Assembly: GCA_963762145.1 (NCBI GenBank)
Contig: CAVXJS010000011.1
Span: 448,001-512,000 of the forward strand
Origin: an uncultured Candidatus Rokubacteria bacterium
GTDB lineage: Bacteria; Methylomirabilota; Methylomirabilia; Rokubacteriales; CSP1-6
Direction: 5' to 3'
Length of the DNA: 64,000 bases
A program made the position numbers and the translations under genes. The notes beneath the pieces were generated by a model. The model made no database searches and was not told the origin of the DNA. It saw only the letters and a list, made by a program, of their open reading frames with translations. Numbering within the stretch: position 1 is the stretch's first letter; each line of letters opens with the position of its first letter. Shown here in pieces: positions 1 to 64,000 of this stretch.

Positions 1-1134
1 CGGCGCACGGGCGCGCAGGCCGTCCATCCCGGCTACGGCTTCCTCTCCGAGAACTGGCGCTTCGCCCAGGCCTGCGAGGCGGCCGGCTTGATCTTCGTCG
101 GGCCGTCGTGGCGGGTGATCCAGCAGATGGGCGACAAGGTCGGCGCCCGCCGAGCTCATGGCGGCGGCGGGCGTGCCGGTGGTGCCGGGCAGCGACGGCC
201 CGGTGGACTCGGTCGAGGCGGCGCGGGAGGTCGCGGGCCGGATCGGGTACCCGGTGATGATCAAGGCGCGCGGCGGGCGGCGGGGGATCGGGATGATGCG
301 GGTCAAGGCGAGGCGGGCGCTGGCGGCCGCCTTCGCGTCCGCCCAGCGGCGTGCCCAGTCCGCGTTCGGGTCGGGCGCGCTGTTCGTGGAGCGCTTCCTC
401 GAAGCGCCGCGCCACATCGAGGTCCAGATCTTCGGCGACGCCGGCGGCCGCGTGGTGCATCTCCACGAGCGCGAGTGCTCGATCCAGCGCCGGCACCAGA
501 AGCTCGTGGAGGAGAGCCCCGCCCCGAACCTGTCCGCGGCCCTGAAGGCGCGACTGACCGCGGCCGCGGTGGCGGGGGCCCGGGCGGTGGGCTACGCGAA
601 CGCGGGGACCATGGAGTTCATCGTCCAGGGCGACGAGTTCTACTTTCTCGAGATGAACACGCGCCTCCAGGTGGAGCATCCGGTGACCGAGGAGGTGACC
701 GGGTTCGACCTGGTGGCGGCCCAGCTCCGCGTCGCCTCCGGGGAGCCGCTGCCGTGGACGCAGGAGCAGGTCGCCGCAGCGCGGAGCGAGCATCGAGTGC
801 CGGATCTACGCGGAGGATCCCGCCAAGGGCTTCATGCCCTCGCCGGGCCGCATCACGCGGCTCGCGCTGCCCGAGGGGCCCGGGGTGCGGCTCGAGTGCG
901 GGGTCGCGGAGGGCGTGCGAGGTCACCGTGCACTACGACCCGCTCCTCGCCAAGCTGATCGCCACCGGGGGCACGCGGGACGAGGCCATCGCGCGCATGC
1001 GCGCGGCTCTCGACGGCTTCGTGGTCGAGGGCGTGAAGACCGCGATCCCGTTCCAGCGGCGCGTGATGGAGAGCGCCGCGTTCCGGGCCGGCGCGGTGCA
1101 CACGCAGATGGTCGAGCAGGGCGCCTTCGCCTGA
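1..1134 (+). CDS. Biotin carboxylase subunit (5' truncated by window edge; frameshifted)
   Basis: Motifs [37 protein letters not shown] and YDPLLAKLI are spread across frames. Stop TGA at 1132-1134. No fused BCCP domain. Confidence 0.9.
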
Positions 1135-1157
1135 GCCGGCTCCCCCAGGTCCCCGTC

Positions 1158-2771
1158 ATGGAGACGACTCTCACCGACGCGCGGGTCCGGGCGATGACGG
1201 GGCCCGGACTCTGGCGCAACGAGAGCCTCGCCGACTACCTGGACCGCTGGGCGCGAGAGCGTCCGAACAAGATCGCGCTGGTCGACCGCTGGGGCCGCAC
1301 CACGTGGGAGGAGCTCGCCCGATCGGTGGATCGGGTGGCGGCCGGGCTCGCCCGGCGAGGGGTCGAGCGGGGGACGGTGATCGCCGTCCAGCTCCCCAAC
1401 TGGAGCGAGGCCGTGACCGTCTTTCTGGCCGCTCTCCGCCTGGGCGCCGTGATCAATCCGATCCCGCCCACCTACCGGGCCAGCGAGCTCCGGTTCATGC
1501 TGGGCCTGCTGGAGACCCGGGTGGTGGTGGGGCCGGCCGCCTTCCGCGGCTTCCAGCATGCCGGCATGCTGGCCGCGCTGCGACCCGAGCTCCCGCGCCT
1601 CGAGCACGTGTTCGTGGTGCGGGGCGACGGGGCCGTCGGCACGACGCCGTTCACCGCGCTCGCGGACACAGCGTCCGCGCCCGCGGGCGCCACGGCGGGG
1701 ACCCCGGTGAACGCGGTGCACGAAGTGGTGTTCACGTCCGGTACCACCGGGGAGCCGAAGGGCGTGATGCATACCGAGAACACCACGCTCTCGCTCATGC
1801 ACCACGCGATCGAGCGGCTCGAGCTGTCGGAGCGCGACGTGATCCTGATGGCCTCGACCGTCGGCCACCAGACGGGGTACCTCTACGGGCACTGTCTGAA
1901 CGTGCTGCTCGGCGCCACCACCGTCTGGATGGATATCTGGAATCCCGCGGAGGCGGCGCGCCTGATCGAGGCCGAGCGGGTCACGGTGAGCATGGGGGCC
2001 ACGCCGTTCTTGCGCGACCTGACCTACGCCGACGCCGGGCCGAGCCTGCGCTCGCTGCGACTGTTCATCGCGGCGGGCGCCCCGATTCCCCGGGCGCTGG
2101 TTCGCGACGGTCGGGCGCGGCTCGGCTGCGCGATCTCGGCCGGCTGGGGCATGACCGAGAACGGCATGGTCACCTGTAACGGGCTCCACGATCCCGAGGA
2201 GAAGATCTTCGGCAGCGACGGCGCCCCCCTGGGCGGAATGGAGCTCCGGGTGGTGGGCGATGACGGCGCGCCGGTCGCGCCCGGCGTCGAGGGGGACCTG
2301 CTGGTGCGCGGGCTCTCCCAGTTCGTCGGCTACGTCAAGCGGCCGCAGTTCACCGCGGACGCCTACACCGCGGACGGCTGGTTCAAGACCGGCGACCGGG
2401 CGACGCTCGATCCGCAGGGATACCTCGCCATCACCGGCCGGTCGAAGGATCTGATCATCCGAGGAGGGGAGAACATCCCGATCGTGGAGGTCGAGAACCT
2501 GCTCTACACTCATCCGAAGATCGCCGGGGTGGCCATCGTGGCCGTCCCCGACCAGCGCCTCGGGGAGCGGGCCTGTGCGGTGGTGATCCCGCGGGGGGGC
2601 GAGACGATCACCCTGGAGGAGATCACCGCGTACCTGGAGGGGCATGAGCTGGCGCGGCAGAAGTTTCCCGAGCGGCTCGAGCTGGTCTCCGAGTTCCCGA
2701 TGACTCCCAGCGGCAAGATCCAGAAGTACAAGCTCCGCGACATGATCGCCGAGCGCGCGAAGCCGCGATGA
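1158..2771 (+). CDS. Acyl-CoA ligase, cyclohexanecarboxylate-CoA ligase (AliA)-like
   Basis: ANL motifs [40 protein letters not shown] and [11 protein letters not shown] at 1158 lies in the 834..2771 ORF. Confidence 0.85.
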
Positions 2772-2785
2772 AAGGCTGACCAACC

Positions 2786-3583
2786 ATGAATCTGAACCTG
2801 GGCGGCAAGAGCGTCATCGTCACCGGCGGGGGCTCGAACATCGGGCGGGCGATCAGCCTGGCCTTTGCGAAGGAGGGCGCGCACCTCACCGTCGCCGAGA
2901 TCGACGAGGGGCAGGGACGGAAGGTGGTGACGGAAGCCCAGGGCCTGGGCGCCGCGTCCGCCACGCTCGTGCCGACCGACGTGACCCGCTGGGAGTCCGT
3001 GCAGGCGATGGTCCGCGAGGTCGAGGCCCGCGCGGGCCGGGTGGACGTGCTCGTGAACAACGTGGGCTGGACCTACGACCGCCTCTTCGTGGAGAAGGAG
3101 CGGACCGAGTGGGAGCGGGAGATCCAGCTCAACCTGTGGGGCATGATCAACTGCACCCGCGCGGTCCTCGACGGCATGATCGCGCGCAAGGGGGGCGCCA
3201 TCGTCAGCATGGGCTCCGACGCCGGGCGCATGGGGGAGTTTCGCGAGGGCGTCTACGGCGCGTGCAAGGCCGGGGTCATCGCGCTGTCCAAGAGCCTCGC
3301 GCGTGAGGTCGGCCGCCACGGCATCCGGCTCAACGTGGTCTGCCCCGGGATGACCATCCCGGACTCGGAGGAAGATTTTGGCGGCCTCAGCATGTGGGCC
3401 GCGGAAGCCAACCGGGCCTGGAGCGCGCCGGACATGCAGGCGCGAATCGCCAAGGCCTATCCCCTGCGGCGGATCGGCAAGCCGGAGGACGTGGCGCCCG
3501 CGGTGATGTTCCTCGCCTCCGACGCCGCGGGCTTCATCACCGGGCAGACCCTCTCGGTGAGCGGCGGCTATACGATGATGTGA
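2786..3583 (+). CDS. SDR oxidoreductase, BadH (2-hydroxycyclohexanecarboxyl-CoA dehydrogenase)-like
   Basis: TGGGSNIG Rossmann motif, NNVGW, SDAGR, catalytic YGACK, C-terminal GQTLSVSGG. Confidence 0.85.
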   Translation: MNLNLGGKSVIVTGGGSNIGRAISLAFAKEGAHLTVAEIDEGQGRKVVTEAQGLGAASATLVPTDVTRWESVQAMVREVEARAGRVDVLVNNVGWTYDRLFVEKERTEWEREIQLNLWGMINCTRAVLDGMIARKGGAIVSMGSDAGRMGEFREGVYGACKAGVIALSKSLAREVGRHGIRLNVVCPGMTIPDSEEDFGGLSMWAAEANRAWSAPDMQARIAKAYPLRRIGKPEDVAPAVMFLASDAAGFITGQTLSVSGGYTMM

Positions 3584-3597
3584 GTGCGGAGGCGGCC

Positions 3598-4374
3598 ATG
3601 GACCTCGAGACGATCACCTACGCGACCGCCGGCGGCATCGCGCGCGTCACGCTGAACCGGCCGGACCGGCTGAACGCGATCAGCCCCGAGCTGCTCGCCG
3701 ATCTCGATCACGCCTGCGCGGCGGTGGAGGGCGATCCCGACGCGCGGGTCATGACCCTGACCGCGGCGGGCCGGGCCTTCTGCGCGGGCGCGGATCTCCG
3801 AGCGGTGCGCGAGCTCTCGCCCGATGCGGAGCGCTGGGGCGCGTTCATGGGCCTCTGGCACCGTGTCTTCGACCGGATCGAGGCCCTGCCGGTGCCGGTC
3901 ATCGCCGGGGTGCACGGGCTCGCGCTCGCGGGAGGGCTCGAGCTCGTGCTCGTGGCGGACCTGGTGGTGGCCGACGACGGCGCGCGGCTCGGTGATCAGC
4001 ACGCGAACTTCGGGCTGGTGGCGGGCGGGGGCGGCAGCCAGCGCCTGCCGCGTCTCATCGGGGCGCGTCGGGCCAAGGAGCTGATGCTGCTCGGCGGCTG
4101 GCTCACCGCGCCGGAGGCGCTCGCCTGGGGCCTCGTCAATCGCGTGGTCCCGGCCGGGACGGTCGCGGCGGCGGTGGACGAGATGGCGGCCGCGCTGGCC
4201 GCGGGCAGCGGATCGGCCAACCGCACCGTGAAGGCGCTGGTGGCTCGCGCCTTCGATACCGAGCTGGCGGACGGCCTCGCGCTGGAGCGGCGCCTGGTGG
4301 CGGAGCACATGCGCTCCGCCGATGCGGCCGAGGGGCTGCGCGCGTTCGCCGAGAAGCGGAAGCCGAGGTTCTAG
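3598..4374 (+). CDS. Enoyl-CoA hydratase/isomerase family protein
   Basis: LNRPDRLNA, FCAGADL, AGGLEL and AFAEKRKP motifs. GGAGG RBS before ATG 3598. Confidence 0.9.
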   Translation: MDLETITYATAGGIARVTLNRPDRLNAISPELLADLDHACAAVEGDPDARVMTLTAAGRAFCAGADLRAVRELSPDAERWGAFMGLWHRVFDRIEALPVPVIAGVHGLALAGGLELVLVADLVVADDGARLGDQHANFGLVAGGGGSQRLPRLIGARRAKELMLLGGWLTAPEALAWGLVNRVVPAGTVAAAVDEMAAALAAGSGSANRTVKALVARAFDTELADGLALERRLVAEHMRSADAAEGLRAFAEKRKPRF

Positions 4375-4380
4375 AGACGC

Positions 4381-5532
4381 ATGGATCTCGCGTTCTCGCC
4401 CGAGCAGGACGAGCTGGTGCGCGCGCTCCGGCAGTTCGCGCGGCGCGAGCTCGCGCCGCACTCGGCCCACTGGGACCGGACCGGCGAGTTCCCCTGGGAG
4501 GCCTGGCGACGCATGGGCGAGCTGGGGCTGCTGGGCCTGCGCATCCCCGAGGCCTACGGGGGCCAGAGTGCGGACTTCCTGACCTTCGGCATCGCGATGG
4601 AGGAGATCGGGCGTGGCGATTTCAGCTGTACCTACGGGATCCAGCTCGCGGGGCTGGCCGGAGAGATCCTGGGGCGCAGCGGCGGCGAGGAGATCAAATC
4701 CCGGTGGCTGCCCCCGACCGCGAGCGGCGAGGCGGTCGTCGCGCTCGCCCTCACCGAGCCGGGCGCCGGCTCGGACGCGGCCAACCTGGCCTGCCGGGCC
4801 GAGCGTGACGGCGATGGCTATGTCATCACCGGGGAGAAGTCCGGCATCAGCCTGGGCATGGCGGCGCAGGCCGCGATCGTCTTCGCGCGCACCGACCCCG
4901 CGGGTCGCGCGCGCGGGGTGACCGCCTTCCTGGTGCCGCTCGACCTGCCGGGCGTCTCGCGAAGCCCCCTCCGCGACATGGGCACCCGCGCCATCGGCCG
5001 CGCCGTCCTGGCTTTCGACCACGTGCGCGTGCCCGCGTCGCACCGGCTGGGCGAGGAAGGCACCGGCTTCTACCAGGTCATGCAGGGCTTCGACTACAAC
5101 CGGATCGGCATCGCGCTCGCGTGCCTCGGGGTGGCCCAGCAGTCGGTCGAGGAGACCATGGGCTACGTGAAGGAGCGCAAGGCCTTCGGCCACGCGATCG
5201 CCCGCTTCCAGGGCGTCTCCTTTCCGATCGCGGAGGCGGCCACGCACCTGGAGGCCTGCCGCTGGCTCTGCTACCGCGCGCTCTGGCTCGCCGATCACGG
5301 GCGCCCGCACACCAAGGAATCGGCGATGACCAAGTGGTGGGGTCCGCGGCTGGCGGTGGACACGATCCACCAGTGCCTGCTGCTGCACGGCCACTACGGC
5401 TACACCGACGAGCTGCCCTTCGAGCAGCGCATGCGGGACGTGATCGGGCTCGAGATCGGCGACGGGGCCAGCGAGGTCATGAAGATGGTGGTGGCCCGCG
5501 AGCTCATGGGACGCGAGAGCCTGCCCTACTAG
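4381..5532 (+). CDS. Acyl-CoA dehydrogenase, cyclohexanecarboxyl-CoA dehydrogenase (AliB)-like
   Basis: LTEPGAGSD, GEKSGIS, FQGVSFP, HQCLLLHGHYGY and RDVIGLEIGDG. The last three are typical of the AliB clade. Confidence 0.85.
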   Translation: MDLAFSPEQDELVRALRQFARRELAPHSAHWDRTGEFPWEAWRRMGELGLLGLRIPEAYGGQSADFLTFGIAMEEIGRGDFSCTYGIQLAGLAGEILGRSGGEEIKSRWLPPTASGEAVVALALTEPGAGSDAANLACRAERDGDGYVITGEKSGISLGMAAQAAIVFARTDPAGRARGVTAFLVPLDLPGVSRSPLRDMGTRAIGRAVLAFDHVRVPASHRLGEEGTGFYQVMQGFDYNRIGIALACLGVAQQSVEETMGYVKERKAFGHAIARFQGVSFPIAEAATHLEACRWLCYRALWLADHGRPHTKESAMTKWWGPRLAVDTIHQCLLLHGHYGYTDELPFEQRMRDVIGLEIGDGASEVMKMVVARELMGRESLPY

Positions 5533-5590
5533 CCGCGCCGCCCGGCGGCGGCCTTCTGTGAGAGAATGCGGCGGCCTCGAGAGACGCCGC

Positions 5591-5607
5591 GATAATTCGA
5601 CAAGGAG
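5591..5607 (+). promoter_or_regulatory. Putative -10 (GATAAT) and RBS (AAGGAG) for the BCCP gene
   Basis: GATAAT at 5591-5596, AAGGAG at 5602-5607, ATG at 5614. Confidence 0.4.
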
Positions 5608-5613
5608 CCTTCA

Positions 5614-5829
5614 ATGCCCGAGGAAGTCAAAGCCCACATCACCGGCGTGGTGTTCCAGATTCCCACCAAGCTGGGTGACGCGGTGGCCGCCGGTGACGCG
5701 ATCATCGTGCTCGAATCGATGAAGATGGAAATTCCGGTGGAAGCTCCCCGCGCCGGCACGGTGCGCGAGATCAAGGTCACCGAGGGCCAGACGGTACAGG
5801 AGGGAGATACCGTCGCGCTCCTAGACTGA
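5614..5829 (+). CDS. Stand-alone biotin carboxyl carrier protein
   Basis: 71 aa with the ESMKME biotinylation motif. Confidence 0.92.
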   Translation: MPEEVKAHITGVVFQIPTKLGDAVAAGDAIIVLESMKMEIPVEAPRAGTVREIKVTEGQTVQEGDTVALLD

Positions 5830-5851
5830 CCCCGTCCCCGAAGGAGACCCC

Positions 5852-6355
5852 ATGTCCATCGCGCTGGTCCGGGAGCACTACGACTACCACCACTGGGCGA
5901 ACCGGCGGCTCTTCGACCAGGCCACCGGCCTGGGCGACGCGGTGACGCGCGACATGGGCGCGCACTGGAGCGCCCCCACGCTCAAGGGCATGTTCGCCCA
6001 CATCCACGGCGCCGACCACGTCTGGCTCGCCCGGTGGAGGGGGTCGTCCCCGAGCCGGCTCCGGGGGGACGCGGACTTCGCGAGCATGACCGATCTGCGC
6101 GCGCAGTGGGACGCGCTGGAGGCGGAGCAGCGCGCCTTCGTGGCCGGACTGGGAGACGCCGATCTCACCCGGCCGGTGCAGTACCGGAACACGGAGGGCA
6201 AGGAGTTCCAGGTGGCCCTCGGGGCGCTGCTCCAGCACGTGGTCAACCACGCGACCCACCATCGCAGCGAGGCCGCGACCATGATCACCCTGATCAGTGG
6301 CTCGCCCCCCGACACCGGGATCAACACCTACCGCGTCGCGGTCGTGAAGGGCTGA
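5852..6355 (+). CDS. DinB/YfiT family protein
   Basis: YHHWANRRL, HIHGADHVW and HVVNHATHHR metal-binding His motifs. Confidence 0.85.
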   Translation: MSIALVREHYDYHHWANRRLFDQATGLGDAVTRDMGAHWSAPTLKGMFAHIHGADHVWLARWRGSSPSRLRGDADFASMTDLRAQWDALEAEQRAFVAGLGDADLTRPVQYRNTEGKEFQVALGALLQHVVNHATHHRSEAATMITLISGSPPDTGINTYRVAVVKG

Positions 6356-6366
6356 GCCCGTTGGGG

Positions 6367-7911
6367 ATGAAGGAGCTGGCCGACGATCTCCGGACGCGGC
6401 GGCAGCGGGCCGTCGCGATGGGAGGCCCGGAGGCCGTCGCCAAGCAGCACGCGGAGGGCAAGCTGACCGTCCGCGAGCGCCTGGACCTGCTCTTCGATGC
6501 GGGCTCGTTCCAGGAGCTCGGCGTGCTCGCCACCCACGCCAACATCGTGCCCTCCATGAGGGGCCGGGAGACGCCGGCCGACGGGGTGGTGACCGGCTTC
6601 GGCAAGGTCAGCGGCAGGCCCGCCGCGGTGATCGCCTACGACTTCACGGTCATGGCCGGCTCCATGGGGCGCACCGCCGAGGTGAAGTGCAACCGGGCCC
6701 GCGAGATCGCGCTCACCAAGCGCATGCCGATGATCTGGCTGATCGACTCGGCGGGCGCGCGGATCCAGGAGGCGATCGGCTCCACGTTCGCGGGCTCGGG
6801 CTTTCTGTTCCGGGAGGAGTCCATCATGTCTGGCGTGGTCCCGATGGTGGCCGCCATGATGGGCCCGGGCGCAGCCGGTACCGCCTACATTCCCGCGCTC
6901 GCGGACTTCGTGCCGATGGTGGCCGGGACGAGCCACATGGCCCTGGGTGGCCCGCCCCTGGTGAAGGCGGTGGTGGGAGAGGAGATCACGGCGGAGGAGC
7001 TGGGGGGCTCGAAGGTCCACACGGAGATCTCGGGCGTGGCCGACCTCGAAGTCGCGGACGACCGGGCCTGCATCGCGGCGGTGAAGGAGTATCTCGCCTT
7101 CTTCCCGACGTCGAACCTGGAGCAGCCCCCGGTGCTCCCCTGCGACGATCCCGCCGATCGCATGGACGAGGCGCTGGTGAGCCTCGTGCCGGACAGCGCG
7201 CGCCGCGCCTACGACATGAAGAAGGTGATCGGGCACCTGGTCGACCACGGGCGGTTCTTCGAGATCAAGCCGGGCTGGGCCCGCAACCTCATCATCGGCC
7301 TCGCTCGGATGGGCGGCCGGCCGGTGGGCATCGTCGCGAACCAGCCCATGGTGCTGGGCGGGGCCCTCGACGTGGACGCGGCGGACAAGGCGGCGCGCTT
7401 CATCATGCTGTGCGATGCCTTCCACATCCCGCTGCTGTTCCTGCAGGACGTGCCCGGCTTCCTGGTGGGCTCGAAGGTGGAGCGCCAGGGTATCATCCGC
7501 CACGGGGCCAAGATGCTCTACGCGGTCAGCGAAGCCACCGTGCCCAAGGTCACGGTGGTGGTGCGGAAGGCGTACGGCGCGGGCTACTTCGTCATGTGCG
7601 GGCGAGCCTACGAGCCGGACCTGATCGTGGCCTGGCCCACCGCCGAGATCTCGGTGATGGGGCCGGAGGGTGGCACCAACATCATCTTCCGGAAGGAGAT
7701 CGCGGCTGCGGCCAGCCCCGACGAGGAGCGCGCCCGGAGGGTGGAGGAGTTCCGCGGGCTGATCAACCCCTACATCGCGGCGGGCGGCGCGCTGATCGAC
7801 GACGTCATCGACCCGAGGGAAACCCGCCCGGTGGTGATTCGCGCGCTCGAGATGGCCCGCACCAAGAAGGTCGAGCGGCCCTGGAAGAAGCATGGAGTGA
7901 TGCCGGTCTAG
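6367..7911 (+). CDS. Acyl-CoA carboxylase carboxyltransferase (beta) subunit
   Basis: GKLTVRERL, DFTVMAGS, DSAGARIQE, DVPGF, RKAYGAG, IDPRETR and KHGVMP. Confidence 0.92.
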   Translation: MKELADDLRTRRQRAVAMGGPEAVAKQHAEGKLTVRERLDLLFDAGSFQELGVLATHANIVPSMRGRETPADGVVTGFGKVSGRPAAVIAYDFTVMAGSMGRTAEVKCNRAREIALTKRMPMIWLIDSAGARIQEAIGSTFAGSGFLFREESIMSGVVPMVAAMMGPGAAGTAYIPALADFVPMVAGTSHMALGGPPLVKAVVGEEITAEELGGSKVHTEISGVADLEVADDRACIAAVKEYLAFFPTSNLEQPPVLPCDDPADRMDEALVSLVPDSARRAYDMKKVIGHLVDHGRFFEIKPGWARNLIIGLARMGGRPVGIVANQPMVLGGALDVDAADKAARFIMLCDAFHIPLLFLQDVPGFLVGSKVERQGIIRHGAKMLYAVSEATVPKVTVVVRKAYGAGYFVMCGRAYEPDLIVAWPTAEISVMGPEGGTNIIFRKEIAAAASPDEERARRVEEFRGLINPYIAAGGALIDDVIDPRETRPVVIRALEMARTKKVERPWKKHGVMPV

Positions 7912-7928
7912 CCAAGGAGGAGACTGCC

Positions 7929-8765
7929 ATGGATCTCGGAATCTGCATGTTCGCCACCGACTATTCGATCCGGACCGACGAGCTGGCCCGCGCGGCCGAG
8001 GAGCGCGGCTTCGAGTCGCTGTTCGTGCCGGAGCACACCCACATCCCCACCAGCCGGCGCACGCCGTTCCCCGGCGGCGAGCCGCTCCCGAAGGAGTACT
8101 CGCACACGTTCGATCCCTTCATCTCGCTGATGGCGGCGGCCGCGGTCACCAAGCGCCTGAAGATCGGCACCGGGATCTGCCTGATCATCGAGCGCGACAC
8201 GATCACCACCGCGAAGGAGGTGGCGAGCCTCGACCAGCTCTCGGGCGGGCGCTTCCTCTTCGGGATCGGCGCGGGGTGGAACCAGGACGAGATGGAGAAC
8301 CACGGCACCGAGTACAAGAGCCGCTTCCATCGGATGCGCGAGCAGGTGCTGGCCATGAAGGAGATCTGGACCAAGGACGAGGCGCAGTTCCACGGCCAGC
8401 ACGTGAACTTCGATCCCATCTGGTCCTGGCCCAAGCCCGCCCAGCGGCCCCATCCGCCGGTGCTGCTGGGTGGGGAGAGCGGCCACACGCTGCAGCGGGT
8501 GGTGGACTTCTGCGAGGGCTGGTTCCCGCGTGGCCGCGCGGGGGACGTGATCCTGGCCGGGCTCAAGGACCTGAAGGCCCGGGCTGCGCGCGCCGGGCGC
8601 GACATGAAGACGATCTCGGTCTCGGTCTTCGGCGCGAAGCCCGACGAGGCGACGCTCGAGACCTACGCGGGCGCGGGTATCAACCGGTCCATCCTGCGCC
8701 TGCCGTCCGATGGGCGCGACGTGATTCTTCCGCTGCTCGACCAGTACGCGAAGCTGATCCGCTGA
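7929..8765 (+). CDS. LLM-class (probably F420-dependent) oxidoreductase
   Basis: AEERGFESLFVPEHTHIP, SLDQLSGGRFLFGIGAGWN and PKPAQRPHPP. AAGGAGG RBS. Confidence 0.85.
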   Translation: MDLGICMFATDYSIRTDELARAAEERGFESLFVPEHTHIPTSRRTPFPGGEPLPKEYSHTFDPFISLMAAAAVTKRLKIGTGICLIIERDTITTAKEVASLDQLSGGRFLFGIGAGWNQDEMENHGTEYKSRFHRMREQVLAMKEIWTKDEAQFHGQHVNFDPIWSWPKPAQRPHPPVLLGGESGHTLQRVVDFCEGWFPRGRAGDVILAGLKDLKARAARAGRDMKTISVSVFGAKPDEATLETYAGAGINRSILRLPSDGRDVILPLLDQYAKLIR

Positions 8766-8779
8766 GAGCAGGAACAAGA

Positions 8780-8815
8780 CGGGCCCGGCGGCCGATCTTC
8801 CGGCCGCCGGGCCCG
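8780..8815. terminator. Hairpin between convergent genes (probable bidirectional terminator)
   Basis: Perfect 15-bp stem CGGGCCCGGCGGCCG-ATCTTC-CGGCCGCCGGGCCCG. No long U tract. Confidence 0.7.
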
Positions 8816-8833
8816 ATGTCGTCCTGGCCCGAG

Positions 8834-10360
<1,527 letters not shown>

Positions 10361-10617
10361 TACGGCCTCTCGTGTTCGTCGGGATGTGTCGGTATTTATT
10401 TCCGGCCCGATTCTCCGTGGTCCACGCCTCGCTGTTTAGACGCCGATTCCGGTGCGGAGGTTTCAGAGAACGTTGGCGCTCCGTGAAGCTCATCCGAGGG
10501 AACCCGTCAACTGCGCGCTGTGTTCCGCGCACCCCGGCATCGGAGCAATGACGTACGCCGCCAGCGCAGTATTCAGCCCGGTGGCCGGTTCTCGGAAAGG
10601 GACGCTACCGCGGGGGC

Positions 10618-11229
10618 TTAGTTGGCCTTGTTGAGGGCGAGGTCGAACCAGGCCAGCACGTATTCCTTCATGGGGACCACCAGCCAGGATCGAAGCAGGG
10701 GGATCCCGTAGTCGCCGGGCCGGATCCGGTCCTCGCCCCGGACCCACAGGGCACCCTGCCGGAGGCGGATGCGCCCGAGGAAGCTCACGGGTCGCTCGGT
10801 GCCTCGCATGAAGAGCACCCCGTGGAGGGCCAGCAGCACGTCGGTGTTCTCGCTCAGCGACGCGAACGAGCTCTCGACCTTGTCGATCCGGAACCGGATC
10901 TCGGGATGGGGCTCGCCATCGAGCGCCCGCCGGAGATCCTTGTCCCGGCCCGTCTTTCCGGTCCGAAGACTGGCGACCGGTGCGGCCAGGGAGCCCTTGA
11001 TGGGCTTCTTGAGGTCCTCGATGTCCACCTCGACTTCGCCGCTGGGGACCTCGCTCGCGCCGGTGAAGTTCCCGAAGGGGTGGAAGGCGTCGAAACCCAC
11101 ACGGCTCTTGCCGCTTTCCACCACCCAGCGTCCGGTCTCGGCGAGGGCCGGTCCGGTGGGGGAGAAAGCAAGGAGCACGAGGGTGAGCGATAGGACGGCA
11201 CGTCGTGCGGGCACAGGGTGGGATACCAT
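10618..11229 (-). CDS. YceI-like lipid/polyisoprenoid-binding secreted protein
   Basis: Signal peptide ending ALA. SRVGFDAFH, SLRTGKTGRDKDLR and HPEIRF match the YceI pattern. Confidence 0.75.
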   Translation of the reverse strand: MVSHPVPARRAVLSLTLVLLAFSPTGPALAETGRWVVESGKSRVGFDAFHPFGNFTGASEVPSGEVEVDIEDLKKPIKGSLAAPVASLRTGKTGRDKDLRRALDGEPHPEIRFRIDKVESSFASLSENTDVLLALHGVLFMRGTERPVSFLGRIRLRQGALWVRGEDRIRPGDYGIPLLRSWLVVPMKEYVLAWFDLALNKAN

Positions 11230-11266
11230 GGGCGCTACGAGCGGGTCAACATTGGCGGGAAAATTG

Positions 11267-11296
11267 TTGACACCGCCGGAGGGGCAGTCTTACCGT
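11267..11296 (+). promoter_or_regulatory. Putative sigma70 promoter for the malic enzyme operon
   Basis: TTGACA at 11267-11272 and TACCGT at 11291-11296 (18-bp spacer). Confidence 0.5.
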
Positions 11297-11323
11297 CTAA
11301 ACGCCCGCCATGACGAACGATTG

Positions 11324-12760
11324 ATGGCCGTAGCCCCCAGCGCCTCCTACAGCTTCACGGTTCGCCTCGAGATCCGGAACAAGCCCGGCATGCTGGGCCG
11401 CGTCACCTCGGTCATCGGCAAGGCCGGCGGGGATATCGGCGCCGTCGACCTGGTCGAGATGAGCGGGGAGCGGGTGCTCCGCGACATCACGATCAAGGCC
11501 CGGGACAGCCGGCATGCGCACGACATCATCGATCGCCTCAGGGCCACGACCGGGGTGCGCATCGCCAACATCTCCGATCGCACCTTCCTCATGCATCTGG
11601 GCGGCAAGATCGAGATCCACAGCAAGGTGCCGATCCGGACCCGCGACGACCTCAGCATGGCCTACACCCCGGGGGTGGCGCGGGTCTGCCTCGCGATCAA
11701 GGACGACCCGAGCCGGGCCTTCACCCTGACCATCAAGCAGAATGCGGTGGCGGTGGTGACCGACGGGACCGCGGTCCTGGGGCTGGGCGACATCGGGCCC
11801 GAGGCCGCCATGCCGGTCATGGAGGGCAAGGCCATGCTCTTCAAGGAGCTGGCCGGGGTGGACGCCTTCCCGATCCCGCTCGACACCAAGGACCCCGGCA
11901 AGATCGTGGAGACCGTGAAGATGATCGCCCCCGCGTTCGGGGGGATCAACCTGGAGGACATCTCGGCCCCGCGCTGCTTCGAGATCGAGGAGCGGCTGCG
12001 CAAGGAGCTGGACATCCCGGTCTTCCACGACGATCAGCACGGCACCGCGGTGGTGGTGCTGGCCGCGCTGTTCAACGCGCTCAAGATCGTCAAGAAGGAC
12101 ATTCGCCGGATCAAGGTGGTCGTCTCCGGGGTGGGTGCCGCCGGGACGGCCACGATCAAGATCCTGCTCGCCCTCGGGGCCCGGAACATCATCGGGGTGG
12201 ACGAGCACGGCACGATTCACCGGGGCCGTCCCGTCGGCATGGACTTCATGAAGACGTGGGTGGCCTCGGCGACCAATCCCGGCAACGTCAAGGGCCGGAT
12301 GTCCGACGCGATCCGGGGGGCGGACGTGTTCATCGGCCTGTCGGTGCCGCGGGTGCTCACGGTGCGGGACGTCAAGAGCATGGCCCGCGACCGCATCGTC
12401 TTCGCGATGGCGAACCCGGTGCCCGAGATCCAGCCCGAGGAAGCCGAGCGCCACGTGCGCGTGATGGCCACCGGCCGCTCCGACTACCCGAACCAGATCA
12501 ACAACGTGCTCTGCTTCCCCGGGTTCTTTCGCGGGCTGCTCGATTCCCGTGCGCGCGTGGTGAACGACGAGATGAAGATCGCGGCGGCCCACGCCATCGC
12601 CTCCTGCGTGGGCCGCCGGGAGCTGGGCCCCGAGTACATCATCCCCAGCGTCTTCAACAAGCAGGTGGCCCCCGCGGTCGCCCGCGAGGTGGCGAAGGCG
12701 GCCCAGAAGACGGGCGTGGCCCGGCGCCGCCGCCGCGCCGATGCGCCCGACTGGGTGTAG
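11324..12760 (+). CDS. NAD(P)-dependent malic enzyme with N-terminal ACT domain
   Basis: ACT-like NKPGMLGRV, then AYTPGV, VMEGKA, INLEDI, HDDQHGT and TGRSDYPNQINN. Confidence 0.92.
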   Translation: MAVAPSASYSFTVRLEIRNKPGMLGRVTSVIGKAGGDIGAVDLVEMSGERVLRDITIKARDSRHAHDIIDRLRATTGVRIANISDRTFLMHLGGKIEIHSKVPIRTRDDLSMAYTPGVARVCLAIKDDPSRAFTLTIKQNAVAVVTDGTAVLGLGDIGPEAAMPVMEGKAMLFKELAGVDAFPIPLDTKDPGKIVETVKMIAPAFGGINLEDISAPRCFEIEERLRKELDIPVFHDDQHGTAVVVLAALFNALKIVKKDIRRIKVVVSGVGAAGTATIKILLALGARNIIGVDEHGTIHRGRPVGMDFMKTWVASATNPGNVKGRMSDAIRGADVFIGLSVPRVLTVRDVKSMARDRIVFAMANPVPEIQPEEAERHVRVMATGRSDYPNQINNVLCFPGFFRGLLDSRARVVNDEMKIAAAHAIASCVGRRELGPEYIIPSVFNKQVAPAVAREVAKAAQKTGVARRRRRADAPDWV

Positions 12761-12769
12761 GACGCGCCG

Positions 12770-13514
12770 ATGAGTGGCCGGCCGCACTGGTCGGTGATCA
12801 TCCCCGCCTACAACGAGGCGGCCCGGCTGCCCTCCTATCTCAAGGAGATCCAGGCCTACTTCGAGGGGCGCGATGAGGCCTACGAGGTCATCGTGGTGGA
12901 CGACGGCAGCCGGGACGGGACCGCAGATCGGGTTCGCGAGGTGGCGGCCGGGCGGTCCGGCGTCACGGTGCACGCGGTCGACCGGAACCGGGGCAAGGGC
13001 CACGCGGTCCGCGCGGGGATGGCGCGGGCCGTCGGCGAGCTCCGCCTGATGGCGGACGCGGACGGGGCCACGCCGATCGCGGAGGTCGCGCGGCTCGAAG
13101 CGGCGGTGGCCGCGGGCGCCGATCTCGCGGTCGGCTCGCGCGTGCTCGAGGACCCCGCGGTCATCCGCGAGGTCCGGACGCATCGCCAGCTCTCCGGCCA
13201 CGTCTTCAACTTCCTGCTGCGCCGCCTCGGGGTCGCGCCGGTGCTGGACACCCAGTGCGGCTTCAAGCTCTTCCGCGGGGCGGTGGCCGAGCGCGCTCTT
13301 CCCGCACGTCACGACGGACGGCTTCGGCTTCGACGTCGAGCTGCTGATGCTCGCCCGGCGCCGCGGCTTCCGGATCACGGAGGTGGCGGTCAACTGGGCC
13401 GATCAGCCCGGCTCCAAGGTCCACGTGCTGCGCGAGGGCCCGCGCATGCTCCTCGAGGTGCTGGCGGCGCGCCGCCGCCTCGCCGCGCACCACCCCGGAG
13501 GGCGGCGGGGATGA
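12770..13514 (+). CDS. GT2 polyprenyl-phosphate glycosyltransferase (Dol-P-Glc/Man synthase-like), frameshift near 13290
   Basis: VIIPAYNE, VVDDGSRD, NRGKG, DADG and DTQCGFKLF; then FGFDVELL in the shifted frame. TGA at 13512-13514. Confidence 0.85.
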
Positions 13515-14655
13515 TCGCGCGGCGCGCGCAGGAGATCGAGCCGTTCCTGGCCGTCGAGGTCTTCCAGCGCGCTCAGGCCCTCGAGCGGCAGGGCGTCGAC
13601 GTCATCCACCTGGAGTTCGGCGAGCCGGACTTCGACACCCCGGCGGTCATCCGCGAGGCGGCCGAGAAGGCGCTCAAGGACGGACGCACCCGCTACGCGC
13701 ACCCGCTCGGGATCCTGCCGCTGCGCGAGGCGATCGCGGAGCACTACCACACTCGCTACGGGGTGACGGTGTCGCCCGATCAGATCCTGGTGACCGCGGG
13801 CACGTCGCCCGCGATGCTGCTCCTGTTCAGCGCGCTGCTCGATCCGGGCGACGAGGTGATCCTCTCCGACCCCTACTACGCCTGCTACCCGAAGTTCGTG
13901 AAGTTCTCGGGCGGCGTGCCGGTCTACGTGCCGGTCGAGGAGTCGGACGCCTTCCAGTTCCGTCCGGAGGCGGTGGCGGCCCGCGTCACGCCGCGGACCA
14001 AGGGGCTGCTCGTGAACTCGCCCGCCAACCCGACCGGCACCGTGCTGAGCCGCGAGCGGCTCGCCGCCCTCTGCCGCCTCGGGCCCTGGGTGATCTCGGA
14101 CGAGATCTACCACGGCCTCACCTACGAGGGCCCGGAGCACACCGTGCTCGAGTTCACCGACCACGCGTTCGTGCTGAACGGCTTCTCCAAGGCCTTCGCG
14201 ATGACCGGCTGGCGCGTCGGCTACGTGATCGCCCCCCGGGAGCTCATGCCCGCGCTGACCGCCATGCACGGCAACTTCTTCATCTCGACCAACGAGTTCG
14301 TGCAGTGGGCCGCGGTCGCCGCCCTCCGCGAGGCGGCGGACGAGACGCGCGCGGTTCCGGCGCATCTTCGACGAGCGGCGCCGGGTGATGGTGGACGGTC
14401 TGCGGCGCATCGGGCTCGGCGTGGGCGCGCCGCCCACCGGCGCCTTCTACGTCCTGGCCAACGCCCGTCGCTTCACGAGCGACTCGCTCGCGTTCGCCTT
14501 CGAGATCCTCGATCGTGCCCACGTGGGGGTCACGCCCGGGGTGGACTTCGGGCGCAACGCGGAAGGGTACCTCCGGTTCTCGTACGCCCAGTCGGTCGAG
14601 CGGATCCAGGAAGCGCTGCGTCCGCCTCGGCCGCTTCCTCTCCGAGCGCGGATGA
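13511..14655 (+). CDS. PLP-dependent aminotransferase class I/II (frameshifted)
   Basis: GEPDF, NSPANPTG, SDEIY, GFSKAFAMTGWRVGY and GYLRFSY. Confidence 0.88.
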
Positions 14656-15073
14656 CCGCCGAGCCGTGCGTGATGTGCGACAAGTACGGCCGGAGCGACG
14701 GCCCGCTCCACGTCGCCGACCTGACCCTCTCGCGCGTGTTCCTGCACGAGGACCAGTTCTTCCCCGGCTACGTGCTCCTGGTGCTGCGCCGCCACGTCAC
14801 CGAGCTCTACGACCTGCCCGAGCCGGAGCGCGCGGCGCTGATGGAGGAGGTGAGCCGGGTGGCGCAGGCGCTCGCCCGGAGCTTCCGCCCGTCAAGATGA
14901 ACTACGAGCTGCTCGGCAACCTGGTGCCGCACATCCACTGGCACCTGGTGCCGCGCCTGGCGAGCGATCCCGCGCTCCGCTCGCCGATCTGGACCGTCGA
15001 GCACGAGGCGGCGCCCCTCGCGCCCGCCGCGGCCCGCGAGCGGATCGAGCTGATACGCCGGGCCCTCGTCTGA
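14652..15073 (+). CDS. HIT family hydrolase (frameshift near 14885)
   Basis: N-terminal CVMC, and NYELLGNLVPHIHWHLVP histidine triad. Confidence 0.85.
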
Positions 15074-15092
15074 CCGTCATGGGGGCTTCGTC

Positions 15093-17298
15093 ATGACCGG
15101 CCGCCACGGGCTCGCGCTGGCGGGCCTGCTGATCGGGCTGGCCGCGATCATGGCGGTCTGGCTCGGCCATCGATCGCCGCCCGCCCGAGTGGGATCACGC
15201 CAACCATCTCGAGCGCGCGCCTCTCCTGTCATCGGAGCCTCGGCGAGTCCGCAGGGTGACTGGCTGCAGGAGATCATCACCGAGTCGAGCTTCTACCCGC
15301 CGATCGTGACGTGCACGGCCGGGCTGCTCTACTTCGTCTTTCCGGTCGTTCCGCCTGACCGTCCAGGCGGTGGTCTGGGCCTTCCTCGTCATGGGCACGC
15401 TCGCCGTGTACGGCCTGGGCCGGCGGCTCCTCGACGCCGACGCCGGCCTGCTCGCGGCCTTCCTCTTCGCCACCGCGCCCTTCGTCGTGTTCATGCTGCT
15501 GAACTTCCAGCTCGACCTGCCGCTGGCCGCCATGGTGGCTCTGGCGCTGTACGCCCTGGTGCGAACCGAGGATCTGATGGTTCGGCCGGTGGGTGCTCGG
15601 GCTCGGTCTGGTGCTCGGCCTGGGCATGCTCACCAAGCCGCCCTTCGCGGCCTATCTCTCTGGCGCCGCTCCTCTGGATGGCCTGGCGGGCCGTGCGGGC
15701 ACCGGATCGTCGCGCGCGGCTGCTCCACCTGCTCGCCGCGGTCGGTGTGGCGGCAGCGGTCGCGCTGCCGTGGTACGGGCCGCGCCTCGTCGGGCTGCCA
15801 GGCCCAGTTCATCAACCGCTCGTTCAAGCAGGCGGCGGAAGCGGGGCAGGCACCGGCGCTCACCGGCGCCTCGCTGATGTTCTATCCGGAGTGGATCGTT
15901 CCTCAGTGGGGCTGCTGGCGACGGCGCTCTTGCTGTGGGGGATCGTCGCGCTCGCGCGTCGGCCACGGGCCCGTGGGCTCCTGTGGGCCGCGCTGGCGCC
16001 GTTCGTGATCTTCGCCCTGATCCAGAACAAGAACCTGCGCTACACGCTGCCGCTCCTGCCTGCGGCGGCGCTGGCGGCGGCGGCCGGGGTGGCCGTGCTG
16101 CCCCCGCGGATGAGGCGGGGCGTCGCCTGGGCCTGCGCGATCGTGGGCGTCGCGCAGGTGAGCTCGGCGGCCTTCGCGCTGCCGCCTTCCACCCTGCTGG
16201 CGCCGGTCGTCCCTTCGGTGCGCGTTCTCCCGCCGCCCGATGCGGCTGACTGGCGTCACCGGGAGATCCTCGAGGCCATCCAGCGTGCGTCGGGGCCCGG
16301 CGGAACGCGGGTGGCGGTGGTGCCCAACGACAACTACTTCTCGATCTCCAACTTTCGTTACGACGTGAGGCGCGATCGGCTGCCGTTCCGCCTGAGCCGC
16401 GCGTGGGACCAATCTCCGCTCGGCGTGGACTTCGCGATCGTGAAGACGGGGGACCAGGGGCCCGACGCGGCGTCGGCCAAGCCCGACCGGATCATGGCCG
16501 CGCTGGAAGGCGGCGATCCGTGGCTCGACGCGGCGTACCCGGTGATCTTGCGCGTGCCGCTCCCCGACGGCAGCGAGGGCATGGTGCGGAAGCGGCGCCT
16601 CGAGCCGGTCCGCGATGCTGGCGCCCGCGGAGCTCGCGGAGCGGCTGCGGCGCGGCGTGGCCGGGCTGCTCGCCGACCTGGTCCGCGACGCCCAGGGCTT
16701 TCGCATCGCGCTCGACTATCGCGACGACGCCCTGCTGGCCGGATCGGTGGCCGCGGTGACGGTGGAGGCCCAGTCGGCCCTCGTCGGCGAGTTCGTGCGA
16801 CGCAAGCCGCCCCTGCGCATCGGTCCGGTGCGTCTGCGCCTCCGCGAGGTCGTGGTGAATCCGGGGCGGCTCGCGGCCACCGGCGGCGTCGAGCTCCTCG
16901 ACGTCGGCTCTCTCCACGTGGAGCGGCTCGGCATCGCAGAGTCGGATCTGGCCGAGTTCATCGCTCAGCAGCGCGGCCTTGGCGGGCTGCGCGCCACCAT
17001 GGATGACGGATGGATCCAGGCCCGCTGGGCGCTGCCCGGCCCCGAGCTCTCCGCTCGGCTGGGGCTGGCGGCCGGCTCGCCGCCCGATCCGCTCACCCTG
17101 CTCGCGGCGGACGTCCGCTACGGCGGGGTGCGCCTGCCGCGGCTCCTGGTGAACTGGATCCTGAGAAACTTCGACCCGACCCCGCGCCTGCGCCGGCTCC
17201 CGATGCCGGTGTCGATGGCACCGATTCGTATCGAGCGGGGGCGGCTCGAGGTCGGCGCGGACCCCGCGCCCACCGCCGCGACAAAGGAGTCACGCTGA
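15093..17298 (+). CDS. GT-C (ArnT/PMT-like, GT39-type) membrane glycosyltransferase with a C-terminal soluble domain, possibly DUF2993/LmeA-like; multiple frameshifts
   Basis: Many TM segments, EWDHANH, FYPP, QLDLPLAA, GMLTKP and NKNLRY. Soluble beta-rich C-terminus at 16615-17298. Confidence 0.7.
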
Positions 17299-18005
17299 TG
17301 GCCGAGAGTCTGGCGCAGAAGAAGGCCCGGGCGGGCAAGATCTTGACGCGGCTGGCGAAGGCCTACCCGGACGCGCGCACCGCGCTCGACTTCACCACGC
17401 CGCTCGACCTGCTGGTCGCGACGATCCTGTCCGCGCAGTGCACCGACGAGCGCGTCAACGCGGTCACCGCCGGGCTCTTCCCGCGGTACCGTCAGGCCTC
17501 GGACTGGGCGGCGGTGCCGCTGCCGCTGCTCGAGCGCGAGATCCATTCGACCGGCTTCTTCCGGGCCAAGGCCAAGTCGCTCAACGGCATGGCCCGTGCG
17601 CTGGTCGAGCGGCACGCGGGGGAGGTGCCCCGGACCCTGGAGGACCTGGTGGAGCTGCCTGGAGTCGGCCGAAAGACCGCCAACGTGGTGCTGGGTAACG
17701 CCTTTGGCATCCCGGCGCTGGCGGTGGACACCCACGTGTTCAGGGTCTCGCAGCGCCTGGGGCTGGCCCGGGGCGACGACCCGGAGGAGATCCACGACCA
17801 GCTCTGCCAGATCCTGCCGCGTCCTCGCTGGACGCAGGCCAGCCACCTGCTCATCCTCCACGGGCGGCGCGTCTGCGCGGCCCGCAAGCCGGCCTGCCCG
17901 ACCTGTCCCGTCCTGGCCCTTTGCCCGTGGACGGGCAAGACCAAGGCCGCGGGGACCTCCGCCCGCCGGGACGGACCGCGGTCCGCCCGGAGGCGGGCAG
18001 GGTAG
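17298..18005 (+). CDS. nth: Endonuclease III
   Basis: LSAQCTD, HhH LPGVGRKTAN, VDTHV, and the 4Fe-4S motif CxxxxxxCxxCxxxxxC. Confidence 0.95.
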   Translation: MAESLAQKKARAGKILTRLAKAYPDARTALDFTTPLDLLVATILSAQCTDERVNAVTAGLFPRYRQASDWAAVPLPLLEREIHSTGFFRAKAKSLNGMARALVERHAGEVPRTLEDLVELPGVGRKTANVVLGNAFGIPALAVDTHVFRVSQRLGLARGDDPEEIHDQLCQILPRPRWTQASHLLILHGRRVCAARKPACPTCPVLALCPWTGKTKAAGTSARRDGPRSARRRAG

Positions 18006-18034
18006 TTGACCGCACCGGGTCTTTCTTTTATGAT
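18006..18034 (+). promoter_or_regulatory. Sigma70 promoter of rplM-rpsI
   Basis: TTGACC-17 bp-TATGAT. Confidence 0.7.
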
Positions 18035-18096
18035 TACCCGTTGCCATTTACCGAAGTATTCGACGTGGCTGGGGGAGCCTTACCCGGACGGAGATC

Positions 18097-18540
18097 ATGA
18101 CGACGCTGATGCCGAAGGAAGAGGATGTGGAACGGAAGTGGTTCGTGGTCGATGCCCAGGACCGGGTGCTCGGCCGTCTCGCCACCCAGGTCGCGACGGT
18201 ACTGCGGGGCAAGCACAAGCCGCAGTTCTCTCCGCACCTCGATGTGGGCGATCACGTGGTGGTCATCAATGCCGAGAAAGTGCACCTCACCGGGCGCAAG
18301 CTGACCGACAAGATCTACCGCTGGCACAGCGGCTATATCGGGGGGCTGCGTGAGGTCAGCGCGGAGCGGATGCTCAAGACGCATCCGGAGCGCGTGATCG
18401 AGTGGGCGGTGCAGGGCATGCTGCCGAAAGGCCGCCTGGGCCGCGCGATGGCCAAGAAGCTGAAGGTCTACAAGGGGGCGGACCACCCGCACGCCGCCCA
18501 GAAGCCCGAGCCGCTCGCCCTGCGCGAGCGCGCCCGCTGA
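18097..18540 (+). CDS. rplM: 50S ribosomal protein L13
   Basis: WFVVDA, LGRLAT, LRGKHKP and HPHAAQKP. Confidence 0.97.
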
Positions 18541-18548
18541 GGAGCCCC

Positions 18549-18944
18549 ATGGCCGTTGTCAGTCGCTTCTATGGAACCGGTCGCCGCAAGACCTCCGTCG
18601 CCCGCGTGTGGCTGCGGGCGGGCAGCGGCCGCATCCTGATCAATCGCCGCCCGTTCGAGGACTACTTTCCCCGCGAGACGCTGCGCATGGTCATCTCGCA
18701 GCCGCTCCAGCTCACCAACACGTTCGGCCAGTTCGACGCCATCGTGAACGTGGGCGGCGGGGGCCCGACCGGACAGGCGGGGGCGGTGCGCCACGGGATC
18801 GCGCGGGCGCTCCTGCAGTTCGACGACAAGCTGCGCCAGACCCTCAAGCGGGCCGGCCTCCTCACCCGCGATCCGCGGATGAAGGAGCGCAAGAAGTACG
18901 GCCAGCCGGGCGCGCGCTCCAAGTTCCAGTACTCGAAGCGGTAG
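18549..18944 (+). CDS. rpsI: 30S ribosomal protein S9
   Basis: [22 protein letters not shown], and C-terminal ERKKYG...QYSKR. Confidence 0.97.
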
Positions 18945-18961
18945 GCGTCCGCGAGGCCGCC

Positions 18962-20011
18962 ATGTTAAAGGTCGCGGTCACCGGGGCCAGCGGGTACATG
19001 GGGGCGGAGCTGCTCCGCCTCCTGTCCGTTCATCCCAAGGTGCAGATCAGCGCGGTCACCTCCGAGCGGCTGGCGGGGGAGCGCCTCGATCGCCTCTACC
19101 CGCATCTGCGCGGGCTCAGCGATCTCGTGTTCCAGGAGATCGATGGCGAGCGCCTGGCCGGCGAGGCCGACGTCGTCTTCCTCGCGCTGCCGCACATGGA
19201 GTCCCAGCGCCTGATGCCGACGCTGAGGCGTCACGGCAAGAAGGCGGTCGATCTCTCCGCCGACTACCGCTTGCGGGACGCCTCCCTGTACGTGACGTGG
19301 TACAAGGCGCCCCACGAGGACGCGAATGGCCTGGCCGAGGCGGTGTACGGCCTGCCCGAGCTGCACCGCAAGCAGGTCGCGGGCGCGTCCCTGGTGGCCT
19401 CGCCCGGCTGCTACCCGATGGGCGCGATCCTCGCCACCGCGCCGCTGCTCAAGAGCGGGCGCGGGAGCGTGGACGGCATCGTGATCGACGGCAAGTCCGG
19501 CGTGACCGGGGCGGGCGCCCAGGGTCGCAAGGCCGACGCGATGTACCTCTTCACCGAGGCGAACGAGAACGTGCAGGCCTACGGCATGGCCACCCACCGC
19601 CACACTCCGGAGATCGAGCAGGAGCTCTCGATGCTGGCGGGCCGGCCGGTGGTGGTGGCGTTCACGCCGCACCTGGTCCCCCTCAACCGCGGGCTCTTCA
19701 CCACCGCGTCGGTGCCGCTCACGAAGCCGGCCACGACCGCGGAGCTGGTCGCGCTGTACCAAGAGTTCTACGCGGGCGAGCCGTTCGTGCGCGTGCTCGA
19801 GGAGGGGCAGCGTCCCACGACCCGATCCGTCGTGGGCTCGAACTTCTGCGACGTGACGGTGGTCGCGGACCCTCGCACGAAGCGCGCGGTCTGCGTGTCG
19901 GCGCTCGACAACCTGGGCAAGGGCGGCTCCGCCAACGGCATCCAGAACCTCAACATCATGATGGGGTGGGACGAGCGGACGGGTCTCGACGCGCCTCCGG
20001 TGTATCCGTAG
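18962..20011 (+). CDS. argC: N-acetyl-gamma-glutamyl-phosphate reductase
   Basis: GASGYMG, DLSADYR, YGLPE, PGCYP, HRHTPEI and DNLGKG. Confidence 0.95.
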   Translation: MLKVAVTGASGYMGAELLRLLSVHPKVQISAVTSERLAGERLDRLYPHLRGLSDLVFQEIDGERLAGEADVVFLALPHMESQRLMPTLRRHGKKAVDLSADYRLRDASLYVTWYKAPHEDANGLAEAVYGLPELHRKQVAGASLVASPGCYPMGAILATAPLLKSGRGSVDGIVIDGKSGVTGAGAQGRKADAMYLFTEANENVQAYGMATHRHTPEIEQELSMLAGRPVVVAFTPHLVPLNRGLFTTASVPLTKPATTAELVALYQEFYAGEPFVRVLEEGQRPTTRSVVGSNFCDVTVVADPRTKRAVCVSALDNLGKGGSANGIQNLNIMMGWDERTGLDAPPVYP

Positions 20012-20016
20012 CCGGC

Positions 20017-21233
20017 ATGGCCGGACTTCCAGTGGCTGGAGGGGGGCATCACCGCCGTGCCCGGCATCCTCGCCTCCGGCGTCGCGGCCGGCATCAAGCC
20101 CAGCGGCAAGAAGGATCTGGCTCTCGTCTACTCCTCCTCGCCGGCCCGCGCGGCCGCGGTGTTCACCACCAACCAGATCAAGGGCGCGCCGGTGCTCGTC
20201 TCGCAGGAGCACGTGCGTGACGGCCGCGCCCAGGCCATCCTGGCCTCCGCGGGCTGCTCCAACGTCTGCACCGGAGAGCAGGGCGTCAAGGACGCGCGCG
20301 AGATGACCCGCATCATCGGCGAGCTGCTGCAGATCCCGCCGCGGCAGGTGCTGATCGCCTCGACCGGGGTGATCGGCCAGCCGTTGCCGATGGACAAGAT
20401 CCGGGCCGGGCTGCCCAAGCTGGTCAAGGGGCTCTCGCCGCAGGGCGGCCGGCTCGCCGCGGAGGCCATCATGACGACCGACACCCGGCCCAAGGAAGCG
20501 GCCCTCCGGTTCGACGTGGCCGGCCGGCCGGTCACGATCGGCGGCATCGCCAAGGGCGTGGGCATGCTCGAGCCGCACATGGCGACCATGTTCTGCTTCC
20601 TGGCCACCGACGCGATGGTGGCGCGCGATGCGCTGCCGCGGGTGCTGCGCCGGGCCATCGACCGCTCGTTCAACCGGATCACGGTGGACAGCGATCAGTC
20701 GACCAGCGACACGGTGGCGATCCTCGCCAACGGGCTGGCCGAGAACGCGCCGCTCGAGCGCGGCGGCAAGGGTCTGCGCCAGTTCGCGCGGGCGCTCGAG
20801 GCGATCGCGGAGCGGCTGGCCCGGATGCTGGTCGAGGACGGTGAGGGCGCGAGCAAGCTGGTGGAGGTGGCGGTGCGGGGGGCGCGCACGCCGCCGGGAG
20901 GCGGTGATCGCGGCCCGGAGCGTGGCCAACTCGCCGCTCGTGAAGACCGCCATCAACGGGGCGGACCCCAACTGGGGCCGGATCATGATGGCGCTGGGCA
21001 AGTAGCGCGGCGCGCGTCGCCGCGGATCGCGTGGCCGTCGCGATCGGCGGGGAGCTGCTGGTGGAGAAGGGCATGCTGCGCCCGGGGGCCCGGATCGACC
21101 GCATCCACGAGGTGATGGGCGGCCCGAGTACACGATCGCGATCGACCTCGGGCTGGGGCGGGGCGAGGACCGGGTGTGGACATCGGACCTCAGCGAGGAG
21201 TACGTCCGAATCAACGCGAAGTACACGACCTAA
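20017..21233 (+). CDS. argJ: Ornithine acetyltransferase / N-acetylglutamate synthase (frameshifted)
   Basis: [37 protein letters not shown] and [15 protein letters not shown]. Confidence 0.9.
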
Positions 21234-21335
21234 CACGCACGGTCGCGAGCTTCGGTCTCCGCCGCCCTCGTCGGCTGGCGGGGAAGTGTCGCGCCCCTCT
21301 CCGGGGTCGGCCGCTCGCGACCGGAGGCCAACCGA
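21233..21335 (+). ncRNA. rpsB 5' leader (S2 leader / t44-like)
   Basis: ACACGCAC start, stem GGTCGCGAGC (21241-21250) / GCTCGCGACC (21313-21322), GGGGTCGG and GGAGGCCAACC. These resemble conserved elements of the E. coli rpsB leader. Confidence 0.7.
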
Positions 21336-21361
21336 ACGACGACGGAAAGGACGGCAGGACC

Positions 21362-22139
21362 ATGGCGGCACTGACCATGAAGGAGCTGCTGGAGGCCGGG
21401 GTGCACTTCGGCCACCAGACCAAGCGCTGGAACCCGAAGATGCAGAAGTACATCTTCGGCGAGCGCAACGGCATCTACATCATCGACCTGCAGAAGACCC
21501 TCAAGAAGTTCCGCGAGGCCTACGCGTTCGTGCGCGACCTCGCCGCCGAGCGGGGGCATCGTGCTCTTCGTGGGCACCAAGAAGCAGGCCCAGGAGACGG
21601 TGCTCGAGGAGGCCACCCGCTGCGGGCAGTTCTACGTCAACCACCGCTGGCTGGGCGGCACCCTCACCAACTTCACGACGATCCGGAAGTCCATCGCCCG
21701 GCTCAAGAAGCTCGACGAGATGAGCGAGACCGGCGAGTACGAGCGGCTGCCCAAGAAGGAAGTGATCGGGCTCGAGCGCGAGCGCGCGAAGCTGGAGAAG
21801 GCGCTGGTCGGCATCAAGAACATGGACCGGCTGCCCTCCGCGGTCTTCATCATCGACCCAAGAAGGAGACGATCGCGGTGGAGGAGGCCCGCCGGCTGGC
21901 CATCCCGATCGTGGCGATCGTGGACACCAACTGCGATCCGACCGGGATCGACTATCCGGTGCCCGGCAACGACGACGCGATCCGGGCGGTGCGCCTGATC
22001 ACCTCGCGCATCGCCGACGCGATCATCGAGGGCCGCGGCGGGCTCGCCAAGCAGGAGGCGGAGGAGGAGACCCGGCCTCGCCCGACATGCCGGTGGTGAC
22101 CGAGGCCGAGATGACGAGTCGGCGGAAGCCGGCGTCTGA
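21362..22139 (+). CDS. rpsB: 30S ribosomal protein S2 (frameshifted)
   Basis: [34 protein letters not shown] and PGNDDAIR. Confidence 0.95.
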
Positions 22140-22151
22140 GGCGGAGCGTCC

Positions 22152-22754
<603 letters not shown>

Positions 22755-22762
22755 GGCGACCC

Positions 22763-23520
<758 letters not shown>

Positions 23521-23523
23521 GCC

Positions 23524-24091
23524 ATGGCCATGACCCAAGCGGAGGTGGTGAAGGATCTCGAGACCCGGATGCAGGCGGCGGCCGACGTGCTCGCGCGGGA
23601 GTTCGCGGCGTGCGCACCGGCCGCGCCAACGCGTCGCTGCTGGACGGGATGCGCGTGGAGGCCTACGGCAACCTGACGCCGATCAACCAGCTCGCCACGG
23701 TGTCGGTGCCCGACCCGCGCACCATCATGATCCAGCCGTGGGACGCCTCCCAGATGAAGGCGATCGAGAAGGGATCGCCAAGTCCGACCTCGGGCTCACG
23801 CCCGAGCAACGACGGCAAGGTGATCCGGCTCACGATGCCCACCCTGACCGAGGAGCGGCGCAAGCAGCTCGCCAAGCGGTCGGGCAAGTTCGCGGAGGAC
23901 GCGCGCGTGGCGATCCGCAACGTCGCGGCGCGAGGCCAACGACAAGCTGAAGGCCCTCGCCAAGGACAAGAAGGTGTCCCAGGACGAGGAGCGCCGGGGC
24001 CACGACCAGATCCAGAAGACCACCGACCGATTCATCGTCGAGGATCGACGAGCTGGCGAAGAAGAAGGAACAGGAAGTGATGACGGTGTAG
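23524..24091 (+). CDS. frr: Ribosome recycling factor (frameshifted)
   Basis: [23 protein letters not shown] and ARVAIRN. Confidence 0.95.
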
Positions 24092-24137
24092 GTCTGCGGA
24101 CAACCGCCGGCTCATTACCGTTTAGTTCTTCAAGCTC

Positions 24138-24300
24138 TATTATAAATGCGGGGGCCCAGAAATGGCCCCCGCACTCCCCCAGTCCGCGGACGTTCGTGGC
24201 GGACACTCGTGGTCGATGGGTGCGCGAGTTTCTGTAAGCCTCCGAAATACCTCTCGGTTTTTGCTGTTATCGGGGGGTTTTTCCTGGCAATTCCGGAGGG
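24138..24300 (+). other. Structured intergenic element (several hairpins) between frr and uppS
   Basis: AT-rich TATTATAAAT, a 10-bp stem at 24147-24173, GTCCGC/GCGGAC, ACTCGTG/CGCGAGT and CCTCCG/CGGAGG. Confidence 0.55.
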
Positions 24301-24321
24301 CCTCACGTAACATGACCTGAT

Positions 24322-25105
24322 ATGGCGGCGAAGGCCGGGATCTCCGCGGCGGTGTCAGAGCTGTCGACGCTCCACGAGGACGATCTCAGGCGACGCATCC
24401 TCGCCCGTCCGGTCCCGCGGCACGTGGCGGTCATCATGGACGGCAACGGCCGCTGGGCCACCAGCCGCGGGCTGCCGAGGGTGGCCGGGCACGGCGAGGG
24501 AGTGAAGTCGGTGCGCGCGGTCGTGCGCACCGCGGGCGAGCTCGGGATCGAGTTCCTCACCCTCTACGCGTTCTCCTCGGAGAACTGGAACCGGCCCCAC
24601 CAGGAAGTGTCGACCCTGATGACGTCTGCTCGAGCGCTCCATCGAGCGCGAGCTACCCGAGCTCATGGAGCGCAACGTGCGCTTCCGGGTGATCGGCCGG
24701 CCGGACGGGGTGCCCGCGCGGGTGGGCGAGCGCATCAAGCGACTCATCGAGACGACGTCGCGCAACACCGGCCTCACGCTGGTCATGGCCTTCAACTACG
24801 GGGGCCGCGACGAGATGGTGGACGCGGTGCGCGCGCTCGCGCGCGAGGTGCAGACCGGGCGGCTGCGGCCGGAAGACATCGACGAGGTCCGCGTCTCCCG
24901 CGCGCTCTACACCGACGGCATCCCCGATCCGGACCTGCTGATCCGCACGAGCGGAGAGCTGCGCCTCTCCAACTTCCTCCTGTGGCAGGTCGCCTACACC
25001 GAGCTCTGGATGACGCCGACCCTGTGGCCGGACTTCGGGGCGCGCGAGTTCTGCCTCGCGGTCGCCGACTTCCAGCAGCGGGACCGCCGCTTCGGAAGGG
25101 TCTGA
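24322..25105 (+). CDS. uppS: Undecaprenyl diphosphate synthase (frameshift near 24625)
   Basis: [31 protein letters not shown] and [16 protein letters not shown]. Confidence 0.95.
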
Positions 25106-25982
25106 TGGCGCAGGCGCAGGGCGTGCCGGTCGCCGGCTCGGTGGAGCAGACGACCCCGTCCCACCGCGGAGGCCTCGTGCGACGCGCTCCTGAGCACGCT
25201 GATCCTGCTGCCCCTCTTCGTGTGGATGGTGGTGAGCGGCCCGGTGTGGCTCTTCGGGGCTGGTCATGGTCCTCGCGGGCGCGCTCGGTCAGTGGGAGTT
25301 CACCGGCATGTTCGAGCGGGCGGGCGTGCGGACCTTCCGGGTGCTCGGCCTCGTGGGGGGCGCGCTCGTGACCGCGAGCTTCGCGCTGCCCCTGTCCGAG
25401 CGGCGTGGCCTTCACCGCGGTGCTACTCGCGCTGCTCGCGGTCGGCCTGTCTGCGGCCCCGGGACAATCGGCCGGTCTGGGAGCCGGTGGCGGTAACCCT
25501 GTTCGGGATCTGCTACGTGAACTGGCTCCTCGGCTACACCTTCTGGCTGCGCGGATCTGGACGACGGGCCGCGAGTGGATCCTGCTCCTCGTCTGCGGTC
25601 ACGTGGCTCGGCGAGACCGCGGCGTACCTCGTCGGCTCGACGATGGGCCGGCACAAGCTCGCCCCCGCGATCAGCCCCCGCAAGACGGTGGAGGGCGCGA
25701 TCGCCCAGCTCGTGATGTCGGTGCTCGCCGCGCTCGGCGCGCGCGCGACGTTCTTCCCCGCGCTCTCGCTGGAGGACGCGATCGCGGTCGGCTTCCTCCT
25801 CGGCGTGGTGGGCCAGGCCGGCGATCTCCTGGAGTCCGCGCATCAAGCGCAGCGTCGGCACCAAGGACACCGGGCAGCTCATCCCCGGCCACGGCGGGAT
25901 GCTCGACCGCGTCGACAGCCTGCTCTTCAACACGCCGGTCCTCTTCTACTACGCGACGTACGCGAGGGCCCTGGGCGCATGA
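25105..25982 (+). CDS. cdsA: Phosphatidate cytidylyltransferase (frameshifted)
   Basis: [15 protein letters not shown]...KR, and [13 protein letters not shown]. Confidence 0.92.
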
Positions 25983-27162
25983 AGCGGCTGATCGTGCTGG
26001 GGGTGACCGGCTCGGTGGGGCGGCGCACGCTCGAGCTCGTCGAGCATTTCCCGGACGACTTCCGGGTGGAGGGCATGGCGGCGCGCGGCTCCGATCCCGA
26101 GCTGCTCGCCGAGCTCTGCCGCCGTCACCGGCCCCGGGCGCTGGCCCTGGCCGACGCGTCGGCGATCGACGCGGTGGCGCGCGCGCTGCCGGGTCCCCGC
26201 GCCCGGAGCTCCTCGCCGGGCGCCGCGGGCATCGTGACCCTCGCGCGGCGAGGTGGAGGCCGACGTCGGTGCTCTCCGCCATCGTGGGCGGGGCGGGCCT
26301 CCTGCCCACCATGGCCGCGATCAAGAGCGGCAAGGCGCGTCGCGCTCGCCAACAAGGAAACGCTGGTGATGGCGGGCAGCCTGATGACCGCGGCGGCCCG
26401 CGAGCGCAGCGTCCCGCTGCTGCCGGTGGATTCCGAGCACAGCGCGGTCTTCCAGTGCCTCGAGGGCCACAACCGCGCCGAGGTGGGCCGGGTGCTGCTC
26501 ACCGCGTCGGGCGGCCCCTTCCGGACGATGAAGGCGGCGGACCTCGCGAAGGTCACGGTGGAGGAGGCGCTGAACCACCCGACGTGGCGAGATGGGCGCC
26601 AAGATCACGGTCGACTCGGCCACGCTCATGAACAAGGGCCTCGAGGTGATCGAGGCGCGCTGGCTCTTCGACCTCCAGCCCGAGCAGGTGCAGGTGGTGG
26701 TGCATCCGCAGTCCATCGTGCACTCGATGGTCGAGTACGTGGACGGCTCGGTCATCGCCCAGCTCGGCGTGGCCGACATGGGCATCCCGATCCTCTACGC
26801 GCTGACGTACCCCGAGCGCCTGCCCTGTCCGGCGGAGCGCCTGGATCTCACGCGGGTCGGGCCGCTCACCTTCGAGACGCCGGACGTGGAGCGCTTCCCG
26901 TGCCTGGCCCTGGCGCGCCGGGCCTTGCTCGAAGGCGGCTGCGCGCCGGTCATCCTGAACGCGGCCAACGAGGTCGCGGTGGCCGCGTTCCTCGAGGGCG
27001 CGTCTCCGCTTCACCCAGATTCCCGAGCTGATCGCGGAAGCGCTGGCGCGGGTGCCCGCGCAGGCGCTCGACAGCATCGACACGTGCGTGGACGTCGACA
27101 CCCGGACGCGGGCGGCGGTGCAGGACTGGCTGCCCGGCGGGGTCGCGGCCGCGATGAGATAG
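25979..27162 (+). CDS. dxr: 1-deoxy-D-xylulose 5-phosphate reductoisomerase (frameshifted)
   Basis: [47 protein letters not shown] and NAANEVAV. Confidence 0.95.
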
Positions 27163-27170
27163 GAAGCCTC

Positions 27171-28533
27171 ATGGCAACGGTGCAGATGCTCGTCTCGTTC
27201 GTGGTGGTCCTCGGCATCCTCATCATCGTGCACGAGCTCGGCCACTTCTTCATGGCCCGGCTCTGCGGGGTGGGGGTCGAGCGGTTCTCGGTCGGCTTCG
27301 GGCCCGTGCTCTGGCGGTTCCGGGGCAGGGAGACCGAGTACTGCCTGTCCCTGATCCCGATGGGCGGCTACGTGAAGATGATGGGTGACGACGAGAACCC
27401 GCTCGAGGGCGGCAAGGCGCCGACGGTGGATCCGGCCAAGGCCTTCAACAACAAGTCGCTCGCGGCCCGATTCATGATCGTCTTCGCGGGCCCCGCGATG
27501 AACTTCGTGCTGGCCGTCGCTCATCGCGGCCGCGATGTTCATGTTCATCGGCCGGCCGGTGGCGCCCGCCGAGGTGGGTCGCGTGACCGAGGGCGCGCCC
27601 GCCGGGCAGGCGGGGCTCCGGACCGGCGACCGCATCACCGCGGTGGACGGCAAGCCGGTGCAGTACTGGGAGGATCTGGCCCGGGTGGTCCAGACCGCCA
27701 ACGGCCGCCCGCTCGCGGTCACGGCGCAGGGGCGTGACGGCACCTCCCGCACGGTCGCCCTGACCCCGGTGCAGGCCAAGCGCAAGGATCTCTTCGGCGA
27801 CGATCAGGTCGTGTGGGAGATCGGCGCCTCGCCGTATCTCGCCCCCGCCATCGGGGACGTCATTCCGGGCGATCCCGCCGAGCAGGCGGGGCTCAAGGCG
27901 GGCGACGTGGTGACCGCGCTCGAGGGACAGCCGGTCATGTCCTGGGACGAGCTGGCCGAGAAGATCCACCAGCGCGCGGGCCAGCCGACGCGGCTCGAGG
28001 TCAGGCGCGGGACCGAGACGCTCACGATCACGGTGACGCCCAAGAAGGGCAAGGTCCCGGGGCCCGACGGCAAGGAGATGGAGGTCGGGCTGGTCGGGAT
28101 CCGCCCCGGCGGGGCCCCGGTGATGGTCCGCTCGAACCCGCTCTCCGCGATGTGGGAAGGGCTCGCGTGGTCCGCCGACGTGACGGCCAAGACCGGCATC
28201 GGCCTCTACAAGATCGTGGTCGGCCAGCTCGACCGCAGCAATATCGGCGGCCCGATCCAGATCGCCAAGACCGCGGGCGAGCAGGCGCGCCAGGGCATCG
28301 TGAGCCTCGCGCTCTTCACCGCGGTCATCAGCATCAACCTGTTCCTGCTCAACCTGCTGCCGGTGCCGATGCTCGACGGCGGCCACCTGCTCTTCTTCGC
28401 CTTCGAGGCGGTGCTGGGCCGGCCGCTCTCGGTGCGCAAGCGGGAAGTCGCCCAGCAGGTCGGCTTCGCGCTGCTCATGCTGCTCATGGTGTTCGCGTTC
28501 TACAACGACTTCAAACGGATCGGACTCTTCTGA
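27171..28533 (+). CDS. rseP: RIP metalloprotease RseP with two PDZ domains (frameshift near 27520)
   Basis: HELGH, AGPAMN and [12 protein letters not shown]. Confidence 0.93.
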
Positions 28534-28856
28534 TGGGCCAGTACGAGCGGCACGTGTTCGTGTGCACGGCGGGCGATGACTGCCCGGCCCAGGGCGCCGT
28601 CGAGCAGTACGTCAAGACGCTCCGGGCGGGCGTGGTCACCGCCCGCCGCCAGGTCGAGGTCCGCGTGAACAAGGCGGGCTGCTTCTCGCAGTGCGGCCAC
28701 GGTCCCATGATCGTGGTGTATCCGGAGAACGTCTGGTACGCGGGCGTCCAGGAGAGCGACCTCCCCGAGATCCTCGAGTCGCACCTCCTCAACGGGGTGC
28801 CGGTCAAGCGCCTGATCTACGATCCCGGCGTCAAGGGCGCCAACAAGGTCAAGTAG
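28533..28856 (+). CDS. Thioredoxin-like [2Fe-2S] ferredoxin
   Basis: HVFVC...C...GCFSQCGHGP.IVVYPENVWY. Coupled to rseP by a TGATG overlap. Confidence 0.85.
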   Translation: MGQYERHVFVCTAGDDCPAQGAVEQYVKTLRAGVVTARRQVEVRVNKAGCFSQCGHGPMIVVYPENVWYAGVQESDLPEILESHLLNGVPVKRLIYDPGVKGANKVK

Positions 28857-28863
28857 GCCCGCC

Positions 28864-30558
28864 ATGCGCTGGACCCGGTCGCTGATTCCCACGCTCCGGG
28901 ACGATCCCGCCGACGCGGAAGCCATCAGCCACAAGCTCATGGTGCGCGCCGGGCTCGTTCGCCAGCTCGCCGCCGGCATCTACGTCTACCTCCCGCTCGG
29001 GCTCCGGGTGCTCGAGAAGGTCAACGCGATCATCCGCGAGGAGATGAACGGCATCGGCGGGCAGGAGATCGAGATGCCGGTGCTCCATCCCGCCGAGCTC
29101 TGGCAGCAGTCCGGCCGGTGGGACGTGATCGGCGGGGAGATGTTCCGTCTCAAGGACCGCAACGGCCGCGACATGTGCCTCGGCATGACGCACGAGGAGG
29201 TCATCGCCTGGCTCGCCGCCCGCGAGATCCGCTCCTATCGCGACCTCCCGCAGATCTGGTACCAGATCCAGACCAAGGAGCGGGACGAGGCGCGCCCGCG
29301 CTCGGGCGTGCTCCGCACGCGCGAGTTCCTGATGAAGGACTCCTACACCCTCGATCCGGACGCGGCCGCGCTGGAGATCTCCTACAACGCGCACAAGGAG
29401 GCGTACTGCCGCATCTTCGACCGCTGCGGGGTCACCTACGTGGTCGTGCAGTCCGATCCCGGGATGATGGGCGGCTCGGGCTCCCACGAGTTCATGGCTC
29501 CCAGCGCGGCGGGCGAGGACGAGGTGGCCCTCTGCGACGCCTGCGGCTACGCCGCCAACGTGGAGCTGGCCCGCGGAGTGCCGAGCGCGCCTCCGGCGGG
29601 ACCCGGAGGGAAGGAAGAGGTGGCCACGCCGGGCGCGCGCACCATCGCGGAGGTGTCGGCCCAGCTCAAGATCGATCCGGCCGCCACGATCAAGTCTCTG
29701 GTCTTCATGGGACCCGACGGGCCGGTGCTGGCGCTGGTGCGCGGGGATCACGCGCTTCACGAGCGCAAGCTCGCCCGCGCACTCCGCGCGGAAGCCCGGC
29801 CGGCCCACCCGGGAGAGGTCCAGCAGCACCTCGGCGTGGCGCCGGGCTCCATCGGGCCGGTCGGCGTGCGCGGCGCCCGCATCATCGCGGACGAGTCGCT
29901 GCGCGAGGGGCGCTACGTGGTCGGGGCCAACCGTGAGGGGTTCCACCTGACCGGGGTGACGCCGGGCCAGGACTTCGCGTGCGACTGGGCCGACCTGCAG
30001 GTGGCCTTGGCCGGAGAGGGGTGCCCCACCTGCGGCAAGTCGCTCCGGATCGAGCGGGTCATCGAGGTGGGCAATATCTTCAAGCTCGGGACCAAGTATT
30101 CGGTGCCGCTCGGGGCCACGTACCTCGATGAGCGGGGCCAGCAGCAGCCGATCGTCATGGGTTCCTACGGGATCGGCCCGGCCCGGATCGCCGCGGCCGC
30201 GGTCGAGCAGCGCCACGATGCCGACGGCATCGTCTGGCCCTGGGCCATCGCCCCGTTCCACGTGCATCTGGTGCCGGTGGCGGTCAAGGATGCCGCGCAG
30301 ATGGCGGCCGCCGAGGAGATCTACCGGGATCTTCGGGCTGCCGGCTTCGACGTGCTCATGGACGACCGGGAGGAGCGGGCCGGCGTCAAGTTCAAGGATG
30401 CCGATCTGCTCGGGATCCCGATCCGGGTGACCATCGGCAATGCTCTCGCCAAGGAGGGCGCGGTCGAGCTGCGTCAGCGGAGCACTCGGGCCGACCGCCG
30501 GGTGCCCAGGGCCGAGGTGGTCGCGACGGTCCGGGAGATGGCGCAAACGATTTCATAG
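28864..30558 (+). CDS. proS: Proline--tRNA ligase
   Basis: THEEV, RDEARPRSGVLRTREF, GNIFKLGTKYS, MGSYGIG and GVKFKDADLLG. Confidence 0.97.
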   Translation: MRWTRSLIPTLRDDPADAEAISHKLMVRAGLVRQLAAGIYVYLPLGLRVLEKVNAIIREEMNGIGGQEIEMPVLHPAELWQQSGRWDVIGGEMFRLKDRNGRDMCLGMTHEEVIAWLAAREIRSYRDLPQIWYQIQTKERDEARPRSGVLRTREFLMKDSYTLDPDAAALEISYNAHKEAYCRIFDRCGVTYVVVQSDPGMMGGSGSHEFMAPSAAGEDEVALCDACGYAANVELARGVPSAPPAGPGGKEEVATPGARTIAEVSAQLKIDPAATIKSLVFMGPDGPVLALVRGDHALHERKLARALRAEARPAHPGEVQQHLGVAPGSIGPVGVRGARIIADESLREGRYVVGANREGFHLTGVTPGQDFACDWADLQVALAGEGCPTCGKSLRIERVIEVGNIFKLGTKYSVPLGATYLDERGQQQPIVMGSYGIGPARIAAAAVEQRHDADGIVWPWAIAPFHVHLVPVAVKDAAQMAAAEEIYRDLRAAGFDVLMDDREERAGVKFKDADLLGIPIRVTIGNALAKEGAVELRQRSTRADRRVPRAEVVATVREMAQTIS

Positions 30559-30589
30559 GCCGACGGATCGTCCGGCCGCCCGGCACCGC

Positions 30590-30618
30590 TTGCGGGGGCC
30601 CAATCCCTGTGCTAAAGT
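30590..30618 (+). promoter_or_regulatory. Promoter of the rimP-nusA-infB operon
   Basis: TTGCGG-17 bp-TAAAGT, with an extended -10 TG. Confidence 0.6.
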
Positions 30619-30622
30619 CCTG

Positions 30623-30652
30623 AAAAAAGTGGGCCGTCGCCCACTTTTTTTT
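30623..30652 (+). ncRNA. rimP leader (attenuator-like hairpin)
   Basis: AAAAAAGTGGGC-CGTC-GCCCACTTTTTTTT directly upstream of rimP. Matches the described AGUGGG/CCCACU rimP-leader terminator. Confidence 0.8.
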
Positions 30653-30665
30653 GTGGGGGTGCGGC

Positions 30666-31151
30666 ATGGCGGAAGATGCACAGTGGCTCGACCAGATCGA
30701 GGCGGTCGTGGAGCCTGTGCTCGCCTCGCGCGGCATGAACCTGGTCGACAGCGAGTGGCGCCGGGAAGGCCGGCGCTGGGTGCTTCGCCTCTTCGTGGAC
30801 AAGCCGGGCGGCGTGGGCATCGCCGATTGCCAGGCTTTCAGCCGGGAAGCCGGCGACGTGCTGGACGTGTCCGGGCTCATCGAGCCCTCCTACGATCTCG
30901 AGGTATCTTCGCCGGGGCTCGACCGGGTGCTGAAGAAGGACCGTGAGCTGGCCTGGGCGATCGGTCGGGACGTTCACTGCTGGGTGGCCGAGACCCTGGA
31001 TGGGCGGACGGAGTTCTCGGGCAAGCTCCTGGAGGTGTCCCCGGGGACACTGACCCTGGAGGAGCCGGTGGGGACGCGACGCGAGATCCCGCGCCGGCTG
31101 GTGACGAAGGCGAGGCTGGAAGTGATAGCGTTCGGGCGGGTGAAGCGATGA
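30666..31151 (+). CDS. rimP: Ribosome maturation factor RimP
   Basis: LRLFVDKPGGV...DC, and YDLEVSSPGLDR. Confidence 0.95.
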   Translation: MAEDAQWLDQIEAVVEPVLASRGMNLVDSEWRREGRRWVLRLFVDKPGGVGIADCQAFSREAGDVLDVSGLIEPSYDLEVSSPGLDRVLKKDRELAWAIGRDVHCWVAETLDGRTEFSGKLLEVSPGTLTLEEPVGTRREIPRRLVTKARLEVIAFGRVKR

Positions 31152-32524
31152 TGAACAAAGACCTCATATACGTGATCGAGCAGATCGGGCGCGAGAAGGG
31201 GATCTCCAAGGAGGTCCTTTTCGAGGCGCTGGAGTCTGCCCTCCTCTCGGCCTCCAAGAAGACGATGGGTGCGGCGGACAACGTGCGGATGGAGATCGAT
31301 CGCCGCACCGGTACGCTTCGGGTCTTCGCGCGCAAGAAGGTGGTGACCGCGGTCACCGATCCGAAGCTCGAGATCACCCTCGCGGAGGGCCGCCGGCTCA
31401 ACGGCGACGCGCAGCTCGAGGACGAGCTCGAGATCGAGCTGGCCCCCCAGGAGTTCGGGCGCATCGCGGCCCAGACCGCCAAGCAGGTGATCCTGCAGCG
31501 AGTGCGCGACGCCGAGCGGGACGCGGTGTACTCGGAGTTCATCGACCGGGAAGGCAAGATCGTCCGCGGCACCGTGCATCGCATCGAGAAGCGCAACGTG
31601 GTGGTAGAGCTCGGCAAGGCCGAGGCGGTCATCACCGAGCGCGAGCAGCTTCCCGGCGACCGGTTCAACCCGGGGGATCGACTGCGCGCCTACATGCTGG
31701 AAGTCAAGAAGACGGCCAAGGGCCCGCAGATCCTGCTCTCGCGCACGCATCCCGGCTTCCTGGTCCGGCTCTTCGAGACCGAGATCCCGGAGATCGCGGA
31801 GGGCATCGTGCTCGTGAAGGCGGCCGCCCGTGAGCCCGGCGAGCGGGCCAAGGTGGCGGTGTCGTCCACCAAGCGCGACGTGGACCCGATCGGGGCCTGC
31901 GTCGGTCTCCGGGGTACGCGCATCCAGGTCATCAGCCGGGAGCTGCGTGGCGAGAAGATCGACATCGTGGAGTGGTCGCCCGACTCGGCGGTGTTCGTGG
32001 CGCGCGCGTTGTCGCCCGCCAAGGTGTCGTCGGTCACGGTGTCCGAGCTCCCGGAGGGCATGCCCGAGGACGAGCTGCGCACCGTGCTCGTGGTCGTGCC
32101 CGACAATCAGCTCTCCCTCGCGATCGGCAAGAAGGGGCAGAACGCGCGGCTGGCCGCGAAGCTCACCGGCTTCCGGGTGGATATCAAGAGCGAGGGCGAG
32201 ATCGAGGAGGAGCGGCGCCGCGACGAGGAAGAGCGCGTGGAGGGCCGGCAGAAGCTCGGTGATCTGCCCGGGGTCGGCCCCCAGCTCGTGGAGCGCCTGG
32301 TGGACGCGGGGCTGCATTCGCCGTCCCGCGTCGTCGAGGGTGGGCTGTCCGCCCTGCAGGAGCTGCCGGGTATCGGCGAGGCCAAGGCGAGCGCGATCCT
32401 GGCCGCGGCCCAGGCATGGGTGGCCGAGCATCCGGAGCCGGCCGGGGGTGCCGAGCCGGAGCCGGAGGCGCCCGCGGTCGAGGACGGTGGATCGGAGATC
32501 GAGCCGACCCACTTGAGAAGCTGA
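31148..32524 (+). CDS. nusA: Transcription termination factor NusA
   Basis: FGRIAAQTAKQVI, AREPGERAK, DPIGACVG, LAIGKKGQNARLA, and C-terminal HhH repeats. Confidence 0.97.
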   Translation: MMNKDLIYVIEQIGREKGISKEVLFEALESALLSASKKTMGAADNVRMEIDRRTGTLRVFARKKVVTAVTDPKLEITLAEGRRLNGDAQLEDELEIELAPQEFGRIAAQTAKQVILQRVRDAERDAVYSEFIDREGKIVRGTVHRIEKRNVVVELGKAEAVITEREQLPGDRFNPGDRLRAYMLEVKKTAKGPQILLSRTHPGFLVRLFETEIPEIAEGIVLVKAAAREPGERAKVAVSSTKRDVDPIGACVGLRGTRIQVISRELRGEKIDIVEWSPDSAVFVARALSPAKVSSVTVSELPEGMPEDELRTVLVVVPDNQLSLAIGKKGQNARLAAKLTGFRVDIKSEGEIEEERRRDEEERVEGRQKLGDLPGVGPQLVERLVDAGLHSPSRVVEGGLSALQELPGIGEAKASAILAAAQAWVAEHPEPAGGAEPEPEAPAVEDGGSEIEPTHLRS

Positions 32525-32796
32525 AGCGGGCGACGCGCCCGCCTCGGCGCACCTGCATCGGCTGTCGCTCCGTGCGGGCGAAGGCGGAGTTGATCCGACT
32601 GGTGCGAGATGTCGGTGGGCTGGTGAGGGTTGATCGGGATGGGCGCGCGGCGGGGCGCGGCGCGTATGTGTGCGCCACGACCGAGTGCGTGGAGAAGGCG
32701 CTGCAGGCGGGACGGCTGGCGCACGCGTTCAAGGGTGCGAGCCGCGCGCCGCAGGAGCCCGCGGTGGACATTCTGGCGAGTTGGCCAAGGAGGTAG
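32521..32796 (+). CDS. ylxR: YlxR/RnpM (DUF448) family RNA-binding protein; start codon possibly CTG
   Basis: [14 protein letters not shown] and GRGAYVC, in the usual nusA-infB position. Confidence 0.85.
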
Positions 32797-32801
32797 CGCG
32801 C

Positions 32802-35342
32802 GTGGCGGCACGGGTCAAGGTCATCGATCTGGCGAAGGAGCTGGGCGTCACCAGCAAAGATTTGATCGTGGCGCTCGAAGGCATGGGCCACAAGGGCATG
32901 CGGGCCATGAGCCCTCTCCTCGCCGCGACGGCCAATGAGCTGCGGGTCAAGCTGGGCCGGGGGCGGGAGCTGCCCCCCGAGACCAAGCCCAAGCGCGCAC
33001 CCAAGCCCAAGGCCGCCGAGGGCGACGCGCCCGCGGCCGCGCCGAAGAAGAAGGCGACGGGCACGAAGAAGCGCGCCGCCAAGTCGGCCGAGGAGACGCC
33101 CGAGGTTGTCGAGCTCGCCCCGGCAGCCACCCTCGATGCGGTGAAGCCGGCCGCGACCATCTTCAGGCCTGCGCCCTCCGCGGTTCCACCCGCGCCGCCG
33201 GCCGAGCCCGCTCCGGCTCCGCCGATCGCGCCCGCCGCCGCGTCGGTCGCGCCGCCGGCCGCACCACCCCGGCCCACGACCCCGCCGGCTCCCGTACCCG
33301 GCGTCCGTCCGGCCGCGTCGGCCCCGCCGGTCGACGTGAGGCAGGCGCCACCGGTCCGGCGCGCCCCGGTGCCGCCGCCGCTGAATCCGCCGCGCACCGT
33401 GATCTCGCCGCCGCGTCCGGCCGCGCCCCCGGCTCCGCCGCGTCCGGCGGTGCCTGCGCGCCCGGCGGCGGCCGTCGCTGCGCCAGCCGCTCCGGCCGCG
33501 CCCGCCCCGACCCCCGCGCCGCCGGTCGCACCGCCTCCGGCTCCCCGGATTCCGGGTGGAGCGCTGCCGCCTCCGCCCGAGCCGCCGCAGGAGATCAAGC
33601 GCGAGCTGGTCAGGCTGCCCGAATCCGTCACGGTGGGTGAGCTGGCCGCCGCGATGCGCCGCAAGACCACCGAGGTGATCCGGGCCCTGGTGGACCTGGG
33701 CGTGATGGCGACCGTCAACGAGGTGCTCGATCCCACCGCGGCCAAGCTGGTCGCCGACAAGTTCCACTTCGACGTGCAGGTCCGCTCGATCGAGGGCGAC
33801 GTGCTCGAGGAGGAGGAGTCCGATCCGGCCCAGATGCGCCCGCGGCCGCCGGTGGTCACCGTGATGGGCCACGTCGACCACGGCAAGACCTCGCTCCTCG
33901 ACGCGATCCGCACCACCAAGGTGGCGGAGCGCGAGTTCGGCGGGATCACCCAGCACATCGGCGCCTACCAGGTGGATACGAGCCACGGTAAGGTCACCTT
34001 CCTCGACACGCCGGGCCACGAGGCGTTCACCGCGATGCGCGCCCGCGGGGCCCAGGCGACGGACATGGTGGTCCTGGTCGTCGCGGCCGACGACGGGGTG
34101 ATGCCTCAGACGGTGGAGGCGATCAACCACGCCAAGGCGGCCAACGTGCCGATCCTGGTCGCGGTGAACAAGATCGACAAGCCGGGCTCCGATCCGGACC
34201 GGGTCAAGCGCGAGCTGGCCAATCACGGTCTCGTGCCGGAAGACTGGGGCGGGCAGACCATCTTCATCCACACCTCGGCCAAGCGGGGCGACGGGATCCC
34301 GCAGCTGCTCGAGATGACCGCGCTGCAGGCCGAGATCCTCGAGCTGCGCGCCAATCCGGCCCGGGCCGGGCGCGGCGTGATCGTGGAAGGCCGGCTCGAT
34401 CGGGGCCGCGGCCCGGTGGCCACCGCGCTGATCCAGTCGGGCACGCTCAAGGAAGGCGACGCGGTGGTGGTCGGCTCGCACTCCGGCCGCGTGCGCGCCC
34501 TCTTCAACGACCGCGGGAAGAAGGTGCAGACCGCGGGGCCGTCCGATCCGGTCGAGATCCTCGGCCTTTCCGGCGTACCGCAGGCGGGGGACACGATGCT
34601 GGTGGTCGCCGACGAGCGCAAGGCGCGGCAGATCGCCACCGTGCGCAGCGAGCGCGACCGGCTCAAGGGCAAGAGCGCGACGCGGATCACCCTCGAGGAC
34701 CTGCACAAGCAGATCGAGGCGGGCGAGGTCAAGGAGCTGCGGCTCGTGCTCAAGGCCGACGTGCAGGGCTCGGTGGAGGCCCTGACCGAGTCGCTCGAGC
34801 GGCTCTCCACCGACGAGGTCAAGCTCAAGGTCATCCACAGCTCGGTGGGTACGGTGACCGAGTCGGACGTGATGCTCGCGTCCGCGTCCAACGCCATCGT
34901 GCTGGGCTTCAACGTCAAGGCCGATCCCAAGGCGGCCACGCAGGCCCAGGCCAACGGCGTGGACATGCGCAGCTACAACGTCATCTACGACGCGATCAAC
35001 GACGTGCGGGCCGCGCTCTCGGGTATGCTGGCTCCCGAGATCCGCGAGATGGTGCTGGGCCGGGCCCAGGTGCGCCAGCTGTTCCCCATCACCAAGGTCG
35101 GCACCATCTACGGCTCGTCGGTCACCGAGGGCAAGATGGTGCGCGGCGCCCGCGCCCGCATCAAGCGCGGCGAGACCCTGCTGGGCGAGGGGGTCATCGG
35201 CTCGCTCAAGCGCTTCAAGGACGACGTCCGGGAAGTGCTGCAGGGGCTCGAGTGCGGGGTCGGCATCGAGGGGATCAAGGGTGTGCAGCCCAACGACGTC
35301 ATCGAGGCCTTCAGCACGGAGGAGGTCGCCCGGACGCTCTAG
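32802..35342 (+). CDS. infB: Translation initiation factor IF-2
   Basis: [26 protein letters not shown] and NKID. Pro/Ala-rich linker. AAGGAGG RBS before GTG 32802. Confidence 0.97.
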
Positions 35343-35363
35343 CGTCGAAGGGAGTCTCGACCA

Positions 35364-35654
35364 GTGTCGGGAGCGCGGGTGGCGGTGGGGACGGTCGAGC
35401 TGCACCTGCCGGATATCGGGTCGCTGAAGGGCAAGCGGCACGCGTTGAAGGGCTTGAAGGACACCTTGCGGCGCCGCTTCGAGATCTCGGTCGCCGAGGT
35501 GGATCACCACGATGTATGGCAGCGCGCGACCCTGGCGCTGGCCTGCGTCTCGGGCGACTCCCGCCACGCCAACGAGGTCATCTCCAAGGCCATGGACTAC
35601 ATCGAGGACCACGTGGACGGCTGGGTCACCGACATCCAGGTTGAGGTCTTGTGA
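35364..35654 (+). CDS. DUF503 (YlxP) family protein
   Basis: SLKGKR, RRRFEISVAEVDHHDVWQR; typical position after infB. Confidence 0.88.
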   Translation: MSGARVAVGTVELHLPDIGSLKGKRHALKGLKDTLRRRFEISVAEVDHHDVWQRATLALACVSGDSRHANEVISKAMDYIEDHVDGWVTDIQVEVL

Positions 35655-35665
35655 GGTGAGCCGAA

Positions 35666-35847
35666 GGCGAGACGAACGAATATGAGAATGGTGCCAGGGA
35701 ACTAAGGCCAAGCCGGGCGAGACGAACGAATATGAGAATGGTGCCAGGGAACTAAGGCCAAGCCGGGCGAGACGAACGAATACGAAGGCGGGGTCAGGGA
35801 ACAAAGCAGGCGAGACGAACGAACATGAGAGAGGTGTCGGGGAAGCA
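35666..35847 (+). repeat. Tandem array of four purine-rich units (50, 50, 43 and 39 nt)
   Basis: GGCGAGACGAACGAA begins at 35666, 35716, 35766 and 35809. The period-50 repeat is perfect from 35666 to 35782. Confidence 0.95.
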
Positions 35848-36219
35848 ATGCAAGGCAAGCGGCTCGTACGCGTGAACCAGCTCATCAAGGAAGAGATCTC
35901 CATGGTCCTGCAGCGGCAGCTCAAGGACCCGCGGCTCGGGTTCGTGACCGTGACCGAGGTGGACACGACGCCCGACCTCAAGCGCGCCAAGGTCTTCGTC
36001 TCGGTGCTGGGGCCGGAGGCCCAGTGGGCCACCTCGTTCAAGGCGCTCGAGAGCGCGCGCGGCTTCGTGTGGAGCTGGCTGCGCCGCCACCTGGACCTGC
36101 GGGTGACGCCCGAGATCATGTTCCGACCCGACCGGTCCATGGAGCACGCCGCGCATATCCAGGCGCTCCTCGCGGACCTCAAGACCCGGGCCGACGACTC
36201 GTCCGAGTCCGAGGAATGA
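35848..36219 (+). CDS. rbfA: Ribosome-binding factor A
   Basis: LKDPRLGFVTVTEV, DLKRAKVFVS and LRVTPEIMFRPD. Confidence 0.95.
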   Translation: MQGKRLVRVNQLIKEEISMVLQRQLKDPRLGFVTVTEVDTTPDLKRAKVFVSVLGPEAQWATSFKALESARGFVWSWLRRHLDLRVTPEIMFRPDRSMEHAAHIQALLADLKTRADDSSESEE

Positions 36220-37208
36220 GCGTCACCGTCGTCGGGGCGGAGCCGCCGTCCGAGCTCCTGGACCTGCTCGCGGGGCCGCGCGGCTCCGCGCTGATGCTGG
36301 GCCACGTCCATCCGGACGGCGACGTGCTCGGCACGCTGCTCGGCCTGGGCCTCGCGATGGAGAAGGCGGGCTGGACGGTGACCTACGGCGGTCCCGATCC
36401 GGTGCCCGACGTGCTCGACTTCATCCCGGGCGCGGACCGCTGGCAGGTGTGGCGGACCGCGCCGGGAACGTTCGACACCATCGTGCTGACCGACTGTCCG
36501 AACGACGGGCGCACCGAGGGGCTCCTCGCCGCCGTTCGCGGCCCGGCCAGCCGGGTGCTCAACATCGATCATCATCCGGACAATCGCCGCTACGGGACGC
36601 TGAACTGGATCGATCCCTCCGCCGCCGCGGTCGGGGAGATGATCCACGACCTGCTCGTCGCCCTCGGCTGGCCCATCGGGCGAGAGACCGCCCTCGGCCT
36701 GTACACCGCGATCCACACCGACACCGGCTCGTTCCGGTACTCGAACACGACACCGCGCACGTTCCGGATCGCGGGCGCGCTCACCGCGGAGGGCGCCGAG
36801 CCCGCTCTCGTGACCGACCGGCTCTATCAGCGGCGCCCTCCGGACGCGCTGCTCACCCTGGGTCGCCTGCTGAGCCGCGTCGAGATCAGCGAGGACGGGC
36901 GCATCGCGGCGCTCACGGTGCCCGAGGGCGCGGCCTCCGAGGCCTTCATGGCCGCCGAGGATCTGGTGACCTACCCGCGCTCGATCGCGGGAGTCAAGGT
37001 GGCGGTGCTCCTTCGCGCCGAGGCCGACGGTCGCGTGAAGGCCAGCCTCCGGGGCAAGGGCGACGTGCCGGTCAACCGCATCGCGCACCAGTTCGGCGGC
37101 GGCGGACACGAGAACGCGGCGGGCTGCACCCTGCCCGGGCCGCTCGCGTCCGCGAAGGCCACGCTGCTCGCGGCGGTGAGGCAGGCCCTCGACGGCCCGC
37201 CGTCGTGA
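36216..37208 (+). CDS. DHH/DHHA1 phosphoesterase (NrnA-like nanoRNase/pAp phosphatase)
   Basis: HVHPDGD, NIDHH, TDTGSFRY, SLRGK and GGGGHENAAG. Confidence 0.92.
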   Translation: MSVTVVGAEPPSELLDLLAGPRGSALMLGHVHPDGDVLGTLLGLGLAMEKAGWTVTYGGPDPVPDVLDFIPGADRWQVWRTAPGTFDTIVLTDCPNDGRTEGLLAAVRGPASRVLNIDHHPDNRRYGTLNWIDPSAAAVGEMIHDLLVALGWPIGRETALGLYTAIHTDTGSFRYSNTTPRTFRIAGALTAEGAEPALVTDRLYQRRPPDALLTLGRLLSRVEISEDGRIAALTVPEGAASEAFMAAEDLVTYPRSIAGVKVAVLLRAEADGRVKASLRGKGDVPVNRIAHQFGGGGHENAAGCTLPGPLASAKATLLAAVRQALDGPPS

Positions 37209-38122
37209 GCGATCGCCTCCGCTCCGGCATCCTGTCGGTCGAGAAGGGCCCGGGTGTCACCTCGTTCCAGGTGGTGGCCCACCTCCGCCGCGTGCTCCGC
37301 GCGCCGCGCATCGGGCACGGCGGCACGCTCGATCCCGCGGCCACCGGGGTCCTGCCCATCCTGATCGGGGAAGCGACCAAGCTGACGCCGTACCTGGTGG
37401 ATCTGGACAAGGAATACGTGGCCACCGTGCGCCTGGGCGTCACCACCGAGACGCAGGACCTTTCGGGCGCGGTGGTCGAGACGCGTCCGGTCCCCCCGCT
37501 CGACGCTCCCGCGATCGAGGCCGCGCTCGCGCCGTTCGTGGGCCGCATCCGGCAGGTGCCTCCCATGTACTCCGCGCTCCACCATGACGGCAAGCGCCTC
37601 TACGAGCTGGCCCGGCAGGGCGTCGAGGTGGCGCGTGAGCCGCGCGAGGTCGTCGTCCACTCGATCGGGCTCGAGTCGGTCGCGCTCCCGGACTTCGTCG
37701 TGCGCGTCCGCTGCGGCAAGGGCACCTACGTGCGCACGCTCGCCGCGGACGTGGGCGCCGCGCTGGGCTGCGGGGCAGCCCTGGCCGGGCTCGTGCGCAG
37801 CCGGGTGGGGCCGTACGCGCTCGAGGCCGCCGTCACGTGGGACGAGGTCCGCGAGGCGCGCTCCGGCGAGCGGCTGTGGGCGCGGCTTCTCCCCCCGGAC
37901 TCGGCGCTCGCCGGCCTGCCGGCGGTGCGGCTCGACGCGGAGGGGACCCGCGCCTTCGCTCATGGGCAGGCGGCGCCGGCGGGCGCGCGCGTCGGCGGCC
38001 TCCTCCGCGTGTACGGCCCCGACGGCGGCCTGCTCGGGGTGGGGCAGGGGCTCGGCGATCGAGTGAAGCCCGAACGGCTCCTCCATGCGGATCCTCCGCG
38101 ATCTTCCGTCCTTCCCGCCTGA
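37205..38122 (+). CDS. truB: tRNA pseudouridine(55) synthase
   Basis: GHGGTLDP, QVPPMYSA, GKRLYELAR and CGKGTYVR. Confidence 0.95.
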   Translation: MSDRLRSGILSVEKGPGVTSFQVVAHLRRVLRAPRIGHGGTLDPAATGVLPILIGEATKLTPYLVDLDKEYVATVRLGVTTETQDLSGAVVETRPVPPLDAPAIEAALAPFVGRIRQVPPMYSALHHDGKRLYELARQGVEVAREPREVVVHSIGLESVALPDFVVRVRCGKGTYVRTLAADVGAALGCGAALAGLVRSRVGPYALEAAVTWDEVREARSGERLWARLLPPDSALAGLPAVRLDAEGTRAFAHGQAAPAGARVGGLLRVYGPDGGLLGVGQGLGDRVKPERLLHADPPRSSVLPA

Positions 38123-39020
38123 GCTGCGGCCGTCGGTGGCCGCCTTCGGCGCCTTCGACGGCATCCATCTCGCGCACGCCAAGATCCTCGACACCGCGGT
38201 GGAGCGGGCCCGCGCGCTCGGCGTCTCCGCGGTCGCGTGCACCTTCGACCCGCACCCGACCGCGGTGCTCCGGCCCGAGAAGGCACCCGCGCCCATCGCG
38301 ACGCTCGAGGAGAACCTGGCCCGCATCGCGGAGCACGGCCTCGACGCCGCCCTGGTCATTCCCTTCACGCTGGACTTCTCTCGGATGGAAGCCGAGAGCT
38401 TCGTGGACGAGGCGCTGGTTCGCACCCTCGGGGCCCGCGAGGTGGTGGTGGGCTTCAACCACACCTTCGGCCGGGGGGCGCGCGGGACCGCGGTCCTCCT
38501 GCGGGAGCTGGGCGGCTCCCGCGGCTTCGTCACCCACGTGCTCCCCCCGCTACAGGTCAACGGGCTCACCGTGTCCTCGAGCGCGATCCGCGAGGCCCTG
38601 CGTGATGGCGACGTGGAGCAGGCGCGGGCGTTTCTGGGCCGGCCCTACTCGCTGACCGGGACGGTGCAGCGCGGCGCCGGCCGGGGCCGCACGCTCGGCT
38701 TTCCCACCGCGAATCTGAAGCCGGATCGCCCCCTGGCCTTGGCCGCGGGCGTGTATGCGGCCCACGCCCGCTGGGAGGGCCGGCACGCGGAGGCGGTGGT
38801 CAACATCGGGTACCGGCCGACCTTCGAGGAGTCACAGTACTGGGTCGAGGCCTACCTGTTCGACTTCGCCGGGGACCTCTACGACCGCACGATCACGCTC
38901 GACTTCCTGGTCCGCATCCGGGCGGAAATGAAATTCCCGGGCGTCGAGGCGCTGACCGCGCAGGTCCGAGCCGACATGGCGGAGGCGCGGCGGCTACTTC
39001 GAGCGCAACCGGCGGGGTGA
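38085..39020 (+). CDS. ribF: Bifunctional riboflavin kinase/FAD synthetase
   Basis: GAFDGIHLAH, SSSAIR, GRTLGFPTAN and NIGYRPTF. Confidence 0.95.
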   Translation: MRILRDLPSFPPELRPSVAAFGAFDGIHLAHAKILDTAVERARALGVSAVACTFDPHPTAVLRPEKAPAPIATLEENLARIAEHGLDAALVIPFTLDFSRMEAESFVDEALVRTLGAREVVVGFNHTFGRGARGTAVLLRELGGSRGFVTHVLPPLQVNGLTVSSSAIREALRDGDVEQARAFLGRPYSLTGTVQRGAGRGRTLGFPTANLKPDRPLALAAGVYAAHARWEGRHAEAVVNIGYRPTFEESQYWVEAYLFDFAGDLYDRTITLDFLVRIRAEMKFPGVEALTAQVRADMAEARRLLRAQPAG

Positions 39021-39024
39021 TCGC

Positions 39025-39053
39025 TTGAACCCCTTACCCCCGCGTGATACACT
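39025..39053 (+). promoter_or_regulatory. Promoter of rpsO-pnp
   Basis: TTGAAC-17 bp-TACACT, with an extended -10 TG. Confidence 0.65.
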
Positions 39054-39165
39054 CCGCACGTCTTGACGCGGGTTTGAGCGGTCCAACGAACCCGTCCCAA
39101 CGGAGCCGCGGTCGGGGCTCTGGGGGCGTGGCGATTGGGGGGGGAACCCCCGGGAGGATCCCGGT

Positions 39166-39435
39166 ATGCGACTGTCCCAGGACAAGAAGAAGGGTCTGAT
39201 CGAGCAGTTCAAGGTGCACGAGGGCGACACCGGCTCGCCCGAGGTCCAGATCGCGCTGCTGTCGGAGCGGATCAACGGGCTCACCGAGCACTTCAAGCTC
39301 CACAAGAAGGACCACCACTCCCGTCGCGGCCTGCTGATGCTGATCGGCAAGCGCCGCGGCCTCATCGAGTACCTTCGCAAGAAGGACTCGGAGCGCTACC
39401 GAGCCATCACGGAAAAGCTCGGGATTCGCAAGTGA
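39166..39435 (+). CDS. rpsO: 30S ribosomal protein S15
   Basis: [24 protein letters not shown] and LGIRK. Confidence 0.97.
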
Positions 39436-39544
39436 TCGCGGACCCCGATTGGATCGATCTCACACTCGCCCGGCTCGACCGGGCCCCTCTCGAAGTCGCA
39501 ACTCATTCTCGCTTCCCATTTCCTAGCCGGAGGACGCTGACCGT

Positions 39545-41682
<2,138 letters not shown>

Positions 41683-41683
<1 letters not shown>

Positions 41684-42945
41684 TGGCGTATCGCAAGAGC
41701 GCGCTGCCCAACGGCATCCGTCTCGTCACCGAGACGATGCCGCATGTGCGCTCCGTCGCGGTGGGTATCTGGGTGGAGACGGGCTCGCGGCTCGAGCCCG
41801 AGCCACTCGGCGGCATCTCCCACCTGATCGAGCACCTCGTCTTCAAGGGCACCGCGACCCGCTCGGCCGAGGAGATCGCGCGCGCGATCGACTCGGTGGG
41901 CGGCCAGATGGACGCCTTCACCGCGAAGGAGCACACCTGCTTCTACGTGCAGGTGCTCGACGAGCACCTGCCGCTCGCGGTGAGCCTGCTCACCGACATC
42001 CTGCGCCAGCCGCTCTTCGCCGCCGCGGATATCGAGAAGGAGAAGGCGGTCGTCCTCCAGGAGATCAAGATGGTGGAGGACACCCCCGACGACCTGATCC
42101 ACGACCTGTTCGCGGAGCAGGTGTGGGCCGGCCACCCGCTGGGGCGGCCGATCCTGGGGCGCTGGGACGTGGTCAAGGCGCTTCGATCGGGACACCGTGC
42201 TCGGCTACTTCGAGCGCGAGTACGTGCCCGGCGCGGATCGTGGTGGCGGTGGCCGGCCACGCCGAGCACGAGCGGGTGGCCGATCTCTTCGCGGCGGGCT
42301 TCGAGGGCTGGGGCCGGCCGCGCGGTGCCGCACACCTTCGTGCCCCCCACGCTGCACGGCGGCATCCACACCGTGCAGAAGCCGCTCGAGCAGGTGCACC
42401 TGGTCCTCGGGCTGCCCGGCGTCTCCGACACCGCGGCCGACCGCTACCCGCTCTACCTGCTCAACGACATCATCGGCGGCAGCATGTCCTCGCGGCTCTT
42501 CCAGGAGATCCGGGAGCGTCAGGCCCTCGTCTACTCGGTCCACTCGGGCCAGCAGGCCTACCGCGACACCGGGCTCTTCTACGTGTACGCGGGGACGGAC
42601 CCGGCCAACTTCAGCAAGGTGCTCCACGCCCTGATGAAGGAGATCCGCGGCCTCAAGAAGGACGGGGTCACCGCCGACGAGCTGCGCCGGTCCAAGGAGC
42701 ATCTCAAGGGGAGCCTGATGCTCTCGCTCGAGTCCACGTCTTCTCGAATGAACCGTCTCGCATCCCACGAGATGCGCTTCGGCTCGTTCATGTCCATGGA
42801 CGAGATGCTCGCCGCGATCGATCGCGTGCAGATGGACGAGGTGGACGCGCTCATCCACCGCGTGCTCGACGAGGAGCAGCTCTCGCTCCTCACCCTGGGG
42901 GCGGTGGGACGGCGCCACCTCCCCCGCGGTCTGATGCGCGCCTGA
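41683..42945 (+). CDS. M16 family zinc peptidase (internal compensating frameshifts at about 42180-42320)
   Basis: HxxEH motif HLIEHLVFKGT, and SSRLFQEIRE. Confidence 0.92.
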
Positions 42946-42955
42946 GGAGGCGTCG

Positions 42956-44255
<1,300 letters not shown>

Positions 44256-44268
44256 GGGCGCGGGCGGT

Positions 44269-44520
44269 ATGAAGGCGCGGGTTCTCGTGCGGCTCAAGCC
44301 GAGCATCCTGGACGCGCAGGGCGTCACGGTGAAGCGTGCCCTCGCCTCGCTGGGTTTCGCGGAGGTGCAGGACGTGCGCGTGGGAAAGGTCGTGGACGTC
44401 GAGCTGGACGGTCTCGGGCCTGAAGACGCGCGGCGTCGAGTGGACGAGATGTGCGCGCGCCTGCTCTGTAACCCCGTGATCGAGGACTTCAGCGTGGAGC
44501 TCCTGGGCGACACCCGCTAA
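44269..44520 (+). CDS. purS: FGAM synthase subunit PurS
   Basis: LKPSILDAQG, VRVGK and LLCNPVIEDF. Confidence 0.93.
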   Translation: MKARVLVRLKPSILDAQGVTVKRALASLGFAEVQDVRVGKVVDVELDGLGPEDARRRVDEMCARLLCNPVIEDFSVELLGDTR

Positions 44521-44609
44521 TCTCCTCTCGCCCCTTCGAGCCCCTTGTCAGATCGGAGGTGGCGGAGTAGAGTGACGAAGTAGCCACACAAGGAGGAACA
44601 CACGGTCCA

Positions 44610-45324
44610 ATGAACTTCGGCGTGGTGATCTTCCCGGGCACGTGGAGTGACTGCGACTTTCACTACGTCATCAGCGAAGTCCTGCATCAGCCGGTGCGCT
44701 ACGTCTGGCACCGGGACGCCAACCTCGGCGAGTTCGACTGCCTGATCCTCCCCGGCGGCTTCTCCTACGGGGACTATCTCCGGGCCGGCGCGGTGGCGGG
44801 ACGCTCGCCGGTGGTGGAGGCGCTCCCCGAGTTCACCGCTCGCGGTGGCCTCGTACTCGGCTCCTGCAACGGGTTCCAGATCCTCTGCGAGGCCGGCCTG
44901 CTGCCCGGTGCGCTGATGCGCAACGAGTGCCTGCAGTACCGCTGCCAGTCGACCCACCTCGATGGTGGAGAACGCGGACACCGCGTTCACCCGCGCGATG
45001 CGCCAGGGTCAGGTCCTCAAGATGCCCATCTCGCACGGCGAGGGGAAGTACCACGCCGACGCGGAGACCCTGCGAGCGCTCCGGGCGAAGAATCAGGTCG
45101 TCTTCCGCTACTGCACGGAAGAGGGGCGCGTCGCCAAGGAAGCCAACCCCAACGGGTCGATCGACAATATCGCCGGCGTGATCAACGAGGAAGGCACGGT
45201 GCTCGGGCTGATGCCGCACCCGGAGCGGGCCGCCGAGGCCACGGTGGGCGGGACCGACGGCACCCTGATCTTCAACTCGATCCTCGGCACCCTCGTCGAA
45301 GACGGCTCGTTCCTCAAGCGGTAG
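44610..45324 (+). CDS. purQ: FGAM synthase glutaminase subunit (frameshift near 44960)
   Basis: PGGFSYGDYLR, GSCNGFQIL, HGEG, NPNGS and MPHPER. Confidence 0.95.
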
Positions 45325-45353
45325 CTGCCACGTGACAACGGGGTGGGGGCGGG

Positions 45354-47594
45354 GTGACCGCGGGCGACCCTAAGGTCACGCTGGACCTGGCCCAGAGCCA
45401 CGGCCTCACGGCCGAAGAATACGATCGCATCATCCGGCGCCTCGGCCGGGAGCCCACCTTCACCGAGCTCGGCCTCTTCTCCGCCCTCTGGTCCGAGCAC
45501 TGCGCCTACAAGCACTCGCGCGTCTTCCTGCGCTCGCTGCCCACCCGCGCGGCCCACGTGCTGCAGGGGCCCGGTGAGAACGCGGGGATCGTGGACCTGG
45601 GGGGCGATCTCGCGCTCACCTTCAAGATCGAGAGCCACAACCACCCGTCGTTCATCGAGCCCTTCCAGGGCGCGGCGACCGGAGTGGGCGGCATTCTCCG
45701 CGACATCTTCACGATGGGCGCCCGGCCCATCGCCGTCCTCGACTCCCTGCGCTTCGGCGATCCCGCCGATCCACGCCAGCGGCGCCTCATCGAGGGGGTG
45801 GTCTCCGGAATCGGCTGGTACGGCAACTGCTTCGGGGTCCCGAACCTCGGCGGCGAGGTCGGCTTCGCGCCCGAGTACGCGGGCAACCCGCTGGTCAACG
45901 CGATGGCGGTGGGCCTGGTGAGCAAGCGCGGCATCTTTCGCGCGCGCGCCGAGGGGGTGGGCAATCCGGTGTTCTACGTGGGGGCCAAGACCGGCCGCGA
46001 CGGCATCCACGGTGCCACCATGGCCTCCTCCACGTTCGACGAGACCGCGGAGGAGCGGCGGCCCACCGTGCAGGTCGGCGACCCGTTCACCGAGAAGCTG
46101 CTGCTGGAGGCCTGTCTCGAGGCCATGGCCACCGGCGCCATCGTGGGCATCCAGGACATGGGGGCGGCGGGCCTCGCCTGCGCCTGCTCGGAGATGCCCG
46201 CGCGCTCGAGCATGGGCATGGAGATCGAGGCGTCGCGGGTGCCGCAGCGCGAGACGGGGATGACCCCGTACGAGGTCATGCTGTCGGAGTCGCAGGAGCG
46301 GATGCTCCTGGTGGCGGAGCGGGGCCGGGAGGACGAGGTCCGCCGCACCTTCGCCAAGTGGGACCTCGACGCGGTGGAGATCGGCACCGTGACCGGCGAC
46401 GGCCTGCTCCGGGTGCGCTTCCACGGGTCGGTCGTGGCCGAGGTGCCGGTGAAGGCCCTCGCTGACGAGGCCCCGGTGTACGAGAAGCCCACCGCGCGGC
46501 CCGAATGGCAGGACGCGCTCGAGCGCTTCGATCCGCTGGCCGCGCTCGCTTCGCCCGAGTCCTGTGACGAGGCCTCGCAGGCCCTCCTGACCCTCCTCGC
46601 CTCGCCGGGCATCGCGTCCAAGGAATGGGTGTACCGTCAGTACGATCAGCAGGTCGGGATCAACTCGCTCGTGCTCCCCGGCTCGGACGCGGGGGTGCTG
46701 CGCATCAAGGGGACTCGTATCGGGGTGGCGGTAACCACCGATTGCAACGCGCGGTTCGTGTACCTCGATCCGCGTGTCGGCGCGGCGATGGCGGTGGCGG
46801 AGGCCGCCCGCAACCTGTCGGTGAGCGGAGCGCGACCGCTCGGGCTGACGGACTGCCTGAACTTCGGCTCTCCGGAGCGGCCCGAGATCCTGTGGCAGTT
46901 CAAGGAGGCGGTGGCGGGCATCACCGAGGCGTGCGGGGCACTGGAAATCCCCGTGGTCGGCGGCAACGTCTCCTTCTACAATGAGACTCTCGGCCAGGCG
47001 GTCCTCCCCACGCCGGTGATCGGCATGGCGGGGATCCTGGACGACGCGGAGGCGCGCTGCACGCAGTGGTTTGCCGAGCCCGGGGATCGGGTGGCCCTGC
47101 TCGGGCCGGAGGCGGTGAGCCTGGGCGGGTCGGAGTGGCTGTGGCTGCGGCGGCAGACGGTGGCCGGCCGGCTGGCCCCGCTCGATCTGTCGGTGGAGCG
47201 GGCGGTGCAGGAAGCCTGTCGCGCGGCGATCGCGGCCCGCCTGCTGGGCTCGGCCCACGACTGCGCGGAGGGAGGCCTGGCGGTGGCGCTGGCCGAGGCG
47301 TGCGCGAGCGGGCCGCGGCCGATGGGCGCGGACATCGAGCTGGGAGCGGGCGGCGGTCGCGCCGATCTCACGCTCTTCGGGGAAGGGCCGTCGCGCGTGG
47401 TGGTCTCGGTCAAGGCGGACCGGACGCGCCACTTCGAGCAGCTGATGAGCGAGTTCCGGGTGCCGTGGCGCTTCATCGGACGGGTCGGAGGCGACCATCT
47501 CCGGATCCGGGCGGGGGAGGCGAGCCTCGTGGATCTGGATCTGAACCGCATCACGAGCGCGTGGAGGGGCGGCTTTGAGCGATATGTCAGCTGA
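45354..47594 (+). CDS. purL: FGAM synthase small-type PurL
   Basis: [30 protein letters not shown] and SESQERM. Confidence 0.97.
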
Positions 47595-49011
47595 GGCGAC
47601 GGCCATCGAGCTGGACGACGACAAGTTCCACGACGAGTGCGGGCTGTTCGGCATCTGGAATCACGCCGAGGCCGCGAACGTCGTGTACCTCGGTCTGTAC
47701 GCGCTCCAGCATCGGGGCCAGGAATCCGCCGGCATCGCCTCGACCGATGGCGATCACTTCCAGGTCGAGAAGGCGATGGGCTGGGTCGCCGACGTCTTCA
47801 GCCGCGACCGCCTCAAGCGCCTGCCGGGTCATCGCGCCATCGGCCACGTGCGCTACTCCACCGCGGGCAGCTCCAACCTGCGCAATGCCCAGCCGATCAC
47901 CGGCACCACCGCGCACGGGCCGGTGGCCATCGCCCACAACGGCAACCTGGTGAACGCCGAGGCGCTGCGGGAAGAGCTCGAGAAGGACGGCGCGGTCTTC
48001 CAGTCCTCGTCCGACACCGAGGTCATCCTGCACCTGCTGGCCCGGTCCGAGGGCGCGACGCTCGTCGAGCAGCTCGCCCGCGCCCTGACCCGGGTGCGCG
48101 GCGCCTACACCCTGCTGCTCCTGACTCCGACGTCGATCATCGGCGTCCGGGACCCCTCCGGCTTCCGGCCGCTCACCCTGGGCCGCCTGGACGACGCGTG
48201 GGTGCTCGCCTCGGAGACCTGCGCGCTCGACCTGATGGAAGCCAAGGTGGAGCGCGACGTGGAGCCGGGCGAGATCCTGGTCATCGACGAGCGCGGCCTC
48301 ACGTCGGTCAAGCCTTTCCGCCCCGCCCAGCGGCTGCAGTGCGTGTTCGAGTACGTGTACTTCGCGCGGCCCGACTCGGTGCTGTGGGGCCGGAACGTCC
48401 ACGCGGTGCGCAAGGCCCTCGGCCACCAGCTGGCCCGCGAGTATCCGGTGGTCGCCGACCTGGTCATCGCGGTGCCCGACTCCGGGGTCGGAGCCGCGCT
48501 CGGGTACTCGGAGGAATCGGGCCTGCCCTTCGACGTGGGGCTCGTTCGCAACCACTACGTGGGCCGTACCTTCATCGAGCCCCAGCAGGGCATCCGCCAC
48601 TTCGGGGTCAAGGTGAAGCTCAACCCGAATCGCGAGGTGCTGGACGGCAAGCGGGTCGTGGTCATCGACGACTCCATCGTCCGCGGCACCACCAGCCGCA
48701 AGATCGTGAAGATGATCCGGGCCGCGGGCGCGCGGGAGGTGCACGTGCGGATCTCCTCGCCGCCGATCCAGTGGCCCTGCTACTACGGCATCGACACGCC
48801 CACCCGGCGCGAGCTGATCGGGTCGAGCCACAAGGTGGAGGAGATCCAGCGCTACCTCGGCGCGGACTCCCTCGGCTACCTGTCGCTCGACGGCATGCTC
48901 AAGGCCGCGGGGTCGGACCCGGATCATTTCTGCCACGCGTGCTTCACCGGCCAGTACCAGGTCGGTTTCGAGTCCGAGGAGCTGGCGCAGCTCAAGCTGT
49001 TCGACTCGTAA
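47584..49011 (+). CDS. purF: Amidophosphoribosyltransferase
   Basis: Propeptide then [31 protein letters not shown] and Fe-S cysteines. Confidence 0.97.
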
Positions 49012-49017
49012 GGAGTT

Positions 49018-50046
49018 ATGGATCCCCTGACGTATCGGGCCGCCGGCGTGGACATCCGAGCCGGCGACGAGGTTGTACGCCGGATCGCGCCGCTGGCCGC
49101 GTCCACCCTGCGCCCCGAAGTGCTGGGCGGCATCGGAGCTTTCGCCGCCTTCTGCCGGGTCCCCTTCGGGCTGCAGGATCCCGTGCTCGTCTCCTCCACC
49201 GACGGGGTGGGGACCAAGCTCAAGATCGCGGTGATGGCGGACCGCCACGACACGATCGGGGTCGACCTGGTCGCCATGGGCGTCAACGACGTGATCGTGC
49301 ACGGCGCCGAGCCGCTCTTCTTTCTCGACTACCTGGCCGTCCACCGCGTGGAGCCCGAGAAGATCGAGGCGATCGTGGCCGGCGTCGCGGCGGGCTGTCG
49401 CCAGGCCGGGTGCGCCCTGGTGGGTGGCGAGACCGCCGAGATGGGTGGGCTCTACGCGCCGGGGGAGTACGACCTGGCCGGCTTCGCGGTGGGCGTGGCC
49501 GAGCGCTCGGCCCTGATCACCGGCGAGCACGTCACCGCGGGTGATCGCGTCCTGGGCCTCGCGTCCTCGGGCCTGCACAGCAACGGCTTCACCCTGGCCC
49601 GCGAGGCGATCTTCGGCCGCATGGGGCTCAAGCTCGGCGATCCGATCCCCGGGGTCGGCCGGAGCGTGGGCGACGAGCTGCTCGAGCCCACGCGCATCTA
49701 CGTCAAGCCGGTGCTCGAGCTGATCCGGGAGGTGCGAGTGCGGGCGATGGCCCACATCACGGGTGGCGGCATCACCGAGAACCTGCCGCGGGTGCTGCCC
49801 GCGCAGCGGCGCGCCCGGATCGACCCCCGCGCGTGGCCGTCGCCGCCGGTCTTCGCGGCCATCCAGCGCGCCGCCTCGGTGGACGACGCCGAGATGCGGC
49901 GCACCTTCAACATGGGGATCGGCTTCGTGATCGTGGTCGCGCCCGAGGACGCGGCCGCCGCCACGCGGCGTCTCGAGGCGCTGGGCGAGCGGGTGTACCC
50001 GATCGGCGACATCGTGCCCGGCGCGCCCGGCGTGGACTATGTCTGA
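49018..50046 (+). CDS. purM: Phosphoribosylformylglycinamidine cyclo-ligase
   Basis: YRAAGVDI, DGVGTK, GGETAEM, SSGLHSNG and HITGGG. Confidence 0.97.
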   Translation: MDPLTYRAAGVDIRAGDEVVRRIAPLAASTLRPEVLGGIGAFAAFCRVPFGLQDPVLVSSTDGVGTKLKIAVMADRHDTIGVDLVAMGVNDVIVHGAEPLFFLDYLAVHRVEPEKIEAIVAGVAAGCRQAGCALVGGETAEMGGLYAPGEYDLAGFAVGVAERSALITGEHVTAGDRVLGLASSGLHSNGFTLAREAIFGRMGLKLGDPIPGVGRSVGDELLEPTRIYVKPVLELIREVRVRAMAHITGGGITENLPRVLPAQRRARIDPRAWPSPPVFAAIQRAASVDDAEMRRTFNMGIGFVIVVAPEDAAAATRRLEALGERVYPIGDIVPGAPGVDYV

Positions 50047-50659
50047 GCCGCTGCGGGTGGCGGTGCTCGCCTCCGGGCGCGGTTCCAACTTCCGCGCGCT
50101 GGCCGAGGCCGCCGCGGACCGGCGCATCCCCGCCGCGGTGGTCGTGCTCGTGACGGACCGCCCGGGCGCGGGCGCGCTCGCGGTGGCGCGCGAGCTCGGG
50201 ATCGAGACGGTCGTGCTCGAGCCGCGGCAGCATCCCTCGCGCGAGGCGCACGAGAAGGCGGTGATCGCGGCGCTCGAGGAGCGGCGCGTCGGTCTCGTGT
50301 GCCTCGCCGGCTACATGCGGCTCGTGGGGCCGGGCTTCGTGGCCCACTGGGCCGGCCGGCTCCTCAACATCCACCCCTCGCTCCTCCCGGCGTTCCCGGG
50401 CCTGCACCCGCAGCGCCAGGCGCTCGAGCACGGGGCCCGGGTCTCCGGGGCCACCGTGCACTTCGTGGACGACGGCGTGGACACCGGCCCCATCGTGCTG
50501 CAGGCCGCGGTGCCGGTGATGGCGGACGACACCGAAGCCACCCTCGCGGAGCGGATCCTCGTCGAGGAGCACCGGCTGTACCCGGAGGCGGTCCGGCTCT
50601 TCGCGCTGGGACGGCTCGAGCTCCGCGGTCGCCGTGTGCAGATCAGGGAGACCCCATGA
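50039..50659 (+). CDS. purN: Phosphoribosylglycinamide formyltransferase
   Basis: [20 protein letters not shown] and GATVHFV. Confidence 0.96.
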
Positions 50660-52268
50660 CTCGAGTGCGACGTGCCCTCCTGAGCGTGCACGACAAGACC
50701 GGCGTGGTGGAATTCGCCCGCGGCCTGGCCGCCCTCGGGGCCGAGATCCTGTCCACCGGCGGCACCGCGAAGCTCCTGCGCGAGTCCGGCGTGCCGGTGG
50801 TGGACGTGGCCGAGGTCACCGGGTTTCCCGAGATGCTCGACGGCCGCGTCAAGACGCTGCACCCCGGCGTGCACGGCGGCATCCTCGCCCGCCGCGAGCT
50901 GCCCGAGCACATGGCCGCGCTCGAGCGGCACGGCATCCGCCCCATCGACCTGGTCGTAGTGACCCTCTATCCCTTCGAGAAGACGGTGGCGCGGCCGGGT
51001 GTGTCGCTCGAGGAGGCGATCGAGAATATCGACATCGGCGGGCCCAGCATGATCCGGGGCGCGGCCAAGAACCACGCGCACGTCGCGGTGGTGACCGATC
51101 CCGGCCAGTACGGTCCCGTTCTGGAGGAGCTGCGGCGCGGCGACGGAGCGCTGTCCGACGCCACCCGGTTCCGGCTGGCCTTCGAGGCCTTCCGGCGCAC
51201 CGCCCAGTACGACGCGGCGATCGCGGCCTACCTGCGCGAGCCGGGCGCGACCGGCCGCCCCGCCACGGTGTCCGTGGCCGGCTTTCCCGAGCGGCTGTCC
51301 GTGGACGGCGCGCTCGCCCAGACTCTGCGCTACGGCGAGAACCCGCACCAGGCGGCCGCGTTCTACCGCCCGTCCGCGGGCGTATTGGTGTCCCGTCCGG
51401 AGACGCGCTCGGCCTGAGCGCGGCGACCCAGCTCCACGGCCCCGAGCTCTCGTACAACAACCTGCTCGACTGGTCGGCCGCGCTCGGCCTGCTGCTCGAG
51501 TTCGACGATCCGGCCGCGGTGGTGATCAAGCACACCAATCCCTGCGGGGTGGCGGTCGGGCAGAGCGTGGGCGAGGCGGCCCGCAAGGCCAAGGCCTGCG
51601 ATCCGGTCTCGATCTACGGCGGCATCGTGGGGGTGAACCGGACGGTGGACCTCGAGGTGGTGAAGGAGCTCTCCGGCATCCTGCTCGAGATCCTGTTCGC
51701 CCCCGCCTACGAGCCGGACGCGCTCGAGGAGATCCGCCGGACCAAGAAGAGGTGCCGGGTGTTCCAGCTCCCGTGCGCACGGGCCGACTATCCCACGCGC
51801 GTCCGGGAAGTCCGGAGCGTCTGGGGCGGGGTGCTCGCTCCAGGAAGCCGATCTCGCCGATCTCGATCCCGGCGACGCTCAAGGTCGTCTCGAAGCGCCC
51901 GCCCACCGAGGCGGAGCTGCCGCGGCCTGCGCTTCGGCTGGCGCGTGGCCAAGCACGCCAAGTCCAACGCGATCGTGCTCGCGACCGCCGATCAGGTGGT
52001 CGGGGTGGGCGCCGGGCAGATGAACCGGGTGGACTCGGCGCGCATCGCGGTCATGCGCGCGCGCGAGCTCGGGCTCGAGACCAAGGGCTCGGTCTGCGCC
52101 TCCGACGCGTTCTTCCCGTTCCGCGACGGGCTCGACGTGGTCGCCAAGGCGGGCGCCACCGCGGTGATCCATCCCGGCGGCTCGGTGCGCGACGAGGAGG
52201 TCGTGGCGGCCGCCGACGAGCACGGCATGGCCATGGTGGTGTGCGGGATTCGCCATTTCAAGCACTAG
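50656..52268 (+). CDS. purH: Bifunctional AICAR transformylase/IMP cyclohydrolase (frameshifted)
   Basis: [37 protein letters not shown] and GIRHFKH. Confidence 0.95.
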
Positions 52269-52284
52269 TCCTCCGCTCGAACGG

Positions 52285-53183
52285 GTGTTCACGCTGCGCG
52301 AGCTGATGCGGCTCCTGCGCCTGTCGCCCAAGCGCCGCTCGCAGCTCCGGCGCCTGGGCCTGCTGCGCGACGATCCGGGCGGCCTGCGCTTCCGCGAGCT
52401 GGTCTCGGTGCGCGCGGCCGCGAACCTGCTGGAGAGCGGAGCGAGCGTGCGCCAGGTGCGCGCCGCGCTCGACGGAGCGCGCCGGCTCGCCCCCGACGTG
52501 CGGACGCCCGCTGGCCGAGCTGCGCCTGGTGGTGCGCGATCGCCAGGTGGTGGTCGAGCAGGACCGGCTGCGGCTCGATCCGGGCACCGGCCAGGCCCTG
52601 CTCGCGTTCGAGCCCGTGGGCGAGCTCGAGCGCGAGACCCGCGAGACCCTGCTGACCGGGATGGTGCGTCCGCTCATCCCGCCCGCCGACGCGGCCGAGG
52701 TGTGGTTCCAGCGCGCGTCGGAGTGGGACGGCGATCCGGAGCGCTGGGAGTCCGCGGTGGACGCCTACGAGCGCGTGCTCGACATGGATCCGGGTTACGC
52801 GGCGGCCTGGAACAACCTCGGCCTCCTCCACCACCGGATGGGGCAGTACGAGCGGGCCGGGGAGTGCTACCGGGCCGCGCTCGAGGCCGACGAGAGCTGC
52901 TGCCAGGCCTCGTTCAACCTGGGCTCGCTCAACGAGGATCTGGGCGATTTCCCGGTGGCGGTGACGTGGTACCGGCGCGCGCTCGAGATGGACGCCGACT
53001 ACGCGGACGCCCACTTCAATCTCGCGGGCGTGCTCGCCAAGACGGGGCGGGCCGAGAGCGCGGCGGTGCACTGGCGCCGCTACCTCGAGCTCGACCTGGG
53101 CAGCCCGTGGGCCAAGATCGCGCGCGCGCACCTGGAGGAGGGCGCCGAGCCCTCCGGCGCCGACCCGGAGGGCCGACGAGTGA
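52285..53183 (+). CDS. MerR-like HTH plus tetratricopeptide-repeat protein (frameshift near 52505)
   Basis: N-terminal [12 protein letters not shown]...[10 protein letters not shown], then TPR repeats AWNNLG, ASFNLG and AHFNLA. Confidence 0.75.
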
Positions 53184-54466
53184 CCGACGTGCTCCTGGTG
53201 GGCGGCGGCGGCCGCGAGCACGCGCTGGCCTGGAAGCTCGCGCAGAGCCCGCGCCTGGGCCGCGATGATCGCCGCGCCCGGCAATCCCGGCATCGCGCGC
53301 GCACGCCCGGTGCGTTCCCGTGAAGGACACCGCGGTCGACGAGCTGGTGGACCTCGCGCGCCGGGAGCGCCCCGACCTGGTGGTGGTGGGACCCGAGGTG
53401 CCGCTGGCGATGGGGCTCGCCGACCGGCTGCGCGAGGCCGGCTTCGCGGTGTTCGGCCCGAGCGCGGCCGCCGCCCGCCTCGAGAGCTCCAAGGCCTTCG
53501 CCAAGGACCTGATGGCGCGCCACGGCGTTCCCACCGCGCGCTTCCGCACCTTCCAGGACGCGGCGGCGGCCGGGCGCTACTGCCGCGAGCTCGGCGCGCC
53601 CTTGGTCGTGAAGGCGGACGGGCTCGCGGCGGGCAAGGGGGTCATCGTGTGCCGGTCGCTGGACGAGGCGGATCGGGCGCTCGCGCTGTGCTTCGAGGAG
53701 CGCGCCTTCGGCGTCTCGGGCCTCACGGTGGTGGTGGAGGAGTTCCTCGAGGGCGAGGAGGCGTCGTTCTTCGCGATCGCGGACGGCGCCGCGGTCCTGC
53801 CGCTCGTGGCGGCGCAGGATCACAAGACGGTCTGGGACGACGACCAGGGGCCCAACACCGGCGGCATGGGCGCGTACTCGCCGGCGCCGGTCATGAGCGC
53901 CGCCATGCAGGACCGCGTCATGGCCGAGATCGTGCGGCCGGTGATCGCGGCGATGGGGAAGGAGGGCGCGCCGTACACCGGGCGTGCTCTTCGTCGGGCC
54001 TGATGATCACGCGTGAAGGGCCGAAGGTCGATCGAGTTCAACTGCCGCTTCGGCGACCCGGAGTGCCAGGCGATCATGCCGCGCCTCGAGGGCGACCTGC
54101 TCGCGCTGCTCGAGGCCGCCGCCACCGGGCAGGGGCTGCCCGCCGCGCTCGCGTGGAGCCCGGCGACCTCCGTCTGCGTGGTGATGGCCTCCGCCGGCTA
54201 TCCCGGCCGCGTACGAGACCGGTCTCCCGATCACGGGAGTCGCCGCGGTCGCCGCGCGGCCCGGCATCAACGTCTTCCACGCGGGTACTGCGATGGCGAG
54301 CGATGTCCTCGTCACCGCGGGAGGTCGCGTGCTGGGCGTGCAGGCCCTGGGCGGAGACCTGGCCTCCGCGATCCGGGCGGCCTACGACGGCGTCGAGCGC
54401 ATCCGCTTCGACGGCGCCCACTACCGGCGAGATATTGGTCATCACGCGCTCGGACGCGTCGGGTGA
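53180..54466 (+). CDS. purD: Phosphoribosylamine--glycine ligase (frameshifted)
   Basis: [36 protein letters not shown] and [10 protein letters not shown]. Confidence 0.95.
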
Positions 54467-55104
54467 GCGCGCTGGCGATCTCGACGCGTATCGTGGCGGT
54501 GGATCCGGTCAAGCCCGATGAATCCGTGATGCGCGCCGCGGGCGCGCGGATCCAGGCGGGCGGGCTCGTGGCCTTCCCCACCGAGAGCTTCTACGGCCTG
54601 GGCGCCGACGCGCTCGATCCCGCCGCGGTGGCCCGCGTCTTCGAGGTCAAGGGCCGCCCGGACGACAAGCCCCTGCTCGTGCTGGTAGACTCGATCGACA
54701 TGGCGGCGGAGCTGGCCGCCGCGATCCCCGATGGCGTCCGCGCGCTGATGGCGCGCCACTGGCCGGGCGCGCTCACGCTGGTGCTCCGGGCCTCCGCGCA
54801 CGTGCCCGCGGGCCTCACCGGCGGCACCGGCACCGTCGGGGTGCGGCTGCCCGGGCACGCGGTGGCCCGCGCCCTCGTCGCCGCGGTCGCGCGGCCGGTG
54901 ACCGCGCCCAGCGCGAACCCGAACGCGGCGCCGCCGCCGCGGACGGCGGGGGACGTCCGCGGGTACTTCGGCGGACGCGTGGAGCTGATCCTGGACGGCG
55001 GGGCCACGGCCGGCGGCGCGGCCTCGACCGTCGCGGACTGCACGGTCTGGCCGCCGCGCATCCTGCGCCAGGGCCCGGTGATCGTCGAGGCGGCATGCGG
55101 ATAA
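54463..55104 (+). CDS. tsaC: L-threonylcarbamoyladenylate synthase (TsaC/YrdC type)
   Basis: AFPTESFYGLGADA, KGRPDDKPL, WPGALT, APSAN and ASTVAD. Confidence 0.9.
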   Translation: MSALAISTRIVAVDPVKPDESVMRAAGARIQAGGLVAFPTESFYGLGADALDPAAVARVFEVKGRPDDKPLLVLVDSIDMAAELAAAIPDGVRALMARHWPGALTLVLRASAHVPAGLTGGTGTVGVRLPGHAVARALVAAVARPVTAPSANPNAAPPPRTAGDVRGYFGGRVELILDGGATAGGAASTVADCTVWPPRILRQGPVIVEAACG

Positions 55105-55706
55105 CCGGAGTGATTCAGGCGGGCGGGCGGAGCACCCGCATGGGCGGCCGGCCGAAGGCCCTGCTGGAGCTGGGCGGCCGGCGCATCATCGACCGCGTCG
55201 CGCACGTCATGCGGCAGGTCGCCGACGATCTGCTCATCGTGACCAACACCCCCGAGCTCTACGCCGGGCTCGGCCTGCCGATGGTGCCGGACGCCTTCCC
55301 CGATCACGGCTCGCTGGGCGGCATCTACTCGGGCCTGCAGGCCGCCTCCGGCGATGCCGCCTTCACGGTGGCGTGCGACATGCCGTTCCTGATGCCGGAG
55401 GTGGCGCGCCTCGTCACGGAGCGGGCGGGTCTGGCCGACGTGGTCGCCCCGCGGGTCGGCGATCAGTGGGAGACGCTCCACGCCTGCTACGGGAAGGCCT
55501 GCCTGGCCCCGATCGAGACGCGGCTCCGCGCGGGGCGGCTCAAGATCATCGGCTTCTACGACGACGTGCGCGTGCTCGCGATCTCCGCGGGCGAGGTCGC
55601 CCGCTTCCGGGCCCCCGAGGTCGTGTTCATGAACGTCAACACCCCGGAAGAGCTCGAGGCCGCCCGCGTGCTCCTCCCCGCGCTCGAGCCGGCGGGAGGC
55701 CGCTAG
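55095..55706 (+). CDS. mobA: Molybdenum cofactor guanylyltransferase
   Basis: AGGRSTRMG, GSLGGIYSGL, ACDMPFL and NVNTPEEL. Confidence 0.9.
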   Translation: MRITGVIQAGGRSTRMGGRPKALLELGGRRIIDRVAHVMRQVADDLLIVTNTPELYAGLGLPMVPDAFPDHGSLGGIYSGLQAASGDAAFTVACDMPFLMPEVARLVTERAGLADVVAPRVGDQWETLHACYGKACLAPIETRLRAGRLKIIGFYDDVRVLAISAGEVARFRAPEVVFMNVNTPEELEAARVLLPALEPAGGR

Positions 55707-55716
55707 GAGCCGGGCC

Positions 55717-56541
55717 ATGGACGCGCGCGTCGAGGGACTCGGGCTCGGCTCGATCCAGGAGATCAACGCGCTGCCGCGCGAGGTCGCGGAGGCGCTCTAC
55801 ACGCGCCTGGTGCCGGAGGAGCTGCTCGACCGGTTCGCCATCGACCCGCACACCCTCTGCGACAAGGCGGGCGCGCGTCTGGTGCGGGTGACCGCCCCCG
55901 CGGACCAGCCGTGGGCCCGCGTGGAGGTGCGCTCGAGCCCGGAGGACCGCGATCCCGCGCTGCTGGTGGACGTGGAGATGTCCCCGCTCTCGGTGCCGGA
56001 GCTGGCCTTCGTGCAGATCACCGATCCCGCCGGCATCCGCTACGCGATCGACCGCGATCCGGACGGCCGCGACACGCTCTTCGGCACCACCTGTCGCAAC
56101 GTCGAGGAAGAGCGCCGCGCGATGCGGAGCGGTCTCGCGCCCGGGCAGGTCCGGCGCGGCCTGCGCCTGCTCTCCCGCGTGCTCGACGCCATGGAGGGCT
56201 TCTGCGCCCTCATCGGCAAGGAGATCTACCTCATCGAGCCCCTCTTCTATCACTCCGCGATCCTCTACGAGCGCCGCGGCTGCGGCTACCTGATGGGCCG
56301 CGACGTGATGGAGTCGATCCACGCCGGCTTCTCCGACGGCGGCCCGCTGCTGCGGGCCCTCGACGCATCCACCGAGTTCCGCGGTCCGGAGGCGGCCCGG
56401 ACGGTGCGCGGCCGGAGCTGGGCCATCCACGACGGGGTCGGTGACGGGCTCTGGGCCGGCGGGGCGGTGGGCGGGGTGAAGATGTACAAGGTCGCGGGTC
56501 GCCAGGCCGGGATCAACACCTTCCCGGGCGCGATCTACTGA
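55717..56541 (+). CDS. Conserved hypothetical protein with GNAT-like motifs
   Basis: Clean 274-aa ORF with AGGAG RBS. GLAPGQVRRGLR and EPLFYHSAILYERRG resemble GNAT motifs A and B. Confidence 0.7.
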   Translation: MDARVEGLGLGSIQEINALPREVAEALYTRLVPEELLDRFAIDPHTLCDKAGARLVRVTAPADQPWARVEVRSSPEDRDPALLVDVEMSPLSVPELAFVQITDPAGIRYAIDRDPDGRDTLFGTTCRNVEEERRAMRSGLAPGQVRRGLRLLSRVLDAMEGFCALIGKEIYLIEPLFYHSAILYERRGCGYLMGRDVMESIHAGFSDGGPLLRALDASTEFRGPEAARTVRGRSWAIHDGVGDGLWAGGAVGGVKMYKVAGRQAGINTFPGAIY

Positions 56542-56556
56542 GGCCGACCCCCGGGA

Positions 56557-56562
56557 TATACT
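56557..56562 (+). promoter_or_regulatory. -10 element of a probable leaderless transcript
   Basis: TATACT ends 6 nt before GTG 56569. No Shine-Dalgarno sequence. Confidence 0.6.
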
Positions 56563-56568
56563 GTTGCG

Positions 56569-56697
56569 GTGAAGCGCCCGAAGCCCATTCACCGCAAGAT
56601 CCGCAAGCCGATGCCCGCGAAGCCCCCGAAGGTGGAAATTCCCAAGACGGTGTACCGGCGTCGGCCCAAGCACCGGCGCACCGCGGGGAGCGAGTGA
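56569..56697 (+). CDS. Small basic protein (42 aa) with an ArfA-like YxRxxKH motif; not in the ORF track
   Basis: MKRPKPIHRKIRKPMPAKPPKVEIPKTVYRRRPKHRRTAGSE. All Lys codons are AAG, third positions are GC-rich, and the stop overlaps the thiI ATG (TGATG). Confidence 0.7.
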   Translation: MKRPKPIHRKIRKPMPAKPPKVEIPKTVYRRRPKHRRTAGSE

Positions 56698-57938
56698 TGA
56701 CGGAGGCCGCGCCGGCCGCCATCGTCCACTACCACGAGATCAGCCTCAAGCGGGGCAACCGGCCGCTCTTCCTCCGCCAGCTCCACCAGAACCTGCTGCG
56801 CGCGATCGGCGACCTCGGACCGGTGGAGCTGGTCCAGCTGTCCGGCCGCGTGATGCTCGATCTCTCGCGGCACCCCGCGCCGCGGCTCCTGCCCGAGCGG
56901 CTGGCGCGGGTCGCGGGCGTGGCGAACTTCGCCCTCGCGATCCGGACCGGGGTATCGCGCGAGGCGCTGCGGGCCGCGGTGGAGGAGGCGATCGCGGGCC
57001 GCGTCTTCGGCTCCTTCCGGATCACCGCCCGCCGCGCGTTCAAGACCTTCCCGATGACATCGGTGGAGCTCAACCGCGACCTGGGTGCCCACGTGCTCGC
57101 GCTGCGGCCCGAGGTCCGGGTGAGCCTCGAGCATCCGGACCTGAACGTGCGCGTCGAGGTGCTGCCGGACGAGGCCTTCGTTTACTGCGACCCGCAGCCC
57201 GGCGCGGGCGGGCTGCCGGTGGGCACGGGCGGGACGGTGGCGGCCCTGCTCTCGGGCGGCATCGACTCGCCGGTGGCCGCGTGGCGCCTCATGCGGCGCG
57301 GCTGCCGCGTGGTCTTCGTGCACTTCCACAGCGCGCCGTACCTGCCGGATCTCTCGCGCGGCAAGGCCCGCGAGCTCGTGACGCGGCTGACCCAGTGGCA
57401 GTACCACTCGCGGCTGTTCATCGTGCCCTTCGGCGAGATCCAGCGCGAAGTCGTGCTGTCGGTGCCGCCGCCGTTCCGCGTCGTGGTGTACCGCCGGCTG
57501 ATGGTGCGCATCGCGGAGCGGCTGGCCCGTCACGCGGGCGCGCTCGCGCTCGTCACCGGGGAGAGCCTGGGGCAGGTGGCGTCGCAGACGCTGCACAACC
57601 TCATCCGCATCGACGAGGTGGCCGCGATGCCGATCCTGCGGCCCCTCATCGGCATGGACAAGCTCGAGATCACCGGGCAGGCCCAGGCGCTCGGCACCTA
57701 CGAGATCTCCATCGAGCCGGACGCCGACTGCTGCACCCTCTTCACGCCGCGCCATCCCGCCACCCGGATGGAAGCGGACGCGGTCGCGGCGCTGGAAGCG
57801 CGCCTGGACCTGGAGCGGCTCGTGACCCAGGGCGTGGAGGCCGCCGAGCAGGAGCTCTTCGAGTTCCCCGCCGGGGCCGGCCCGTACCCGCCGCGCGGTG
57901 CGGCCCGCCGGCCCTTGACGGAGCCCGTCTCCGAGTGA
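56697..57938 (+). CDS. thiI: tRNA 4-thiouridine(8) synthase (no rhodanese domain)
   Basis: EISLKRGNR, THUMP domain, PP-loop LSGGIDSPVA, GESLGQVASQT and DCCTLF. Confidence 0.93.
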   Translation: MTEAAPAAIVHYHEISLKRGNRPLFLRQLHQNLLRAIGDLGPVELVQLSGRVMLDLSRHPAPRLLPERLARVAGVANFALAIRTGVSREALRAAVEEAIAGRVFGSFRITARRAFKTFPMTSVELNRDLGAHVLALRPEVRVSLEHPDLNVRVEVLPDEAFVYCDPQPGAGGLPVGTGGTVAALLSGGIDSPVAAWRLMRRGCRVVFVHFHSAPYLPDLSRGKARELVTRLTQWQYHSRLFIVPFGEIQREVVLSVPPPFRVVVYRRLMVRIAERLARHAGALALVTGESLGQVASQTLHNLIRIDEVAAMPILRPLIGMDKLEITGQAQALGTYEISIEPDADCCTLFTPRHPATRMEADAVAALEARLDLERLVTQGVEAAEQELFEFPAGAGPYPPRGAARRPLTEPVSE

Positions 57939-57956
57939 TCCCCGCGTGATCTCGAC

Positions 57957-59344
57957 GTGAACCAGACGCTGACCTTTCTCGGAGGCGCGGGAGGCACGGT
58001 CACCGGGTCCAAGCACCTGCTCGAGAACGGAGCCGGCCGCGTCCTGCTCGACTGCGGCCTCTTCCAGGGCCTGAAGGCGCTGCGCCAGCGCAACTGGGCG
58101 GCGCCGCCGGTGGACCCGGGCACGCTCGGCGCGGTGATCCTGAGCCACGCCCACATCGATCACTCGGGCTACCTGCCGCGGCTCTGCCGCGACGGCTTCA
58201 CGGGGCCGGTCTACTGCACGCCGGGCACGTCCGATCTGCTTGAAGGTCATGCTGCCCGACGCGGCGCACCTCCAGGAGGAGGAAGCGGAGTTCGCCAACC
58301 GCCATCGCACCAGCAAGCACGACCCCGCGCTGCCGCTGTACACGATCGCGGACGCCGAGCGCGCGCTCGCCCAGGTGAAGCGGCGTGGACTTCGGCCGCC
58401 GGTTCACCGCCACGCGCGGAGTCGAGGCGCGCTTCACCCCGTCCGGGCACATCCTGGGCGCGGGTCTCGTCGACGTGCGAGACCGGCGGCCGCCGGCTCG
58501 TCTTCTCCGGCGATCTCGGCCGCTACGACGTGCCGATCATGGTGGATCCCGAGCCGGTCGCCGAGGCCGACGTGCTGCTGGTGGAGTCCACCTACGGCAA
58601 CCGCGTGCATCCGCCCGACGATCCGGGCGACCGGCTCGACCGCGGCGGTGCGCCGCGCCGCCGACCAGAAGGGCTGGCTGCTGATCCCGGCGTTCGCGGT
58701 CGGGCGCTCCCAGGAGATCCTCTACGACCTGCGCCGGCTCGAGGCGGGCGGCCGGATCCCGAGCCTGCCCGATCTACCTGGACAGCCCGATGGCGATCCA
58801 GGCGACGGTGATCTACGCGGCGCATCCCGAGGAGCACGATGCGGCGCTGCGGCAGGCCGGCAGCGGCGGCGCGCGGCCCTTCGCCCCGCGCCGCTTCCAT
58901 CTCTCGCAGACGGTGGACGAGTCGAAGCGCCTCAACGAGACCGCGGGCCCCGGCATCATCGTGGCGGGCAGCGGCATGGCGACCGGCGGCCGCATCCTCC
59001 ACCACCTCAAGCGTCTGCTGCCGGATCCGAAGACCACGGTGCTCTTCGTCGGCTACCAGGCGGCGGGCACGCGGGGCCGGCTGCTCAGGGACGGCGCGGC
59101 CGAGATCCGGATGCTCGGCACGGTGGTCCCGGTCCGCGCCGCGATCATGGTGAGCGACGCCTACTCCGCCCACGCCGATCGCGAGGAGATCCTGCGCTGG
59201 CTCGGCGGGTTCGAGCGCCCCCCCGGCATGACCTATGTCGTGCACGGCGAGGCGGGCGCGGCGGAGGCGCTGCGGGACGCGATCGTGCGCCGTCTCGGCT
59301 GGAACACGGCCGTCGCCCGGGATGGCCAGCGCGTGGCGCTCTGA
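57957..59344 (+). CDS. Metallo-beta-lactamase / beta-CASP ribonuclease (frameshifted)
   Basis: [36 protein letters not shown] and VHGE. Confidence 0.9.
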
Positions 59345-60724
59345 GCGAGCACCGGCCGTCCTGGGCGTACCGCGCGGTCCGGGCGCTGGCCCGGCTCCTG
59401 GCCGCCATCTTCTATCACCGGGTGGACGTGATCGGCGCCGAGCGCATCCCGCGCTCGGGTCCGCTCATCGTGGCCGCCAACCACCACAACGCCCTCGTGG
59501 ACGGCGTGCTGCTGCTGGCCATGGTGCCCCGTCGCCTGGTGTCGGTGGCCAAGGCGCCGCTCTTCTCCAATCCGCTGATCGGGCCGTTCCTCCGGCTGAT
59601 CGGCGCGCTGCCGGTTCATCGCCGGCAGGACGGCGGCAGGCGACCCGGGGCGGAACGACCGGCTCTTCGCGGCCTCCACCGCCACGCTCGGTCGCGGCGA
59701 CGCGATCCTGATCTTTCCCGAGGGCGTGAGCCAGCCCGAGCCGACACTGATGCCGCTGCGCACCGGCGCGGCCCGCATGCTGCTGGCTGCCGAGGCGGAT
59801 GCGGTCGGGCCGGTGACGCTCCTGCCGGTGGGGCTCATGTTCCACGAGCCGGGCACGTTCCGCGCGGGCTGGGCCCTGATCGCGGTGGGCGAGCCGGTGG
59901 AGACCGCGGACCTCGTGGCGCTCGCGCGGACCGAGCCCGAGGAAGCGGCGCGCCGGCTCACCGCCCGCCTCGGCGAGGCGCTGCGCGGTCTCCTCGCGGA
60001 GGTGGACGATCGCGAGACGCTCCGCCTGGTCGAGCACGCGGAGCGGCTCTGGCGCCAGGAGCGGGGCGGGGGCGCGCCGCGCGACGCGGCCGCGAGCGCC
60101 GACTGGCGCCGCCGCGCCACGCGCGCCTATCGCTATCTCATCCAGCGCGACCCGGCCGGGCTCGAGATCCTCCGGGGGCTGGTGGAGCGCTACGTCAAGG
60201 ACGTGGAGGCCGCCTCGCTCGGCACCGCGGTCGGATTGAGGGCGCCCGGCGCGCGGGTGGTGCTGCCCTATGCGATGCGCCAGTTCGCGATCCTGCTGGG
60301 CGGCCTGCCGCTCGCGCTCTGGGGCCTGGCCACCCACGCGGTGCCGTACTGGCTCACGTGGGCGGCCGCGAAGCTGGTCCGGCCCGAGCCGGACGTGGAG
60401 GCCACCTACAAGCTCGCGGCGGGCGTCGTCATCTTTCCGCTCGCGTGGATCGTGGAAGGGTGGCTGCTCTGGCGCTGGGTCGGGGGCTGGCTGCTCGTGC
60501 TCTTCGCGGTCCTGGTCATCCCTGGCGGCTTCTTCGCGCTCGCGTGGGGCGAGCGGCTGCGCCGCCTCTATCGCGAGGGCCGCGCGCTGCTCCGCCTCCT
60601 GGTGGACGGGGATCTCGGGCGCCACCTGGGCGAGCGCCGGCGGGCCATCCTGGACGAGATGGACCGGGCGGTGGCGCGCGTGCCCGAGTCGGTGCTGGCC
60701 GGCCGCGAGGAGCCGCGCGGATGA
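59341..60724 (+). CDS. PlsC-like acyltransferase with membrane C-terminus (frameshift near 59640; start possibly CTG)
   Basis: NHHNALVD (HxxxxD), AKAPLF, IFPEG and C-terminal TM helices. Confidence 0.85.
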
Positions 60725-61953
60725 ACGTGCGCGCGATCGTGGCCTGGACGCTCTACGACTTCGCGAACTCCGCGTTCGCGGCGGTGATCTTCGCCACGAT
60801 CTATGCCGCGTACTACGCCATCGGGGTGGTCGGCAACGAGGGCGGGGCGGGAGATCTCTGGTGGGGACGCGTGGTCTCCGTCTCCATGGGGCTGGTGGCG
60901 CTGACGTCGCCCTTCCTGGGGGGCGTGGCCGATCGCGCGGGCATCCGTCGGCCGCTCTTCATCGGCTTCACGACCGCCGGGGTGATCGCCACCGCGCTCA
61001 TGACCACGGTGGAGCCCGGCATGGTGGTCTGGGGCTTCGTGCTCGGCGTGATCGGCAACTTCGCCTACGAGAGCGCGCTCGTCTACTACAACGCCTATCT
61101 CCCCGATCTGGCCCCGCCCAGCCATCAGGGCCGCGTGTCGGGGTGGGGCTTCGCGGTGGGCTACGCGGGCTCGATCGCGGCCCTGCTGGCCGCGCTGCCC
61201 TTCGTGAGCGCCCGCAACTACCAGGGCGCGTTCCTCGCCACCGCGGCGCTCTACGCGATCTTCTCGCTCCCGGCCTTCTTCATGCTCCCGGCCGCGCCGA
61301 GCGGGCGGGTGCCGGTGCTCCGGGCCGCCCGCGAGGGCGCCGCGCAGGTGGTGGCCACCGCGCGCCGGATCCTGGCCCTGCCCGACCTACGGCGCTTCCT
61401 GGGCGCCTACTTCATCTACGAGGACGGGGTGAACACCGTCATCGCCTTTTCCGGCATTTTCGCGGCCCAGACGCTCGGCTTCCCGATGGAGCGGCTGATC
61501 GCGCTCTACATCGTGGTGCAGATCTCGGCCCTCATCGGCGCGCTGGCCTGGGCGCGGCCGACCGACATCATGGGCCCGCGCCGGGTGGTGATGATCACCC
61601 TCTGCCAGTGGTCGGCCGTCGTGGTCGCCGCCTACTTCGTCGAGACCCAGACCCAGTTCTGGGTGCTGGCGGTGGTGGCGGGCACCGGGCTCGGGGCGGT
61701 GCAGGCGGCCAGCCGCGCGTTCCTGGCCCGCCTGGCGCCCCCCGGCATGCAGGCCGAGCTGTTCGGCTTCTACTCGCTCTGCGGCAAGAGCGCCGCGGTC
61801 ATGGGCCCGCTCGTCTTCGGCGGCATCTCCCACGCGGCGGGCGGCAACCAGCGGGCCGGCATCCTCGCCATCGGGTCCTTCTTCGTGGTCGGGCTGGCGC
61901 TCCTGTCACGGGTGAAGGCAGGCGGGAAAGCCCCACCGGTAGCGTCGTCTTGA
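60721..61953 (+). CDS. MFS transporter (UMF1/Atg22-like)
   Basis: [39 protein letters not shown] and [11 protein letters not shown]. Confidence 0.88.
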
Positions 61954-61979
61954 CACTCAACCCCGACGGAGCGTAAGGT
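61950..61979 (+). promoter_or_regulatory. Promoter of rpiB-glyA-nrdR, probably leaderless
   Basis: TTGACA-18 bp-TAAGGT, with the GTG start 6 nt after the -10. Confidence 0.65.
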
Positions 61980-61985
61980 TGGCCC

Positions 61986-62450
61986 GTGGTTTCCACCATA
62001 GCGCTCGGGGCCGACCATGCCGGGTATGAGCTAAAGGAAGCCCTCAAGGGCTGGCTCATAAACCACGGCTTCCAGGTGCTCGACCTCGGTACCCACTCGA
62101 CGGAGTCGGTGGACTACCCCGATTACGCGGCCCTGGTGGGCGAGTCCGTGGTCGATCACAAGGTCGAGCGCGGCCTCCTGGTCTGTGGCACCGGGATCGG
62201 CATGAGCGTGGCCGCCAATAAGGTGCCGGGTGTCCGCGCCGCCCTCTGCGGGGATCTCTACACCGCGCGGATGAGCCGCGAGCACAACGATGCCAACGTG
62301 CTCGTGCTGGGCGGCCGCTTGATGGGCGCGGACATGGCCGCGGACATCCTCCAGGCGTGGCTCGAGACGGACTTCGCGGCTGGCCGCCACGCGCGCCGGG
62401 TCGAGAAGATCGCCGACATCGAGCGGCGCCACCCGGAGGGACGCCCGTGA
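61986..62450 (+). CDS. rpiB: Ribose-5-phosphate isomerase B
   Basis: GADHAG, VDYPD, CGTGIG, REHNDAN and GRHARR. Confidence 0.95.
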
Positions 62451-63694
62451 GCCATCTCGAGCAGGTGGACCCGGAGATCGCCAAGGCCATCCGGGCCGAG
62501 ACCGAGCGGCAGTCGCGGAACCTGGAGCTGATCGCGTCCGAGAACTTCGTCTCCGAGGCGGTGCTGGAGGCGGTGGGCTCGGTGATGACGAACAAGTACG
62601 CCGAGGGCTACCCGGGCAAGCGCTACTACGGCGGGTGCGAGGTCGTGGACATCGCCGAGAACCTGGCGATCGCCCGCGCCAAGGAGCTCTTCGGGGCGGA
62701 GCACGTGAACGTGCAGCCGCACTCGGGATCCCAGGCCAACATGGCGGTCTACTTCGCCCTGCTCAAGCCGGGTGACACGGTGCTGGGCCCGAACCTGGCG
62801 CACGGCGGGCATCTGACCGCCGGGAGCCCTATGAACTTCTCCGGGCGCCTTTACAACATCGTGCCCTACGGGGTCACCAAGGACACCGAGCGCATCGACA
62901 TGGACCAGGTGCGTGACCTGGCCCGCCAGCACCGGCCGAAGCTCATCATCGCGGGGGGCTCCGCGTTTCCGCGCGCCATCGAGTTCAAGCCCTTCCGCGA
63001 GATCGCCGACGAGGTCGACGCCCGGCTGATGGCCGACATCGCGCATCCGGCGGGTCTGGTCGCGGCGGGGCTGCACCCCTCGCCGGTGCCGTTCGCCGAC
63101 TTCGTCACGACCACCACCCACAAGACCCTGCGAGGTCCCCGGGGCGGCATGGTGATGTGCCGGGCTCAGTACGCGAAGGACCTCGACCGCACCGTGCTGC
63201 CCGGCATCCAGGGCGGGCCGCTGATGCACGTGATCGCGGCGAAGGCGGTGGCCTTCCGCGAGGCCCAGACCCAGGAGTGGCGGGCGTACCAGGCGCAGAT
63301 CGTGAAGAACGCCCGCGCGTTCGCCGAGGCGATGCTGGCGCGCGGCTTCCGGCTGGTCTCGGGCGGCACCGACACGCACCTGCTCCTGGTGGACCTCACG
63401 TCCCGCAACGTCACCGGCAAGGACGCGCAGGAGATGCTCGATCGCGCGTGGATCACGGTCAACAAGAACGGGATTCCCTTCGACACCAAGGGGCCCATGA
63501 TCACGAGCGGTATCCGGATCGGCACGCCTGCGGTGACCACCCGCGGCATGAAGGAGCCCGAGATGGCCCGGATCGCGGAGCTGATCGACCGCGTGCTCTC
63601 GCGTCCCGGCGACGGCGGGACCGAAGCCGCGGTGCGGAGCCAGGTGCAGGAGCTGACCGCGCAGTTCCCGCTCTACCCGGAGCGGCTCAGGTGA
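62447..63694 (+). CDS. glyA: Serine hydroxymethyltransferase
   Basis: [34 protein letters not shown] and GIRIGTPA. Confidence 0.97.
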
Positions 63695-64000
63695 AGTGCC
63701 CGTTCTGCGGCCACACCGAGGACCGCGTGGTGGACTCGCGCGTCGGCCGCGACGGGGAGTTCATCCGGCGGCGGCGCGCGTGCCTGAAGTGCAACCGCCG
63801 CTACACGACCTACGAGTACATCGAGGACGTCCTGCCCCACGTGGTCAAGCGCGACGGCCGCCGCGAGCCCTTCGACCGCCAGAAGCTGCGCGGCTCGATC
63901 CTCAAGTCCTGCGAGAAGCGCTCGGTGGGCGTCCAGGCGGTGGACGACGTGGTGGCGGACATCGAGGCCAAGCTGCACGACCGGGCCGAGAAGGAGATCA
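63691..64000 (+). CDS. nrdR: Transcriptional repressor NrdR (3' truncated by window edge)
   Basis: KCPFC...DSR...[10 protein letters not shown] zinc ribbon, then ATP-cone start [15 protein letters not shown]. Confidence 0.93.

Follow-up and report, generated by a model that had tools for sequence, protein, structure and literature searches.

The locus considered here raises the question of whether the short open frame immediately ahead of thiI in the genome of an uncultured Candidatus Rokubacteria bacterium is a gene and, if so, what its product could do. In the window, i.e., the whole 64,000-nucleotide stretch analysed, this frame (Table 1) translates into VKRPKPIHRKIRKPMPAKPPKVEIPKTVYRRRPKHRRTAGSE followed by a stop codon. 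The first-pass annotation had presented it as an overlooked basic peptide, and what it had read from the letters was recovered: 16 of the 42 residues are Lys or Arg (eight of each) and eight are Pro; six nucleotides (gttgcg) separate the hexamer TATACT from the GTG start; and the TGA stop (56695-56697) shares bases with two in-frame thiI start codons, GTG (56694) and ATG (56697). The identity of the downstream gene is clear, as it matches TIGR00342 above its cut-off (E 3.8e-102) together with the Pfam domains ThiI, THUMP and ThiI_fer.

Table 1. Features of the microprotein locus, in window coordinates.
Feature	Position	Strand	Basis
Microprotein gene, GTG start, TGA stop, 42 aa, basic	56569..56697	+	Conservation, coding-type selection
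Conserved core R12-H35 (RKPMPAKPPKVEIPKTVYRRRPKH), Lys-His at its end	56602..56673	+	Invariant columns, motif in distant homologues
Variable 7-residue tail RRTAGSE, then stop	56674..56694	+	Alignment of relatives
TATACT, -10-like hexamer, candidate promoter for a leaderless transcript	56557..56562	+	Read directly, 6 nt before the start codon
thiI (tRNA 4-thiouridine synthase, without rhodanese domain)	56694..57938	+	Start overlaps the microprotein stop
Upstream neighbour, 274 aa, no family assigned	55717..56541	+	Upstream in 24/30 loci
beta-CASP/MBL ribonuclease-type gene, split across three reading frames in the window	57957..59344	+

An open frame of such size is in itself worthless as evidence, because the 9 kb of G+C-rich DNA around the locus hold 69 ORFs of at least 30 aa; moreover, the same bases are also covered by antisense shadow frames. 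These observations are what a chance frame, or a conserved non-coding element, would have in its favour. Nevertheless, the frame is more than a product of chance because relatives conserve it: of 41 genomes from its order (Methylomirabilota/Rokubacteria), 33 were found to have it free of internal stops (E ≤ 1.5e-5). Its 24-residue core, RKPMPxKPPKVEVPxTVYRRRPKH, is nearly invariant among them, and the variation that the underlying 72 nt do show in 30 loci is concentrated at third codon positions (9, 4, and 21 variable columns of 24 at positions 1, 2, and 3, respectively). The 30 distinct core DNAs yield only 13 distinct peptides in the coding frame, whereas every one of the five other frames gives 27-30, and Arg residues are retained across changes between CGN and AGR codons. 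The dN/dS ratios range from 0.0 to 0.30 in 21 pairs, similar to those of thiI, so that this 42-codon frame is under selection as strong as that on its enzyme neighbour. Sixteen columns are invariant (R12, K13, P14, M15, P16, K18, P19, P20, K21, P25, T27, Y29, R30, R31, K34, and H35), including the terminal Lys-His pair in 26/26 aligned Methylomirabilota sequences, whereas the tails that follow are about 7-10 residues long in relatives and mostly carry acidic residues at the end. The codon-position pattern, the dN/dS values and the frame-specific peptide counts refute the chance or non-coding reading, to which we attach practically no weight. An antisense gene is likewise ruled out, as its frames are more variable than the coding frame and are closed in homologue-bearing genomes of 36% G+C. 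Therefore, the 42 codons before thiI make up a genuine gene that encodes a tiny basic protein and is strongly conserved.

The microprotein gene is accessory and stand-alone. Within the phylum, it occurs in 57 of 201 genomes, all-or-none by genus (a count that includes a weak match, E 1.6e-4, in an unpublished genome, G084). thiI follows immediately downstream in 28/30 loci, and in 31/33 of the G+C-rich ones, with an estimated gap of -15 to +78 nt. Conversely, thiI lacks the microprotein gene ahead of it in all four related loci with a readable upstream region (L113, which starts within thiI, is left out of this count). The RNA-metabolism operon proposed in the first-pass annotation holds inside the phylum only, and its third member, the beta-CASP gene, carries frameshifts in the window, although it is intact (460 aa) in three relatives.

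The family extends well past the phylum, a result that counts in favour of a rescue function as discussed below: when 1.84 billion representative sequences were searched with a profile built from 26 members, 41 proteins were retrieved at E ≤ 1e-3, and these have the motif RxPxPxKPPK(V/I)ExPKxxYxR(K/R)xKH in common. The distant homologues belong to Spirochaetota and many metagenomes. Of the 49 confirmed genome loci, 16 come from MAGs labelled Spirochaetota/Leptospirales, whose proteins are about 50-68% identical to the window copy over 25-43 residues. None of these 16 has thiI within its flanks, and the neighbours outside the phylum are unrelated (flagellar, kinase, channel, SOD and glycosyltransferase genes), offering no functional hint. 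The family, spread over Methylomirabilota, Spirochaetota and many uncultured bacteria, appears to have been unnamed until now; our literature search found no published description, which is no proof of its being unpublished as the motif is not searchable as text.

The hexamer TATACT is placed 6-7 nt before the GTG or ATG start in 17/17 loci of the window's family, with differing spacer bases, and is not at that position in 11 loci of other families from the same list. Leaderless transcription from TATACT is therefore plausible. A scan of 55600-58100 for consensus promoters and terminators returned none, including no sigma-70 site; however, this says little because the promoters of this phylum are unknown. 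Among RNA contigs from relatives (90-99% likeness), none bridges the intergenic region with 31 letters on each side.

In 16/16 of the spirochaete loci, a strong intrinsic terminator is located within the coding frame, immediately behind the conserved Lys-His; its hairpin (stem of 10-14 bp, 0-1 mismatch) begins between -5 and +4 nt from the end of the core and is followed by a T-run. The T-run starts 10-12.7 codons past the Lys-His position, while the first in-frame stop is only reached after 18-38 codons, at unconserved places and 6-26 codons beyond the start of the T-run. Stem pairing is kept in at least six different stem sequences although the encoded residues change, and the background rate amounts to 39 such terminator sites in 114,654 nt, these 16 included. 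One further in-ORF terminator was detected among the 61 metagenome loci, in a contig of 59% G+C (L126). To our knowledge, no genes other than arfA and brfA are known to have such a non-stop-mRNA design. The window copy does not display it, since its frame closes at a TGA, no terminator was found there and its fold is not unusual (z -0.73); given this true stop, the regulatory argument reaches the window gene only via homology.

Because these spirochaete relatives are built like arfA and brfA, the family probably comprises ribosome-rescue factors, and its relationship with known factors of this kind deserves a close comparison. The C-terminal segment of E. coli ArfA had been given correctly in the first-pass annotation (it reads RVEKNKKGKGSYMRKGKH), and the likeness it had pointed out is confined to a short motif. 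Both ArfA (YhdL; PF03889) and the microprotein are small, basic and encoded by stand-alone accessory genes; both present Y-x-R-K-x-K-H followed by a short tail, with V-E a few residues upstream, and in ArfA, as in the spirochaete homologues, the mRNA end precedes the stop, about 10-13 codons past Lys-His in the latter. In three of three hhalign comparisons, Y-x-R-(K/R)-x-K-H was set on SYMRKGKH of ArfA (P 0.072, 0.0078, and 0.0078), pairing K34-H35 with its K44-H45, a correspondence that is to be read as a sequence feature only. Nevertheless, the "ArfA-like" label does not extend beyond this short motif. The profile-profile probability was 0.8-5%, leaving the similarity statistically unsupported; the ArfA model matched none of 28 family members at E ≤ 10 and, when all six frames of the genome were searched at the same threshold, did not return the locus, with the E. 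coli control above cut-off. The alignments span 16-21 C-terminal columns, so that the ArfA N-terminus contacting uS12 and RF2 is without counterpart. Indeed, the conserved 25-residue N-terminus of ArfA (…EALLHDPLFRQR) is absent from the family, which has a Pro-rich KPxPxKPPK instead and also lacks the GKG segment, its spacing being therefore three residues shorter. Furthermore, ArfA is restricted to beta- and gamma-proteobacteria, in contrast to the Methylomirabilota and Spirochaetota of the present family, and the window copy, unlike arfA, has a normal stop.

The resemblance to BrfA is one of gene design rather than of sequence. The BrfA report (PMC6881298) describes a rho-independent terminator inside the brfA coding region that generates non-stop mRNA as in arfA, a Lys-His motif common to BrfA and ArfA that contacts U534 of the 16S rRNA in the mRNA channel, and a short beta-strand through which both bind RF2. 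The terminator is shared by all 16 spirochaete homologues, and Lys-His is likewise found in a basic C-terminal segment. From Lys-His, the mRNA continues for ~12 residues in BrfA, ~9-10 in ArfA and 10-13 in the spirochaete genes before it ends, while seven residues separate the pair from the stop in the window. For both ArfA and BrfA, compatibility across species is known to be low. In contrast, the two N-terminal alpha-helices described for BrfA as binding H69/H71, with a conserved Arg that stacks on U1915, correspond in the family to a much shorter, Pro-rich stretch, where helices seem unlikely because the N-terminal half of the window microprotein has 6 Pro in 20 residues. BrfA is, moreover, confined to Bacillus, and no sequence similarity to it was detected, as scans of the window microprotein gave no family in Pfam at E ≤ 1 and none in NCBIfam. 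ArfT of Francisella tularensis is also about 40 residues long and thought to recruit release factors. Its description (PMC6514570) is that of a charged alpha-helical unit, which is often present in 1-8 repeats and has stress proteins among its relatives; on this description, membership in that group seems unlikely for the microprotein, which is Pro-rich and non-repetitive and has no Pfam match. The only library family touched is DUF7230 (PF23876), to which 5 of 28 distant members show weak matches over KVExPKxxYxRKxKH, the best of them in a distant member (E 0.0023, 18.4 bits) and all below the 27-bit cut-off; the window protein, its genome and 9/10 metagenome members do not match it, and no paper bearing that name was found. 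A search of PDB sequences with the family profile gave no match at E ≤ 10.

From these sequence features we infer ribosome binding and release-factor recruitment, as well as leaderless transcription in the window lineage. The basic segment, extended and terminating in Lys-His, would thread into the mRNA entry channel when a ribosome has stalled at a stop-less 3' end, fitting only an empty channel, and the KVEVPKTVY stretch just before it would assist a class-I release factor in hydrolysing the peptidyl-tRNA when no stop codon is present. Spirochaete members would have a gene that ends in a terminator ahead of any stop codon; tmRNA would then tag their product for destruction except when trans-translation is overloaded, a loop that could act as a self-adjusting back-up. 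In the window lineage, with a normal stop and a probably leaderless mRNA from TATACT, translationally linked to thiI, the factor might instead be made constitutively. Our best reading, at about even odds, is that the microproteins form a new family of small factors which bind to the mRNA channel when it is empty and, aided by a release factor, rescue ribosomes. The first-pass suggestion of a divergent rescue or ribosome-binding microprotein gains from the spirochaete terminators and from the invariant Lys-His, and is weakened by the failure of the ArfA model. The window genome has RF1 and RF2 genes. The genomic background is partly favourable: the gene is accessory and stands by itself, and five spirochaete genomes with the microprotein all have SmpB and none has ArfB or ArfA above cut-off; arfB was reported in 16 and arfA in none of 108 Spirochaetota in a published survey (PMC11633108). 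On the other hand, the window genome already has tmRNA, SmpB and ArfB, the family lacks the N-terminal regions through which ArfA and BrfA contact uS12, H69 and RF2, most of the wider family has ordinary stops, and Lys-His is replaced by Lys-Asp in 4/16 spirochaete loci and by other pairs, e.g., Glu-Lys, in 41/61 metagenome loci. No association between the microprotein and ArfB was detected in 201 genomes (both in 27, with 28.4 expected; microprotein only in 30; ArfB only in 73; neither in 71; the ArfB tally includes one unpublished genome, G132). Apart from this tally and the one with G084, no claim depends on unpublished genomes.

Two other interpretations accept the gene and dispute its role. 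Translation can be slowed by Pro and Lys runs, and with a stop overlapping the thiI start in the window and short gaps in relatives, the frame could be a regulatory upstream ORF whose Pro/Lys-rich leader stalls or couples ribosomes for thiI, the peptide itself being functionless. This possibility, also raised in the first-pass annotation, is rejected as very improbable because the peptide is under purifying selection, with a dN/dS as low as that of thiI, because the family occurs in other phyla where no thiI follows, and because related genomes have thiI without such an ORF; the invariant columns, moreover, include residues other than Pro and Lys (M15, T27, Y29, and H35). A less easily dismissed alternative, although we consider it less likely than ribosome rescue, is that of a genuine ribosome- or RNA-binding microprotein with another job, such as an accessory ribosomal protein, a factor for hibernation or occupancy of the mRNA channel, an RNA chaperone or, in the window's phylum, possibly a tRNA-binding helper of ThiI. 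The extremely basic, Pro-rich composition and the strong purifying selection would suit such a role, as would the thiI gene that so regularly follows and the ordinary stops of most members, typical of ordinary small proteins. Two loci or gene calls (L016 and P0134) even run in frame into thiI; however, sequencing indels may account for this, and in a third call (P0125) the microprotein is joined to the upstream gene instead. A core ribosomal protein is rejected because of the patchy distribution in the phylum, and the related loci in which thiI stands without the microprotein gene speak against a ThiI helper, as does the absence of the linkage outside the phylum, where the neighbours are unrelated. 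Another job would also leave the conserved in-ORF terminator without a rationale. The tight thiI linkage within the phylum, for its part, is unexplained by the rescue model.

Trans-translation is near-universal, while the known back-up rescue factors are patchy. According to reviews (PMC8012679), further small proteins recruiting release factors probably exist and are not findable by sequence similarity. The present family is a concrete candidate of this type, with a checkable signature, the terminator inside the ORF; it offers natural variants with and without this element, and its conserved 24-residue core is small enough to be synthesised. More tentatively, and falling a little short of an even chance, it could represent a scattered family of release factor-dependent rescue factors beside ArfA, BrfA and ArfT, which may have a common origin with the tail of ArfA (Y-x-R-K-x-K-H) and would operate in two modes: a tmRNA-gated, non-stop one in Spirochaetota, mostly without a known back-up, and a constitutive, leaderless and stop-bearing one in Methylomirabilota. 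If this were true, at least three bacterial lineages unrelated to each other would have evolved, or retained, the non-stop-mRNA feedback loop. In the public records, the homologues of the microprotein are labelled "hypothetical protein", several of the calls start at an internal Met, and the 42-codon frame is often shortened or missed by gene callers.

The 42-codon frame ahead of thiI lies in DNA where an open frame of this length is by itself no evidence, because ORFs of at least 30 aa are abundant there (69 within 9 kb, long antisense shadows among them). Reading positions 56541-56700 bore out the layout described in the first-pass annotation: a TATACT hexamer 6 nt ahead of a GTG, a translated peptide (VKRPKPIHRKIRKPMPAKPPKVEIPKTVYRRRPKHRRTAGSE) whose 42 residues include 16 Lys/Arg and 8 Pro, and a TGA overlapping the thiI ATG. 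The product of the following gene is ThiI (TIGR00342, E 3.8e-102; Pfam ThiI, THUMP and ThiI_fer).

Table. Features at and around the microprotein locus in the window.
Feature	Position	Strand	Basis or remark
274-aa upstream gene	55717-56541	+	
Stop codon of 274-aa gene	56539-56541	+	Sequence reading
TATACT hexamer	56557-56562	+	Sequence reading; six bases, then GTG
Microprotein frame (42 codons)	GTG 56569, TGA 56695-56697	+	Sequence reading
thiI	In-frame GTG 56694 / ATG 56697	+	Start overlapped by the microprotein TGA
beta-CASP region	57957-59344	+	
beta-CASP, pieces in three frames	57957-58637, 58639-58770, 58763-59341	+	Garbled stretch in the first piece
1237-aa open frame	58240-61953	+	Overlaps the beta-CASP region

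A six-frame search (E <= 1.5e-5) recovered the peptide in 33 of the 41 genomes of the same order, with internal stops in none; the other eight gave chance-level matches or nothing, six of them being <80% complete. The names of the homologues place the group in Methylomirabilota/Rokubacteria. Across 30 loci, the 24-residue core (R12-H35), RKPMPxKPPKVEVPxTVYRRRPKH, is nearly invariant despite differing DNA: the variable columns at codon positions 1, 2 and 3 number 9, 4 and 21 of 24, the core Arg residues are preserved across CGN/AGR swaps, and the 30 distinct core DNAs encode 13 peptides in the microprotein frame versus 27-30 in each of the five other frames. Whole-ORF dN/dS (Nei-Gojobori, 21 pairs from seven 42-codon orthologues) was 0.0-0.30, compared with 0.10-0.35 for thiI in the identical pairs, and both this purifying selection and the conservation in relatives uphold the first-pass view of the ORF as coding. 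Sixteen positions are invariant among 26 aligned sequences, including M15, T27, Y29, K34 and H35. Several public gene calls start at the internal Met15 and thereby miss the N-terminus; R12-K13-P14 are kept through synonymous changes and, therefore, translation starts upstream of Met15. The microprotein ORF is a gene under selection; chance is ruled out as its origin.

In the window's family, TATACT stands 6-7 nt ahead of the start codon in 17/17 loci, with varying spacer bases. Eleven loci of other families have no TATACT; their upstream stop lies 8-25 nt away and some show GGAG-like bases. A -10 box at this distance would set the transcript start on or beside the GTG, from which we infer a leaderless mRNA for the window's gene. 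A consensus promoter scan around the gene found no promoter.

Within Methylomirabilota, thiI lies directly 3' of the microprotein gene in 28 of 30 loci (the two exceptions are a truncated locus and one lacking thiI), as it does in 31 of the 33 G+C-rich loci of the genome collection. The 274-aa gene precedes the microprotein gene or thiI in 24/30 loci; its product in the window matched nothing in Pfam, NCBIfam or the PDB sequences and represents an uncharacterised family. By profile search, the microprotein gene occurs in 57 of 201 genomes of the phylum (31 of the 104 of good quality), nearly all-or-none by genus (for example 12/13, 7/7 and 7/7 versus 0/10, 0/10 and 0/11) and missing from three families (0/18, 0/15 and 0/15): it is accessory within the phylum. 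Five genomes without it still have thiI, the fifth locus (L113) starting inside thiI. The 274-aa gene directly precedes thiI in L109 (gap ~10 nt) and a different gene does so in L110-L112; no remnant of the microprotein gene was found before thiI in L109-L112. Since relatives have thiI without the microprotein gene, thiI can do without this ORF.

Seven of the 33 G+C-rich loci (L046, L048, L051, L055, L060, L065 and L070; 72-75% G+C) carry the labels Limnocylindria, Verrucomicrobiia, Acidoferrum, Nitrosotalea, Deferrimicrobiaceae and Nitrosocosmicus. We take these labels to be doubtful because the neighbours, forming the window's three-gene block, are 69-94% identical in protein sequence to the window's genes, which points to Methylomirabilota contigs that ended up in other MAGs. 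In one locus (L016 of genome G008, 1474-2877) the microprotein frame continues into thiI without a stop, as in the public call P0134, and in another public call, P0125, the 274-aa gene is fused to the microprotein; these fusions are either real or indel errors.

The microprotein matched no Pfam or NCBIfam model, a family-profile search of PDB sequences found nothing, and its public homologues (among 120 listed of 205) are all 'hypothetical protein' without Pfam domains. Exhaustive HMMER searching of 1.84 billion representatives with a 26-sequence profile returned 41 proteins at E <= 1e-3. The distant members (38-70 aa, A+T-rich organisms) share the motif RxPxPxKPPK(V/I)ExPKxxYxR(K/R)xKH. With one genome scanned per species, 49 loci were confirmed, of which 16 lie on contigs of 34-47% G+C from Spirochaetota/Leptospirales-labelled MAGs; the pattern R[IL]P[LV]PxKPPK, scanned against metagenomes, led to 61 further confirmed loci (25-66% G+C). 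The only library family touched was DUF7230, below the cut-off, by 5/28 distant and 1/10 metagenome members. None of the 16 spirochaete loci has thiI within its flanks; the genes beside these loci and beside ten metagenome copies bear no relation to one another (FlgI, rod-binding protein, phosphoesterase, MscS-type channel, histidine kinases, SOD, dihydropteroate synthase, glycosyltransferases), and many spirochaete copies, flanked by two terminators, form their own unit. A large sister group on metagenome contigs of 25-40% G+C (L114-L174; 40-55 aa, RIP(L/V)PQKPPKVEKxKKxYxRKKEK) carries Glu-Lys where Lys-His would stand, along with ordinary stops and tails rich in Lys; at two of its loci, SxtJ-like and family-2 glycosyltransferase genes are adjacent.

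In all 16 spirochaete loci there is no stop right after the core but instead a G+C-rich hairpin, whose stem (10-14 bp, 0-1 mismatch) starts -5 to +4 nt past the Lys-His codons, followed by a T-run that sets in 10-12.7 codons past them. An in-frame stop is first reached 18-38 codons past the core, at a variable position and after unrelated residues, so that a transcript ending in the T-run has no stop codon. Stem sequences vary by clade, always with pairing kept (GGGTCTGGA, GGGGACTGA, GGGGTATGA, GGAGGAGGT, GGGAGGAA, GGAGGGTT), and the residues encoded across them vary in step (KGLENEKFRPFFY, KGYDDKDSYPFF, RRSNEDPSFFF, GRKFDDDSSLFIF). Therefore, selection acts on the RNA hairpin rather than on the peptide. 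On the same strand of these loci, 39 sites of such strength occur in 114,654 nt, and 16 of the 39 are the in-ORF ones. One further metagenome contig (L126, 59% G+C) has the same arrangement; in its close relatives L117-L119 the stop comes first and the terminator after. Neither the window's own gene nor most of the wider family has the in-ORF terminator, and 4/16 spirochaete and 41/61 metagenome loci carry another pair instead of Lys-His; the members of this wider set may therefore not all share one function.

These features recall the back-up rescue factors. The brfA gene is described as having a rho-independent terminator within its coding region, its product as arising from a non-stop mRNA and being tmRNA-tagged and degraded unless trans-translation fails, and likewise for arfA; despite being otherwise unrelated, ArfA and BrfA have a common Lys-His motif contacting 16S rRNA U534 in the mRNA channel, and a short strand of each augments the RF2 beta-sheet (PMC6881298). 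Active ArfA is reported to lack the last 17-18 of 72 residues (PMC8012679), which from the E. coli sequence places its end 9-10 residues past K44-H45, and BrfA ends ~12 residues past K49-H50 according to PMC6881298. The spirochaete genes end 10-13 codons or slightly more past Lys-His, whereas the window's protein has 7 residues after it and then a true stop. As for the ArfA-like motif proposed at first pass, the family's Y-x-R-(K/R)-x-K-H was indeed paired with SYMRKGKH of ArfA in 3/3 hhalign comparisons, albeit without statistical support (probability 0.8%, 5% and 5%; P 0.072, 0.0078 and 0.0078). The likeness does not extend beyond this short motif: the Pfam ArfA model found the E. coli ArfA control and missed the protein, the genome locus and all 28 family members, and the ArfA N-terminus has no counterpart here. 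ArfT was compared by description only: it is portrayed as an alpha-helical, charged and frequently repeated unit whose relatives include stress proteins (PMC6514570), a description that misfits a Pro-rich, non-repeated peptide. By these tests, the family would fall outside ArfA, BrfA and ArfT, yet with the common features of those factors.

The family combines a selected, basic, extended core ending in Lys-His with a stand-alone, accessory distribution; a large clade and a single contig beyond it also have a terminator inside the ORF. We propose that the basic core would bind in the mRNA channel left empty when a ribosome stalls at the 3' end of an mRNA, and that the segment ahead of it would assist release-factor action in the absence of a stop codon. 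For the spirochaete form, production from a non-stop mRNA could make the factor's level depend inversely on trans-translation capacity; in the window's lineage, production would be constitutive, from a leaderless mRNA coupled to thiI. Taken as a whole, we give this proposal about an even chance of being correct. Tentatively, and as the main rival, the peptide might bind ribosomes or RNA in some other role, in this phylum perhaps one connected with ThiI; the adjacency to thiI in Methylomirabilota speaks for it and the thiI-free spirochaete loci against it. That same adjacency would suit a leader peptide regulating thiI, a reading we consider very improbable; thiI stands without the ORF in relatives.

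Among rescue and release components, the window's genome encodes tmRNA, SmpB, ArfB, RF1 and RF2. In five spirochaete genomes that carry the gene, SmpB is always present (5/5), with ArfB and ArfA above the cut-off in 0/5 each, and a survey of 108 Spirochaetota reports arfB in 16, arfA in 0 and rqcH in 15 (PMC11633108). Across the 201 Methylomirabilota genomes, which as related genomes are non-independent samples, peptide and ArfB are distributed independently (both in 27, 28.4 expected).

Downstream of thiI, the beta-CASP/metallo-beta-lactamase ribonuclease-type gene is intact at 460 aa in three relatives; the window's copy, spread over three frames, is either a pseudogene or the product of assembly indels. 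In the long frame overlapping it, acyltransferase and MFS/Atg22-like domains occur together; several genes and a shadow frame probably make it up.
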